This document shows, one piece after another, positions 1 through 64,000 of a stretch of 64,000 bases of DNA; the stretch's first letter is position 1; each line of letters starts with the position of its first letter. The stretch is from NCBI GenBank assembly GCA_000004985.1, contig GG738925.1. One strand, written 5' to 3'. Made by a program: the position numbers and the translations under genes. The notes below the pieces were generated by a model. It ran no database searches. It was not told the origin of the DNA and saw only the letters and a program-made list of their open reading frames with translations. This DNA comes from Naegleria gruberi (lineage: Eukaryota).

Positions 1-320
1 CTCAAACCCAAACCCAAACCCAAACCCAAACCCAACCCAAACCCAAACCCAAACCCAAACCCAAACCCAAACCCAAACCCAAACCCAAACCCAAACCCAA
101 ACCCAAACCCAAACCCAAACCCAAACCCAAACCCAAACCCAAACCCAAACCCAAACCCAAACCCAAACCCAAACCCAAACCCAAACCCAAACCCAAACCC
201 AAACCCAAACCCAAACCCAAACCCAAACCCAAACCCAAACCCAAACCCAAACCCAAACCCAAACCCAAACCCAAACCCAAACCCAAACCCAAACCCAAAC
301 CCAAACCCAAACCCAAACCC
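1..320. repeat. Telomeric repeat array (CCCAAA)n on the + strand, i.e. (TTTGGG)n G-strand; C-rich strand runs 5'->3' inward from the left edge, as expected for a left chromosome terminus
   Basis: About 53 perfect tandem hexamers from base 1. One CCCAA 5-mer variant near base 30 and a ctcaaa start. The array ends abruptly at ~320 into unique AT-rich sequence. The tool ORF 2..340 (GLGLGL...) is a translation artefact of this repeat. Confidence 0.9.
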
Positions 321-1059
321 ACGACTAAGGTCAGACCCAATATTTTGACTTTTATTCATCTTAATTAATTATCTCAATAAATACTCATTATAAATCAATA
401 TATTATATATCAATATACTCCAAATTGAATATATAATCATATTATAACATAATATTACATCATTATAATGACTTATATAAGTTAATTTCATATAATAGAT
501 TAGACAATTAGGATATCAATGAATACATTTCAAATTCAATTCAAATCAATATATCACATTATTAATCATGTTAACAACAATATATATCAATTTCAAATAC
601 TTTGGTATCATTTCAGGATATTTACTATTCAACTTGTCAACTGACCTATTCTAACATTGAAGGTAGAAATATATACCACTCCAATTCACTTCCAATACAT
701 ATATACATGATAATGAAATATATTAATATCATTTTGACATTCATCCATATTATACATGTTACATGGCTGATCCACTTGATACCTACAGGGATGTGACAAT
801 GACATCTACTATACAGATCATTATGAAATTGATACAGTACCTTACTAATGGTGAATAAACACAACTGTATCAGTTTCATGACAATTTGATATCATTCAAC
901 ATGTCAGGAGTGTAATCATGGGAATAATGAATATCAAGATAATCAAATCATATTAATTTTGAAATCTTTCAATTATAGCATCATATATAGATCAATTAAT
1001 CATAGTATTTCAATAATTGGTATTGACTTTCATATTAATTCATTCAAACCTTAATGACC

Positions 1060-4000
1060 NNNNNNNNNNNNNNNNNNNNNNNNNNNNNNNNNNNNNNNNN
1101 NNNNNNNNNNNNNNNNNNNNNNNNNNNNNNNNNNNNNNNNNNNNNNNNNNNNNNNNNNNNNNNNNNNNNNNNNNNNNNNNNNNNNNNNNNNNNNNNNNNN
1201 NNNNNNNNNNNNNNNNNNNNNNNNNNNNNNNNNNNNNNNNNNNNNNNNNNNNNNNNNNNNNNNNNNNNNNNNNNNNNNNNNNNNNNNNNNNNNNNNNNNN
1301 NNNNNNNNNNNNNNNNNNNNNNNNNNNNNNNNNNNNNNNNNNNNNNNNNNNNNNNNNNNNNNNNNNNNNNNNNNNNNNNNNNNNNNNNNNNNNNNNNNNN
1401 NNNNNNNNNNNNNNNNNNNNNNNNNNNNNNNNNNNNNNNNNNNNNNNNNNNNNNNNNNNNNNNNNNNNNNNNNNNNNNNNNNNNNNNNNNNNNNNNNNNN
1501 NNNNNNNNNNNNNNNNNNNNNNNNNNNNNNNNNNNNNNNNNNNNNNNNNNNNNNNNNNNNNNNNNNNNNNNNNNNNNNNNNNNNNNNNNNNNNNNNNNNN
1601 NNNNNNNNNNNNNNNNNNNNNNNNNNNNNNNNNNNNNNNNNNNNNNNNNNNNNNNNNNNNNNNNNNNNNNNNNNNNNNNNNNNNNNNNNNNNNNNNNNNN
1701 NNNNNNNNNNNNNNNNNNNNNNNNNNNNNNNNNNNNNNNNNNNNNNNNNNNNNNNNNNNNNNNNNNNNNNNNNNNNNNNNNNNNNNNNNNNNNNNNNNNN
1801 NNNNNNNNNNNNNNNNNNNNNNNNNNNNNNNNNNNNNNNNNNNNNNNNNNNNNNNNNNNNNNNNNNNNNNNNNNNNNNNNNNNNNNNNNNNNNNNNNNNN
1901 NNNNNNNNNNNNNNNNNNNNNNNNNNNNNNNNNNNNNNNNNNNNNNNNNNNNNNNNNNNNNNNNNNNNNNNNNNNNNNNNNNNNNNNNNNNNNNNNNNNN
2001 NNNNNNNNNNNNNNNNNNNNNNNNNNNNNNNNNNNNNNNNNNNNNNNNNNNNNNNNNNNNNNNNNNNNNNNNNNNNNNNNNNNNNNNNNNNNNNNNNNNN
2101 NNNNNNNNNNNNNNNNNNNNNNNNNNNNNNNNNNNNNNNNNNNNNNNNNNNNNNNNNNNNNNNNNNNNNNNNNNNNNNNNNNNNNNNNNNNNNNNNNNNN
2201 NNNNNNNNNNNNNNNNNNNNNNNNNNNNNNNNNNNNNNNNNNNNNNNNNNNNNNNNNNNNNNNNNNNNNNNNNNNNNNNNNNNNNNNNNNNNNNNNNNNN
2301 NNNNNNNNNNNNNNNNNNNNNNNNNNNNNNNNNNNNNNNNNNNNNNNNNNNNNNNNNNNNNNNNNNNNNNNNNNNNNNNNNNNNNNNNNNNNNNNNNNNN
2401 NNNNNNNNNNNNNNNNNNNNNNNNNNNNNNNNNNNNNNNNNNNNNNNNNNNNNNNNNNNNNNNNNNNNNNNNNNNNNNNNNNNNNNNNNNNNNNNNNNNN
2501 NNNNNNNNNNNNNNNNNNNNNNNNNNNNNNNNNNNNNNNNNNNNNNNNNNNNNNNNNNNNNNNNNNNNNNNNNNNNNNNNNNNNNNNNNNNNNNNNNNNN
2601 NNNNNNNNNNNNNNNNNNNNNNNNNNNNNNNNNNNNNNNNNNNNNNNNNNNNNNNNNNNNNNNNNNNNNNNNNNNNNNNNNNNNNNNNNNNNNNNNNNNN
2701 NNNNNNNNNNNNNNNNNNNNNNNNNNNNNNNNNNNNNNNNNNNNNNNNNNNNNNNNNNNNNNNNNNNNNNNNNNNNNNNNNNNNNNNNNNNNNNNNNNNN
2801 NNNNNNNNNNNNNNNNNNNNNNNNNNNNNNNNNNNNNNNNNNNNNNNNNNNNNNNNNNNNNNNNNNNNNNNNNNNNNNNNNNNNNNNNNNNNNNNNNNNN
2901 NNNNNNNNNNNNNNNNNNNNNNNNNNNNNNNNNNNNNNNNNNNNNNNNNNNNNNNNNNNNNNNNNNNNNNNNNNNNNNNNNNNNNNNNNNNNNNNNNNNN
3001 NNNNNNNNNNNNNNNNNNNNNNNNNNNNNNNNNNNNNNNNNNNNNNNNNNNNNNNNNNNNNNNNNNNNNNNNNNNNNNNNNNNNNNNNNNNNNNNNNNNN
3101 NNNNNNNNNNNNNNNNNNNNNNNNNNNNNNNNNNNNNNNNNNNNNNNNNNNNNNNNNNNNNNNNNNNNNNNNNNNNNNNNNNNNNNNNNNNNNNNNNNNN
3201 NNNNNNNNNNNNNNNNNNNNNNNNNNNNNNNNNNNNNNNNNNNNNNNNNNNNNNNNNNNNNNNNNNNNNNNNNNNNNNNNNNNNNNNNNNNNNNNNNNNN
3301 NNNNNNNNNNNNNNNNNNNNNNNNNNNNNNNNNNNNNNNNNNNNNNNNNNNNNNNNNNNNNNNNNNNNNNNNNNNNNNNNNNNNNNNNNNNNNNNNNNNN
3401 NNNNNNNNNNNNNNNNNNNNNNNNNNNNNNNNNNNNNNNNNNNNNNNNNNNNNNNNNNNNNNNNNNNNNNNNNNNNNNNNNNNNNNNNNNNNNNNNNNNN
3501 NNNNNNNNNNNNNNNNNNNNNNNNNNNNNNNNNNNNNNNNNNNNNNNNNNNNNNNNNNNNNNNNNNNNNNNNNNNNNNNNNNNNNNNNNNNNNNNNNNNN
3601 NNNNNNNNNNNNNNNNNNNNNNNNNNNNNNNNNNNNNNNNNNNNNNNNNNNNNNNNNNNNNNNNNNNNNNNNNNNNNNNNNNNNNNNNNNNNNNNNNNNN
3701 NNNNNNNNNNNNNNNNNNNNNNNNNNNNNNNNNNNNNNNNNNNNNNNNNNNNNNNNNNNNNNNNNNNNNNNNNNNNNNNNNNNNNNNNNNNNNNNNNNNN
3801 NNNNNNNNNNNNNNNNNNNNNNNNNNNNNNNNNNNNNNNNNNNNNNNNNNNNNNNNNNNNNNNNNNNNNNNNNNNNNNNNNNNNNNNNNNNNNNNNNNNN
3901 NNNNNNNNNNNNNNNNNNNNNNNNNNNNNNNNNNNNNNNNNNNNNNNNNNNNNNNNNNNNNNNNNNNNNNNNNNNNNNNNNNNNNNNNNNNNNNNNNNNN

Positions 4001-4971
4001 NNNNNNNNNNNNNNNNNNNNNNNNNNNNNNNNNNNNNNNNNNNNNNNNNNNNNNNNNNNNNNNNNNNNNNNNNNNNNNNNNNNNNNNNNNNNNNNNNNNN
4101 NNNNNNNNNNNNNNNNNNNNNNNNNNNNNNNNNNNNNNNNNNNNNNNNNNNNNNNNNNNNNNNNNNNNNNNNNNNNNNNNNNNNNNNNNNNNNNNNNNNN
4201 NNNNNNNNNNNNNNNNNNNNNNNNNNNNNNNNNNNNNNNNNNNNNNNNNNNNNNNNNNNNNNNNNNNNNNNNNNNNNNNNNNNNNNNNNNNNNNNNNNNN
4301 NNNNNNNNNNNNNNNNNNNNNNNNNNNNNNNNNNNNNNNNNNNNNNNNNNNNNNNNNNNNNNNNNNNNNNNNNNNNNNNNNNNNNNNNNNNNNNNNNNNN
4401 NNNNNNNNNNNNNNNNNNNNNNNNNNNNNNNNNNNNNNNNNNNNNNNNNNNNNNNNNNNNNNNNNNNNNNNNNNNNNNNNNNNNNNNNNNNNNNNNNNNN
4501 NNNNNNNNNNNNNNNNNNNNNNNNNNNNNNNNNNNNNNNNNNNNNNNNNNNNNNNNNNNNNNNNNNNNNNNNNNNNNNNNNNNNNNNNNNNNNNNNNNNN
4601 NNNNNNNNNNNNNNNNNNNNNNNNNNNNNNNNNNNNNNNNNNNNNNNNNNNNNNNNNNNNNNNNNNNNNNNNNNNNNNNNNNNNNNNNNNNNNNNNNNNN
4701 NNNNNNNNNNNNNNNNNNNNNNNNNNNNNNNNNNNNNNNNNNNNNNNNNNNNNNNNNNNNNNNNNNNNNNNNNNNNNNNNNNNNNNNNNNNNNNNNNNNN
4801 NNNNNNNNNNNNNNNNNNNNNNNNNNNNNNNNNNNNNNNNNNNNNNNNNNNNNNNNNNNNNNNNNNNNNNNNNNNNNNNNNNNNNNNNNNNNNNNNNNNN
4901 NNNNNNNNNNNNNNNNNNNNNNNNNNNNNNNNNNNNNNNNNNNNNNNNNNNNNNNNNNNNNNNNNNNNNNN
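1060..4971. other. Assembly gap (run of N, ~3.9 kb) in the subtelomere
   Basis: Continuous n characters. Tool ORFs 1017..4976 and 1054..5004 are artefacts of translating N. Confidence 0.99.
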
Positions 4972-5144
4972 GATAGACTATTACTTTTTTTAAAACTTTA
5001 CTAAAAAAACCAACAAAATACCCAAACGGCGCTTAATAACCCTATATCAGATCATAAAGACCATGGAGCCACAGAAGAAACAAATCAAAACAACACGTTT
5101 CCAAACCCAACCAAGTTAATAGCACAAAGAACGATGACTTCAAG

Positions 5145-6029
5145 ATGCCAAAGGTTGGAGGAGGATTCAAAAAACCACCTAACAAGTCTGGATTACCAGC
5201 AACAACAACAGTACCAGAGGACAACAAGTTTTTTGTTGAATTATTTGACGGTTTTATTGAAAAAAACAAATCGGATATTGTGGCAAAGATTGAGGAAGAG
5301 ATTGAAACTTTCAAGAAGAAGAAAGATGAATTGAAAAATATTATTGTAAAGAAGGAAAAGGGAGTGGATGATGAAGAACTGGACTTTTCAGAGAGTGAGG
5401 ATGAATCATCTGTCCAAATTATTGCGGAATACCATGCGGAAAAGAAGAATATCAATGAAGAATGCAAGAAGAATAAGAAGTTGAAAAACATCTCTCCTGT
5501 GGCAGAAAGGCAAGATGCTAAAATTGATGAAATTGGTAAACAGCTTGCCAAAGAAACAAAGAAAAGGAAGCGAGTGGATGAAGATTTTGTATGTGAGCCA
5601 CCAATTCTATCTGCAGCTGATGCATTGGATCCATCTAACATTTTGAATGAAAATGTTGACTCCCTCTTGAATGAGTTTTGTGATTTAGTTGATGCTGACT
5701 TGACAAAGTTAGATATTGGCATGACACAATCAAGCAATTTCCTTCGTTCAGTTGAAGATCGTGTCAAACAAGCAACTCAGCAATTGGATTCCCAAATCAT
5801 TGAATTAGAAAAATCGAGAGAGGAGATACTCAAAGAATTCGATAACAAATTGGAAGCTTTGAAATTCTCCAAGACTCAAACAGTTGGACCATATCTAGAA
5901 ATGGTTGAAACAAGCAAAAAGGTACTTGAAAAACAAACAACAAATTGCAAATTAAAAGCCCAAAAAGCATCAGCCAAAATCAAAGACAGAGTGCAAAGAT
6001 TCCTTGAGGATCCAATAAATGACCAATAA
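5145..6029 (+). CDS. Hypothetical K/E-rich coiled-coil protein (294 aa)
   Basis: Uninterrupted ORF with charged, coiled-coil-like composition. The antisense ORF 5042..5767 is low-complexity S/F mirror sequence and is rejected. No recognisable catalytic motif. Confidence 0.5.
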   Translation: MPKVGGGFKKPPNKSGLPATTTVPEDNKFFVELFDGFIEKNKSDIVAKIEEEIETFKKKKDELKNIIVKKEKGVDDEELDFSESEDESSVQIIAEYHAEKKNINEECKKNKKLKNISPVAERQDAKIDEIGKQLAKETKKRKRVDEDFVCEPPILSAADALDPSNILNENVDSLLNEFCDLVDADLTKLDIGMTQSSNFLRSVEDRVKQATQQLDSQIIELEKSREEILKEFDNKLEALKFSKTQTVGPYLEMVETSKKVLEKQTTNCKLKAQKASAKIKDRVQRFLEDPINDQ

Positions 6030-7714
6030 ATGCCCAATCAAATTGAATTTTTTTTAAATAATTGGCCAATTGAAAAAATGGCCAATCCAATCTCTGTCAT
6101 ACTTTACCGAAAAGCACAATAAGGTAATCAATAGGGAAGAATCTTATTTCCGAAATTAATTTTTACCATCATATCTAAATCATTGAATAATGAATTATTG
6201 ATACAGGAATCATATGTTCAATTGTTATATTCATGTCAGTAATCAGTGAAGGTGACACTTCTCAAACCTAAGCATCAACATTTCAATATCTAGACTGTCA
6301 ATTTCACTGAAACTTGAAATACTACCTGTTTATATGATATAATGATGACTCTTCATAGTAACATGCATGTGAAAACATATATTGACACTTTTCATCTTGT
6401 TATATTTATAGAGATGGTATCCAACAGAGTCAGTTCATAATATTAAATATAGAAACTCATTCTGTATGACATGTTTGATGTATAGAATTGTTTTTATATT
6501 GATGGAAATCAGTTTGAAATAATACGATGAAATTGACACGGTCTAGTCACCATTACATGACAAATTGACCATAGTTTACATTCCATCTCAGTCATTTCAG
6601 CGATTTATTGGTTAATTCCACCATTATATTTCTCATACATTGTAGTACAGTTTATATTTGAAGAGTGATTTCTGTGTAGATTATTATAATCGTAATACCA
6701 TTCAATACCAATAAAACTCAATAGAAGAGTCAATTCTTCTCATTTTCAAATAGATTATTCAATATAGAACACATCTAGATAGTTTCCAGATCATAAAAGT
6801 CAAGATACTATATATGGTCTTTGATTAATTTTAAAAATAGACTGCCGTTAATTACTGGAATATTAATTCAAAGCTTGATGATCAAGCTATTGATTGAAAT
6901 CAAACCGATTATTGAATATTGATCATTGAATTGGTGAACAATCACTCTCTTGATAATGCTACATATTTCATATTGCATGCAAATCAACCTGATTCAATCT
7001 ACAAAGGTTGGTAGTTGCACCACTTCGTGGCGAAACTACCCATCCACGATGAATCAACATGTGATTCACTTCCATTCAACTCAATTTGACCGTTATAATC
7101 AATAAATCAATGAAATGTTACTTTATTAGCAATACCTATTCAATCTAATGAGTAGATTCACGTCCCAAACATTTGACTTCTCAAAGTCCAGAATTCAAAA
7201 GTTAGTTCTGACCTGACCTTTAAATATCTATCAATATAAGAAATGAAACCATCAAATTTACATCATTAATAGATGATAAGAAATATAATCAATGATATGA
7301 ATCTTCACTAAGTAATCTCTTAAATAACCCAAATAAATCAACTCTGAATCCTAACCAACCTCTAGGATTTGAGTATGATCAATCTATTTTCCATCCCTAG
7401 TCATCCAATGGTATTCTCTTGAGTTTTTAGGCATTTATTGAGTAATCCATGTTTTCTCAAGTAGAATTGTATAAAATTAAATATTCAATCTCATATAAGG
7501 ATATAGAACACTGTTTGAATGCTTTGATTTCGTTTCTGAGTAGAGTGTTATCGATCAATGTCCTTCGCATCAATAACAAGTGTTATGGTTCTTTAATACA
7601 TAGATTACCAGAAAATCAACTAGTTCAGTTCGTCCTCAATCATTTGGAACTTGATTCTAAGCCAGTGTGTGAAATTACATTAGATTAAACTGTTGGCTTG
7701 TCCATTTATCACTT

Positions 7715-8656
7715 TTATTGATTCATTGACTTGGAATACCCTTTCATCAAGTGACAATTAATAAAATCACTGTTAACACATTGAACTTCCAATTGAAGAC
7801 CAGCATGTCTGTAACCAGCTCCAACTGGTAGAGAGATTGGAACAATATCTTGACGAGGTCCAAGTAATTCTTTCCATTTAGTGATAACTCTAACGAAATT
7901 TGGATTAACTTGATTGGACTTAGCAGCAAAATTGGCATCTCCAACTCTTGGTTGACCAAAAGTAACAACCTTGATGGTAGCCTTTGTTTCTGGTCTTTTA
8001 CCTGATCCTAAATAATCAACAGCAGCCAATTCAGAAAGAGAACCTCCTTGACTATGTCCATAAAATCCAATTTCATTGAGTAATCCAAGAGATTTGATAG
8101 TGTCGAAAATGTTTTGACGATCAACTAAATATTCACTCAAGAATCCTGTATGAACAGCATATGCTGAACTTCCAATTTGAAAACTAGAGAAGGCTGTTTT
8201 CAAGTTATTGGCCCAGTCAACTGGATCATTCATTTGTGTTCCTTTAAAAGAAACAATTGCTGACTTGGTAGCAGAATTGAAATATACTTTACAATTGGTT
8301 GCTTTAGCAGCATTCACAAAATTCTTAACCAACTTGTATCCTTGAACTGTTGATAGTTCCTGTGATCCATAATTTGCTGCAATTTCTGCTGCCAATTTTA
8401 CATCTGTCAAAGTGACCTTGGCTTTAATTGTCTTGAGTGATTTGGAATATGGTGTAATCAATCCATTGTAAGCATAATTTGCAGGTGCAAAGATCGAAGC
8501 AATAAACTTGGCCTTCTGGCTCACTTCACCAAGCAAGCCAAGTGTCTCAGCACTCAGTGTGTTGTGGGTCTTGCTGCCGTTTACTCGAGATGGATCGCTG
8601 GTTACGATCAACAACAAGACGATCGCAAGGAGAACGGTCAAGGTCAATAATTTCAT
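7715..8656 (-). CDS. Secreted lipase class 3 (alpha/beta hydrolase) protein, 313 aa
   Basis: N-terminal signal peptide MKLLTLTVLLAIVLLLIV. Nucleophile elbow FYGHSQGGSLSELAA (GHSxG) followed by VVTFGQPRVGDANFA, typical of Lipase_3 family members. A-rich context before the ATG (aaaaaaaATG). Confidence 0.8.
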   Translation of the reverse strand: MKLLTLTVLLAIVLLLIVTSDPSRVNGSKTHNTLSAETLGLLGEVSQKAKFIASIFAPANYAYNGLITPYSKSLKTIKAKVTLTDVKLAAEIAANYGSQELSTVQGYKLVKNFVNAAKATNCKVYFNSATKSAIVSFKGTQMNDPVDWANNLKTAFSSFQIGSSAYAVHTGFLSEYLVDRQNIFDTIKSLGLLNEIGFYGHSQGGSLSELAAVDYLGSGKRPETKATIKVVTFGQPRVGDANFAAKSNQVNPNFVRVITKWKELLGPRQDIVPISLPVGAGYRHAGLQLEVQCVNSDFINCHLMKGYSKSMNQ

Positions 8657-9357
8657 TTTTTTTAAAGATGATTATTGGAATGACTAGCACGATGTTTGAC
8701 AACGGATAAAACATGGTGCACATTGAACATAGTAACCGGTTCATAATTAATTTTCAAACAATAATTGATGATGATTGTTGAATAGTATAATTTTCCAATG
8801 ATGATTCATGATAATGATGATGGAAAGAAGATGATGAAATTAATTGATTTTCATATTGTTCTTCATGACCATTAGTGAATGTTATTGTTAATAATACTAA
8901 TAATACTGATGACTTCCGAAATTGATGATGATTTTCTAAAATCTAAATGAAACCACCACAACCAACAATAATAGAACCATTCTTGAGAGATGATAATGAT
9001 GAGGAGGCTCCTCCAGAAACAGTAATACTGCTTGATGATGAGAGAACCTTGTTGACAAGTGTTTTCATTTTTTTCTTTGCTGCTTACCAATCAAAAACAA
9101 TAAAACAACAATTCATGTATTTTTTATATCATTAAATGAATAATATAAAGAACATTTTAAAAACTTCAAATTTGTAATTTGTTAACTTCTGTTCATCCAA
9201 ACATGTAAAATTTGTTCATTTTTATCCAAACTCTCCTAATTTATCTCAATCACTCTCTTTCTGTCATTGTATTCCTTTTTAAATTAACCAAATCGAGTGC
9301 AATTACTTTCGAATAAAAAGCCAACCAACAACCACATCAAATTCCAACAATAAAAAA

Positions 9358-10509
9358 ATGACAAACAATCAAAATAACAATCAATACAAAAGAAAGCTTG
9401 CTAATATCGAAGAAGAACACATTGCCAATGAAGAGGTTTATCAGGATGAAGATCTTTGGTGTAGTGAAGAGGTGGACCAATTGGTGTTCAATCAAACAAA
9501 GAAAAGAAAGGTTTCGAATGAAAGTTTAGACGAAATTGAAGAGAATTCACATGATAATTACTCAGATACTTCATCAGATAGTTCTGTGGAAGACTTTGGT
9601 GAGGTTGGTGAGTTGCTAATGATTGGAAATCGTCCAGAGGACTGTTTTTACTTGTCAGAGTTTACAGGAGAACCTAAAGTTTCGTTTCTTGAAACTAAAC
9701 TTTCCATTACAAAAATTCCAGCAGATTGCTGGGCAATCATTTACACATTCAGTGGCCTGGAACATTACTTCATTAATAGAATTTACAAACTCAATACCAC
9801 CCTAAGAGAATCTCTATATGAAAGTGAACTATTTTGGGAAGGAGTCATTGCTGAAGGTTGGCCAGACGCCAAAAATTTCACCATCAACTGGAGAGAATAC
9901 TTTTTCAAGAAATTCATTGCATTCGAAACTCATAAGCGTTTAAATCCTCAAATAATAACTGGAGATCATCAAGCAACTTTAGTTTCGTTTCCAATTCAAA
10001 GAACTTTCGAAAATGAATGTTTCATTTACAATCAAATTGAAACAACTACATGCGTCAACCAAACTGTCACTCAATCAAACATGAATTGGATTGTAAATGT
10101 TTTTTTGAAAACTTGTCCAAAAATTGTTGGATTGAGAATTCAAGTGAAATTTCCAAATTTGAGACTTTGGGCAACTTTTAATAACAAAGAATTCCCAATT
10201 TTTGATGAAGATCAAGTTGTCCTCAATGGAGTCCAAAATCTTTTCCATGCCATGAATTTAAATGTTGACATTCATGCACCTTTCTTTTTGGATTTTGACG
10301 AAAGATTCCAAAAATTGAGAATTGGAGAATTGGAACAGAGTACTTACTTTGCTTGGTTTTGTAATAGAATACTTGGAGATGTTCCATTTCCAATTGAGGA
10401 AATTTTGGGCCTACATGATTATACGAATCATTTGAGTTTCGGTTTGGAAGAAGAGAGAAATAGAATAATCGAATTGTATTACAAATACAAAAAGCTATTG
10501 GGCTTGTAA
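9358..10509 (+). CDS. Hypothetical protein with acidic N-terminus and possible F-box-like segment (383 aa)
   Basis: Single ORF with aaaaaATG context. The segment KIPADCWAIIYTFSGLEHYF resembles an F-box core. No other motif recognised. Confidence 0.5.
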   Translation: MTNNQNNNQYKRKLANIEEEHIANEEVYQDEDLWCSEEVDQLVFNQTKKRKVSNESLDEIEENSHDNYSDTSSDSSVEDFGEVGELLMIGNRPEDCFYLSEFTGEPKVSFLETKLSITKIPADCWAIIYTFSGLEHYFINRIYKLNTTLRESLYESELFWEGVIAEGWPDAKNFTINWREYFFKKFIAFETHKRLNPQIITGDHQATLVSFPIQRTFENECFIYNQIETTTCVNQTVTQSNMNWIVNVFLKTCPKIVGLRIQVKFPNLRLWATFNNKEFPIFDEDQVVLNGVQNLFHAMNLNVDIHAPFFLDFDERFQKLRIGELEQSTYFAWFCNRILGDVPFPIEEILGLHDYTNHLSFGLEEERNRIIELYYKYKKLLGL

Positions 10510-10721
10510 ATGTTACAATAAAAGCTTTGAATTTCTTTGAAATCAACAGAATTATAACGAAATTCAAAAAAGTAAATTGATGGAGTACGCCAAGTGCCCT
10601 CTTTGAAAGTTTTTCCATCTCGTAGTGGATATTTAGTACATGTAACCTTGTTCTAATCTAAACTTTCACTCACAAACAAAACGATTAAAGTCCAATTTGT
10701 CAGAACAATCATCAAAAAAAA

Positions 10722-12192
10722 ATGACAAGACAAGAGACAACTGACTTTGAACCCAAATTAAAGAAACTCAAGCTTTCCCAACCAAGTGTATCTCTTACCA
10801 ACCTGACCTTTGAAATATTAGCAAATATTTTTGTCTATTTGGATCCAATAACAGATTTACTGCCAAATGTCATGCCTGTAAGTGAAAAGTTTTATCATGC
10901 GTTGGGAGGAAGAGATGAATTGCAGACTAAATTCCCTTTGTATAACAGAATCATTCTCAAACGTAGATTCCCCACCAAGAGAATGCACTGTAGTGAATCT
11001 TTCCTTCTGAGATTAGTCAACTTTATTTCAAGAACATCAACAAACTGTCAAGTGTTAAAAATTGGAGAAATGGCTGAAGATGAATTTGAGGACCGCCAAG
11101 AATCTGATTATGAATTATCCATTGATTTCTTTGAGCAATCTAACAAGAGTGGCTGTTTCAGAAATTTGAAGAAATTACATGTTTATTTCACGCCATTTTT
11201 CACCACAGAATTAGAAACTGAACGAAATGTCAAAATTTTACAAGAATGGTTTTCCAATTTGAAAGATTTGGAATCATTGAATTTGAAGAATGCTTTACCA
11301 CAATCTGTCATGAATACCATTTTGAAAGAATGCAAGAATTTGAGACATTTGACTTGTTCTGGGAATAATCTTGCCCAAATCGATGCAAATATTCCAATTT
11401 TGACTAATTTAGAGTCATTAGCGCCAATTCAATCAGAGAATGACATTTCTGCCTTCTTTTCAAAAGTTCCAAATTTGAAAAAACTAGTTTTTAATGATTA
11501 TTACGAAGTAATGACATTTATTGAAATTAGAAATAATTGTAAACTTTTGAAAGAGTTTCATTTTACTGAGAGATTTGCAAATACTGATGTTTTACATACG
11601 GTAATGCAAATGAATCAATTGGAAAGGATTTCAATTTCAGAAATTGAATGGGATTATGATTCTCTTTTCCATTTCGTTTCTCAGTTTAGTTTGAAACAGT
11701 TTAAAGATTCGTATGTCTTTTCGTTTTATTTGGAAGGACAAACAGCTTGCCTAGATCATTTGGTCAACTACCTTGGAGCATGTGGATGATTTCTTCCATA
11801 CTCAAGATCATTCCAAGTATTTACAAATGTGTAAAAAGTTCAAACAAGCAAGAATTTTAAATTTAACTCAACTCGAACCTACAATGAATCATGGAATAGT
11901 TAAGGATCTGTTTGAGGAATTGGAATATTTGAGAGAAATTAGGTTAAATGCTAGTGGAGAATTCGAAAGTGATGTCATTAAGCAACTTTTTCACTACTTT
12001 GGAGAAGAAAATAAGATTAGTTCAGTTTCACTTGTTCCTATTGGAAACACCTTCACAGTCAAAATTAAAACTCAAAAGAGAGGAGATTTAACATTAAGGG
12101 TGAAAGTAGTATCAAATGATCTTCTTGGACTGGAAGATGAAGAAGAAGAGAATCGGTTTGAGGCTTCTTTCAAAATTTATGTATTCGAATAA
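10722..12192 (+). CDS. F-box / leucine-rich-repeat protein; reading frame shifts once near 11755-11789 (possible pseudogene or sequence error)
   Basis: N-terminal F-box (LTFEILANIFVYLDPITDLL) then LRR-like units (LKNLKKLHVYF, LKDLESLNLKN, CKNLRHLTCSGNNL). ORF 10722..11789 and ORF 11773..12192 overlap in different frames. The second frame opens only after a stop at ~11752 and continues the LRR-like sequence (ARILNLTQLEPT, LEYLREIRLN). No GT..AG intron reconciles the two frames: a 35-nt GTATGT..ACAG candidate gives a third, closed frame. Confidence 0.5.
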
Positions 12193-12338
12193 TTTTGAAT
12201 AAATATAATTTCTAACTTTACTGTAGATTGTTACAAAATATGTTAAGACTAAATTGGGAATTCCCTTCTCTAAATTCTTCACCATCATGTCACTTGTTAA
12301 AAACATCAATCAAACAAATCAAAAAAAATCACACAACA

Positions 12339-15122
12339 ATGCGAAGCAAACTAGAGAGTGATTCTGAACCGAAAACAACATCATCCAACAACACTACCAA
12401 TGGTACCCAAGAAGCAGAAGAACAACAGTTTGATTATGTCGAGAAGGAAATTGACGAAGATTTAATTTGTTCCATTTGTTTACTTCCTTTCGTTGATCCA
12501 ATTTCACATAATTCTGATGCATGTGGAAATACTTTCTGTTTGAAATGTGTTGAAAAGGTTTCGGATTGTCCAATGTGTAGAGAGGTTGATTTTAAGAAGA
12601 ATTGTTCTAGTGCTAAAACTATTGCCAAATTGTTGGACAAATTGAAGGTCAAGTGTGGAATGTGTAAGAACATTGTGTTGAGAGGTGAATTAAAAGTACA
12701 TCAGGAAAAGTATTGTCCTCTTCATGAAGCTTATCAACAAGTGGAAGAATTCAAGAAGAAATTGGAACAAGAATTCCAACAAAAGTCAGAAAAACTTCAA
12801 AGAGAACATGAAGAATTGATAGAAATTGTCAAAGCTGAGATGGAACAACATTTGAGAGAGGCTAAAGAGAATTTGGCAAAACTTGAAGAAAATCTTTTAC
12901 AACAATTCAAAAAGAAGGAAGAATTGTTGGAAAGTAACATGAAGGAACGTGAAAGTAGAATATTGACAAGAGAAAAACTTGAGAATAGCAACAAACCAAT
13001 TCATATAAATGTCAGAGGAACAATCATGACAGTTTCATTGGGTGATTTCATTCATAATGAAAGAGAATCTGATAATTTATTCAAGAAAATGTTCACAGGT
13101 CAACATCCATGTTATCAAACACCTTCCAAGCAATTTGATGACTCAATTTATTTCATTGATTGTGATCCAAATGTTTTCAAACATATGATTGAATGGTTAC
13201 AATATGGTGAGATTGCTGAATTGAGTAATGATATGAGACGATCAGTTTTAAATGCCTGTAAAAAGTTTGGATTGACAAATATGTCAAACGACTTATCAGA
13301 AAGTATTAACAAAGAAAGTAATTCAAAACAAATCATGCCAATGTCACAATTTGACTTTATGAACATTGTTAATCTTACCAGAAGTCAAAAGAGTGCTTTG
13401 AATTTGAGTGGCCTCGATTTACGTAAATTGGTTATTAACAATACAAATTTAGAAAAATCAGAAATTATTGGATCTGATTTCAGTGGAATGAATTTGAAAC
13501 AAACCAATTTCAAAGGAAGTAATTTGAGAGGATGTAATTTCAGTAATTGTGATTTGACAAGTGTAAACTTACAAGAGTGTGAATTAGATGATTGTAATTT
13601 CTCAAATGCAATTTTGGGTAAAACTAATTTTTCCAAATCAAGCTTGTTGAATATCAATTTATCAAATGCCATTTATAAGGAAACAAAGTTTATTGGAGCT
13701 AAATTTGAGAATGTTACAGGCTTCCAAAATAGAAAGCTCGGTTCATTAGATTTCTCCAATTCATCTTTCAAATCAATTGAGTTTTGCAATTCAGATTTGT
13801 CAAATTCAAACTTTACCAATTGTAATGCAATTGATTGTAACTTGGAAAGTACCATCTTGCGCAAAACAAACTTTGAAAAATCACAATTCGATAATTGTAG
13901 ATTCAATAACAAGTGTAAATTTGAAGAAACCAGTTTTAAAAATAGTTCCATGAAGAATGTTAGTGGTTTAATTGGAATTGATTTGGTTAGAGTTGACTTG
14001 TCCAACTGTAAATTAACCAAAACAGATTTTACAGTTTCTTATATTTTTGAAACTAATTTTCTTAATTGTAACTTTTGTATGGAAGTATTGAGATCCAAAC
14101 ACAATATTATTTCTAATTGTGATCTTTCAGGATTATTTTTAAATGGAGATTTTACAGGATTCAAATTTGAAAATGTTAAATTTACAAATACAAATATTGA
14201 GAAATCGAAGTTTGAAAATTCAACATTTGTAAAATGTAAAATTCAAATGAACTTTAAAAAGGACTCTTTACAACATTGTAATGTTATTGAATGTGATTTT
14301 AATGGCTCAATATTCGAAGAAATTGATTTTACTCTAATCCAAGCCAATTTAGAAACCAACTCTTTTAATAATTGTGTTTTTAAGAATGCAGATTTGAGAG
14401 AATTGAAAGATTTATCAAAATTCCTAGGATCTACATTTGATGCATGTTTATTTAATTTTAAAGAATTTACAAACAAACACATTCAAAAAATTCATTTCCA
14501 AAATATTAACTTACAGGATTTAGGAGGATTTAAATTTTCTGCCATTACTGTGGATATTCCTTGGTTTAATTTATTATCTTCCTCTGTTATTGTTAATAGT
14601 TGTGATATTGCAATTGGCTGTGAATTATATTCAAACACTAAAAGTAAATCAATTCCTCAATTATTATACAGAGGATCGAGAGATGGATTCAAAGCAGAAC
14701 ATTTTCATTCAAAATGTGATAATCAAGGTCCAACATTAACAATTATCAAATCAGAACACAATCAAATATTTGGCGGTTTCACATCAAAATCTTGGAGATC
14801 CCGAAGTGGAGAATGTGTCACAGATTCATCAGCATTTATTTTCAAAATTACAGATTCAAACGGAAGTTATCAATTCGAACACTTCAAAATCCAACGAGAG
14901 GAAAATGCCATTCTGGTAAACCAGTATTATTTGGCATTGTTTGGTGCTGACATTCAGATTGAGAGTGATTGTAATTTGAATTACAGGTCACGTTCAAACT
15001 TGGGCAGTTATTATGAATTACCAAAAGGTTACCAAAAGGGAAGTAATGAAGCAAATAATTACTTGGCAGGAAGTTACTACTTCAAGGTTTCAGAAATTGA
15101 AGTTTTTAAAATTAACCAATAA
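12339..15122 (+). CDS. Multidomain protein: degenerate RING + TRAF-type zinc finger + coiled coil + BTB/T1 (KCTD-like) + pentapeptide repeats + C-terminal TLDc domain (KCTD9-like architecture with extra domains)
   Basis: CSICLLPF..CGNTFCLKC..CPMCR is RING-like. VKCGMCKNIVLRGELKVHQEKYCP is a zf-TRAF-like C-x2-C..H..C pattern. IHINVRGTIMTVSLGDFIH..YFIDCDPNVFKHMIEWLQYG is a T1-type BTB. A long run of A(D/N)LxX pentapeptide repeats follows (NLRGCNFSNCDLTSVNLQECELDDCNFSNAIL...). The C-terminus LLYRGSRDGFKAEHFHSKCDNQGPTLTIIKSEHNQIFGGFTSKSWRS...SAFIFKI matches the TLDc signature. Start chosen at the ATG with a caacaATG context (12339); the tool ORF opens at 12228. Antisense ORFs 13385..14020 mirror the repeats and are rejected. 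Confidence 0.75.
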   Translation: MRSKLESDSEPKTTSSNNTTNGTQEAEEQQFDYVEKEIDEDLICSICLLPFVDPISHNSDACGNTFCLKCVEKVSDCPMCREVDFKKNCSSAKTIAKLLDKLKVKCGMCKNIVLRGELKVHQEKYCPLHEAYQQVEEFKKKLEQEFQQKSEKLQREHEELIEIVKAEMEQHLREAKENLAKLEENLLQQFKKKEELLESNMKERESRILTREKLENSNKPIHINVRGTIMTVSLGDFIHNERESDNLFKKMFTGQHPCYQTPSKQFDDSIYFIDCDPNVFKHMIEWLQYGEIAELSNDMRRSVLNACKKFGLTNMSNDLSESINKESNSKQIMPMSQFDFMNIVNLTRSQKSALNLSGLDLRKLVINNTNLEKSEIIGSDFSGMNLKQTNFKGSNLRGCNFSNCDLTSVNLQECELDDCNFSNAILGKTNFSKSSLLNINLSNAIYKETKFIGAKFENVTGFQNRKLGSLDFSNSSFKSIEFCNSDLSNSNFTNCNAIDCNLESTILRKTNFEKSQFDNCRFNNKCKFEETSFKNSSMKNVSGLIGIDLVRVDLSNCKLTKTDFTVSYIFETNFLNCNFCMEVLRSKHNIISNCDLSGLFLNGDFTGFKFENVKFTNTNIEKSKFENSTFVKCKIQMNFKKDSLQHCNVIECDFNGSIFEEIDFTLIQANLETNSFNNCVFKNADLRELKDLSKFLGSTFDACLFNFKEFTNKHIQKIHFQNINLQDLGGFKFSAITVDIPWFNLLSSSVIVNSCDIAIGCELYSNTKSKSIPQLLYRGSRDGFKAEHFHSKCDNQGPTLTIIKSEHNQIFGGFTSKSWRSRSGECVTDSSAFIFKITDSNGSYQFEHFKIQREENAILVNQYYLALFGADIQIESDCNLNYRSRSNLGSYYELPKGYQKGSNEANNYLAGSYYFKVSEIEVFKINQ

Positions 15123-15251
15123 AAATAATTGAATCATTTCAAATTATTGTGTACATTATTTATTACTCCTGTACAATTTACCTTTACACGATTTAGTATA
15201 GCTTAGCTATAGTTTAGATGTTTGTTTACATTCTTTTTACACAGCTTTTGT

Positions 15252-17702
15252 TTACAATTGTTGTTCATTGACCTTTTCAATGGTGCTCAAAATATGTTTT
15301 CCGTAAGGTAACTTTTTGATCTTTTCTTGATGTGGTTTCACAGCCTCAGTAATTGTCTTTCTTTGACTGGCATCACAAGTTTCAATAATCTTTTGAATGA
15401 CATAGTTTGCAAATTGATCTTTCATCATTGCAAAGAGTGGAGTCTCTGAAATATCTCTTGATGTGATATCTCCAATGAGTTCAGTGATCATATTGTCACG
15501 TTCCTTCTTATTGGCTTGTTGGAAACATTTTTCAATAACATTGGAAGCAAACTTATTGATTGACAATTCTTGAATCTTCTTACTCAAGGCTGCAATAATC
15601 AATGACTTGAAAGTTGGTTTACCACGATCGAGAACATGTTGGACAACATAATTTCCGTATGGATCGACAACCAAAGCCAAAATATTGTCTAAAATTTCTT
15701 GCAAAATTGGGACTGTTTGACCTTCTGTACAATGTTCCAAAATACGTTGGATGACACGGCAGCCATAATTATGGATAGCTTGTTCATAAACTTTTCCTTT
15801 GAATCCATCGACAATGAATTGAATAATCTTTGGTGGTACACGTTCAATACACTTTTGAATGACGTGATTACCATTTTGATCTTGTACACACCTCATTACA
15901 TTACCCTTTAATTCACTAACAACAGTATCCTTATCATCATTATCAATAACTTCCAATGCCTTTTGAATAACTCTACAACCATAGGTTTGCAAGGTCAAGT
16001 TCAAGACATTTCCTTGTAATTCCTTTGAGAGTTTCTTCTTTTGAGGAGCATTACCAAATTCAAAGAATTTTTGGATAACATAATTACCAAACACGTCAGT
16101 CATTAATGATAAGGCATATGGTTGAATTTCCTTAAAGATTAATTCCTTTTCACTATTTGAAGCCTTTTCTAACTTTTGTTGGATGAATCTGGAACCATGT
16201 TGATCTCTTGAGAATTCCACAACATGACCAACAATATCATGAAGTTCAAACTTGCGGCCAGATCTTCCATTCTTGAATTCATCCATGAGAGGTGACATTT
16301 GAGTTTGTTGTTCACTACGTTCTGAAGTTGTATTTTGATGATTCTTTGATTTTCTTGAATGGTTATCATGTGATGCAGAGTTTCTATCACCTCTTCCTGA
16401 CTTATTGCCTCCATTAGAGTTTGGAGCCGAATTAGAGTTACTATTTACTGGTTGATTATTAACATTACCACCAGAGGTTGGTGAAGTATTAGCATTATTA
16501 ACAAGACCTCCGACCTTTTGAATATTTTGAGGAGGATAATGGTGTGATTGTGGATATTGATTTTGATGGAATTGATTAGCATATGGAACATTATTAGAGA
16601 CCATTTGTTGTTCAACCGGTATATGTGAACCTTGAGGTTGAACCATAAAAGGTTGAACATAATATGGTGGAACACCAAAATATGGTGGTGCGTTTTGAGG
16701 AGGTATTTGATTTCTCATATTATTTGGAGCATTTGTATACATTCCATCCCTCATTACTACTACCTTATTATAGTTTTGATAATATTCCATTTGTTGTTGT
16801 TGTCCATTAAACATCATTGGAGGATAATCAGCAGAACCCATCCATTGTTGTTGTTGTTGCTGATTCAAATTAACATGTTGGAATTGTTCTTGTAATTGTT
16901 CTTCCTCTTGATCCAAATCAGCGTTTTGATGATAACCGTGTTGTGGATAAGGAACCTTCCTTACATTATTTCCAATCATTTCATTGTTAGATTCATAGTA
17001 ACCTCCTCTTCCAGCTTTCTTTGGTTGAGGTTGTTGAATCTTTGGATAATGATGATGAGAGGTGGAAGACTCTTGTGGAAGAACTTGTTGAGCACCATTT
17101 GAAGTTGTGTTAAACATGACTGCTGTATCCTTATTCATTTGATTGAAGACTGGAGAAGGTGTTCTTGGAAAATCTTGTTGAATTTGATCCAAAACTGATC
17201 TTGGTTTACTCTTCTTTTCTTCACCAACAGCTCCAGGTGAGCTTGGAGGTTGAGTCTCATCCTTTCTCCAACTAGTAGTAAGAATTGGAGGTGGAAGTCT
17301 TGGATTAAGATTCTTGTGTGAATAGTAATAATCATAATATTGAGGATTAGAACGAATATAGAGCTCATTAGCATTTGTGTTTGTTGGTGTATTTGGTTGT
17401 TCATCGAGTGTTTCTTGTGGAGGAGCCGAACTACTTCTATTCATATATGAACCGTGTAATTCTGCGCCACTTGTAACAATAGATGTTAATTTCTTAATAA
17501 TAGGCGGTCTAATAGAATTACCATTGTTACCATTATTATTATTGTTATTGCCGGCAACACTTGGTGAATTATTCATAGGAAGTGAATTGTTATCCGATGA
17601 TATTCCCATGTTGTTCATCTTGTTTTCAATGATAAATTGTCTGAGTTGAGAACCTTGGTTATTTGGTTTTCCGTAATTTATATTTTGTTGATGGTCAAAC
17701 AT
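15252..17702 (-). CDS. Pumilio-family (PUF) RNA-binding protein, 816 aa
   Basis: C-terminal eight PUF repeats with canonical cores: [84 protein letters not shown]. The N-terminal two-thirds is N/Q/P-rich low complexity ([17 protein letters not shown]). Confidence 0.9.
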
Positions 17703-18634
17703 TTTCTTATTGTGTATTATTGTTGTATGAAATTTAATAGATCTGAGATACGTGTCTATTCAATAGTAACTTGTATACAGAAAAGGTATATTCAATATTA
17801 CAGGTTGTTATTTAAACAATATCTAGTGATAATGTTATTGTTTGGTCGTCTTTCTTTTTACAAGGTAATAACAAAATATATAAAATATATACACGTATGT
17901 ACTACTAGAGGATGATGATGATTAGAAAGTAGAATGCTACTTGTATATTTACGTAAATATATATTAGATAGAGAGAGAAAATACACTCTTCAAATCTTCT
18001 CCAAAAAAACTTTGCAAATAATACTACTTTCCAAAGACTTTAGAGGAATTACTCTCTTTAGCTTCTAGTCGTGATGGTCTGTCGGGTTGTTGTTGTTGTT
18101 GTCGCAACAAGAGTGTTGGTCTCAAAGTGTCTCTTTTTCTTGCCGAGTTGTTGTAGAACTCTAGAATCGAACCAAGAATGTGAGTTTTCAAAATTTTTTC
18201 GGGTTGAAAAATTGTCTTTTCTCTTCTTTGTTGTTGGTGCAAGACCAAATAATAACAAGCTTTACCAGAATTATCTTTGTTGTGTGTGTTGAAGACAACA
18301 CTTCGAAAACCGCGGTTCAAAGAGAGGTGAAAGGAAGAAGAAATTTACTGTAATTTTACTTATCGTACGGTTGTTAAAACAACAACAGCACAGAAGGAGC
18401 ACAGTTGAAAAGCAACTAGGATGATGAGGACTAATTGATTCTCTGTGATGGAATATTTGGTAATAATAATAATAATAATATATTGATGATAGTAGAATTA
18501 AATATAATTATAACCAATCAACAATCACAGTAATAATAATATCAAGATATTTAAATTGTGAATTGGAAGATGATTGTAATATTGAATTTAATTGTTCCCT
18601 GTTCGTAATTGATAGCAACAATTAAAACAAAAAA

Positions 18635-19516
18635 ATGTCATTACGGGATACCTTGCTTGAACAGATCAGAAGTAGACGAACACTCGTAGAACAAGGAGAA
18701 AAGAGTATTTTGGAAACGCCCATCTTTCATGGAATAACGTCCAATGGTTTAATGGTGCATTTCACTCAATTTTTCAACAATGATTTGTGTAGTGATTTTA
18801 AATTAATATTAAAGAGGAAAGATCCATCTCAGGTGAATGAATTGGATGCTTATGGAAATAGAAAGTTGAATGTAATTTATGCTCATAAATTTGTGTTGGC
18901 ACAATCAGAGTGGTTCAGAACAATATTTGAGAGTAACATGATGGAACAATTAACGAATGAATTGATCGTGGATGAGAATGAGGAAAATTTGGATACATTT
19001 ACTGCCATGATTGCAATGATGTATGGCAATTATGTTCCATCATTTTCAAGTTTAAATTCTACTCTGGTGATAGATCTTTTAGTTTGCTTTGACAAGTATC
19101 AGGCAACTCAGCTATTTGATAGGGTAATTGCTGGGCTCGTTAAAAACTTGGCACGTGATACACCCAATTATAGATCAGTTAACTTGTTGCACATCTTTTC
19201 AATGTTTGGAGATCGAACCAAATCCAAAGAATTACATGCCTCAATTCTAACACTACTTGTTACACCTCTTTGGACGAAAGGTGTACGAGTTTTGAGACCT
19301 GAAGTTTTCAGTAATGATGAGTTTATGGATTTTTTCAACAAGCAAGATTTCAACTCGTGTTACTTCTTTTTGGAAGAATTTGTGAGAGCCACTCATGCCT
19401 TCGATCTTATTTGTCAATCTATTGATAATTGGATTAAATTTGATGAGGCAGATCGATTTGATAAAGGATTTTTATTGTACAGAGTAGCTCTGAATGCTCA
19501 CAAGTTAATTAGATAA
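18635..19516 (+). CDS. BTB/POZ domain protein, 293 aa
   Basis: SDFKLILKR..LNVIYAHKFVLAQSEWFRTIFES...LIVDENEENLDTFTAMIAMMYG matches BTB fold hallmarks. caaaaaaaATG start context. Confidence 0.65.
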   Translation: MSLRDTLLEQIRSRRTLVEQGEKSILETPIFHGITSNGLMVHFTQFFNNDLCSDFKLILKRKDPSQVNELDAYGNRKLNVIYAHKFVLAQSEWFRTIFESNMMEQLTNELIVDENEENLDTFTAMIAMMYGNYVPSFSSLNSTLVIDLLVCFDKYQATQLFDRVIAGLVKNLARDTPNYRSVNLLHIFSMFGDRTKSKELHASILTLLVTPLWTKGVRVLRPEVFSNDEFMDFFNKQDFNSCYFFLEEFVRATHAFDLICQSIDNWIKFDEADRFDKGFLLYRVALNAHKLIR

Positions 19517-19958
19517 AGGCTATATTTGATAGTTCAACCAATACAATAATTTGGATAGGAGATTTATCAAGTCATATTACCTATGTTTACAACCATCACG
19601 TATAGATCACAAACTTCCAAACAACACGTTTCTGCTTATGGATGTCTATTTGCTCGAAAACGGTTATATGCTCTCCGCTTTATTTAGCGAGTTGCCTCCT
19701 TAATTGTACAGACGAGTGTGGCAAGGTTCTCCTTAAAACCTTAAAAAAATATCATCACATCACCGCTTCTCGCCACTCAAGTTTTATAAAAGGGCAAACC
19801 GAACTCATCAGAGTAAGGCTAGATTAAGCATCATATTTCTCTCTATTATTTAAATAATTATTGTATTATTTAACAATAGCAACCATTAATAATAACCTAA
19901 GGAAAGAGAATTGTTCACTTCAACAATAATTTATTAAATACAATCTGGATAACAGAAA

Positions 19959-22661
19959 ATGACAACAGCTAAGGTAATGCCTATGGCAGCACAGCCTTCC
20001 GCAGCTTCTTTTCTTGTAACCACACATGCCAATTCATATGTAGGAGGTTTGAAGACACAAGAATCAGCGGCTTCAATGGCTCCCACATCTATTGGATCAT
20101 TTGTTGTAGCTAAGGTATGTTTTTCGATATCTTTCCTTACTAAATTGTTCATATCACATGATGATAAAATGCTGAATCACCAACTACATAGAATGACGAC
20201 CCACATACTGATGAACCAAATGCTGATGACACAGAATCATACTTTAACAAATTCAGTGTTTGTTGTGAATGTTCCATTCGAACTACATTAATAATTCTCA
20301 TCTCAAGTTTAGTCTTACTCAGTATTGTGATTGTTGTAGCAACTTTCTGTGCATCCTTCCTTCCAGGATTCCTCTCAGTTAGTAATGACAAACGAGATAA
20401 TGACTTTTTAAATATTGTAAACTTTTCAGAGAAAACATTGAAAGAATTGGTCATTACTAATAAGGTTACACAAATGCAATTTGAAGCAACCTATTCAATG
20501 TATAATTACGAAGATACCGAGTTGAAAATATTCAGAGCATTCAAAGCAGAACATATTTACCATGATGAAATATTCGTGACGACATATGTTGGCGATAGTT
20601 ATGGAACAGCAATTTGTATCATGAAGTGGACAGATGGGCCAGCCTACTTGAATATTTCACTTGTTCATAACGAGTTTCACTATTGCAAAGATTGGGAGAA
20701 CACTAACTTTTGCAACAGGTCTGTAACTCCGGACATATCTGATAATCCCTTCGATTTATCATACCTTGTGCAGGTTTGTAATGAAAATCCCGGAAAGGTG
20801 GTGTATTCAGAGAGTTATGCTGATCCTTCTATGCCAGATATGACTTTTATTACACTGCTGAATTGCGTTCCTAAAAAGACAAACAATGTGAAACCAGGAA
20901 GTACTTTTGAGTATTACTATGCTATTGATACAACAACATCCACAATTTCTTCAAATCTGAAATCATCTACGAAACAGATAGAAGGATCCCATGCATACAT
21001 TGTTGAGGCCAACACTGGTTTCATGATAGCAAGTAAGTAATTTTTTAAACTCGAAAATCATCAACCATTATTCAAAAGCTTATGATAATTCACCACTCAT
21101 GTCTTGGAGCGCAGACCATGAACTGATAAGACTTAAACCTAATGAGTGTGCAAATGAGGAAATTAGAGTAGTGGATGAAAGAATTAAAGAATTATTCCCT
21201 AAGGGTTATAGCACTATAGATGAAGGAAAGGTGTTTTCTTCTACAGCTGATGATCATTTTGTTCTATTCAAAAGATTAAGGACAGATTATGGAATCGATT
21301 GGGTATTCGTTCTGGCAGCTCCAACATGGAATTACAATGCACCAATTGGTATTGCACTTATTGCTTCATTTGGAGGTAGTATTATTGCTATCCTAATCAG
21401 TGTAATTGCTGCTGTTGTAGTTTCTGTGAGGTTGGTGAAACCATTCCATGTCTTGATTGAAATGATTACTTCCATTTCGACAATTGATATAGAACCTGCA
21501 GATCTTTCAAATACTATTTTCACAGAGGTCAGAGAACTTCAATACCAATTTTATCAAGTGGTGAAGAGGTTGAAATTGTATAGATCGTTCATTCCTCCCC
21601 ATTTAATTCAGGAAATTGAAAAACTGGAAAATGAAACTGATGAATCAAAGCAAAATGATATGATCAAGCAAGTATCTCATCAAAATGGCCTCCTTCAAAA
21701 AGGATCAAGTACCTCTCTTATGTCTGCCTCTGGTCACAACTTTTCCTCAAGAAAGAAAAAGATGTCCAAATCCACTCTGAACAGATTTGCATTGTATCTC
21801 GAAAAACGAGTTGTAACTGTTATTTACATGTCTATGGATGGTATATTGGATTGTCTTGATGTTATGGAGCATTCAGATATTGTTTTCATGCTTGGTGACG
21901 TTTTTGAACAAGTGAATCAAATAGGAAAAACAACTTCTGGTTTAGTTTACGGATTTGAAAATGGAGCCTTAATGATTGCTTTCAATGCTTCATCTAATCA
22001 AGTAGCACATCAAGAAAAAGCAGCCACAACCACTCTCACATTGATTGGAAAATTGGATAACGTGAGAAAAACCAAGTGGACTCAAGCTCACTCATTCAAA
22101 TCTAGCAGACAAATTTCTTACATGTTGGATAATATTTCTTTCAGATTCTGTATTACTTCAAGGGAATCCACCTGCGGAAATGTTGGTACAAACGATGCCA
22201 AGATATTTAGTATTTTCGGAAACTTGAGACAGGAATTTGAACTGATGGCTTCAGTGGCAAGAGAAGTTGGAGTCCAAGTGCTTGTAACAGAACAAATTTA
22301 CCAAGTGGTAAATCAAGTATTTGTATTGAGATACATTGAATCTAAGGAAATGTCACTTCCATTCCCTTCTGTTCAAGAATCAGATTCTCGTGGCAAGGAA
22401 GAGTGTCATCTTTACGAACTTATTGAAAGCAAGGTAGTTCAGAATGATGAATGGATGTTTGAATTGGAAGAAAAGAAGAGAAAAGAAAAGTGGAAACTTT
22501 ACAATGAAGCATGCACCTTTTACAAAGATAAGAAACTGGACCATGCGTTGGATTTGTTAAAAATCTTCTTATCAGACCAGCCAAATGACAGACCAACTCA
22601 ACACTTAATTGCTGCATGTCTGCACAAATTACAAGAGAGTGACAAACATTCTAATAAATAA
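19959..22661 (+). CDS. Receptor-type adenylyl cyclase resembling germination adenylyl cyclase ACG (extracellular sensor domain, TM, class III cyclase domain); 3 exons: 19959..20114, 20192..21032, 21079..22661 (859 aa)
   Basis: Exon 1 (52 codons) ends exactly at GTATGT. Intron 1 (77 nt) ends ..catag in phase with the downstream frame. The TM segment TTLIILISSLVLLSIVIVVATFCASFL is followed by a ~230-aa Cys-containing ectodomain. Intron 2 (46 nt, GTAAGT..aaaag) joins in phase to a second TM (IGIALIASFGGSIIAILISVIAAVVVSV). The cyclase homology domain follows: RVVTVIYMSMDGILD, LGDVFEQVNQIGK, FRFCITSRESTCGNVGTNDAKIFSIFGNLRQEFELMASVAR. The total of 859 aa is within one residue of the 858 aa I recall for Dictyostelium ACG. 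Confidence 0.7.
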
Positions 22662-22951
22662 TACTTTACAAACAGTTTTACTCCAGTAACCTTAACCAAT
22701 ATCCATAAAATTATTCCACTTTATTCCGCTTCTTCTAAATCACTTTTGGAAGCAATTAAAAACTGCGCCATCCCTCTTTGACTTGGAATTAAACAAGAAC
22801 CATTCAACAATGCACAGCCATCAAGAGTTTTTAAAAAGAAACTCAAAAAAATCAAAACAGTCTTGCTGGCGTTGTTGTATGATTCATTGTCTGTTATCTT
22901 TATACAAAATCAACATCATCTATCCGAGTAACAACTTGATAATTTTCAAAG

Positions 22952-25900
22952 ATGACGATGAATAACATCAGACGAAATCATCATCATTACTACAGCAGTC
23001 AATATTGTTGGTGGAGAGAATCATCTCTGACTGTCATCTTTATACTGCTGCTGTCGAGTCTTGTACTGTTGAATGGACCAAGCACTCTCATCACTGCACA
23101 AAGACCTGGGCCATTCAATCCGAATAATCCGAGTGGACCTCCATCTCCTAATTTTCAAGATGATTCTACTCAACCACAAGGAATTTGTGCAAATGGCTCA
23201 ACAACATGGGATCAGGATATTTGTACGGAAACTAGTGAATTGTCGTCTCTTTCGATAAGACCTAGCTATTGTAAGAATATTAATCCCTATGTGATTCCGT
23301 ATCCTTTCAGTGATCATGAGTTTAGTGTCAAGTTGAGTCCTGATTGTTATGATTACAAAACTGGATTGAATTCAAATGATATTGAGAGAGCTGAGTGTGA
23401 AACAGTTAAATCAATCAGTTCTGTGGAGTTTGGACCTTTTGTTTTGCCTGATTTGAATGTTACAAGTAAGAGATTTTCATTGTTTGGAATGAATACTGGT
23501 GAAATCTATGCAATGGATTTTAACACGAATGAACTTTTCCAATTTGAAAATCAAACCAGTGACCCAATTAAGAAATTGGATGCCTTTGTGTTGGGATTGA
23601 ACAATACTGCAGCTTATATCATCTCTTCGGATGGTCAACACTCTTTAAAAGTTCTCTATTTTAACTATCTCAATAGAGAAACAAGTGCTCTATGTGAAAA
23701 AATTACCTATAACGAAAGTGTTGTGGATTTTAAGAGTTTGAATGTTGATGGACAATTATACTTGGTTGCTCTGACATCTTCCTCATTGGAATCTTCGACC
23801 AAATATCTTAAATTCTCAAAAATGGATGAATATTGCAATATTGTGATGAATGAATTTACTTATTCTATTCAACCTCCAAAAGGAAGCTCTAAAATTTCAT
23901 TTGACATTTTCACACAAGCTATCAACAATACTGCTTCCTATTCTCCTTCTATTTATACTAGATCTTCATCTATTCCAACCAGAAATATCATCTCTGTACA
24001 AACAGAACAATCAGTTTCAGTTATCAATTTTGTCACTAAAGATTTGAATCTTGACTTGCATAGTAATTCAACATCACCATACTTGGTTTTTACAACCAAT
24101 GCTGGCAGTGGTCAACACATTACCAGTAGTTCTTTCATCACAGAAGAATTGAGAAGAATTGATTTTGCTACCAATTCTTCAACAAGTTGTTCACTTTCTG
24201 AGGGAGAATTGAGATTCCCTTCACAAGAAGTTCACTTACTTGTTACTTTATTTGATGGAACAAACTCAACATTAATCGTTAGAAATTTACCTGAATTTTC
24301 AGCATTTACTCTCAAGAATTTATCTGATATGCTAACTAATGAACATCCATTCAATAGAGATTTTGCGTGTGATATTGCTGCTGGATATTACCAATCTGGA
24401 CCTAATACTTGTGTTTTGGCCAATGAATATAGTATTCCTTTGGAAGCAAAAGCTACTCAAGTTCACTCAAGATTCATTGATATTCCTGAACTTATTAAGG
24501 AGTATTTGGCTCAAGTTACAACAGAAAGCTCCAAGAATACAGAGCAGTTCAGAACAGCTGTTAACTTGTTGTGTATTGTTAGTGCTGGAGGTGATCCTAT
24601 GAATCCAAACAGACCATTCGATCCAAATAGATATATGGCCTGTGTACAAGCTTTGACAACAAGTATGGGAAGTGTCACTTGTCAAGCACAAGCATTTGGA
24701 GCTTTAGGAACTGAAAATCTCAGACAATTGATGAACGATTATTTGCAGTACAACGTTTTCATCACTATGGAGAATAATGCCTTGTTAGTTTTGGGAGTTC
24801 AACAAAGATTTTGTGATCCACTCTCAAAAGAACTTATCATTAAGCCTTTCAACAAGTTGCAACTCATTGGCAGAGCCATTAACACATACATTTCTGGCAA
24901 TGGTCAACATATCTTCATATCCATAACAAGGAAAAAATGGGAAATTGAATCATTAGCTAGATACAAGGAAATTTGTGATATGTTGGAAGAAGACCCAGAT
25001 AATATCTTCCTCAAAGATTATAGAACTTCGTGCATCAAAAATCCAGCCAAACCAATCAATATTAATACCTTTGGTTTCTACCTGTCAAGTTGCTTCCCTG
25101 GCATTTATTGTCCATCTTTGACAAAGAATGAATTGCAAGCAGTTCCTGACAAGTTTTACACTGAGAGACCAAATACACTCCTTCCATGTCCTATTGGCAG
25201 CTTTTGTACATTGGGTTTCAAGAGAGATTGTATCACTGGCTTTGTTTGTGATAAACCAATGATGGTTCTTCCAAAACCATGTACAGATAACGATTACAAT
25301 TGTTATGCTAGTGGATTGGCTGCTCCTTTTGCTCCTTCCAAGGGAACAGTAACTTTGGCTCCTTATTTCCCTACTCTTCCGATTGCTCCTGGATTGTACA
25401 TTGAGAGACATAGTGAAATTGATTTGGATATTAGAAAGTGCAGTGTTGGAGATTATTGTCCTTTAGCAAGAGCTCTTGATGTTCCAACATTTGGAACTGA
25501 GAATGTCAGTATTTTGGACTGTCCTGCTGGTACAGTCTGTTCAGATCCCTTTGTTATTACACCAAAAACTTGTTTTTACAATGGATCATACAGCAGCTAT
25601 TGTCCAACAGGAACTTCTGAAGAATTGCCTTGTCCAGCTGGACATTACTGTCTAGGACCTTCATCTATTAAGGAATGCAGAAGAACTCAGTACTGCCCTG
25701 CTGGTACTCTGATTCCAACTGCTTGTCCTGGTGGCTACTATTGTTCAACTCCTTCTGAAAAATTGATTTGTCCAAAAGGTCATTATTGTCCAGAAGGAAC
25801 TGTAATGCCTCATCCTTGTGGTTGGTTGTCTTTGTGTGGCGAAGGAAAATCCAATGTTGACTTTAATATTCTTGGTTTCTTCTTTGTTTTCATTTGTTTA

Positions 25901-28241
25901 ATGTTAGTTGTTGGTATTCACTCGCTCATTAAATATGTCAGATCTGTTAGTAATAAGAAACGTGATTTGGAACATCAAGAAGCTGCCATGTTGGAAATGA
26001 AGGAAATGTCAGGTGACAATACCAATTCTAAAGATGTAAGATCTGCCTATGCCTCCAAGAACTTGAGACAATCTTACGGAGATAGCAAATTTGGTGTCAA
26101 TATTGCTTTTGAGGACTTGTGTTTAACCATTGAACAATCTGGAAAGACAACTAACATTTTGAGTGGTGTCAGAGGAGAAATTAGAAACTCTGAATTGTTA
26201 GCAGTTATGGGTTGTTCAGGTTCTGGTAAGACCTCTTTCATCACATCTCTTTGTGGTAAAGCATACTATGGTAATGTAACTGGTACCATCAAACTGAATG
26301 GAAATGAAGCCAGTTTGACAAAGTTTAGAAAGTTGACTGGATTTGTGCCACAATTAGATATCATGCAAAGTCAAATGACTGTTTATGAAACATTGTACTT
26401 TGCTGCTCGAACTAGATTGGATAAGAGAAAGACCAATGAGCAAGTAGACAAATTTGTGTCAAGTTTAATTTCCATTCTTGGATTGGATGATGTCAAACAC
26501 TCTATTATTGGTGATGAAAAGAAGAGAGGTATATCAGGAGGTCAAAAGAAGAGAGTGAATATTGGTCTTGAACTTGCAGCAGCTCCTAGTGTTTTATTTT
26601 GTAAGTATTTTGTTTCTTCCTTTCTTAAATTTGAATCTTTAATAATATAACAGTGGATGAACCAACTAGTGGATGTAAGTATTTAACAATGCTATTTGAC
26701 AGTTTTTCTAATTGTAATTACAGTGGACGCTTCTACATCAAGAGAAATTATTGAAATTCTTAGAAATGTTGCTGTTAATCAACACATTACAGTTGTAACA
26801 GTTATCCATCAACCTAGATATGAAATATTTGCCATGTTCCACAAGGTCATGTTGCTAGGAAAGGGAGGCAGAGTTGTCTATTGTGGTCCAAGCATTAAAG
26901 CTGTGGAATATTTTGAGAGTATTGGATTCAAATCTCTTCCAAATGCTAATCCTGCTGATTATATTATGGATGTTATTTCTGGAAATATTGAAAGAGAAGG
27001 TGATCCTGATTTTAAGGTTGAAGATTTGTTTACCATGTGGGAAGATCACAGACATTTGTATGAAGAAGATTCCGCATTGCTTTCACCATCAAGTGCTACC
27101 TCTCCAATTATTGAGAGGGAAGATGCTGATTCTGTGGAAAATTCTGAATTAAGCGGACCTACCAGTGTTGATTGTTCCTATGAAGTATTTAAGAAGGAGA
27201 ATGACAATAGAAAGATCAGTTACTTTACTCAATTCATGATGTGTTTGAAGAGATGTCTCTTCCAACTCACTAGAGACACTTCTGGATTTGTTTTGGATGT
27301 TGGTTTGGTTTACTTGGCAGGTCTCAGTATTGGTGTTATTTTCTATGAAAGTAGATATATTGGACCACCAGCAACCGAAGTGATTGATCAATGTCCTGAA
27401 GTAATGAGATACAAATGTTCCCTTCCAGTTAATGATCCAATCATGACTATGGCATCTATTCTTGGCTTAGGTTTGGCACTTTGTGGATTGATGAGCTCGC
27501 TGAGTAATTTTGGAGATGAAATCACAGTATTTATCAGAGAGTACGAAAGTAATATATCTCCAATGATGTACTTCTTGGCAAAGAATCTGATTCAAATTCC
27601 AATCATTATGATTACACCAGCAATCTTCATTTCCATCTTTTATATTATCAGTAACCCTCAAGGAGAGGTTTGGCAATAGTAAGTAACATTCAAATAGTAA
27701 TATGAACAACTTTAACAAATCAATTAATAGCTATGTTATTTTGATGAGTACAAACTTTGTGAGTTATGGAATTGGTTATCTATTATCACTAATCTTCCCT
27801 GCTTCATTAAGTAAGGTGGCTGGAGTAGTGTTTGTTGTGATTAATTATCTAGTTTCAGGTATTAGACCAACAATGAGTGAAATGGATGACATGTTCTTCC
27901 CAATGCCTTACATTTATTCCCTCTCCTTTTTGAGATATTCTACAGAAGCTCTCTATTTGACAGAAGTGAAGAAATATTCTCAAGTGTATGATGTAAATTC
28001 AGGTTTAGATTTAATGGGCTATGCCTTCAAGAATTTCCCTCGAATGGCCATAACTATTCCACTATTTGGTATCATCTATAGAATTTTAGCTTGTATTGCT
28101 CTTTTAATATTGCCTCCTTCATCACTAGTGAGACGAGTTGTAGGAAAGGTCATTGATTACAAGTCTCACATTGCCAAGATCAAGAAACTGATTGTCAGGA
28201 AAAAGCAACGTGATCATGAACAATTGAGCATTAATTATTGA
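22952..28241 (+). CDS. ABCG-type half transporter with ~930-aa N-terminal Cys-rich ectodomain; 4 exons: 22952..26600, 26654..26674, 26724..27678, 27731..28241 (1711 aa)
   Basis: Signal peptide LTVIFILLLSSLVLLNGPSTLITAQ. The membrane-proximal ectodomain carries repeated CP(A/T/K/G)G..YC motifs (CPAGTVC, CPTGTSEELPCPAGHYC, CPAGTLIPTACPGGYYC, CPKGHYCPEGTVMPHPC) of GCC2/GCC3 (ephrin-receptor-like) type. TM ILGFFFVFICLMLVVGIH. NBD with Walker A GCSGSGKTS, signature ISGGQKKRVNIG and Walker B VLF|LDEPTSG|LD. The Walker B/D-loop heptapeptide lies on a 21-nt micro-exon between introns of 53 and 49 nt (GTAAGT..ACAG/TACAG). The TMD carries about six TM segments after a third 52-nt intron. All junctions checked for phase against the tool ORFs. 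Confidence 0.8.
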
Positions 28242-28334
28242 GTCTACCATTCATCTATTTCTTTGTCCAACAAGTAAAGTATGAAATCATTATCTTTTCA
28301 TTTGTTACTTGCAAAATGTCAGAATTATAATAAA

Positions 28335-28622
28335 TTAATATCTCCAACGTCTGAGTATTCTAATCAAAGAGCCAGCTTGTAACCCACTTTCCGAAACTGT
28401 TTTACCCTCCTGCAACACCTTTGTATGCAAGAACAAAACCTCTCCTCTCTCCATAAATCTCGTCTCACAATTAATTCTATTTTTTAAATTCATAATATCT
28501 TCATCGGGTTCCACAGTAACAATCAGAGAGTGATTATCGTACGTCCTCACCTCAATATCAAATGATTTTCCTGTTGCTGATGATGATGCAGCTGTTGTAT
28601 TCGTGCTATCTTCATTGCTCAT
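28335..28622 (-). CDS. Small ubiquitin-like-fold protein, 95 aa
   Basis: FDIEVRTYDNHSLIVTVEPDEDIMNLKNRI...EGKTVSESGLQAGSLI follows the beta-grasp UBL pattern. No GG terminus (ends RILRRWRY). aaaaaATG context. Confidence 0.5.
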   Translation of the reverse strand: MSNEDSTNTTAASSSATGKSFDIEVRTYDNHSLIVTVEPDEDIMNLKNRINCETRFMERGEVLFLHTKVLQEGKTVSESGLQAGSLIRILRRWRY

Positions 28623-28710
28623 TTTTTTAAAATTAATTTTTATTGTAAATTTTTAAAAATATTTGCCGCCAAACTGAATGAACTTTGAAAAACTCAACCA
28701 AAAAAAAATG

Positions 28711-29814
28711 TTGGATTTGTATGAAGTTTTTCCGTTCGTGATGGATTTGGGGTCATCATCAATAAAGGCTAGTTTGGTGAATAATGAATGCGTTCCGAGA
28801 TGTGATGTGATGAATGGTGTGATGAAGAATGATAAACCTAGATATAAATTTGATAGTATGAAAGGCTTGTTGGTGGAAGATGTAATTGAAAGGCCGATGA
28901 AAGAGGGAGAAATTGTTGATTGGTTTTTGATGGATTCAGTGTTGGGGGATACTTTCTATAAGGAATGCAGAACTGAGGTTGCTGAATATCCAATGGCTAT
29001 TTCTGTTTCTTCATATTTTGGATTGAAAGATAGGTATAAATTGGCAGAAATATTATACGAAACTTATTGTAGCCCTTCTGTGATGTTTGTAAATCAGGGT
29101 AGAGCTTCTTTGAGGAGATATGCCAGAACTGGTGTTGATGTTAGCATTGGAGCAGGTGTTGCCTGTGTTTTACCTGTGGTGGATGGAAAAATAATTAAGG
29201 AAAATATCAAAAAGTTAAATGTAAATGGAAATGATTTAACAAATTATCTTGGGCAATTAATTGCCAAAAAGGGAATTTCAACTGGTACTGAACTGGATCC
29301 AAAGTATTGTGAAGGTGTAAGGAATATTGATACCATCAAGGCAAAGTGTTTCCTTCTAGATGAATATATTGAAGAAAGCACAACACCAGAGCAATCTTTC
29401 ACTTTTGATGACTGCACTATTTCCCTTGGAAAGGAACTGTATCAAGCTCCAGAACCTCTATTCCAACCTCATTTGATTGGTAAGGATTGCCCAGGATTGG
29501 CTGAAGTTATTCATTCATGCATTAGCTCTTGTGAAGTGGATACTAGAGAACAATTGTATCAGAATATTGTCTTTTCAGGTGCTTCTTCTCTCTTTAAAAA
29601 TTTGGCTCAAAGATTAAAGAAGGAGTTAGGCGAGCTTGCCCCAAATAATTACAAAATTGGTGTTACAGCCCCTCCAGAAAGCAAGTATAGCGTATGGATG
29701 GGTACATGCGCTGAAGCTGAAAGCTTTTACAACCACGACAAGTGGGTCACCCGTGAAATGTATGAAGAACAAGGTGAGGCAATAACTTCAAAATTCTCCA
29801 CCACTATTTGTTAA
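28711..29814 (+). CDS. Divergent actin-related protein (Arp), ~367 aa
   Basis: N-terminal VMDLGSSSIKA corresponds to the actin phosphate-1 loop (DNGSGxxKxG). C-terminal KYSVWMGTCAEAESFYNHDKWVTREMYEEQGEAI corresponds to actin KYSVWIGGSIL...WISKQEYDE. Start taken at the ATG in caaaaaaaaATG context (28711) inside the tool ORF 28678..29814. Confidence 0.65.
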   Translation: MDLYEVFPFVMDLGSSSIKASLVNNECVPRCDVMNGVMKNDKPRYKFDSMKGLLVEDVIERPMKEGEIVDWFLMDSVLGDTFYKECRTEVAEYPMAISVSSYFGLKDRYKLAEILYETYCSPSVMFVNQGRASLRRYARTGVDVSIGAGVACVLPVVDGKIIKENIKKLNVNGNDLTNYLGQLIAKKGISTGTELDPKYCEGVRNIDTIKAKCFLLDEYIEESTTPEQSFTFDDCTISLGKELYQAPEPLFQPHLIGKDCPGLAEVIHSCISSCEVDTREQLYQNIVFSGASSLFKNLAQRLKKELGELAPNNYKIGVTAPPESKYSVWMGTCAEAESFYNHDKWVTREMYEEQGEAITSKFSTTIC

Positions 29815-29882
29815 ATTAATGTATTGTTAAGACTTGTAAATTAGATAATGAGGTAATATCATTTTTATCAGAATTTAACACT

Positions 29883-31064
29883 TTACAATGAAAAATGATA
29901 AACCTCTCTTTTAAAATCCAAATCACCAAAATGATATCCACAAATTGACTTGAGTTCAAATTTGTAAAACCCAACATCCACAATTCCAGAAACATTTGTA
30001 GAATATGCCAAATTAGACGAAAAAGGAGTTTGTGAATGATGACATGTTTTCTCTACTATTATGGAAAATGATTCTCCGGTATTCATTATTTCAGGACTGA
30101 CTCTAGCTTTGAGAATATTGTATGGATGAATTTGAGTGCGCTTAATGTACCATCCAGCAGACGAATCTGTAATTCCATAGAAGAAACATCCAATTAATAC
30201 TCTATAGATTCCAACATCTTTACAATCGTGGAAGGTATTTGTGTTATGTTTGTCGTAGATTCGATTTTTAAGAAGGTTTGGTGTGAAATGTCTGTAAATG
30301 CTGTCAATAGTTTTGAGATTGGAGGTAAAGTGGCGAGTCAAATCCAGCATGAAACACGAATTACTACCATCAATTTTACCCATTAAAAAGTAATTACACA
30401 AGTTTGTGGTTGAATTAGTGTCAAATGTCTTGAGTTTGATGTACAGTTGTTTCTTTTCATTATCCACATCAAGAATTTCCACCAACCTCGAAAGAATTTC
30501 ATTCTCCAACATTAAGTTAACATTCTTACATTCAGCAATATTCAAATACTTTACAACATCCACAATCGAATCAAATTTCAAATCAAATTCAATATGCATC
30601 ACATTCGTATTCTTTCTCTCTTGATTCGTATATGAATTGAACATCAAATTTCTCTTATTTTCACTCGCAACATTGAAATCCACATTAGTTTTCACATCCT
30701 TAACAATGCTCTTATGATCAAAATCACATTTAAATCGAATTACAATCTTGGATCTTTTGATATTAGTAAAATATTCGAGTGGATTCGAGCTGATTAGTAT
30801 ATTTCCATTTCTGGTTTGATTCTCAAGTTCTAGATCGTCATTGGCACCTTCAAGTTTGGGATTAATTTTGTGCTTTAACTCCAGCAGACGTTCCTCCAGA
30901 TTTGCAATTCTTCTCCGATCATGAAAATAAACTTTGGTCTTGACAATAATTCCGAAACTTTGTAAAATTTCCAACAATGATGAAGATTTTGCTGATGATG
31001 ATGATCTAGAATGATTCTCATGTTGTTTTTCTTTGTGGTGTTCATAATTTTGATGTTTTGACAT
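29883..31064 (-). CDS. Hypothetical protein, 393 aa
   Basis: Long ORF. Start assigned to the second in-frame ATG (MSKHQNYEHH) because it sits in a ccaaaaaaATG context. No motif recognised. Confidence 0.5.
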   Translation of the reverse strand: MSKHQNYEHHKEKQHENHSRSSSSAKSSSLLEILQSFGIIVKTKVYFHDRRRIANLEERLLELKHKINPKLEGANDDLELENQTRNGNILISSNPLEYFTNIKRSKIVIRFKCDFDHKSIVKDVKTNVDFNVASENKRNLMFNSYTNQERKNTNVMHIEFDLKFDSIVDVVKYLNIAECKNVNLMLENEILSRLVEILDVDNEKKQLYIKLKTFDTNSTTNLCNYFLMGKIDGSNSCFMLDLTRHFTSNLKTIDSIYRHFTPNLLKNRIYDKHNTNTFHDCKDVGIYRVLIGCFFYGITDSSAGWYIKRTQIHPYNILKARVSPEIMNTGESFSIIVEKTCHHSQTPFSSNLAYSTNVSGIVDVGFYKFELKSICGYHFGDLDFKREVYHFSL

Positions 31065-31115
31065 TTTTTTGGACAGGTAAAATTGGTCAACCTGCAAACT
31101 GAAATTGAAACCTAT

Positions 31116-31907
31116 TCACACAATCAATCTCCTCAACATTTTCAATGACTTTTCTAAAATTTGTATTTCAATAGGATTGAAAAATCGAATGAAAATTTCC
31201 TTCATTTCAACTTTTTCCACAAATAATTCATAAATCAATTGAAGAAATTCATTTCCCTCCTTCCATGCCTTCTCTACATGTCTGGTATTCCAGAAAATTC
31301 TACTGCCATCCTTTAAATAGTACATGATTATTGAGTAATTGTCGTTGTGGAGTATTTCAATGTGTTTTGTAATCATTAGTGGAATGTTTGAATAGTCAAT
31401 TGTTTGAAATTGATTTTTGATATTGAAATTGTTCATGTTTTCATATAAAATTTTGTGTAATTTCTGACATTTTCTCTTCAATTTTCCATTTTCAATTGTA
31501 GATTTTCCAATAAACTTCTTCAACCATTCACAATCCTCATTGGCAGATGTCATTTCCAACCTTTTCAATCCTTTTTCAATATATTTCAAACAAGAATTCT
31601 CATTCAGTAACTGCAATTTTCCATCCAATAATCCAATCCTCTCACATTCACTCACAAACTGTGCAGGTAACATGAAAAATGCTGAATAATATTCGGAATT
31701 AATCAAATTCATTGAATTTAAATTATTAAACACTTGTTCCTCATCAATTGCCAATTCCTCAATCTTTTCCTTCTTGAATAATTCATCATGGAAATTATCT
31801 GGAATGAAAATTTTCCTTTCACTTTCCAAATTATTGGAAAATCCAAAATTATTGTAATTGGAATGATGATTGGACGAAGAAAAAATAATTTGCTTCGGAA
31901 TAATCAT
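31116..31907 (-). CDS. Hypothetical protein, 263 aa
   Basis: Uninterrupted ORF on the minus strand with ordinary composition. No motif recognised. Confidence 0.4.
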   Translation of the reverse strand: MIIPKQIIFSSSNHHSNYNNFGFSNNLESERKIFIPDNFHDELFKKEKIEELAIDEEQVFNNLNSMNLINSEYYSAFFMLPAQFVSECERIGLLDGKLQLLNENSCLKYIEKGLKRLEMTSANEDCEWLKKFIGKSTIENGKLKRKCQKLHKILYENMNNFNIKNQFQTIDYSNIPLMITKHIEILHNDNYSIIMYYLKDGSRIFWNTRHVEKAWKEGNEFLQLIYELFVEKVEMKEIFIRFFNPIEIQILEKSLKMLRRLIV

Positions 31908-32129
31908 CAGATCTCCATCATGTGTTTTTTAAATTCGTGAGCAAGAAAATCAATATTTGAAGGATAGGAATGAGGAGAGGAAATTTTGTAAATGTGCATT
32001 TGGAGGAGGTGAATGAATTTTTCAGTTTGAAGTTCTTCCATTTTTTTTTTAAAAATTAATAGAATTCTATTAGAACTTCAAACTGAAAAATTCAGAATTC
32101 TATTAGAATTTTTGCAAATTTGGAAATTT

Positions 32130-32478
32130 TTATTTTTTACCAGAATTGGAAGTTACGATGGATGGAGCCCAAGCATTTCCTTCAATTCCACACTCATTGG
32201 TTCCTCTAATAATGTTTCTCCTCATCCTTAATAAAATTCACAAATTTTAAGATAATTTTCAAAGTGTCATCTTTCAAAACATAAATTATTCAACTTACTT
32301 TCAGACCATGAGTTTGCAACTGTCCAACAAGGTTTCTTTGTTTGAGAATCATCTCCAAATCCATCATGGAGGTCATCTCTGAGACGTGGTGCGTTGGAAA
32401 TCTTGTAACTTGTTGGAATTGATCCATCTTGACATTTGGAATGCATTGTTCAGAAACACCACCTGATTGCATAAAGTA
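32130..32478 (-). pseudogene. Degenerate tandem duplicate of the last two exons of the adjacent cathepsin B-like gene (pseudo-exons ~32299..32478 and ~32130..32205)
   Basis: It starts right after a cttaacag acceptor with YFMQSGGVSEQCIPN, paralogous to exon 4 of the upstream gene ([15 protein letters not shown]). A frame shift and a ~50-codon deletion then remove the catalytic His region (SKCQDGSIPTSYKISNA...GFGDDSQTKKPCWTVANSWSE). GTAAGT donor, then a last exon RGTNECGIEGNAWAPSIVTSNSGKK*. There is no room for 5' exons, because the intact gene's stop lies at 32535. Confidence 0.6.
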
Positions 32479-32534
32479 CTGTTAAGAAAAAAGAAAGAAT
32501 TAGAGAGCTGTCTCTGACAAGTAGATATGTGGTT

Positions 32535-33742
32535 TTAATATTTAACAAATTTATCAACATCAGCTCTTGGAGACCATACATTACTCTCAATTCCACACTC
32601 ATTAGATCCTCTCAAAATCCAAAAATGTCCTTGATCTCCCCATTCTATTCATAAATAAACAAGAAATCAAATTATTAGAAACTCACAGTCTCCAAAAGAA
32701 CAACTTACTTTCTCCCCAAGAATTAGCAATAATCCAATAAGGCTTCTTTGAAAGTGAATCCATTCCAAAACCAATAATGACAATGGCATGGCCACCAATT
32801 TCATTTCCAGTAAGATGAGAATAGACACCTGACTGATAGCTCATCAGATCCTTATAAACTGTCAAACTTGCATGAACTGGTCCATAATTTTGAATTTCAT
32901 ACATGATACTATCTAATCCTTTTATGGATGCATAGGATTTTGCCTTGTAGAAAGATGGAGCTTTACCATCGACACATTTGGATGGACAGTCATCGTCATC
33001 ATTGTTTTTATAAGGTCTACATTGTTCAGAAACTGATCCAACATTGGTCAAGAACTGCAAGAGTTTCGAATAATCAGTGAGAAATGAAACTTACATTCCA
33101 TGTTTTTGGTAGACTTCCTCCACTACATCCAAGATTATCCATATTACAATCAATTTGATATTGAGGAGACATGATTACATTCACAGAACCATTACTAGCA
33201 ATGCAAAATCTATCTGAAAGCACCTTCGTGGCAGAAACTAAATCATTGAACTCAATCCAAACTTCCATTGCCAAATTGAAATTACTTACAAGCCCAACAA
33301 GATCCACAATCCAATTGATTTCTCACAGTATGCACACATTGAGGCCACTTTTGTCTCGAATCGAAATTAGTTGGTGGTGTGTAAGCAGTTGGTGGTCCAG
33401 TTACGATGCTAAATCTTGATTTTGATGATGGTGTTATAGCTTCTTCATGAATTGCTCCTAAATATTTCTATCCTCCGTATACAATTATAACATCGTGATG
33501 ATAATATAAATTGATGATGAATAGAGAAAACATACTTGCTTAAACTCTCCGACAGTCATATTAGCAAACTTTTCATAGACTTTTGCCTTCCATGATGATT
33601 TCGGATTGTTATTGATGGAGTGAATAACATGATGGTCATGAATTGGTTCATGATGAGATGCCATTTCTCCCATAGCTACTATAGCAGAGAACATTAAGGT
33701 TACTGCTGCTAAAACAACAACCAATAAAGAACCCCTAAACAT
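32535..33742 (-). CDS. Cathepsin B-like papain-family cysteine protease, 5 exons (33536..33742, 33290..33467, 33095..33237, 32709..33054, 32535..32644; 327 aa)
   Basis: Signal peptide and propeptide. [25 protein letters not shown]|F carries the active-site Cys and is split by a 52-nt intron. Then [53 protein letters not shown], catalytic His in [15 protein letters not shown], and ANSWGE|[23 protein letters not shown]. Introns of 68, 52, 40 and 64 nt are all GT(A/ATGT)..AG and in phase with the four tool ORFs. The occluding-loop His-His pair of classical cathepsin B is absent. Confidence 0.8.
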
Positions 33743-33795
33743 CCTTAAAATTTTTTATAAAGATTTTCTTATGTACAAGCTCGTATTATTTACAT

Positions 33796-35523
33796 TTATT
33801 TTTTAAGGGCATCAGATGCTTTTTTGATTTTCAAGCCAGATGGTTTGGTGATTGTGGTAGTGGCTGGTTTCTTTTCTTCTTTGACTTCTTGCTTAACTTC
33901 TTGTTTAATTTCTTGCTTTGGTTCTTGTTTGACTTCTTCTTTGACTGGTTTGGATTCAGTCTTCTTGGAGTCATTCTTATTATTCTTCTTGGCCTTGATT
34001 TCCTTTCTCTTTTCATTCTTCTTGTTGTTATTCTTTGGCTTGTCCTTCTTATTGTTAGCCTTCTTTGGCTTGTCAGTCTTTGGTTTAGTTTCAGTTGATC
34101 CTTCTTCTTGAGCCTTCTTTTCCTTCTTGGCTTGTTGACGAGCTTCCTTTTGCTTTCTTCTTTCTTCATTGAAAGGATAGAAGCTTTCCTTTTCCTTTCC
34201 AATAAGATTACCAAAATCACTTCTGTCTCTTTGAGTTTCAAAGAAGGTATGGAAATAGACATTCTTGGCTTGAACAGCAGCAAAGTTAATAGATGGATAA
34301 GTCTTTTGAAGAGATTCAAGTAAGAACTTTTCAGATATACCAACTTTTTGAGCATGTTGATACTTCTTCTTCTTATTTTCTGGTTCAGAAGAGTCAGTGG
34401 TGGAGGATTCAACCTTATCATGCTTACGCTTCTTTTCTTCTTCTGACAATTTCATAACTTCCAAATCGTGTTCTTCATCTTCCAATTTTTCTTCTTCGTC
34501 GAGTTCGAATGGAATTGAAACTTCCTTTCTTGGAGGGGTACCGAGCTTTTCAGTTCTGACTGCAATTGGTTCATCGTGATGATCATCTTCATCATCAGAG
34601 TCAGAATCACTGGAATCTTCAAATGGAACTGATTTTGGAGCACTGATTGGTGTTCTCTTTCCTGAGACAGAGGCTGGAGAAGCCTTCTTTAAAGGTGTGA
34701 GTGGTTTGGTACTTGTGGTTTCAGATGCTTCAGTCATTTTGACATCTTCATCATCTTCGTCAGAATCAGAGTCACTTGAATCAGCATATGGAACCTTTTT
34801 AGGAGTAGAAATTGGAGTACGTTTAACCTTTGCTGGAACATCTTCATCATCGCTACTATCAGCCATATTTGTTGGGAGTGACAAATTGGATGGTTTAGCT
34901 GGAGTGGAAGCTTTCTTTGGAGTGGCAGTATTAGTAGCAACTGGTTCAGCAGCAATATCAACAACAACAGATGAAACAACTTCCTTTCTTGGTGGAGTGC
35001 CGAGTCTTTCAGTTCTGACTGCAATTGGTTCATCATGATGATCATCTTCATCATCAGAATCGGAATCACTAGAATCTGCGAATGGAATAGACTTTGGAGT
35101 ACTAATTGGTGTTCTCTTACCACTAACAGAAGAAGCAGAAGGAGAAGTCTTTTTCTTCAACTTTTCAGCAGTGCTTTCTGTTGTGGCTTTTTCTTCATCA
35201 GAAGAGTCGGATTCAGAATCGCTAGAATCAGCGAATGGAACCTTCTTTGGTGTACTGATAGGTGTTCTGAGTTTAGTGGCAGACTTTGGTGTTGGTTTGG
35301 CTACTGGTGATGATGCAACAACAGCAGATGAAGCCTTGAGTGGAGTCTTCTTTGGTGTGATTGGAACAGAATCTAAAACAACAGAATCTTCATCTTCCAT
35401 TTTGTGTGGTGTCTTCTTTGGTGTTGTTGCTGGAGCTAAAGCTTTTGATGGTGTTTTGGCTGGCGACTTCAAGTCTGCGTCAGTCTTCTTTGGAGTTTGG
35501 ATTTTCTTTGGTGTTGTGCTCAT
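33796..35523 (-). CDS. Lys/Ser/Thr/Pro-rich nucleolar-phosphoprotein-like protein with internal repeats (575 aa)
   Basis: Many (S/T)PKK motifs and acidic Ser clusters (SSDSESDSSDEE). Repeated unit RTPISTPK(K/S)(V/I)PFADSSDS(E/D)SD occurs three times, DDEDDHHDEPIAVRTE(R/K)LGTPPRKEV twice. C-terminal basic region with KK(E/Q) runs. Start assigned to the ATG in aaaaaaaATG context (35523). Overlapping + strand ORFs are mirror artefacts. Confidence 0.6.
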   Translation of the reverse strand: MSTTPKKIQTPKKTDADLKSPAKTPSKALAPATTPKKTPHKMEDEDSVVLDSVPITPKKTPLKASSAVVASSPVAKPTPKSATKLRTPISTPKKVPFADSSDSESDSSDEEKATTESTAEKLKKKTSPSASSVSGKRTPISTPKSIPFADSSDSDSDDEDDHHDEPIAVRTERLGTPPRKEVVSSVVVDIAAEPVATNTATPKKASTPAKPSNLSLPTNMADSSDDEDVPAKVKRTPISTPKKVPYADSSDSDSDEDDEDVKMTEASETTSTKPLTPLKKASPASVSGKRTPISAPKSVPFEDSSDSDSDDEDDHHDEPIAVRTEKLGTPPRKEVSIPFELDEEEKLEDEEHDLEVMKLSEEEKKRKHDKVESSTTDSSEPENKKKKYQHAQKVGISEKFLLESLQKTYPSINFAAVQAKNVYFHTFFETQRDRSDFGNLIGKEKESFYPFNEERRKQKEARQQAKKEKKAQEEGSTETKPKTDKPKKANNKKDKPKNNNKKNEKRKEIKAKKNNKNDSKKTESKPVKEEVKQEPKQEIKQEVKQEVKEEKKPATTTITKPSGLKIKKASDALKK

Positions 35524-36154
35524 TTTTTTTGAAAATAATTTTGTTCCACAAAAAAATGGCGCGTAGAATTTTATTAAAGGATTACGCTGGGATCTTTTTT
35601 TGTTTAACATCTAAAAATAAAAAATTTCCAGTCACTAGTAGAAAATCACAATTTTCACACATTGTAAGATTGTGAAATAGTTACTGAGTGATTTTTGATG
35701 AAAGTTGTAGGAAATGAAAATCAACATACAAAGTGACGTGAATATAGAGCTATAAATGAACGAAATAAAGTATAACATGTCGATGAGCCATTACAATGTT
35801 GTGAATTTAAAATGCAAGTTGAAAAAGTTCACATAAATTCTTGACTTTTTTTCGAATTGACCTTTTCATAGAATAACAATCAGCTATTGGAAACTTCACA
35901 ATAGAATATCAATCTACATGTGTTATAGTGTATACTGCAAAGTTTTAACATGTTTTGGTTTTGTCCTAGTTCAGCCGTTATTATTTCTATTTTTGTGAGA
36001 CTGTCCATATTAGGTGAAGATTCAAGATAACAGCTCAAATCAAACCTTCAATTGGTACACTTTATCACCAACCCAAAAACAATAATCTTTTCACACCAAA
36101 TCCACTAAAAACTACAAAAAATTACTAAAATTACAATTTTTTTACTCTACAGTT

Positions 36155-37245
36155 TTACTTCTTAATAACATTGGCAGCATCTTGATATCCTTGTTGAATC
36201 ATTTCAGCAGCATCTGTAAAACCTAAAAAGTATCCAGGCAACCATTTCGATGGCTTGAATACTCTAATAGTAGCACGATTACCAAATGCATTCTGAGCAT
36301 TCTCAATATCTTTTGTAAAGATATCATCCACAACTCCAAATAAAGTTCTCAATAAGATGAATGGTGTAGTTTGAACCTTATTGAAGATGTCATGACTTCC
36401 AAATTGTAAATCACCAATGGCCAAGATGACATCAACTTCAACACGAGAGGCATTAGTCTTTCTGAAACATTCGGCAATTGTATCTGAAACTGGTGTCATG
36501 TATTTGGCACCTCCATCCACATAGAGAGATTCCTTGCCATTCTTTGTGAGTGGAACTGCTTCGAATACTCCAGGAACTGCACTTGAAGCTCTAGTTGCCT
36601 CAATCAAATCATCTGTAAATTGATCAAATCTTTCGTATGAATTCGTCACAAGATTCGTAGCTCCCAAAAGTAAACTTCTGCCAGATTGTCTAATTTTTGT
36701 GACATTTACATTGGCAGTAAGGAAATTATGTAAAGGAGAGGTATTAAACAATCCACTCTTAATAAGAAATCCCTCAGCAATACCCAATGGCCAATCTTTG
36801 TAAACTTGAGATTTTTGTAAACTCAACCATTTGTTCAAGATGAATGCAACTGCAGCTTTTTCATCTCCAATCTTGTATTGAGAGAGTGCTACAGAGTTAA
36901 TGGCTCCTGCACTGATTCCTCCAATGACTTGATATTGAACTTGTTCTGGATTTATATTTTCAACTGGTGATATTGATTATTAGATTTCGGATATTGCATT
37001 GGAAACCTACCCAAATACTTTAAAACACCAGCTTCATAAGCTCCACGATCGCCTCCTCCACCAAGAGCCAAAGCTCTACAAACCGATGATCCACCATTAG
37101 ATGATGAAGAAACTCCACGAATAATAGACGAAACTCTTGCACTACAATAACTGTTGATCAACAACAAACAAACTAACAAGACAACAACAGCAACCGACAC
37201 TGCACGTTTCATTCTTGCTACTGGCAAAGATTCGCCTCTTGACAT
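36155..37245 (-). CDS. Patatin-like phospholipase with signal peptide, 2 exons (37011..37245, 36155..36945; 341 aa)
   Basis: Exon 1 has a signal peptide and the oxyanion motif ALALGGGGDRGAYEAGVLKYL. A 65-nt GTAGGT..TCCAG intron joins in phase to exon 2, which carries the GxSxG lipase motif VIGGISAGAINS and the catalytic DGG motif LYVDGGAKYMTP. Confidence 0.8.
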
Positions 37246-37497
37246 GTTGTAGATTCTTTTTTTGTGATGTGAGATAGATATGCATCGGTTAGTTGCACTC
37301 TATTCTTTGATCTTTCAAGGTGTGATGAGGAACTCCTGATTGTAACGAGCATTGGAATGGATTTTACAAAGACGAGTGGCCAAACGGAAAATATGGATCC
37401 TATTGTGTGTTGATGTGTGTTTGGAAGGATTGTTCTTATTAAGATTATTTATTTTACTAAAAAACAATAATTTATTTAATTTTCAATATTTTAGCAA

Positions 37498-38902
37498 AAT
37501 GGAATTATTATTATTTAAAAAAATGATTAAAAGACTTTGCAAGGGAGGAGCTTTTTCATCATCAGCATGGAAAGTAAGCCAATTCAATCATCAGCACTGC
37601 TCTTCAATAATTACTCCGAATTTATATAAAAATCAAAGCCTTTGCAAAATTCCGACTTTTCATAATTCATATAATAATTTAATAATTAATTCCAGCAATA
37701 ATAATAATATTAAAAGAGAATTTAGAACGAGTCAATGTACTAATTATCGATTATTTATTCAGCAATGGATCGATTTGTTGGAACCTCTCCATGTAAAGAA
37801 TAAAGTAGAAATGTGGAAGGCTGAACAATATTCGGAACAATTGTTGAATTCAATTATTGAAGAGAGAAAGTTGTTGGCCATTACTCATGAATCTATGAAT
37901 GCAAAGGATATGCTTTTTAAGGTTTTAAAGAATCGATTGGGGAATATGGATGATGACAGAGATTTTGATGAAAAGTTTTATCCATGCGATGATGATTTTA
38001 GAGTTTTGGTAAATAAGTATCATTATGTCATGTTGAAGGATGAAAGGTTTTTTGAGATTTTGAGTGAGAATTACAAGTATTTAATTCCTGAAATGTTGTA
38101 CTTGATTGAGTTTGGAGAGAAACATGATATTGATATTCCACTCAAGGTTAGACAGACATTTGGATTGGATTTTTATAGAACACAAATGAAATTGGATCAA
38201 CTGGACCCAGATCACAAATACTTGACAACCCTTCTCGTTGCTTTTTATATTCATTTGGGTAAGTGCAATAATCCAGATGTTTTGAGGGAGGAATTCTATT
38301 GGATGCTTGATTTATTTGAAAGTGACGAAAGCAACTTGCTCTTGGATTCCATTAGAATCTATCCAGGCAACACTCCATTCTTTTTAAGATCCCTTGTCTT
38401 TGAGGATACTTCTAAAATTATTGAACGAGTTTTGGATGGCAATATCAATCCAATGCTCATCATGTGGGGCCTCTTCATGGCAAAATTGGGAGAAGCCAAG
38501 GATATTCTCGATCCTCAAGACTATGATGATTTGAATAGAAAGAGCTCACAAATTCTCAGATTCCAAGATCCATCCACAGGTAACAATATTCTCCACGAAA
38601 TTATTCGATCCAACAATTCAATTGTTAACAAGATTGCTTCCATACTTCTCATAATTGGGCACGAACAAAACTTTCAAGATACTGACGATGTAATTCTCTT
38701 TGAAATGAAGAACAATGATGGGAAATCTGCTTTTCAATTGAGCACTTTGGCATTGCGTGCTACCTTTACATTAGTCGTGAGTGATTATCTTCTCATTGGT
38801 TTGATGATTTTGTGTGCTCCACTCCTTCTCCTTCTCATACCATGCTTGCTATTTGTTAGAGTATTCGCAAGATTGCTCTTCAAGACTGCCACTTTAAGAT
38901 AA
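37498..38902 (+). CDS. Hypothetical protein with C-terminal transmembrane anchor, ~468 aa
   Basis: Long ORF. Start placed at the ATG after a ttagcaaaATG context. The tool ORF opens at 37352 in AT-rich, promoter-like sequence. C-terminal hydrophobic segment LLIGLMILCAPLLLLLIPCLLFV. No catalytic motif recognised. Confidence 0.45.
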
Positions 38903-39327
38903 ATACTGAACCATTCTCCCACTGCCTAATATTGATCTCTTTCTCAATCTTTAAAATGACGCTAATAACTGTTATTGATTGAGAATACTTGTAGTTTACA
39001 ATACGGACTTTTTACATGAATAGATACCTTAATTCTCATACCATACTCACCTTAGTGTAATCTTTCTTCAAACTCCCATTTTTAGATACCTACAAACCAT
39101 TCTTTCACACTACATAATTCTAATCCATCCTCAAACAATTTTTCACATCATACTTTACGAATGCAACAGTATCTATTTATTCTATTATCCCTTCATCATC
39201 GCGTCTTTTCAACAGGTCCTCCCTTCATATTTACAAATTACTTTCATCTTCTGCCAACAAGAATCCTTTCCATATTGGCAAGATACAAAATTTCACATCG
39301 ACACTCATCAACTACTGATCAAAAAAA

Positions 39328-40272
39328 ATGTGCACACTAACTTGTATTGCCATCTCGCTCATCATTGCTGCTACTATTTACTACTTGAGATTTGTACGTA
39401 CCAAGCCAAAGCTCGATATTCCATCTCGTGATCGTGTGGTGGTTGTGTCAGGAGCTGCCGGAGGTTTTGGAACTGCAATTTGCAGGGATTTGCTCTCTCG
39501 ATTCAATGCACGTGTGATTGGATTGGATATTTCAAAGGAAGTGATGGAAAAGGTTTATAGTGAAGAATTGAAACAATATGGAAGTGAAAGATTGTCATTT
39601 ATCGAATGCAATATTTGCAAATTGGAAGAGTGTGAAAAAGCTAGTGAAAGAATTGCACAAATTTTGAAGGAATGGAAAACTGATAGAGTTTTTGCATTGG
39701 TCAATAATGCAGGTGTTTCAAATTCTCCAAAATGTACTGAAAGAATGGGTATTGTTGAATATCCAGAGGATGAATTGTTGGATGTTTTTGGATCAAATCT
39801 ATTTGGTCACGTGAGAATGACTCGTTTGTTGTATCCACTCATGAAGGACGGTCAAGATGGCCATAATGGTGCCATTATCAACGTTGCTTCAGTTGCTGGT
39901 TTGTTAGCTTTGGGTTTCTTTGGTTTTTACACAAGTTCCAAATTTGCCATGGTTGGCTTTACCGATTCATTGAGAAGAGAAATGAAATCTCTTGGAAAGA
40001 AGGGATTGAGAGTTACTTGTATTGAGCCAGGATTTTCCAAGACTGCCATTTTGAATCTGAAACCTCAAGCAGATACTGAATTTGGAAGAATTGGTGTTAT
40101 TAGGGAAAAGAAATCTGCTGCCATTCTCAGAAATGCTCAACCACCAAAGGTTATTGGCGATGCTATTTGTGAACAAATCTTCTCAAGCAATAATCTTCCA
40201 CATTTAATAATTGATTATTGGTACATGAGATTGGTCTACTTGTTCTTGTATTATACTGGACTTGATTTGTAA
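39328..40272 (+). CDS. Short-chain dehydrogenase/reductase (SDR) with N-terminal membrane anchor, 314 aa
   Basis: TM helix at the N-terminus. Cofactor motif VVVVSGAAGGFGTAICRDL (TGxxxGxG), NNAG motif (LVNNAGV), and catalytic YTSSKFAMVGF (YxxxK). Confidence 0.85.
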   Translation: MCTLTCIAISLIIAATIYYLRFVRTKPKLDIPSRDRVVVVSGAAGGFGTAICRDLLSRFNARVIGLDISKEVMEKVYSEELKQYGSERLSFIECNICKLEECEKASERIAQILKEWKTDRVFALVNNAGVSNSPKCTERMGIVEYPEDELLDVFGSNLFGHVRMTRLLYPLMKDGQDGHNGAIINVASVAGLLALGFFGFYTSSKFAMVGFTDSLRREMKSLGKKGLRVTCIEPGFSKTAILNLKPQADTEFGRIGVIREKKSAAILRNAQPPKVIGDAICEQIFSSNNLPHLIIDYWYMRLVYLFLYYTGLDL

Positions 40273-40315
40273 ATTTTAATTTAAAAACTAATTTATTGAA
40301 ACAATTTTATTGGAA

Positions 40316-42541
40316 TTATCTAATGTAACAATATTTGTACCAATATCTTTCGAATATTTCAAATGTTTCTGGAAGAGATTCTTTGAACCATTGATAGAAT
40401 ATAGGATTGTGTCTACTCAATACAACAACCTTTGATTTGATGCGAGGTTCGATATCAGTAGGAATCTTTTCCTTAGATGTCAAATATTCGAAATGAGTGG
40501 CATCTGCTGTATAATCAAACAATATTCTCAAATTGCAAACATCTTGATTTGGATTAGAATTCAGCATTGAGGTCAAGAACTTTCTATCCTCTTCGCATTT
40601 AGGTTGAATTCGTTTCAGGTCTTTAGTCATGAATCCATTCGAAATACTAGTGCTTTGTAAATTCATGAGAAATTGCTCAGGATGAATTGCACTATTAATC
40701 ATCTTGGCTCCACATGTTATTATAAGTGGTTTCTGATCCGATTTAATTGGTTGTCCCAATAATAATCCATCCCACCTCAAATTAATATCCAAACTTGTTC
40801 CATAAAATGAGCTAATATCAATATCTGTAAATTTGTAATCATATTTGTGAGATCCAATTAATACTTTCCAAATATCCTCACTTTGAATAAGCATTAAATT
40901 AGGGTTGAGTGTAAAATTGCAAAGAAATGATTCTTCACTATTTGATGATTTGAAAAGCACATGATCTGTGAGTGGTTTTCCATTCAATTCTCTTGAAATC
41001 TTAGCCATTACCAATCCACAAACTATTTCAATAGCAAATCCTCTTTCATTTGTATCAGATCTTTTCAAGACTTTCTTAAGCCAACTATTGGAAACTCGAA
41101 TGAGATCCTCCAAATTTAGTGCCTTGTTAACTGAGTACATTAGTAGCGGCTCAGGTATCTTGTAATACTGTGAAGAATCTGATAATGAAGGCACTGTAAA
41201 AGCCAGCTCATTATTAGTAATAAAATTGAGAAGAGACAGGTGATTCACTCCTCTTGTTACCAGTCCCAATTGATGATTCAACTCGTCTACGTTGATAAAT
41301 CCCCTTAGTGAAAGATTTTGCATCACATCATTTTTCAAAGATGCCACATCCATATCTTTCGTATTCATATCGTTGAGACATTTCTTATACATTGAATAAT
41401 GTGACTGTATAACATTCTCCAGAGATGATGTAAGCATTCTAGTTGACCACTCTTCAAGTGAAGTTTGTGATGAATCAAATGGAGGACAAGCTATAATACT
41501 TTCCAACCATTCAAATAATATTCCTCTTCTTCCCTTTGCCAAACTGGCTAAAATTTGCACATACGAATCAGGTAAAACCTTTTTCACATTCAACAGCTTA
41601 TCAATAAAATTGTAAACCTCACTGGAACCAACCACTCCATATCCTGAGATAATTTGATAATCTCTCTTCAATTCTCCAGTCAGGTGTCTAATTGAGCTTT
41701 GTGAAATATTACTACCAGATATAATAGCACTATTGTGAGGATAGGAGAGAAGACTATTGAAAACCTTTCCAATCAAAGTGGAAGGATCCAGCTTACTCTT
41801 GGTTTTACCATCATTTAGAGTTCCAATCACTCCCATATCATCAATGCCGAAAATCAAAGGTTTTTGACCAATTTTTTCACGAATAGTCCTTTGTAAATAT
41901 TTGAATAATTTGTAAGATTCAAAATGCACATTGGCTGTCTCGTATTCCAGTAATTGTTTGAAGACACTATTGAAATGTTCTCTTCCAATTGCACTATTTA
42001 CATAAATCCACCAATTAAAAGGAGTAAAATTATTTGGATTGTTTTTCAAAAGGGTTTGCATTAGGATGAGTTGAGAATTATAAATCATGAACAAGAGTTC
42101 AGTTGAATTGTGCCGACTCTGTTTCTTACCATGTGTCGACTCTACCTCTAAGAAACTCGCTAATAAGGTTAGAATGGCATCACTTGCCAGACCCAGCTCA
42201 ATATTCAACAAAAATGCCGTATTAGTACAAGCAATGTGTGAAATGGAGAAGGATTTTCCACTTCCATGGGGCGAATTGAGTATGTACATGGCTCCTTTTC
42301 TATCACTTTCCTTAATCTTGGTTTGTAAATATTGATGAATGTTTAGAATTTCATTCTCAGAGTTTCGTTCCTGAAAAGATTCAATCAATAGTGGATAGAA
42401 CCTCCAATCTAATCCAGAACTCGTGAATGGCCAAGGATTTTTAAACAAACCTCCCAACTGTTGTTTCAATTTCTCGTCTTTCAAAATTTCACACAATCAG
42501 AACTATTTTCAAAACAACTTACTCTCACTCTTAAAAGCCAT
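40316..42541 (-). CDS. Putative P-loop NTPase-like protein, 2 exons (~42523..42541 and 40316..42477; ~732 aa)
   Basis: A 19-nt first exon ATGGCTTTTAAGAGTGAGA is followed by a 45-nt GTAAGT..TTTTGAAAG intron that joins in phase to the long ORF. Walker-A-like NSPHGSGKSF and hhhhDD Walker-B-like LIFGIDDMG. The large C-terminal region has no recognised motif. Confidence 0.5.
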
Positions 42542-42599
42542 TTCCTCAATTGATTTCAATTCTGAGAATTTCTTTACAATATCCACACCACTCGTTACT

Positions 42600-43085
42600 C
42601 TATGTATCACATAATCCATCTTGAATTTCATTAAATATTTCAAAATCCAGCATAATTTTAATACTCACTGATTGTTCCAATTCTTCAAAGTCAACCAGAG
42701 AAATCTCAATAAGAGATTCTTCAGGTTCTCTCAAATATTCCTCAACCCACGTTACAATTTCTCTACAATATTCCTCATCCAGCAAGAATTTCTCATTCCT
42801 TCTCAATCTCTGAGTCAATTCAGAACAAGCAAACTTCATTCCTCCATTCTCAATATTATTCCTTATCCACAGCAAATCATCTCCACAAAATCCTTCATCA
42901 AAGAGTGGTTTCACATGATAGGACCACAATCCAACTCCTCCCTCCTTGAATAATATTAATTCCGATTCATCTTCTTCATCTAGGTTGCAGCTGGTATTCA
43001 ACTGTGTTGTTTCTTCTTCATTGCTTTGATTTGTTTTTATATTGGATTTAATTATTCTTCTTCTAGTGCAGAGAACAGAGGCCAC
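42600..43085 (-). CDS. ORF of unknown function; the frame stays open ~250 nt upstream with no ATG; probably an internal or terminal exon of a gene with unresolved 5' exons
   Basis: The acidic 161-codon ORF ends in TAG. Upstream in frame the sequence NTNRLSSFISKSNLNIKNIKKASCCQYYHQSKKQQHSDEESIDILSFTEFEQWNAQQ has no Met before a stop. Confidence 0.3.
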   Translation of the reverse strand: MASVLCTRRRIIKSNIKTNQSNEEETTQLNTSCNLDEEDESELILFKEGGVGLWSYHVKPLFDEGFCGDDLLWIRNNIENGGMKFACSELTQRLRRNEKFLLDEEYCREIVTWVEEYLREPEESLIEISLVDFEELEQSVSIKIMLDFEIFNEIQDGLCDT

Positions 43086-43541
43086 TTGCTGAGCATTCCA
43101 CTGCTCAAATTCTGTGAAGGAGAGAATATCGATTGACTCTTCATCCGAATGTTGTTGCTTTTTACTCTGATGATAATATTGACAACAGCTGGCCTTCTTA
43201 ATATTCTTAAATATTTAAATTGCTCTTGCTGATGAATGATGATAATCTATTTGTATTATAATTATTTATTATTATATTATGAAATATAACAACAGATCGT
43301 GATAAATGATATCGCTGATGATTTTGTAGCACTGCACCAGTACATTGATAATATCCTTTCCAATTCATCATCATTAATTTTTTCTAATAATTCTTCATCA
43401 TCTTGATCACTAATTGAAATTCCGTTAGGCTTTGATGAAGCTGTGGTGGCTAGTTGGATATCAAACTCTTTCTAATTGAATTAGCAAATGATCATTTGTT
43501 CTTTTCTAATCATATGATTGCCAATATCTATTAAAAACAAT

Positions 43542-44348
43542 TTAATCACTTTCATCAGAGCTTGAATCAGAGTCATCGGATGTATCATCTGATGAAGTAT
43601 CACTATCACTCGAATCAGAATCATCACTGGCACTTGAATCATCTAGAGCTGCTTTAGCATCAATCTCTCCTGGTTTTTGTCCTAAACCCATTGGACGCGG
43701 AGGTAAATGTTGTGTTGTGGCCATGGACATCATGGAAATTGGTTGTTGTTGTTGTTGTTGAGACATAACAATTGGAGGAAGAATAGTTTCTTCCTTTCTC
43801 TTCTTTGAAATTGGTCCATCAATATCCAAATTATTAGGAGGTGGTGTAACTTTCTTTGGTGGAGTCGTTTGTTTTGGTTGACCTAACAATTGAACTGACC
43901 GATTCGATGGCACAATAGTTTCTGTAATTCCAGCTGTTTTGAGCTTTCCAGTGGAAGAACTGTGAGCAAGTGAAGGAGGTGGATTACTCGTGTCCACAAG
44001 ATTTGTAAAACCTGTTGTTGCCTTCAACTTTTCCAATCTAAATGTCCCACTATATCTATCATAAATTAATACACATTCATGTACATTGGATTTGTTATTT
44101 GGTACGTAGGATCCCTTGAAAACAAACTTGGAGTTTGCTGTCAGTGTTGCTGGAGAGGCTGATGTGTAACTGTCGACAACACTCGAGTCAATATCAAAGC
44201 TTCCTTCCCAATTGTTTTCCTTTAATGTTTTTGGTTTGAAATTAAAGAAGAGTGAGTGATATTCAGTATTAGAGGATGATGTATTGTTATTGGAAATTGT
44301 TTCTCCAACTTCAATTTTGTATTCAGTGTCCTTTTGTAAATTATCCAT
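43542..44348 (-). CDS. EAF (ELL-associated factor) family protein, 268 aa
   Basis: N-terminal YKIEVGE..FNFKPKT..FVFKGSYVPNNKSNVHECVLIYDRYSGTFRLEKL parallels the EAF1/2 N-terminal domain (..FKP..FKGN..DCVLIINHDTGEYVLEKL). The C-terminus is a Ser/Asp-rich acidic tail (SDDSDSSDSDTSSDD), as in EAF proteins. Confidence 0.65.
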   Translation of the reverse strand: MDNLQKDTEYKIEVGETISNNNTSSSNTEYHSLFFNFKPKTLKENNWEGSFDIDSSVVDSYTSASPATLTANSKFVFKGSYVPNNKSNVHECVLIYDRYSGTFRLEKLKATTGFTNLVDTSNPPPSLAHSSSTGKLKTAGITETIVPSNRSVQLLGQPKQTTPPKKVTPPPNNLDIDGPISKKRKEETILPPIVMSQQQQQQPISMMSMATTQHLPPRPMGLGQKPGEIDAKAALDDSSASDDSDSSDSDTSSDDTSDDSDSSSDESD

Positions 44349-45235
44349 CTAGATGATCGCCAAATTAATTTGCTCTTCTTTTTCAATTTGTATTAAATAT
44401 TACAATAAGTATCTTCTCTTTGTCAATAATTATCAAATTATATCAAATTATAATAAAAAAATGATGATCACGAGATGATCTGTGATGGTTGACGATCTAT
44501 TTTTTTGATTTTGAAAAATTTAAAAATAAGAAAAATATTTGAAAATAGCCAAAGTTTTGAAGGAAAAACAACATGAAAGTAATCAGAGGTTTGACAAATC
44601 GAATGTAAAATGTAATTGCCAATAACAACCAATGACTCTACTTCCTATTGTGATATCTAACCAATAGGTGGATTCTCGAGTCATTAATTTCAGTTATTTT
44701 CCAGTAATTTAACTCAACGACCAAGAAACGAAATTTTCTCAATTCTTCACTTGACGATTCCTGATCGAGAATGCATCAAATAGTTACTGATTTTGCAATT
44801 TGAAAACTTCAAGCTTATTAGACGTCATCCTTCTCTATGTGTGATTGGTATCAAATGATGAGCTGAAAACTATTCGAAAGGTTCTTAATCTCGCAATGTG
44901 GAAAGAAATTATAGAAAATCGGTAGCGAAAGAACAAAAACAGCAACCTCAATACGAATGCCCTATCAAGTTGAAACAGTTGACATTTGTTGACAGTACAC
45001 AAGCGACTTGTTATTGAAAATAAGCTTGTCACAATTAAATTCATCAATTTGACATTTCATAAAAAATTGTGTCAATATTAAAGTGTTTAGACTATTAACT
45101 TTCATCCATTTCAGTATTGCTAATTTTACCACAACACAATTTTCCACTAGGTTTAATTTTACTTTCGTCTATTTTCGAGACGAATCAATCAGCTTCAAAC
45201 TTTAAAAACTAATCCATCATCTCATCGTCATCATC

Positions 45236-48026
45236 ATGACAGAACCAACAGTTTCTAATACACCATTAGATTCGAATAGATTCGGTATGTCATCCACAAC
45301 TACTTCTCAACCTCCACCATTAGCACTTCAATCCAATAACAGCAACATCATGAATAATAGTAATAGCAATAATAATAATAACTATAGTCAACATGTTTCT
45401 AATAATTTCATCCAACTTTCAGAACAACAACAAACAAATTCGGGAAATCAAAATATTGGGATTCTCGATATTCTCAGTGGAGGTGGTGGAAATCAACAGT
45501 TAAAAGGAAGTTCTATTCCATTCTCTTCTTCAAATAATAATAATCAAACAGTACCAATTTCATCATCAAATTCTATTCGAAATTTGTAAGTTTAGTTTCG
45601 GATAACATTTTTCATAGACCAAACAATAATTTAATTATTATTACAATTAACATTTGAATAATAGAAATCCATCTGCTAGAAAATCCCTCCCTTCCACTTC
45701 TACTCTCTCTCCCTATCACATACAATCGTCCAATTTAAACGATTCGTCCTTTTCACCTCGTTTCGCCAGACAATTCTCTCAACCACCACTTTCCTTTGTA
45801 AATGAACAAGATGCCTCCAATATGATGATGGGAAATAACGAAGAATTATCAGGTGGAGAAGAGGAATTAGAAATGACACCTCAACAAGCTAAAACTAACG
45901 ACCAACAAAATGGTCAACCAACTTCTTCTAATGGTAGTGGAAATAGTAGAAGAATGAATTATGCATGTACAGAATGTAGAAAAGCACACAAAGCTTGTAC
46001 TGGAGAAAGGTTTGTTATTTGCTAATTGATATCAATTTTGTTTACATGTGATTCGTCAACTTTCATTTTATTGTTGCGACCATGTGCGCTCGTCATCCTT
46101 TTATATTTATGTATTGTGGTAATATGGAATGACAATGTGTGAATTTAAATGTACCATCTTTGGACAACTGCTTTCATTGCTAATATTTTACAATTTTTCT
46201 GAATTTTTCACAAATTCACTTTTCAATGAATCTTCAAATTCCCTTAATTATTAATAATAATAATAATATTGAAATAATTTAATAGACCTTGTGATAGATG
46301 TAAAAAATTGGGAATGGAAGACAAGTGCAAGAGTACCATTCGTAAAAAACGTATTCTCACCAAGAGATATTGGGTTCATTTCATGTCCAACGATGGCAGT
46401 AATAATACCAACTCAATGATGGATGATAGTAGTGCTGGGGATCAATCACCAGCAAGTATTCATCAGCAAGCTTTCTTTCCTAATGTAGGTGCTGGTGGAC
46501 CACAAATGGGAAATGCTAGAAATGCCTCAATGAATTTCAAGAGACACTCTAGTGCTAATTTACCATCCTTCTCATCTATTAAGAGATTGAATCAAGGATT
46601 GAGCGGAGGCAGTTCAAATAGTATGAGCTCATTCCAAGGTAGTGAAATAATGTCAACAAGTGACGCTTCAATGCTCAATCCAAATGAATATAATAACATG
46701 TACAGTGGTGATCGTTCTCCAAGACAAGTTCCTCACTCTTACAATTATCATCCCTATAAGAGTCCACGTGGTCAGCATCCAGAGCAAGTAATGGATCAAT
46801 CCTCTCCAAATCAAACTCTTCAAAACAACAATGGTATGAATCCAAATAGTGGCTTTAGTCCTAGAAATAGTTTTAATAGAGCTGCCTCATCATCTCAAAT
46901 TCCAACTCCATTGCAACAACAGCAACAAAATGGGAGTTATGGCTTCTCTGGAAATGTTGCATCATTGGATGCCTATCGATTGGATGGAAAGATACCAACT
47001 GGTAATTCAAATACCAATTCTGTGGAATCCTCTCCAAGAGAGAGTGGAGTTTTGAATCATTTGAATATGAGTACATTTAACAATTCTATTGGATCTCAAT
47101 TGGATCCACAAACTGTAAATAGACATTACAATAGAGGAAGTATGAGAATTCAACCACTTTTCAATCAGCATACCAAATCCTTGTCAGATACCAACTTGTT
47201 ACCATCACCTTCCATGTTATTGGATCATCAACGACAACAATCCATGTTTAATTTCCCATCTCATCAACAAACCAATAATACTAATGGTAATATTAATAAT
47301 AACAGCATGGCAATGGATGAATTTTCAAATGGTAATAATCAGAATAGTCATCAACATCATAATTTACACATTCCTCCAATCATGCTTGAAAAGAATCCAA
47401 ATATTCCACAATTTACCATTCAACCATCTCCAAATCACTCAAACAATTCCAATTCCAATACACCAAGAAGTGGCATATTCTTTGAAAACTCTCCTCGAAG
47501 TGGCAATAATATGGGAAGTGGTGAATACTATTACTCTCCTCGAAGTGAAGTGGACTACTCTTCCGACATGTCCTCTCTCACTAACAGTCCACGTTTTGGA
47601 ACTGGTGGAGGAGCTGATTCCAACTCCAGCACTCCACGTAGTTTGATAGGAAGTATGAATACCATGTCCATCAATGATTCCTCACCTCTCGCTCAACAAT
47701 TATCTGCTCAGCAGCAATATCCACCTGGATATAGAGGAAGCTTACATTATGACTCTCCCTCATTGATGGTTCCTGGTAATAGAAAGTCAGTGGCTGGATA
47801 CTTGAATCAGGCAGGTAATAGATTTAGTTTGGGGTCGGCTTACCATGGATCTGCCTATGTACAACAGCAGCAGCAACAGCAATCGAATGGTCTCTCACTT
47901 CCAAATTCTACTTCTCCCTCCACATCCACAACAACATACACCAATCATCCAGGAAATAGGTATAGTTTAGGACCTAATCAGGATTTATATCAATACTCTA
48001 CGAGGTCTAACAATTTTAGAAAATAA
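45236..48026 (+). CDS. Zn(II)2Cys6 (GAL4-type) binuclear-cluster transcription factor, 3 exons (45236..45585, 45665..46009, 46286..48026; ~812 aa)
   Basis: Exon 1 is N/S/Q-rich and ends at GTAAGT. A 79-nt intron ends aatag. Exon 2 ends ..NYACTECRKAHKACTGE|R at AG|GTTTGT. A 276-nt intron ends aatag, and exon 3 starts PCDRCKKLGMEDKC. The spliced product has C-x2-C-x6-C-x5-C-x2-C-x8-C, matching the Zn2Cys6 spacing exactly. The rest is low complexity (N/Q/S runs). Both junction phases were checked against tool ORFs 45654..46025 and 46308..48026. Confidence 0.75.
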
Positions 48027-48704
48027 TATTGACTATAGGATTGATATTGAATCATCAGCATTTTCATTATATTGTAAATATATTTTCAATTTGAATCAAA
48101 TTTTCATCATTTATTTTTTTATTGAAAATTAATTATTTAATAATTGAAGGATATTATTAATATTATTTAATTAGTAATAATTGATTATTCATCATTCTCA
48201 ATTGACCGAATGTATAAACATCATTAAGCAATACTAAGCAATCAGGGAACATGATAATTGGAACAGTGAAATATCGGATGGAAGCATTGTTGTACATGCA
48301 GTGCATTCCTAAATCAATTCGTAAATTCGATTTAATTGGCAAGTCTATTTGCTGTTTCAACCATTCCATCTCTTTCACTTACTATCTATCAACAAGCAAC
48401 TGCTTTTCAATTTTCATTATCAGACATCTCTAAAAGTTATCAGTCCATTCATTACCTGAAATCTCCTTCAATGCACATTTGAACGTGTCTGGAAATGGCG
48501 CCAAAACATCTTCATACAAGCAGTTACAGCAGTTGCAGTTCAAATTTGGTGAAACGATAACCCGCCAAAATTTATTGTAGTTTTTCCGCCAAAAATGTTT
48601 TGTTTACAAATCGTACTCAAAAATACAAACAAGCAATAATCCTTAAAGCCTGGCATGATCTGGCTTTTGCCTCAAAACAAAAAAAAATATAACAAAACCC
48701 CTAA

Positions 48705-50069
<1,365 letters not shown>

Positions 50070-50270
50070 ATTCAATAAAATCTAGGTCCTGTACATAAAT
50101 TAAAAGAAACTTTGAAATTTGTTTTGTAAACACTCACACATCTCGCTTATTCTTATTCTTATTTTCTAAGGTTTTTAGGGATTAGGAAGGGGATCAAATC
50201 GGTTAATATTTCCAAGGGTGAATGTCAAGGTATCTCAATGATTGATATTTCTCAACTTTAGATGATATAT

Positions 50271-50388
50271 GGCTACGGCCATATCACGATTCATGCACCT
50301 CATCCCGTCCGATTTGAGAAGTTAAGCATCGTCGAGCCACATCAGTACTGAGGTTGGAGACAACTTGGGAACCTGTGGTGCTGTAGTC
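50271..50388 (+). rRNA. 5S ribosomal RNA gene, copy 1 (~118 nt)
   Basis: GGCTACGGCCATATCACG..CCGTCCGATTTGAGAAGTTAAGC..AGTACTGAGGTTGGAGAC..TGGGAACCTGTGGTGCTGTAGTC. The 5' and 3' ends form a 9-bp helix I. Followed immediately by a T5 pol III terminator. Confidence 0.9.
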
Positions 50389-50476
50389 TTTTTAATTTCA
50401 TTTTAATTTCAACAATTTGTTAGGTTTTATTTACAATGATTTGCCTAGGTTTACAAAATTTTGAGTTATATGGAGA

Positions 50477-50725
50477 TTACCACTTTTTGAATTGTTTGTT
50501 TCTCATTTCTAAAGTATTATGTGATTGAGATTTGGAAGTTTTACTTGTTTCACTTCCAATAGAATTCAATGTTTTGTAATCAATTAAATTTCTTTTTCTT
50601 GTTCCTCCAACAATATTATCCATAGAAATTTCGGAATTAAATTGTGAGGAGGAATTATACATATTTCTTCTTGTTGAGACCATTTTCTTATTGTTGTTTG
50701 TTTTCTTTTGTTTGTTGATTTTCAT
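50477..50725 (-). CDS. Small basic S/K/N-rich protein (82 aa), paralogue of 50911..51207
   Basis: Shares the core NIVGGTRKRNLIDYKTLNSIGSETSKTSKS with the neighbouring ORF core NIISGTRHRNNIDYHYANLNGKQISVKRSSKNS. Confidence 0.45.
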   Translation of the reverse strand: MKINKQKKTNNNKKMVSTRRNMYNSSSQFNSEISMDNIVGGTRKRNLIDYKTLNSIGSETSKTSKSQSHNTLEMRNKQFKKW

Positions 50726-50910
50726 TAAATTTCCTTCATCAAAATATTAATAGAAAAATTCAAACTTCTTGTGATGAGTGGAAAATCCACTAAAAATCGG
50801 AATCACAAAATTAGTGGAAATCATCACGGAAATAAATAGATAATTGTTCTAAAGGATGATGAAATTTCCAAAACAAAACAAAACAACCTAATAACAAACC
50901 TAAGAGCAAA

Positions 50911-51207
50911 ATGCCAGCAAGAAATACTTCATCAAATTCTTCTTCATCTTCCAAAGATAGAATTCCAACAAAAACAGTCTGGTCAAGATCTAAACCAATT
51001 GATTTATCTAAAAGATTACCATTATTTGATATTGATACATCTAATATTATAAGTGGAACTAGACATCGTAATAATATTGATTATCATTATGCAAATTTAA
51101 ATGGTAAACAAATTTCAGTGAAAAGATCATCGAAAAATTCAATTGAAAAGAGAGCTAAACAATCAACCACCACATCTAAGAAGATTACGAAATCGAAAAA
51201 GATGTAA
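50911..51207 (+). CDS. Small basic S/K-rich protein (98 aa), paralogue of 50477..50725, divergently transcribed
   Basis: caaaATGcc start. The conserved SNII(S/G)GTR(H/K)RN.IDY...N..G block is shared with the minus-strand neighbour 185 bp away. Confidence 0.45.
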   Translation: MPARNTSSNSSSSSKDRIPTKTVWSRSKPIDLSKRLPLFDIDTSNIISGTRHRNNIDYHYANLNGKQISVKRSSKNSIEKRAKQSTTTSKKITKSKKM

Positions 51208-51591
51208 ATTACAACTTGTAAATAATTCAGTAAATTGTAAATAAAATAATTTTGAAATAGATGAAGTTTCAATTTAGAATTGATCAGAATATGAGAAACC
51301 AAAATTTGGATCAAGCAATTCACATGGCAAAAGTTCAATAAATAGAAGGGTGATCAACCTTTTCAATTTACTCAACAACCTGTTATTTGAACACAACAAG
51401 ATTCGTCCAGAACTCTTGCCTTCACTGTTCATACAGTCAAAGACTGTAGCGGGATTGTCGCCATATTCCTGGCATGCTTCCCGTCTACAATTACAAAATG
51501 AATTAACAATGGAAAGACAAACAACAAATCTTATTTACTTGAAACTTATTCATTTTTTCAATTTATTATTCATTGTATTAAGGCAATAAAT

Positions 51592-51620
51592 GGCTACGGT
51601 ATATCGTTTCATAGAGTTAA
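51592..51620 (+). pseudogene. Truncated, degenerate 5S rRNA fragment (~30 nt)
   Basis: GGCTACGGTATATCGTTTCATAGAG aligns to the first ~28 nt of the intact 5S (GGCTACGGCCATATCACGATTCATGCAC), then similarity is lost. It is preceded by the same aaATG motif as the intact copies. Confidence 0.5.
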
Positions 51621-51935
51621 ACATTGATTTTGAGTAATGAATAGCTGTACCCAAACCATTTTACAAGTATTAAATTTTTCCAATAATCACCTTTTAATTC
51701 AAAACCATTAAGAGTCAAATTGCATTCAATTCACGAACAACAAGTTAAAATTCAGTATTGCATGTACTTACTAAACATGAACCAATTTTGTGTCCAGAAA
51801 CAAAAATCGGTTCATCGAAAGAATTTCTTTGCAGAAGAACTACTTTCTAAAAATATATAACTCTCAAACAGTTTAAAGCAAGGAACTGTTTTGAATTCAA
51901 GAAAAACCATTAAGAAAAACAGGACAACAAACATA

Positions 51936-52394
51936 ATGCAATTATTTGTCAAGACACTCACTGGAAGAACTATCACTTTGGAGGTTGAATCTAATGATTC
52001 AATTGAAAATGTGAAAAGAAAAGTGCAAGATAAGGAAGGAATTTCACCAGATCAACAAAGACTCATCTTTGCTGGAAAACAATTGGAAGATGGCAGAACT
52101 ATTAATGATTACAACATTCAAAAAGATTCAACTCTTCATTTGGTGTTGAGATTAAGAGGAGGAATGCAACTTTTTGTAAAAACTTTAACTGGAAAGACAA
52201 TCACTATTGAAATGGAATCGAATGATACTGTTGAGAATATGAAACAAAAGATATTTGATAAGGAAGGTATTCCTTCAGATCAACAACGATTGATTTATGC
52301 CGGTAAGCAATTGGAAGATGGAAGAACTATTGGTGATTACAATCTTCAAAAGGATTCAACTGTGCATTTAGTATTGAGATTGAGAGGTGGTTAA
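51936..52394 (+). CDS. Divergent di-ubiquitin (two head-to-tail ubiquitin-like repeats of 76 aa ending RGG-stop), 152 aa
   Basis: Repeat 1 is [76 protein letters not shown]. Repeat 2 is [76 protein letters not shown]. Start set at the ATG in acataATG context; the tool ORF opens 15 codons earlier. Confidence 0.85.
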
Positions 52395-52661
52395 GTTAGC
52401 AAAATATTATAGATTCTCTCAATTGTCAATAAATTATTTATTGAATAGTGAACATGAGTAAAATTTATTCAATATAATAATCAACATCCAAAAACAAGTC
52501 ATTTGTAACTTTTAAACCTTCCTTAAGTACTTTAAAACAAACGAAACATATTGATAGTACAAATTCAGTGGCTGAACAATTGGTTTTGAATAAAGGATTA
52601 TCAGCAATTGCTTAATGAGTGTTATGAGATTGTTTTTATACTAAGAATTAAGATAAATGAT

Positions 52662-52779
52662 GGCTACGGCCATATCACGATTCGTGCACCTCATCCCGTC
52701 CGATTTGAGAAGTTAAGCATCGTCGAGCCACATCAGTACTGAGGTTGGAGACAACTTGGGAACCTGTGGTGCTGTAGTC
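52662..52779 (+). rRNA. 5S ribosomal RNA gene, copy 2 (~118 nt)
   Basis: Identical to copy 1 except one A->G (gattcAtgcac vs gattcGtgcac). Followed by T6. Confidence 0.9.
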
Positions 52780-52848
52780 TTTTTTCTAAAGAGGTTTAAA
52801 GTTTCCTAACATCTATTTATTTATACAGTATTGTGTTGTACAATTCTT

Positions 52849-53298
52849 TCATTTCATAAAAGTTAAACATTTTTCAATCATTGACTTTTCATCAATTTCA
52901 CTCTTGGTTGAACAGTGAATTGTTGCACTCAAACCATTTAATTTTTGTTTAACTGTTTTTACAGTGGCAGCAACTTGAAACTTTTCCTTAACATTGGTGT
53001 CGTTTGGACACCATGTGATAAACATCATTTTCGTTCTGATTCCTTCCCTGAGTGAAGTTTCGTTTTGGGATGGCATTTCGAAACTTAAATGATAGCAAAT
53101 GAAACGGGAATTCTTTGGTGGAAGATTAGCAGTCAATTCATCCAATGAAGAGAGTTGAGTCAATTCTTGATCTATTTGAAGGGAACTTTCTTGCATTTTT
53201 AATACCAGGAACTTTTTATCCTTATTCGAACCCTTTCCCATTCTCATTTCTTCATAGGTTTTGATAATTTCATCACTGAATTGACAATTAAGCATCAT
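52849..53298 (-). CDS. ADF/cofilin family actin-depolymerising protein, 149 aa
   Basis: CQFSDEIIKTYEEMRMGK..KKFLVLKM, LPPKNSRFICYHLSFEM, KMMFITWCPNDTNVKEKFQVAATVKTVKQKL follow the ADF-H fold pattern (..F.LK, ..RY..YD, FI.WcPd.a.vk.KM.YAs.K). caaaATGATG start. Confidence 0.8.
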   Translation of the reverse strand: MMLNCQFSDEIIKTYEEMRMGKGSNKDKKFLVLKMQESSLQIDQELTQLSSLDELTANLPPKNSRFICYHLSFEMPSQNETSLREGIRTKMMFITWCPNDTNVKEKFQVAATVKTVKQKLNGLSATIHCSTKSEIDEKSMIEKCLTFMK

Positions 53299-53564
53299 TT
53301 TGATTAGTTTGAGTTGTTTAGTTGTTTAGATATTTGTTTTGTTGTTGTTTTTCAAAAGTTTCGAACACAATGCAAGTATTTATATTTATTTTGAAGTGGA
53401 CTAGTTGCAATTTGGGAGTAGAGAGGAGACAATTTTGAAAGATTGGTTGTGCATTAACCAATAGAATTGTTTCAAGTTTGATTGATAAGCGGAAATAATT
53501 TGAAAGATAGGCAAGGAACTTGGAACTTTTTTAAAAGGAATTTTTTTTTGAAAAATGAGAGTGT

Positions 53565-53812
53565 CAAATCTTTGATTATTTTCTCGATGGTTTTAAGAGA
53601 TGAAACTTTGAAAATTGATATTTAGCTAGATTGCATTTCATTCCTCCTATGATTAAAAAAGTAAAACTCAAACATTGGGATAAGGCACGAATCTTTATTT
53701 ATTTTCTCAGTGGTTTTAAGAGATAAAACTTTGAACATTGAAAAATAGGTAGATTACATACTATTACCTCTATTATGAAAAAAGCAAAACTCAAATATTC
53801 CAGAAAGAGTCA
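53565..53812. repeat. Two tandem direct copies (~121 and ~127 bp, ~80% identical)
   Basis: Copy 1 is caaatctttgattattttctcgatggttttaagagatgaaactttgaaaattga...aaaaaagtaaaactcaaacattgggataagg. Copy 2 is cgaatctttatttattttctcagtggttttaagagataaaactttgaacattga...aaaaaagcaaaactcaaatattccagaaaga. It lies immediately 3' of the tRNA-Asp gene (on the tRNA strand). Confidence 0.7.
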
Positions 53813-53822
53813 AAAATTATGA

Positions 53823-53893
53823 CTCGATTGCCGGGAATTGAACCCGGGTCGCCAGAGTGACAGTCTGGAATGCTACCACTATACCACACCCGA
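53823..53893 (-). tRNA. tRNA-Asp (anticodon GUC), ~71 nt
   Basis: Reverse complement reads TCGGGTG TG GTATAGTGGTAGC ... CCAGA CTGTCAC TCTGG CGAC CCGGG TTCAATT CCCGG CAATCGA G. The anticodon loop CTGTCAC gives GTC. Canonical D-loop AGTGGTA and T-arm GGTTCAATTCC. U1:A72 and discriminator G, as in eukaryotic tRNA-Asp. One acceptor-stem mismatch. T5 run follows on the minus strand. Confidence 0.8.
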
Positions 53894-54252
53894 TTTCACA
53901 TGAATTATTACAACAGACTTTGACATTATATTTGGAGAAAATTTATTGAAACTTCCATTTCAAAGTTGCAATCAGTTTAAAAAAACAAATCATCACATAC
54001 CATAATGAAGAGAACATTTGGAACACGCTGAGAAGGCAATAGGTTTGGTTTCACTATTATATTTGAGGCATGTAGTGTAATTCTAACATCACGATCAGCT
54101 CATTTCTCTGAAGTGTTGGTGGCGTAACTCCACCCATGCCTTTTTACACACCAATTTTTGGATTATTATTTCTTGTAACATGCAATTTCTTGATTATTAT
54201 TTGTTGTAAAATGCTGAATTTCCAGCTTTCTGGAGAAAAACAGTGAAAAAAA

Positions 54253-57200
54253 ATGTCTGCATCATCGACTACTGCTGCTGATCACTCAGTAAAGAAGAGA
54301 AAAACGTCATCAAATTTTGATGGATCATTGGAAGTGTTTGAAAATGATCAGAATGAAAAGTTGATCGATGAAATTTCCGATGCATTGCATAGATTGTCCC
54401 TCCAGAAGCAAACTGAGGAAATGATCAAGAAATTGGTAGAGCAAAAGGATCAAAGTGTTCTTATTGTTGCTGGTAGTGGTGATGAGACCAGTGATAAATT
54501 GGAAACACTCCAGAAAATGCAACAGGAAGAGATGGTTGTGCTGAAAGTTGGTGGTATGTTATTGTTGTTTGATGATGATGATTTGAATAATTTCATGATT
54601 TTAATTTGATATGATGACAGGTAAATTCTTTTATACAACAATGAAAACCTTGATGGGTGAAAGAGGTAATACTCAAGTTCAAACAAAGAAAATTATTATT
54701 GCTGATAAAGTTGGTAAAGCAACTGGTGCTGGAAAGAAGGGAGGAGAAGATGAAGAAGAAATGGAAGAAGGAGGTGGTGATGAAATGGAAGATGAAGGAC
54801 CAAAAGAAGACGGTATCTCATCACTTGAATATGTTTGTGCTCAAGATAACTTGTTTAAAGTCATGTTTGATTCTGGTTTTGGTATTGAAAGAGATGAAGC
54901 AAACAAGTCTGCAATTTCATTCCCTGACAGAAATCCAGATTATTTCGAATATATTTTAGAACATTTGAGACAAGGTGGTAAAGTTAAATCTTTGGGTATT
55001 GAAAAGTTGAATGCTGACGAATTGGAAAATATTTTAGAAGAATCAAGATATTTTGCAACTGAAAAGTTATCAGAATATATATTATTCTTACTTGACAAGT
55101 ATCACAAATATGATTCAAATTTATCTAATTATGCTGAAATTGAAGAAATTTTGAATGATTCTGTACAAAATTTGAAAAAGGTTGAAATTCCACTCGAACA
55201 AATTCAACAAAGACTCAGATCATTTGAAGATTCAATCAACGAATCCAAGAAGAATGTTAGTGAATATTCCCGCAAATTGGTTGAACAATATCAAAACTTT
55301 ATTTTAGGTACTGATTCAGAAAGTGATTTATCTGTCAAGATTGATATTTCAGGTCAAATTTTCACAATTCCATTCACAAGTTTGAGAAAGTATGAGAATT
55401 TCCTCCTCTCAAAGTACATCTTATCACCAAGCTTTTGTTTAAATGAAAATGGTTGTGTATTTATTGATAGAAATCCAAAGTTATTTGCCCTTATTCATGG
55501 TTACATTATCAGTGGTGGTAAATTTAATCATTTCCCAAAGAATCTTTCACAAGAAAAGAAACTTCAATTGAAACAAGAAGCTGAATTCTATGGTTTGACA
55601 ACACTTGTTCAAGAATATCTTGATCCACTTCGTTATCCAGTTGAAAAGATTGGTAAAGATAACATTGAATTGAAAGAAACTGAAGATAAATTGAGAGAAA
55701 TCTTTGCAAAGGAAAGAGAATCACCATTGTTGAATGACCCATACCTTTTATTATCACCTCTCTTCCAAAATTTAGAAGAAATTAAGAATCAAGAAAAGTA
55801 TAGAATTGATATTGGTCACTGTCCAAAATTATTAGATTTAACAGATAAGACTAGATATTCTAGACAAGTTTCTAAACCAAGACTTGTTAATAATTTGAAT
55901 GGTTTCAAATTGAATTGGCATAGATTCACTCAAGGTGCTTTGGATGGTCTTGATTGGAATAATGTTTTTGCTGCTGGTGGTGGTATTCTTGGTTGTTGTT
56001 TGAAAGATGATAATTTTGATAATAATACTGCAGTATCAACAATTTATCCAACTTCTGTTAATGAAAGAACTGAAACAAATACTTCAAGAGCAGTATCAGT
56101 CATTGATGATGAAAATGATGAAAATGAAGCTGCTGATTTTGGTTTTTGGAGAAGATTCTCAAAAAAGGCAACAACTAAATCTACAGGTGAAGAAGGAGAG
56201 GAAGAAGAACCAAAACAAAAGCAAGAAGATGTTATTAAGTATCCAATTGGTAGATTCCACAATTTGGATTCCATGGGCAATTCATCACTGTATAGTCAGT
56301 ATAGATCTGTTTCTTATGCTTCTCGAGATCAAAGAAGAGCTCGTATCTCTGAAAAAGCAAACTCATTCTTTAACACAGAGGCAAACAAGGAAAATATTCG
56401 TTTTATACCAGATCCTAACATTCCTGCCCCATTTAAGAAATCAGATATCGATCTATTTCTGTATGCTTTGAGCGAAGAAGAAGCTGAAGAAAAGATTAAG
56501 CATATTTATCAAACTATCAAGAAGAATATGGGCAGAAGATTATTAATGAATTATGCTGGAGATAGCTTGAGCTCTAAAAGTAGATATTTTGGCAGACGTA
56601 ACAATAATAATAAGGAAGAGAAAAATACTCTCTTTGAAGATGGTATTATTAGAACTGAACAATCTACAGGTGTAAATGATGATGTTCTGGTTGTTAGAAC
56701 TAAATTTGCTGTCACATTCTATTGTTACAAACTCAGACCAATTCAAGTTGTTTTGAGAATTTACAAATCACCTGCAGAAGTTTTGTTAGGTTTTGATATT
56801 GATTGTGCAACTATGGGTTTTGATGGAAATCAAGTTTGGTCAAGTGCAAGAGCAAGAAGAGCTTTAATGTATCATACTAATCTTGTTGATGTTGATAGAC
56901 AATCTACAACTTATGAATATAGATTATACAAGTACAGTAAGAGAGGTTTCTCTGTTTCAATTCCAGGTTATGATACTGCTAAAGTTCAGAATCAATTGTT
57001 ACAATATCCACGTAGATTTCAATTCATTTCAACTGAATATTTATTGCACGGTTTAGCAAGACTTATTGGCTTTGATAATTCTTGTCGTGCCAAGGATCCA
57101 AAACATATTTTAGGTATTTATGATCGTGATTTGGATGTAGCTCAATTAAAAGAGGAAAACAAGGCCCTCATCCTTTCTGGTGAATTGAATGTCAAGTCAG

Positions 57201-58177
57201 ATTATCTTGATTTGAATGTTATCAAATCATACAAGTATCCTCCAAGCTTTATCTTTGAAACTTTGGAAAAGACACGCAATATTGTATCTATTATTAATTT
57301 AAAGACAGAAGAACCTTCAAAGCCACTGACAGCAATGACTTGGAGACAAAAACATGAGCAAAGAAGAAAGGCAAGAAAAGAATTCAGAAGAAACGAAAGT
57401 GTTAAATTTGATAGTAGATTGAAAAATAATAGTACAGATATCAAAATGGAAAGAGATCCAGATTGGAAACCTCACTTTATTTATTCTTTGAATGATATTG
57501 ATACTATTCTCAATAGTGAAAAGTTTGATTCCAGACTCTCCAAGAAACTTCAATTCCTTACAGTTGATCCAGGAACTCAGAAAATTGGTTCCTTCCATCC
57601 TAAGGATATTAACTTTTATAGAGATGCCTATCAACCAATTCCATTCACAAAATTGCCAGTTTTAAAGGAAATTAAGGCAAGAAGTATTTGGTTCAAGGCA
57701 ATGACTGAACAACCTCCACAACAAGTTCTTGACGAAAGAGAAAAACAAAAAAAGGAAAATCCAAACAAATACGGTTATTATGGCCACCATAAGGATTACA
57801 CTAAGGATCCATTCGAAGAAAGATATCAACAATTCTCAATGTCTAGACCAAATCCAAGTCCAACAACCAGATATGACAAGTGGATTCAAGAAGAAATTTG
57901 GTTTGAAACATTCACACCAGAAGAAAGCAACAAGATTGAACAAGAGTTTAGAAAGTTTATTGTTTATGGAAATCCTGAAAGTTTTGCAATTTCACCTTCT
58001 GAAATTATTGATTTCTCATATTGGAAACTATTCCACGATAGTAATCATCCAACCAATCCAAATAGTGTTATTACCTTGCATAGAAAGAGCTTTTACGAAT
58101 ATCGTGACTATCGTAATGATGACAGAGAAGAGGAAGTTGTTGGCATTGCAACACTTTCCTACAGGTCTTTCTATTAA
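54253..58177 (+). CDS. Large protein with two T1/KCTD-type BTB domains and a long C-terminal region of unknown function; 2 exons (54253..54553, 54621..58177; ~1285 aa)
   Basis: Exon 1 ends ..LKVG|G at G|GTATGT. A 67-nt intron ends atgatgacag, and exon 2 continues GKFFYTTMK in phase. BTB-like blocks SSLEYVCAQDNLFKVMFDSGFG..FPDRNPDYFEYILEHLRQGG and KIDISGQIFTIPFTSLRKYENFLLSKY..VFIDRNPKLFALIHGYIISGG. The C-terminal ~700 aa include the conserved-looking block VTFYCYKLRPIQVVLRIYKSPAEVLLGFDIDCATMGFDGNQVW, not assigned. Confidence 0.6.
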
Positions 58178-58247
58178 AATTCCCAAATTAAAGAATTTAA
58201 TCTAATATGGTTAAATAGAGATATTAAATTATCAAAACGGAACTAAT

Positions 58248-59660
58248 TTATTCGAAAACGCTTACTCTATTCAACCTCTTAAGATAAGGAAAGGCCTTTC
58301 TGCACACGCTTTTATCTAAATAAATTGAATTTGTGAAATCAATCTCACAAAGTCTTTTCATATTTCCACTTTTCATGAATTCTCTAAAACTAGACTCGGT
58401 AATGTTCGTTCTGCAGAGTTTCAAAACTTTTAAGTTTACAAGGGAGCTTTGACTCAAGTATAAAAGACCTTTGGCATAGATTTGATTTCCAGAAAAGTTA
58501 ATTTGTGTTAAATTTTCTAAATATGGAGAATTGGAAATGAATTTCATACTCAAATCAGTTATTACAAATATATTATTAGTAGAAACATAAGTAATAGATC
58601 TCAAACTGGAAGCATATGGAGAGGTCGATATTGTCGATATCCCGTCATCTGTCACCTCATTTTCTGAAACATCGAGTATGGCAAGTTTTGGAGCTATTCC
58701 ACTAAATAATTGAATAATTTCCGTATCATCAATTCCACAACAAGTCAGATTCAAGTTTGTTAAATTTGGAGCATTGTTTTGGAACCAGGATATTGAAAGA
58801 TTATTATGTGAAGCATCCAAACTTGTTAAATTAGGAAATAAATTTAAAGATATTAATTCCCAGCTCATTTTGTCGCTAATTCCACAATTGGACATGTTAA
58901 GAGTTCTCAATGAGGTCAATTTACAGACATCTCCTAATGATTTTGAGAATGGTCGATTTTCAAGGTTTAAATAAGTGAGAGATGGCATATTCCACTTGTC
59001 TATTGATTCTAATGTACTCAAATTCGTATACCCTTCCAAATTCAACGATTCAAGTGTTGACAATGTTCCGATCAGATTCAATTGAGCTGCTTCAATATTA
59101 CAACATGATAAATTCAATGATTTCAATCCAGTTGGACCAAATTTAACAAAATTATAATACCAATTATTAGAAATATGAAGACCACTCAAATTCAACCTTG
59201 TCAAATGTTTCAATTCGGCAATATTCGTATAAATATCATTCGTTATTTGACTATTATTTCTCAAACTCAAACTAGTCAATTGCTTCAACGAACAAACTTC
59301 CTCCAAATCTTTCAACCCCAACCTTCCAATAACTATATGCAAACTAGTAAGTTTCGTCCAATTATTTTCCACAAACAATCCCTTCACTCCATCATTTACA
59401 TTTTTCAAAGTCAAACTCTGAATATTACGAAACGATCCACCACTCGCACACTCATAGATTGCCTTCTTTTGATTGATCGATGGGATTAGTTTAAAATCCA
59501 ACACGAGAGAGCGAACATTCTCGCTCACCCATTCGTAAAAGTTTCGGCAGAGGAGTGAGATGGATTTTTTCAAGGTTTTTGTATCGAGAAATAAAAAGAT
59601 GTGATGATGGAATAGTTCGGGTGGGAGTAGCAGGTGATTTGCTGGTTCGTGTGTTGTCAT
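58248..59660 (-). CDS. F-box / leucine-rich-repeat protein, 470 aa
   Basis: N-terminal F-box LLLPPELFHHHIFLFLDTKTLKKSISLLCRNFYEWV. Then >12 LRRs of the L..L.L..N/C.I type (LTSLSLRNNSQITN, LTRLNLSGLHISNN, LKSLNLSCCNIEAA, LESLNLEGYTNLS, ...). Confidence 0.75.
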   Translation of the reverse strand: MTTHEPANHLLLPPELFHHHIFLFLDTKTLKKSISLLCRNFYEWVSENVRSLVLDFKLIPSINQKKAIYECASGGSFRNIQSLTLKNVNDGVKGLFVENNWTKLTSLHIVIGRLGLKDLEEVCSLKQLTSLSLRNNSQITNDIYTNIAELKHLTRLNLSGLHISNNWYYNFVKFGPTGLKSLNLSCCNIEAAQLNLIGTLSTLESLNLEGYTNLSTLESIDKWNMPSLTYLNLENRPFSKSLGDVCKLTSLRTLNMSNCGISDKMSWELISLNLFPNLTSLDASHNNLSISWFQNNAPNLTNLNLTCCGIDDTEIIQLFSGIAPKLAILDVSENEVTDDGISTISTSPYASSLRSITYVSTNNIFVITDLSMKFISNSPYLENLTQINFSGNQIYAKGLLYLSQSSLVNLKVLKLCRTNITESSFREFMKSGNMKRLCEIDFTNSIYLDKSVCRKAFPYLKRLNRVSVFE

Positions 59661-59802
59661 TTTTTTTTGTAAAGTTTTTGTGAGGTGTTTAGTCTTGTTT
59701 CGTCCAAGATCAAAATTGAAAAAAACACAATTTCCAATGTAATCAAATGAAATTGTTTATTTGATTTTCATATTGTCATGTAATATCACCCTTTCGAATA
59801 AT

Positions 59803-60084
59803 TTACAACATATCATTCATCTTCTTTCCAGGACTAATCTCATTAACAGTCAATCCACCTTGAGGATTTTCAATAACCTTCAAATGAATGTACTCCTCAT
59901 CGCCTACCTTAATTTTCATCTTGTGCAAAATTCCATTTACAACCTGAGTAGTATGTTCAATGAGTTCAAAGTTCTTGTAGGTCATGCTAGTTTGCTTCTC
60001 GACCATTGGTTTGACAATGAAGGCCATTTGAGAGGCTTCCATGGTTGGGGTGTGATGCTTGTTGTGTTGTCCTACTTCGATCAT
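59803..60084 (-). CDS. Cystatin A / stefin-like cysteine-protease inhibitor, 93 aa, no signal peptide
   Basis: QVVNG (QxVxG reactive-site motif) in TTQVVNGILHKMKIKVGDEEYIHLKV parallels stefin A KTQVVAGTNYYIKVRAGDNKYMHLKV. N-terminal segment GQHNKHHTPTMEASQMAFIVKPMVEKQTSMTYKNFELIEH resembles stefin EIQEIVDKVKPQLEEKTNETYGKLEAVQY. Size and lack of leader fit the type-1 cystatin class. Confidence 0.7.
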   Translation of the reverse strand: MIEVGQHNKHHTPTMEASQMAFIVKPMVEKQTSMTYKNFELIEHTTQVVNGILHKMKIKVGDEEYIHLKVIENPQGGLTVNEISPGKKMNDML

Positions 60085-60438
60085 TTTCAGAATCTGTTGT
60101 TGTGTTTCTTGTATATATGTATTCGAAACTTGTGTTTTTTTTTTGATTGTGGAAAGGGATGAATGAGTGCAGGTTATTTATTGTAGATTTTGGTATATTC
60201 CTGATTGGGTCTACCTTTTTAACTCTCAAATCGTTCCAGAATTGTTCTTTGTAAAGTCACAAGATCAGTTTACAATAACAATAATATCTGAAAAGATTTT
60301 TTATAATATAGAATACAAACTCATCACCATTATCCTTTTTTCAAAAACATTTCAATTAATTGTTAAGGTATATTAAGATAAATAAGAAAACAAAATAATA
60401 CTTGAATAAATAATTTATTGTGCGCGCAGTGAGGGATT

Positions 60439-61914
60439 TTAATGGAAAGAAGCAAAGACGGTGGTATTGGTGGAGAAACCATTAGAAACGAGGAGATTTT
60501 CAATGGAGGAATCAAACCATTCTCTACCATATTGGAGATCTGGGCAACCAGACAAGAACATGAAAATCAAAGGAATGATAGACAATGTTAAAGTAGCATT
60601 CAATACAAACTTTAACACTGGATACTTCTTTCTGATACTTCTATCAGTGAGGAAGAAGAATGAAATAAACCATGGAACGAAGAAGAAGAAGAAAAGAAGC
60701 CAATTGACCCAAATGTGAGGTGGGAATGGAATCAAATAGTAACCTTCACTGAATTTGAAGTAAACTAAAATTTCAGTAAAGATGATACCAATAGCAATCC
60801 ATGTGTTGGCACCAATTCTCTTAGTGTTTGGATCACTGATAAATTGGTAATATTCCCTAATGGCAGGCATACCAAGACAGAACCAAATCAAGAGACGGTA
60901 AATGTTAAGCTTGTTTGGTGGTGGAACCCAGAGGACATACTTGAGGAAGAAGGCATTAAGGTCAACAATGTTCATGGCCAAAATAATCAGACAAAAGTAT
61001 AAAAAGTGTTTAGCATCATCAAAGATATGCCAGTTATAGGATGTCCAGTTGAATGGGGTGAATTGTTGAACAATTCTCTTGATTTTTCCAGATGTAGTAT
61101 CAATCTTGGTGACACCAATCCACAATGGATATTTTCTCATCTTTAAATAATCACAAATCCACAATCCGATAATAATACCAAGATTATTACAAATCAAAAC
61201 ATCGAGGACAATGTGATCCCACCAACATTCTTTAAAGTTTGGCAACCAGTGTTGGAAGGTAATTTCCATAATTTCAAAGAACAAGGAAAGACACCAACAA
61301 AGCTTCAAATCACGGAAAAGCAAAGCCTTAGCAATATATCCTAGAATGTGAGCTAAAATGAATTCATCATAAACAGTATCATAAACATTCTTGAAATAAG
61401 ATATTGGATCATCAGGAGTGTAAATGGCACAACTATTTGCATAGTCTCTTTCTGGAAGTGGTTGACCCAATGATGGATCCAAATATTTCATGAATTGTCT
61501 GGCATCATCTTTAGTTTGGAACATTAAGAACACTAAAAAGAGAAGATAAACAATTCCGATACCAGTGATAAGCCTCCAAAAAGCTGGATGAGGTCTCATA
61601 AGTATACTATCACGTAATTGAACAACACAATAAACCAAGAATAATCCAACCATTCCCATTATTCCTCTCTTTACATTTTGTTCCGTACTTATAGCATCAT
61701 GACGAATGAAAGAGTAATAAAACATTACAGCAAATGAAGCCACAAGAATAGTAATAGTGTGTGGTTTGTAAAAGGCATCAATAAATTCTTCCTTTGGTGT
61801 TTTTTCTCCACTAGGCAAATTATCTGCACTCACACTTGTAGTCAAAGTTGATGAAGGACTACTCGTATCAAGGTCGGGAATGTTCTTCCTCTTTCGAAGT
61901 TCCTGTGTAGTCAT
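60439..61914 (-). CDS. Phosphatidylserine synthase, base-exchange type (PTDSS family), multi-pass membrane protein, 491 aa
   Basis: Numerous TM helices. Conserved PTDSS block KECWWDHIVLDVLICNNLGIIIGLWIC corresponds to the ECWWDQ(V/I)(L/I)LD(I/V)LLCNG(G/L)GI motif. Confidence 0.7.
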   Translation of the reverse strand: MTTQELRKRKNIPDLDTSSPSSTLTTSVSADNLPSGEKTPKEEFIDAFYKPHTITILVASFAVMFYYSFIRHDAISTEQNVKRGIMGMVGLFLVYCVVQLRDSILMRPHPAFWRLITGIGIVYLLFLVFLMFQTKDDARQFMKYLDPSLGQPLPERDYANSCAIYTPDDPISYFKNVYDTVYDEFILAHILGYIAKALLFRDLKLCWCLSLFFEIMEITFQHWLPNFKECWWDHIVLDVLICNNLGIIIGLWICDYLKMRKYPLWIGVTKIDTTSGKIKRIVQQFTPFNWTSYNWHIFDDAKHFLYFCLIILAMNIVDLNAFFLKYVLWVPPPNKLNIYRLLIWFCLGMPAIREYYQFISDPNTKRIGANTWIAIGIIFTEILVYFKFSEGYYLIPFPPHIWVNWLLFFFFFVPWFISFFFLTDRSIRKKYPVLKFVLNATLTLSIIPLIFMFLSGCPDLQYGREWFDSSIENLLVSNGFSTNTTVFASFH

Positions 61915-62743
61915 ATTTTCTCAGGGAACAAATTAATCTTCTATACAAATTTAAAATCCTAGGATGATTCTTGTTATCTAGTACTGCTTTGTTTGCCAAG
62001 ATATATTCTTCTTTGTTATGATATTATTATTAAAATCTCGTTTCCGCCAACACAAAACTTGGTACTGTGATGAATGTTAAAATCCTCTGCTTCTACGAAC
62101 GGACACAATTTTTTTCTGTTGTTCTCAAAAGCAAATTCGTTGTGGAGCAAAAATTCCCTCCAAAAAATTATAGTTCTTTCCCGCCTCTCAAAAAGTTAAT
62201 GAGGATAACAGAAGCAAGATTTTGAAGAGGAAATAAGAAAATTAAGAACACAACTTCGGAATGAATTGAAGTTATTTTCTTTGAGATAATATTAATATAA
62301 TAAATCTGATATCAGAGGTTTAAATGATGGCCATCATAAAGGCATCAAAAAAAGTGGTCCAATTAGAAGTCATTAAGAGAGGTGAACAAATGAACATGAA
62401 CGAAATTTACGTAAATTTCCTATCTATTATTAAAAATTATTTTGAAGTTGTTGTAATATGATAATACTCCAATACAAATAATTCGAATTAACGTTGAAGA
62501 TAAATATTGATGGTTCAAAGCTACGGAATTTTAGACCAGAAAAGAGAATCTTCCATTTTCAATGGAAAAGTAGTCGTTGAAGTGTTTTTGATAATACGAG
62601 GGCATTGAAGAATTACAAAATTTGCATTGAAAAGGAATTTAATATTTTGTAAACTACATTGAATTGATATTCAACAATAGCAATTAAGGAATTATTCCAA
62701 ATATTGTAAAATATTTGAATTAAAAATTAGAAATTAAAAAAAA

Positions 62744-63274
62744 ATGCAAAAATCATCAGTTGCCAAATTTTGTGTTGGCATGGTCACTTCTCCAGTACAA
62801 AAAGCCGAATTTATTGCTCAAGCCTTGCTGAAGGATAAGCTCGTAGCCTGTGTAAATATTGTTCCACAGGTGAAGAGTATGTATTGGTGGGAAGATAAAA
62901 TTTGTACCGATGAAGAGGCATTGTTAATTTTGAAAACTCAGGTTGATCTGAAATCACAAGTTGTGGATTGTGTAAAAAAGAATCATGAATATAAAGTGCC
63001 AGAGGTGATTTTTATGGATATTATGGATGGGAATGAAGATTATTTGGATTGGATTAGAAAATCAACAATTATCGGAAAGAAGTTGGAAATACAAAATTCA
63101 TCTACAAATGAAAATACTATAATTGATAAACCTGCTGCTGTATCTTCCACGTTTAAATGTACTAAATGCCAGAGCACTCAGTGTACTTATTACCAATTGC
63201 AAACTAGATCATCTGATGAACCTATGACAACTTTTATTACTTGCCTAAATTGTGGAAATAGATGGAAACAATAA
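62744..63274 (+). CDS. Fusion protein: N-terminal CutA divalent-cation-tolerance domain plus C-terminal TFIIS-type C2C2 zinc ribbon, 176 aa
   Basis: CutA-like [76 protein letters not shown]. After a ~30-aa linker comes [40 protein letters not shown] (C-x2-C-x24-C-x2-C with the QTRSADEPMT signature of TFIIS/Rpb9/RPC11 ribbons). Single ORF, aaaaaaaaATG start, no splice signals between the halves. Confidence 0.7.
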
Positions 63275-63338
63275 TTTTATTATAATTAAATAATATTGGA
63301 AAACAACAATTTAACAGGATGTAACAAAATTGGCTAGG

Positions 63339-64000
63339 TTAAATTTCTTTGAAATCTTGCCAATCTTGATCTTCACTTTCAGTAACGAATTGATAAAAGA
63401 TTCTTTTGCCAATATTAATTATTAAAAGTCTTTTCGGATCTGGATTATTTTCGAGTTCATAATTGAGGATTTGGTACTGAGCTTCTTGGAATATCATGGA
63501 TATAGGTTCGAAATAGTAAGTCTGTGGAGTATACCCTCTCACATACTCAACAGGGAATGGAAGTTTTTGGTTCTTGTAAACACTGGCCAATCTAGCAACT
63601 GACCATTTTTGCAAAATATCAGAGAGGGAAGTATTATCCACAACTTTTAACATCTGATCAAGTGGACTCTTATTTTCTCTCCTCTGGAATAGTATTCTCT
63701 CACCAAGAGTTTCACTCTCAATGCCACTAAATCTCTCTTTGGAGAATGAAACATATCCAATGTGAATATGCTTAAATTCAACAATGGTATTCAAACATTC
63801 GATAAATAAATCAACATAGCCATTTCTATTTGTTTCAATATTGAGAGCTAATTTTTCTGTAGAGGATGGTGAGCTTCTTAATTGTTTATCCATAAAGGTT
63901 GGATGATTTTTCAAAATTCTATTCAATTCATAATTGAGCATGAATTTCAAAGATGATTCTCTAAATTCTGCAAAATCTCTCGTATGGAGAGTGTCTATTC
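63339..64000 (-). CDS. Hypothetical protein, partial (N-terminus beyond the right window edge)
   Basis: The tool ORF 63339..63950 begins at an alternative start. The same frame stays open to base 64000 (..IDTLHTRDFAEFRESSLKFMLNYEL..), so the true start lies outside the window. No motif recognised. Confidence 0.45.
   Translation of the reverse strand, partial: IDTLHTRDFAEFRESSLKFMLNYELNRILKNHPTFMDKQLRSSPSSTEKLALNIETNRNGYVDLFIECLNTIVEFKHIHIGYVSFSKERFSGIESETLGERILFQRRENKSPLDQMLKVVDNTSLSDILQKWSVARLASVYKNQKLPFPVEYVRGYTPQTYYFEPISMIFQEAQYQILNYELENNPDPKRLLIINIGKRIFYQFVTESEDQDWQDFKEI

What the first reader, a model, noticed from the sequence alone, without database searches (positions are those of the whole stretch)
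50477..51207. Divergently transcribed pair of small basic paralogous ORFs sharing an NI(V/I)xGTR(K/H)RNxIDY core, nested between 5S genes
Two head-to-head ORFs of 82 and 98 aa are clearly related (core block plus downstream S/K-rich tail), yet match nothing I recognise. They sit 185 bp apart between 5S copy 1 and the 5S fragment. A duplicated, inverted micro-gene pair with a conserved basic motif could be nucleic-acid-binding proteins, or could be non-coding sequence giving ORFs by chance. The shared 19-residue block argues against chance.
Basis: seen in the sequence. Interest (0 to 1): 0.6.

Follow-up and report, generated by a model that had tools for sequence, protein, structure and literature searches.

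The report
Paired small CHZ-motif histone-binding genes
The two head-to-head mini-ORFs are real, conserved Naegleria genes for tiny, very basic, disordered proteins that share the CHZ motif other eukaryotes use to bind histone H2A–H2B; one of the two types is unannotated in every Naegleria genome checked.

Summary
The window is Naegleria gruberi nuclear DNA. ORF82 (50477-50725, -) and ORF98 (50911-51207, +) are paralogues (BLASTP E=3e-8; profile-profile 94.6%).

They are genes, not chance ORFs:
- The same head-to-head pair occurs in N. lovaniensis, at three or more N. fowleri loci, and on Naegleria-like metagenome contigs.
- Indels are in frame and dN/dS is about 0.09-0.4.

ORF82 most likely starts at Met15, giving 68 aa. 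This type is unannotated everywhere. ORF98-type genes are annotated only as "hypothetical", and not at this locus.

The shared core is the CHZ motif, the H2A/H2A.Z–H2B-binding motif of yeast Chz1, human HIRIP3 and plant Chz1:
- Pfam PF09649 scores above its cut-off for ORF98.
- It is the only recurrent family, hit by 21 of 29 distinct relatives.
- The three best PDB hits are all CHZ proteins.

These proteins are unlike known CHZ chaperones. They are 8-11 kDa, pI above 10, lack acidic regions and are predicted disordered. They belong to a small-protein family with three motifs, also found in Willaertia and Acrasis.

The pair always lies within about 0.1-0.7 kb of a 5S gene. Histone binding and expression are inferred, not shown. 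I rate this a new variant of a known kind, of moderate interest.

The parts
50477..50683 (-). CDS of the short CHZ-motif protein ('ORF82-type'), most likely 68 aa from Met15 (MVSTRRN...KKW, stop included). The maximal ORF extends to 50725 (82 aa).
   Evidence: ORF list. Unannotated orthologues in the same position in N. lovaniensis and N. fowleri by tblastn, E=1e-14 to 3e-19. Alignment A3. Stop codon in the upstream extension in L009. dN/dS 0.08-0.44. No protein-database hit.
50911..51207 (+). CDS of the longer CHZ-motif protein ('ORF98-type'), 98 aa, pI 10.9.
   Evidence: ORF list. Paralogues and orthologues in N. gruberi, N. lovaniensis and N. fowleri, E=1e-24 to 2e-46. dN/dS 0.09-0.34. This exact sequence is not in the protein collection, so it is unannotated at this locus.
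51031..51087 (+). CHZ motif of ORF98 (residues 41-59, IDTSNIISGTRHRNNIDYH).
   Evidence: Pfam PF09649 25.0 bits against a cut-off of 23.3, E=1.3e-5. Aligns to the yeast Chz1 motif EIDTSNIITSGRRTRGKVIDY in 6AE8/2JSS and to rice 6M2M.
50573..50632 (-). CHZ motif of ORF82 (residues 32-51 of the 82-aa reading, EISMDNIVGGTRKRNLIDYK).
   Evidence: Pfam PF09649 17.1-17.6 bits, E about 3e-3, below the cut-off. All 5 orthologues hit the same family. hhalign to the ORF98 family 94.6%.
50962..51021 (+). Motif A of ORF98 (IPTKTVWSRSKPIDLSKRLP). It is family-wide as (E/H)W-x-RS-x-P-x-D-x-x-KR and is absent from ORF82.
   Evidence: Alignments A2, A4, A6. This is the region of highest AlphaFold confidence (pLDDT 83-86) despite having no secondary structure.
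51121..51153 (+). Motif C of ORF98 (KRSSKNSIEKR), overlapping the start of the only predicted helix (residues 78-85).
   Evidence: Alignments A2/A4. hhalign pairs it with SHNTLEMRN of the ORF82 family. Helix 78-85 in the model.
50498..50524 (-). Motif C of ORF82 (SHNTLEMRN).
   Evidence: Seven of its nine residues are invariant in all five ORF82-type sequences. Aligned to motif C of the ORF98 family.
50684..50910 (.). Shared divergent spacer and putative bidirectional promoter. It has two A/T-rich TATA-like blocks at 50745-50752 (TATTAATA, 62 nt upstream of Met15 of ORF82) and 50832-50838 (ATAAATA, 73 nt upstream of the ORF98 ATG).
   Evidence: Alignment of eight spacers (A5): invariant columns fall in both blocks. 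Promoter function is inferred, not shown.
50427..50435 (-). TGTAAATAA, 42 nt 3' of the ORF82 stop. Candidate 3'-end signal.
   Evidence: 5 matches in 64 kb, of which 4 lie just 3' of an ORF stop on the same strand. TGTAAA lies within 80 nt 3' of 8/31 ORFs against a 6.8% background. Suggestive only.
51217..51244 (+). Two TGTAAATAA copies, 10 and 29 nt 3' of the ORF98 stop. The same motif follows the homologue in L008, L009 and L010.
50271..50389 (+). 5S rRNA gene 88 bp beyond the 3' end of ORF82 (context: the pair sits in a 5S gene island).
   Evidence: Rfam RF00001, 100.3 bits. A 5S gene lies 0.1-0.7 kb from the pair in all five independent loci.
51591..51612 (+). 22-nt 5' remnant of a 5S gene (GGCTACGGTATATCGTTTCAT), preceded by the same ATAxAT as the full copy.
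   Evidence: D10; local alignment score 25; 1 of 500 shuffles reaches it.

Best explanation
The two ORFs are an anciently duplicated, head-to-head pair of real protein-coding genes of Naegleria gruberi. They encode proteins of about 7.9 kDa (68 aa) and 11.1 kDa (98 aa). Both are very basic (pI 10.3 and 10.9), rich in Ser/Thr/Asn, and predicted to be intrinsically disordered.

Both proteins are built round a CHZ motif: an acidic half (E/D-I-D/S-x-x-N-I-I/V), a basic half (G-T-R-x-R), then I-D-Y. A second shared motif, S-x-N-(S/T)-(I/L)-E-x-R, follows. The longer protein also has an N-terminal motif (W-x-RS-x-P-I-D-x-x-KR).

The most likely mechanism is that the CHZ motif docks on the histone H2A(or H2A.Z)-H2B dimer, on the H2B alpha-C / H2A alpha-2 surface, as it does in Chz1, HIRIP3 and plant Chz1. 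These proteins lack the acidic regions that let classical chaperones shield the DNA-binding face of the dimer, and they carry Lys/Ser-rich tails instead. I therefore think they act as small H2A-H2B or nucleosome-surface binders (escorts or architectural factors) rather than as Chz1-type H2A.Z-specific chaperones.

The two genes share a spacer of about 230 bp with one TATA-like block on each side, so they are probably co-expressed, as divergent histone gene pairs are. The pair exists in several copies per genome and always lies within a 5S rRNA gene island.

Shown: coding status, conservation, purifying selection, motif identity, gene arrangement, 5S linkage, predicted disorder.

Inferred: transcription and co-regulation, histone binding, and the nucleosome-binder rather than chaperone role.
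For: Organism: beta-tubulin and polyubiquitin in the window are exact matches to N. gruberi proteins.

Paralogy: BLASTP E=3e-8; hhalign 94.6%.

Conservation:
- ORF98-type proteins occur in N. gruberi (EFC35829, EFC42156), N. lovaniensis and N. fowleri (three loci).
- ORF82-type is found by tblastn at the same head-to-head position in L003-L007, E down to 3e-19.
- The first codons of ORF82-type are visible at the edge of L009 and L010.

Coding:
- All indels are in frame.
- dN/dS is 0.09-0.34 (ORF98-type) and 0.08-0.44 (ORF82-type), with dS up to more than 1.
- Among N. fowleri paralogous loci, DNA homology begins at or near one stop codon in two of three comparisons and ends within about 70 bp of the other in all three.

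CHZ motif:
- PF09649 scores 25.0 bits against a cut-off of 23.3 for ORF98 and 17 bits for ORF82. It is the only family reported even at E<=10.
- 16 of 26 wider-family members and 5 of 5 ORF82-type members hit CHZ, and no other family recurs.
- The family profile's three best hits in the whole PDB are 6M2M_M, 6AE8_C and 2JSS_B. Two are deposited as Chz1; 6M2M_M, deposited as 'Expressed protein', aligns over a CHZ-like motif and is rice Chz1 by my recollection only.

Role of the CHZ motif in H2A/H2A.Z-H2B binding, and its contact surface: PMC10854748, PMC6544321, PMC3395605.

Disorder: AlphaFold2 pTM 0.20, with only one short helix.

Charge.

Spacer conservation.

5S linkage.
Against: - No expression data could be consulted. 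The locus tags appear in no searchable paper.
- ORF82 on its own is below the Pfam cut-off, and the PDB E-values are individually weak (0.014-0.22). The motif is short, so convergence cannot be excluded.
- The proteins are strongly basic, as histones are, and lack every other element of characterised CHZ chaperones: the acidic N-helix, the DEF/Y motif and Glu-rich regions. Histone-dimer chaperoning is therefore not a safe extrapolation.
- One N. fowleri contig (L004) has a premature stop in the ORF82-type gene, and one metagenome copy (L008) has most of it deleted. Some copies are therefore dispensable or decaying.
- No complex model or binding test was possible.
Confidence: 0.6

Rival explanations
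1. They are real conserved genes, but the CHZ-like block is a convergent or differently used linear motif. The proteins would do something else, for example bind nucleic acid, act in the nucleolus or in 5S RNP/ribosome assembly, or carry the block as a nuclear-targeting element.
For: - The proteins are very basic with K/S-rich tails.
- They are always next to 5S rRNA genes.
- They share nothing with Chz1, HIRIP3 or plant Chz1 outside about 20 residues.
- ORF82 is below the Pfam cut-off.
Against: - The motif match is specific and recurrent: 21 of 29 distinct relatives hit it, it is the only family that recurs, and the three best PDB hits all align over a CHZ-type motif.
- The run IDTSNII is identical to yeast Chz1.
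- Physical linkage to 5S genes is not functional evidence. Distant relatives in L011-L013 have no 5S nearby.
Confidence: 0.27
2. The pair is cargo of, or itself forms, a mobile or recombination-dispersed repeat associated with 5S genes. On this view the ORFs persist because the repeat spreads, not because of a host function.
For: - There are multiple dispersed copies in different gene neighbourhoods: next to actin/ARPC4, next to an HDAC gene, and next to tubulin/polyubiquitin.
- Homology between copies is confined mainly to the pair plus a 5S gene.
- Some copies are damaged.
Against: - No transposase, integrase or reverse transcriptase lies next to the pair. All neighbours in the gene tables of the related loci are ordinary cellular genes.
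- In two of the three N. fowleri locus comparisons, homology starts at or near one stop codon. In all three it ends within about 70 bp of the other stop codon. This is what selection on two coding sequences gives.
- The 5S gene lies on either side, in either orientation, at distances from 88 to 680 bp, so there is no fixed unit.
- dN/dS well below 1 between species shows selection on the proteins.
- The N. lovaniensis L003 and N. fowleri L004 copies are syntenic, both next to actin and ARPC4.
Confidence: 0.05
3. These are chance ORFs in AT-rich non-coding DNA, and their similarity comes from a non-coding inverted repeat.
For: - They are small and lie in a low-GC (about 26-27%) stretch.
- Neither is annotated at this locus.
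- ORF82 has no database homologue.
Against: - Both are conserved, with in-frame indels and dN/dS of 0.08-0.44, across species whose synonymous sites are saturated.
- The inverted DNA similarity is only 71% over 42 nt and shows synonymous-type codon differences.
- There is a family-wide profile match to a curated protein motif.
- By my own estimate, at this base composition about 8% of codons would be stops, so stop-free runs of 82 and 98 codons are each expected with probability below 1e-3.
Confidence: 0.02
4. ORF98 is a degenerate relic of a polyubiquitin repeat junction (…LRLRGG|[25 protein letters not shown]…), since a polyubiquitin gene lies 0.7 kb away.
For: The best PDB hit of the ORF98-family profile is N. 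fowleri polyubiquitin 5VIX, E=0.18. The alignment pairs GTRRRKNIDYHVANLTGKQVSVKRSSKNSLEK with [31 protein letters not shown].
Against: - It is not significant: hhalign against the window's own polyubiquitin gives probability 8%.
- No ubiquitin family appears in Pfam even at E<=10.
- The 'LTGKQ' stretch is not conserved in the wider family.
- In N. fowleri and N. lovaniensis the pair is not next to polyubiquitin.
Confidence: 0.02

Closest known systems
Yeast Chz1 (H2A.Z-H2B chaperone; PDB 2JSS, 6AE8)
   Same: It has the same CHZ motif: EIDTSNIITSGRRTRGKVIDY against ORF98 DIDTSNIISGTRHRNNIDY. Both are intrinsically disordered (PMC3395605). Both have a short helix after the motif.
   Different: Chz1 is acidic. 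It has a negatively charged N-helix, H2A.Z-specific elements and a C-terminal DEF/Y motif (PMC6544321, PMC3395605). The Naegleria proteins have pI above 10, with 6 D+E against 22 K+R in ORF98, and none of those elements. There is no detectable similarity outside the motif.
Human HIRIP3 and plant AtChz1/OsChz1 (CHZ-motif H2A-H2B chaperones; 6M2M, which I recall to be the rice Chz1 complex)
   Same: The CHZ motif is the indispensable histone-binding element and binds H2A-H2B and H2A.Z-H2B alike. These proteins also lack the fungal H2A.Z-specificity elements (PMC10854748, PMC6544321). 6M2M_M is the best PDB hit of the family profile.
   Different: HIRIP3 is a 556-residue protein with Glu-rich and poly-Ser regions and an 'extended CHZ' region of more than 120 residues, and the plant proteins are also several times larger. 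The Naegleria proteins are 68-98 aa in total, basic, and carry their own flanking motifs A and C.
Heterolobosean and environmental small basic three-motif proteins, and their long forms (Willaertia magna KAL9650387, KAL9642586, KAL9644325; Acrasis kona KAL0483377)
   Same: These are true relatives: E=1e-4 to 1e-26 to the ORF98-family profile, sharing motifs A, B (CHZ) and C in the same order.
   Different: All are uncharacterised 'hypothetical proteins'. The long forms add an acidic linker and a C-terminal alpha/beta domain of about 130 residues with no Pfam match. Distant relatives are single genes with no divergent partner and no 5S nearby.
Divergent histone gene pairs (H2A-H2B, H3-H4) and 5S-linked multigene families (comparison from my own knowledge, e.g. 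Drouin and de Sa 1995; not tested here)
   Same: The gene organisation is alike: two small basic chromatin-type proteins are transcribed head-to-head from a short shared spacer. The pair is present in several copies and physically linked to 5S rRNA genes.
   Different: There is no histone fold and no sequence relationship. The resemblance is organisational only.
HMGN / LANA-type nucleosome surface binders (functional analogy only, from my own knowledge)
   Same: These are small, basic, disordered proteins that use a short Arg-containing motif to dock on the H2A-H2B surface of the nucleosome while basic tails lie near DNA.
   Different: There is no sequence relationship: no HMG14/17 hit even at E<=10. 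Nucleosome binding by the Naegleria proteins is untested.

Membership tests
CHZ-motif proteins (Pfam PF09649) | Match to the CHZ profile at or above the curated gathering score - ORF98 | tested here: met
   25.0 bits against a cut-off of 23.3, E=1.3e-5, residues 41-59 on profile positions 9-29 of 34. N. gruberi paralogues carry precomputed PF09649.
CHZ-motif proteins (Pfam PF09649) | Match to the CHZ profile at or above the curated gathering score - ORF82 | tested here: inconclusive
   17.1-17.6 bits, below the 23.3 cut-off, E about 3e-3. However, all 5 ORF82-type orthologues hit CHZ and nothing else, and the family aligns to the ORF98 family at 94.6%.
CHZ-motif proteins (Pfam PF09649) | Bipolar motif (acidic half, then R-x-R basic half, then hydrophobic-D/N-Y) alignable to the solved motifs | tested here: met
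   The family profile's three best PDB hits are 6M2M_M, 6AE8_C and 2JSS_B, aligned over exactly this block. The bipolar description comes from PMC3395605.
CHZ-motif proteins (Pfam PF09649) | Motif-dependent binding to H2A-H2B or H2A.Z-H2B dimers | not testable with these tools
   This needs pull-down, ITC or a complex model. No structure jobs remained, and chimeric inputs are not accepted.
Fungal Chz1 (H2A.Z-specific chaperone) | Negatively charged N-terminal helix or region flanking the motif | tested here: not met
   ORF98 has 6 D+E against 22 K+R and pI 10.9. ORF82 has pI 10.3-10.6. The flanks are Ser/Lys/Arg-rich.
Fungal Chz1 (H2A.Z-specific chaperone) | C-terminal DEF/Y motif (a run of D/E followed by an aromatic residue) and the H2A.Z G98/A57-binding elements | tested here: not met
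   Neither sequence contains an acidic run. The feature is defined in PMC6544321.
Fungal Chz1 (H2A.Z-specific chaperone) | Intrinsic disorder of the free protein | tested here: met
   AlphaFold2 with a 22-sequence alignment gives pTM 0.20, with one helix (78-85) and otherwise coil.
HIRIP3 / plant Chz1 type | Large protein with Glu-rich and Ser-rich regions and a C-terminal extended CHZ region | tested here: not met
   The products are 68-98 aa in total. Orthologues are annotated as single-exon genes of 99-100 aa. The family profile recovers no HIRIP3 or Chz1-like proteins.
Heterolobosean small basic three-motif family (defined here) | Motifs A (W-x-RS-x-P-x-D-x-x-KR), B (CHZ) and C (S-x-N-T/S-L/I-E-K/x-R) in order, within about 80-130 basic residues | tested here: met
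   ORF98 has all three. ORF82 has B and C but lacks A, so it is a truncated subtype.
Ubiquitin / polyubiquitin-derived | Significant similarity to the ubiquitin fold or family | tested here: not met
   PDB 5VIX E=0.18. hhalign probability 8%. No ubiquitin family at E<=10 in Pfam.
HMGN nucleosome-binding proteins | HMG14/17 nucleosome-binding domain (RRSARLSA core) | tested here: not met
   Pfam reports no family other than CHZ at E<=10.

The most novel reading that the evidence does not exclude
Naegleria, and perhaps Heterolobosea generally, may possess a previously unrecognised class of miniature, basic, disordered chromatin proteins. These would use a CHZ motif not to chaperone free dimers but to sit on the H2A-H2B surface of nucleosomes, as a functional analogue of HMGN or linker proteins. 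On this reading they are made as a two-subunit set from histone-like divergent multicopy gene pairs embedded in 5S rRNA gene islands, possibly marking or organising those Pol III-transcribed islands.
Probability: 0.2. Interest if true: 0.65.

Novelty: new variant of a known kind. Interest (0 to 1): 0.42.

Why it matters
- It adds a conserved gene (the ORF82-type) that is missing from the annotations of N. gruberi, N. lovaniensis and the pathogen N. fowleri. It also rescues an unannotated copy of its partner at this locus.

- It shows that the CHZ histone-binding motif exists in a discoban lineage in a minimal, basic context, quite unlike the acidic chaperones in which it has been studied. If the proteins bind H2A-H2B, they would be about the smallest natural CHZ modules known. 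That would give a clean system for asking what the motif does without acidic shielding regions.

- The histone-like head-to-head, multicopy, 5S-linked organisation is an unusual gene arrangement. It could say something about how 5S islands spread neighbouring genes.

Tried and rejected
- **Single-sequence searches of the PDB:** ORF98 gave no hits. The narrow ORF98-family profile gave only a non-significant polyubiquitin hit. I followed that up and rejected it.
- **ORF82 against the 5.8-billion-protein collection:** nothing found. Homologues were found only by tblastn on loci fetched through the partner gene.
- **Fetching N. gruberi paralogous loci:** exact look-ups of tubulin, P0017 and P0020 found nothing on record. 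No second N. gruberi reference locus could therefore be read, only metagenome contigs L008-L010.
- **Metagenome scans:** the scan for ORF82-type relatives found none. The wide alignment was too divergent to scan. The narrower scan gave one partial locus with no partner gene.
- **AlphaFold of the long-form relative (A7):** the model was too poor (pLDDT 51) to justify a fold search, so none was run.
- **Bacterial promoter/terminator scan:** irrelevant for a eukaryote and not enriched.
- **Idea that the conserved 75-nt element at 51412-51485 derives from 5S:** rejected, because the alignment score equals the shuffle mean. No Rfam family matches it even at E<=10.
- **P0027:** this 1005-aa bacterial-type repeat protein among the profile hits is a repeat-summed false positive and was excluded.
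- **Literature searches:** searches for the locus tags and for Naegleria 5S organisation returned nothing usable.
Full report
**What the window is.** The 451-aa ORF at 48714-50069 is an exact match to Naegleria gruberi beta-tubulin. The di-ubiquitin ORF at 51936-52394 is an exact match to N. gruberi 'polyubiquitin'. The window is therefore nuclear DNA of the amoeboflagellate N. gruberi, a eukaryote.
- Rfam finds 5S rRNA genes at 50271-50389 (+) and 52662-52780 (+), and a tRNA at 53823-53893 (-).
- One tubulin accession (EFC36775) and one polyubiquitin accession (EFC36776) are consecutive.
- Neither small ORF exists as an exact sequence in the protein collection.
- By inference, nothing is annotated between tubulin and polyubiquitin at this locus.

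**The observation.**
- They are related. BLASTP gives 21/47 identities, E=3e-8. Profiles of the two orthologue sets align at 94.6% probability, E=7e-8.
- Two blocks are shared: the NI(V/I)xGTRxRNxIDY core and a downstream S-x-N-(S/T)-(I/L)-E-x-R block.
- At DNA level the inverted similarity is only 71% over 42 nt. The aligned codons include synonymous-type differences such as AGA/CGT for Arg and ACA/ACT for Thr. The protein is what has been conserved.
- A six-frame scan finds the motif nowhere else in the window.
- The '5S fragment' is a 22-nt 5' remnant at 51591-51612.

**Are they genes?** Yes.
- ORF98 has close paralogues in N. gruberi: EFC35829, which sits next to another polyubiquitin copy (EFC35828), and EFC42156 (NAEGRDRAFT_69990).
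- It has orthologues in N. lovaniensis (C9374_005683) and N. fowleri (FDP41_005512, FDP41_009775, FDP41_002142). All are about 100 aa and annotated only as predicted or hypothetical proteins.
- ORF82 has no hit in the protein collection.
- I fetched the DNA around the ORF98 orthologues and ran tblastn. Every locus has an unannotated ORF82 homologue on the opposite strand, head-to-head with the ORF98 homologue. E-values are 3e-14 to 3e-19 with 44-49% identity.
- Two Naegleria-like metagenome contigs (L009, L010) show the first codons of the same partner at their edge.
- All length differences among orthologues are in frame.
- Nei-Gojobori dN/dS is 0.09-0.34 for the ORF98 type and 0.08-0.44 for the ORF82 type. 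Synonymous divergence runs from 0.15 to more than 1.
- Between paralogous N. fowleri loci the DNA homology is confined mainly to the pair. It ends within about 70 bp of the ORF98-type stop codon in all three comparisons. It begins at or near the ORF82-type stop codon in two of them. A separate, nearly identical 5S gene follows.
- Orthologues start at MVCTRSN, which corresponds to Met15 of ORF82 (MVSTRRN). L009 has a stop codon in the upstream extension. The product is therefore most likely 68 aa (50477-50683).

**What the shared block is.** It is the CHZ motif.
- Pfam reports a single family for each protein even at E<=10: PF09649 'Histone chaperone domain CHZ'. ORF98 scores 25.0 bits against a cut-off of 23.3, E=1.3e-5. 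ORF82 scores 17.1 bits, E=4e-3.
- Scanning relatives one by one, 16 of 26 members of the wider family and 5 of 5 ORF82-type sequences hit CHZ. Two sequences are counted in both sets, so this is 19 of 29 distinct sequences... counted without overlap as 21 hits over 31 scans. No other family recurs.
- A profile of the wider family, searched against all PDB sequences, puts three chains at the top. They are 6M2M_M (deposited as 'Expressed protein'; rice Chz1 by my recollection), 6AE8_C and 2JSS_B (yeast Chz1). All align over exactly this block. Yeast EIDTSNIITSGRRTRGKVIDY compares with ORF98 DIDTSNIISGTRHRNNIDY and ORF82 EISMDNIVGGTRKRNLIDY.

**What the literature says about the motif.**
- It is the indispensable element by which yeast Chz1, human HIRIP3 and plant Chz1 bind H2A.Z-H2B or H2A-H2B dimers.
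- It lies on the H2B alpha-C helix and reaches H2A alpha-2.
- It is 'bipolar', with an acidic half and a basic half.
- It does not itself confer H2A.Z specificity (PMC10854748, PMC6544321, PMC3395605).

**How these proteins differ from known CHZ proteins.**
- They are 7.9 and 11.1 kDa with pI 10.3 and 10.9. ORF98 has 22 K+R against 6 D+E, and 37-38% of residues in both are Ser/Thr/Asn.
- They have no acidic N-helix, no DEF/Y motif and no Glu-rich region. They fail those defining features of fungal Chz1 and do not have the architecture of HIRIP3 or plant Chz1.
- AlphaFold2 with a 22-sequence alignment predicts a disordered chain: pTM 0.20 and one helix at residues 78-85. The highest confidence falls on the conserved linear motifs. 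This resembles the 'irregular chain capped by short helices' of the Chz1 core.

**The wider family.** An exhaustive profile search found a wider family with 23 hits at E<=1e-3. One of these is a bacterial repeat-protein false positive, which I excluded.
- Most members are basic proteins of 76-130 aa with three ordered motifs: A (E/H-W-x-RS-x-P-x-D-x-x-KR), B (CHZ) and C (S-x-N-T-L-E-K-R).
- Named members come from the heteroloboseans Willaertia magna and Acrasis kona. The rest are from unnamed environmental contigs.
- ORF98 has all three motifs. ORF82 has B and C only.
- Some relatives of 283-361 aa add an acidic linker and a C-terminal alpha/beta domain with no Pfam match. The model of one was too poor to use.

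**Gene organisation.**
- The spacer (50684-50910) aligns across eight loci with conserved blocks. These include an A/T-rich TATA-like block on each side: 50745-50752, 62 nt upstream of Met15 of ORF82, and 50832-50838, 73 nt upstream of the ORF98 ATG. This symmetric arrangement suggests a bidirectional promoter. That is an inference.
- TGTAAATAA occurs five times in 64 kb. Four of the five lie just 3' of an ORF stop on the same strand, including one after ORF82 and two after ORF98. The shorter TGTAAA is enriched 3' of ORFs, at 8/31 against a 6.8% background. This gives modest support for proper 3' ends.
- In all five independent loci a 5S gene lies 88-680 bp from the pair. It can be on either side and in either orientation. 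The pair is therefore a resident of 5S gene islands rather than part of a fixed repeat unit.
- No transposase-like gene or other mobile-element hallmark is next to the pair in the gene tables of the related loci. The N. lovaniensis and N. fowleri copies next to actin/ARPC4 are syntenic.
- Distant environmental relatives are single genes with no partner and no 5S nearby. As far as could be tested, pairing and 5S linkage are Naegleria features.
- Some copies are damaged. There is a nonsense codon in L004 but not in the 99.4% identical L005. A 182-bp deletion is present in L008, which may be an assembly chimera.

**Most likely mechanism.** Shown: there are two co-located, conserved, selected genes for disordered basic proteins that carry a bona fide CHZ-type motif. 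Inferred:
- They are co-expressed from the shared spacer.
- The CHZ block docks on the H2A(.Z)-H2B dimer as in Chz1, HIRIP3 and plant Chz1.
- Because they lack acidic shielding regions and have basic tails, they behave as small H2A-H2B escorts or nucleosome-surface binders rather than as Chz1-type H2A.Z-specific chaperones.

My confidence that they are real CHZ-motif genes is about 0.9. My confidence that they bind H2A-H2B through the motif is about 0.55-0.6.

**Rivals.**
- Real genes using a convergent motif for another purpose such as nucleic-acid or 5S-related function: about 0.27.
- Mobile-element cargo: about 0.05.
- Chance ORFs: about 0.02, refuted by conservation and dN/dS.
- A relic of a polyubiquitin junction: about 0.02, with hhalign probability 8%.

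**Novelty and verdict.** The CHZ motif is known, and databases already flag it on two N. gruberi paralogues, so this is not categorically new. Four things are new:
- the unannotated ORF82-type gene, conserved across three Naegleria species;
- the unannotated ORF98 copy at this locus;
- the recognition of a small, basic, three-motif family with the CHZ motif at its centre;
- the histone-like divergent, multicopy, 5S-linked arrangement.

I rate it a new variant of a known kind, of moderate interest (0.42).

Noticed in passing
window 51412-51485 (+); also L006 5155-5218 (-), L007 5056-5149 (+), L003 9228-9335 (-) and 10474-10566 (+): A ~75-nt element is conserved at 79-94% between N. gruberi, N. 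fowleri and N. lovaniensis. The coding genes around it are less conserved, at about 72% over the stretches BLAST could align. It always lies near 5S genes or the CHZ pair. RNAalifold gives two hairpins, and three of the predicted pairs keep pairing through changes on both sides. No Rfam family matches even at E<=10, and similarity to 5S is no better than shuffles. It is a candidate unknown small RNA gene.
   Followed up: partly
window 51591-51612 (+): A 22-nt remnant of the 5' end of a 5S gene (GGCTACGGTATATCGTTTCAT), preceded by the same ATAxAT as the full copy. Together with the full copies at 50271 and 52662, it brackets the CHZ pair and the polyubiquitin gene. This hints at 5S-mediated rearrangement.
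   Followed up: partly
L004 about 5610 vs L005 about 5634 (N. fowleri contigs VFQX01000044 / VFQX01000046): Two 99.4% identical contigs differ by a nonsense codon in the ORF82-type gene: RVMN*YGE in L004 against RVMNQYGE in L005. This could be an allelic or duplicate null, or a sequencing error.
   Followed up: no
L008 1-236 (metagenome contig, N. gruberi-like): A 182-bp deletion relative to window 50553-50734 removes the N-terminus and CHZ motif of the ORF82-type gene. The first 68 nt are 100% identical to the window but the rest only 88.7%. This may be a decayed paralogue or a chimeric assembly.
   Followed up: partly
P0033, P0037 (Acrasis kona KAL0483377), P0039 and P0038 (Willaertia magna KAL9642586, KAL9644325), P0046, P0047: Long-form relatives of 283-361 aa carry the same N-terminal three-motif module, then an acidic linker and a conserved C-terminal alpha/beta domain of about 130 residues with no Pfam match. 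P0038 appears to be fused by annotation to a Ras-family GTPase. The AlphaFold model was too poor (pLDDT 51) for a fold search.
   Followed up: partly
window 50427-50435 (-), 51217-51225 (+), 51236-51244 (+), 33786-33794 (-): TGTAAATAA lies immediately 3' of ORF stop codons on the coding strand in 4 of its 5 occurrences. TGTAAA is about 4-fold enriched within 80 nt 3' of ORFs. It may be a Naegleria 3'-end or polyadenylation signal.
   Followed up: partly
window 48714-52780: There is a cluster of multicopy housekeeping genes interleaved with 5S genes, in the order beta-tubulin, 5S, CHZ pair, 5S remnant, di-ubiquitin, 5S. The di-ubiquitin repeats are unusually divergent from canonical ubiquitin and from each other. 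The tubulin and ubiquitin proteins each occur on several N. gruberi contigs.
   Followed up: no
P0020 (EFC42156, NAEGRDRAFT_69990): The annotated 116-aa model leaves the family alignment after ...SIEKRTK and ends in an unrelated hydrophobic tail. This is probably a mis-modelled 3' end or a frameshift in that paralogue.
   Followed up: no
window 50911-51207 residues 50-81 vs window 51936-52394: There is a curious but non-significant resemblance between ORF98 and the junction of two ubiquitin repeats (LRLRGG|[25 protein letters not shown]). PDB 5VIX gives E=0.18 and hhalign probability is 8%.
   Followed up: yes
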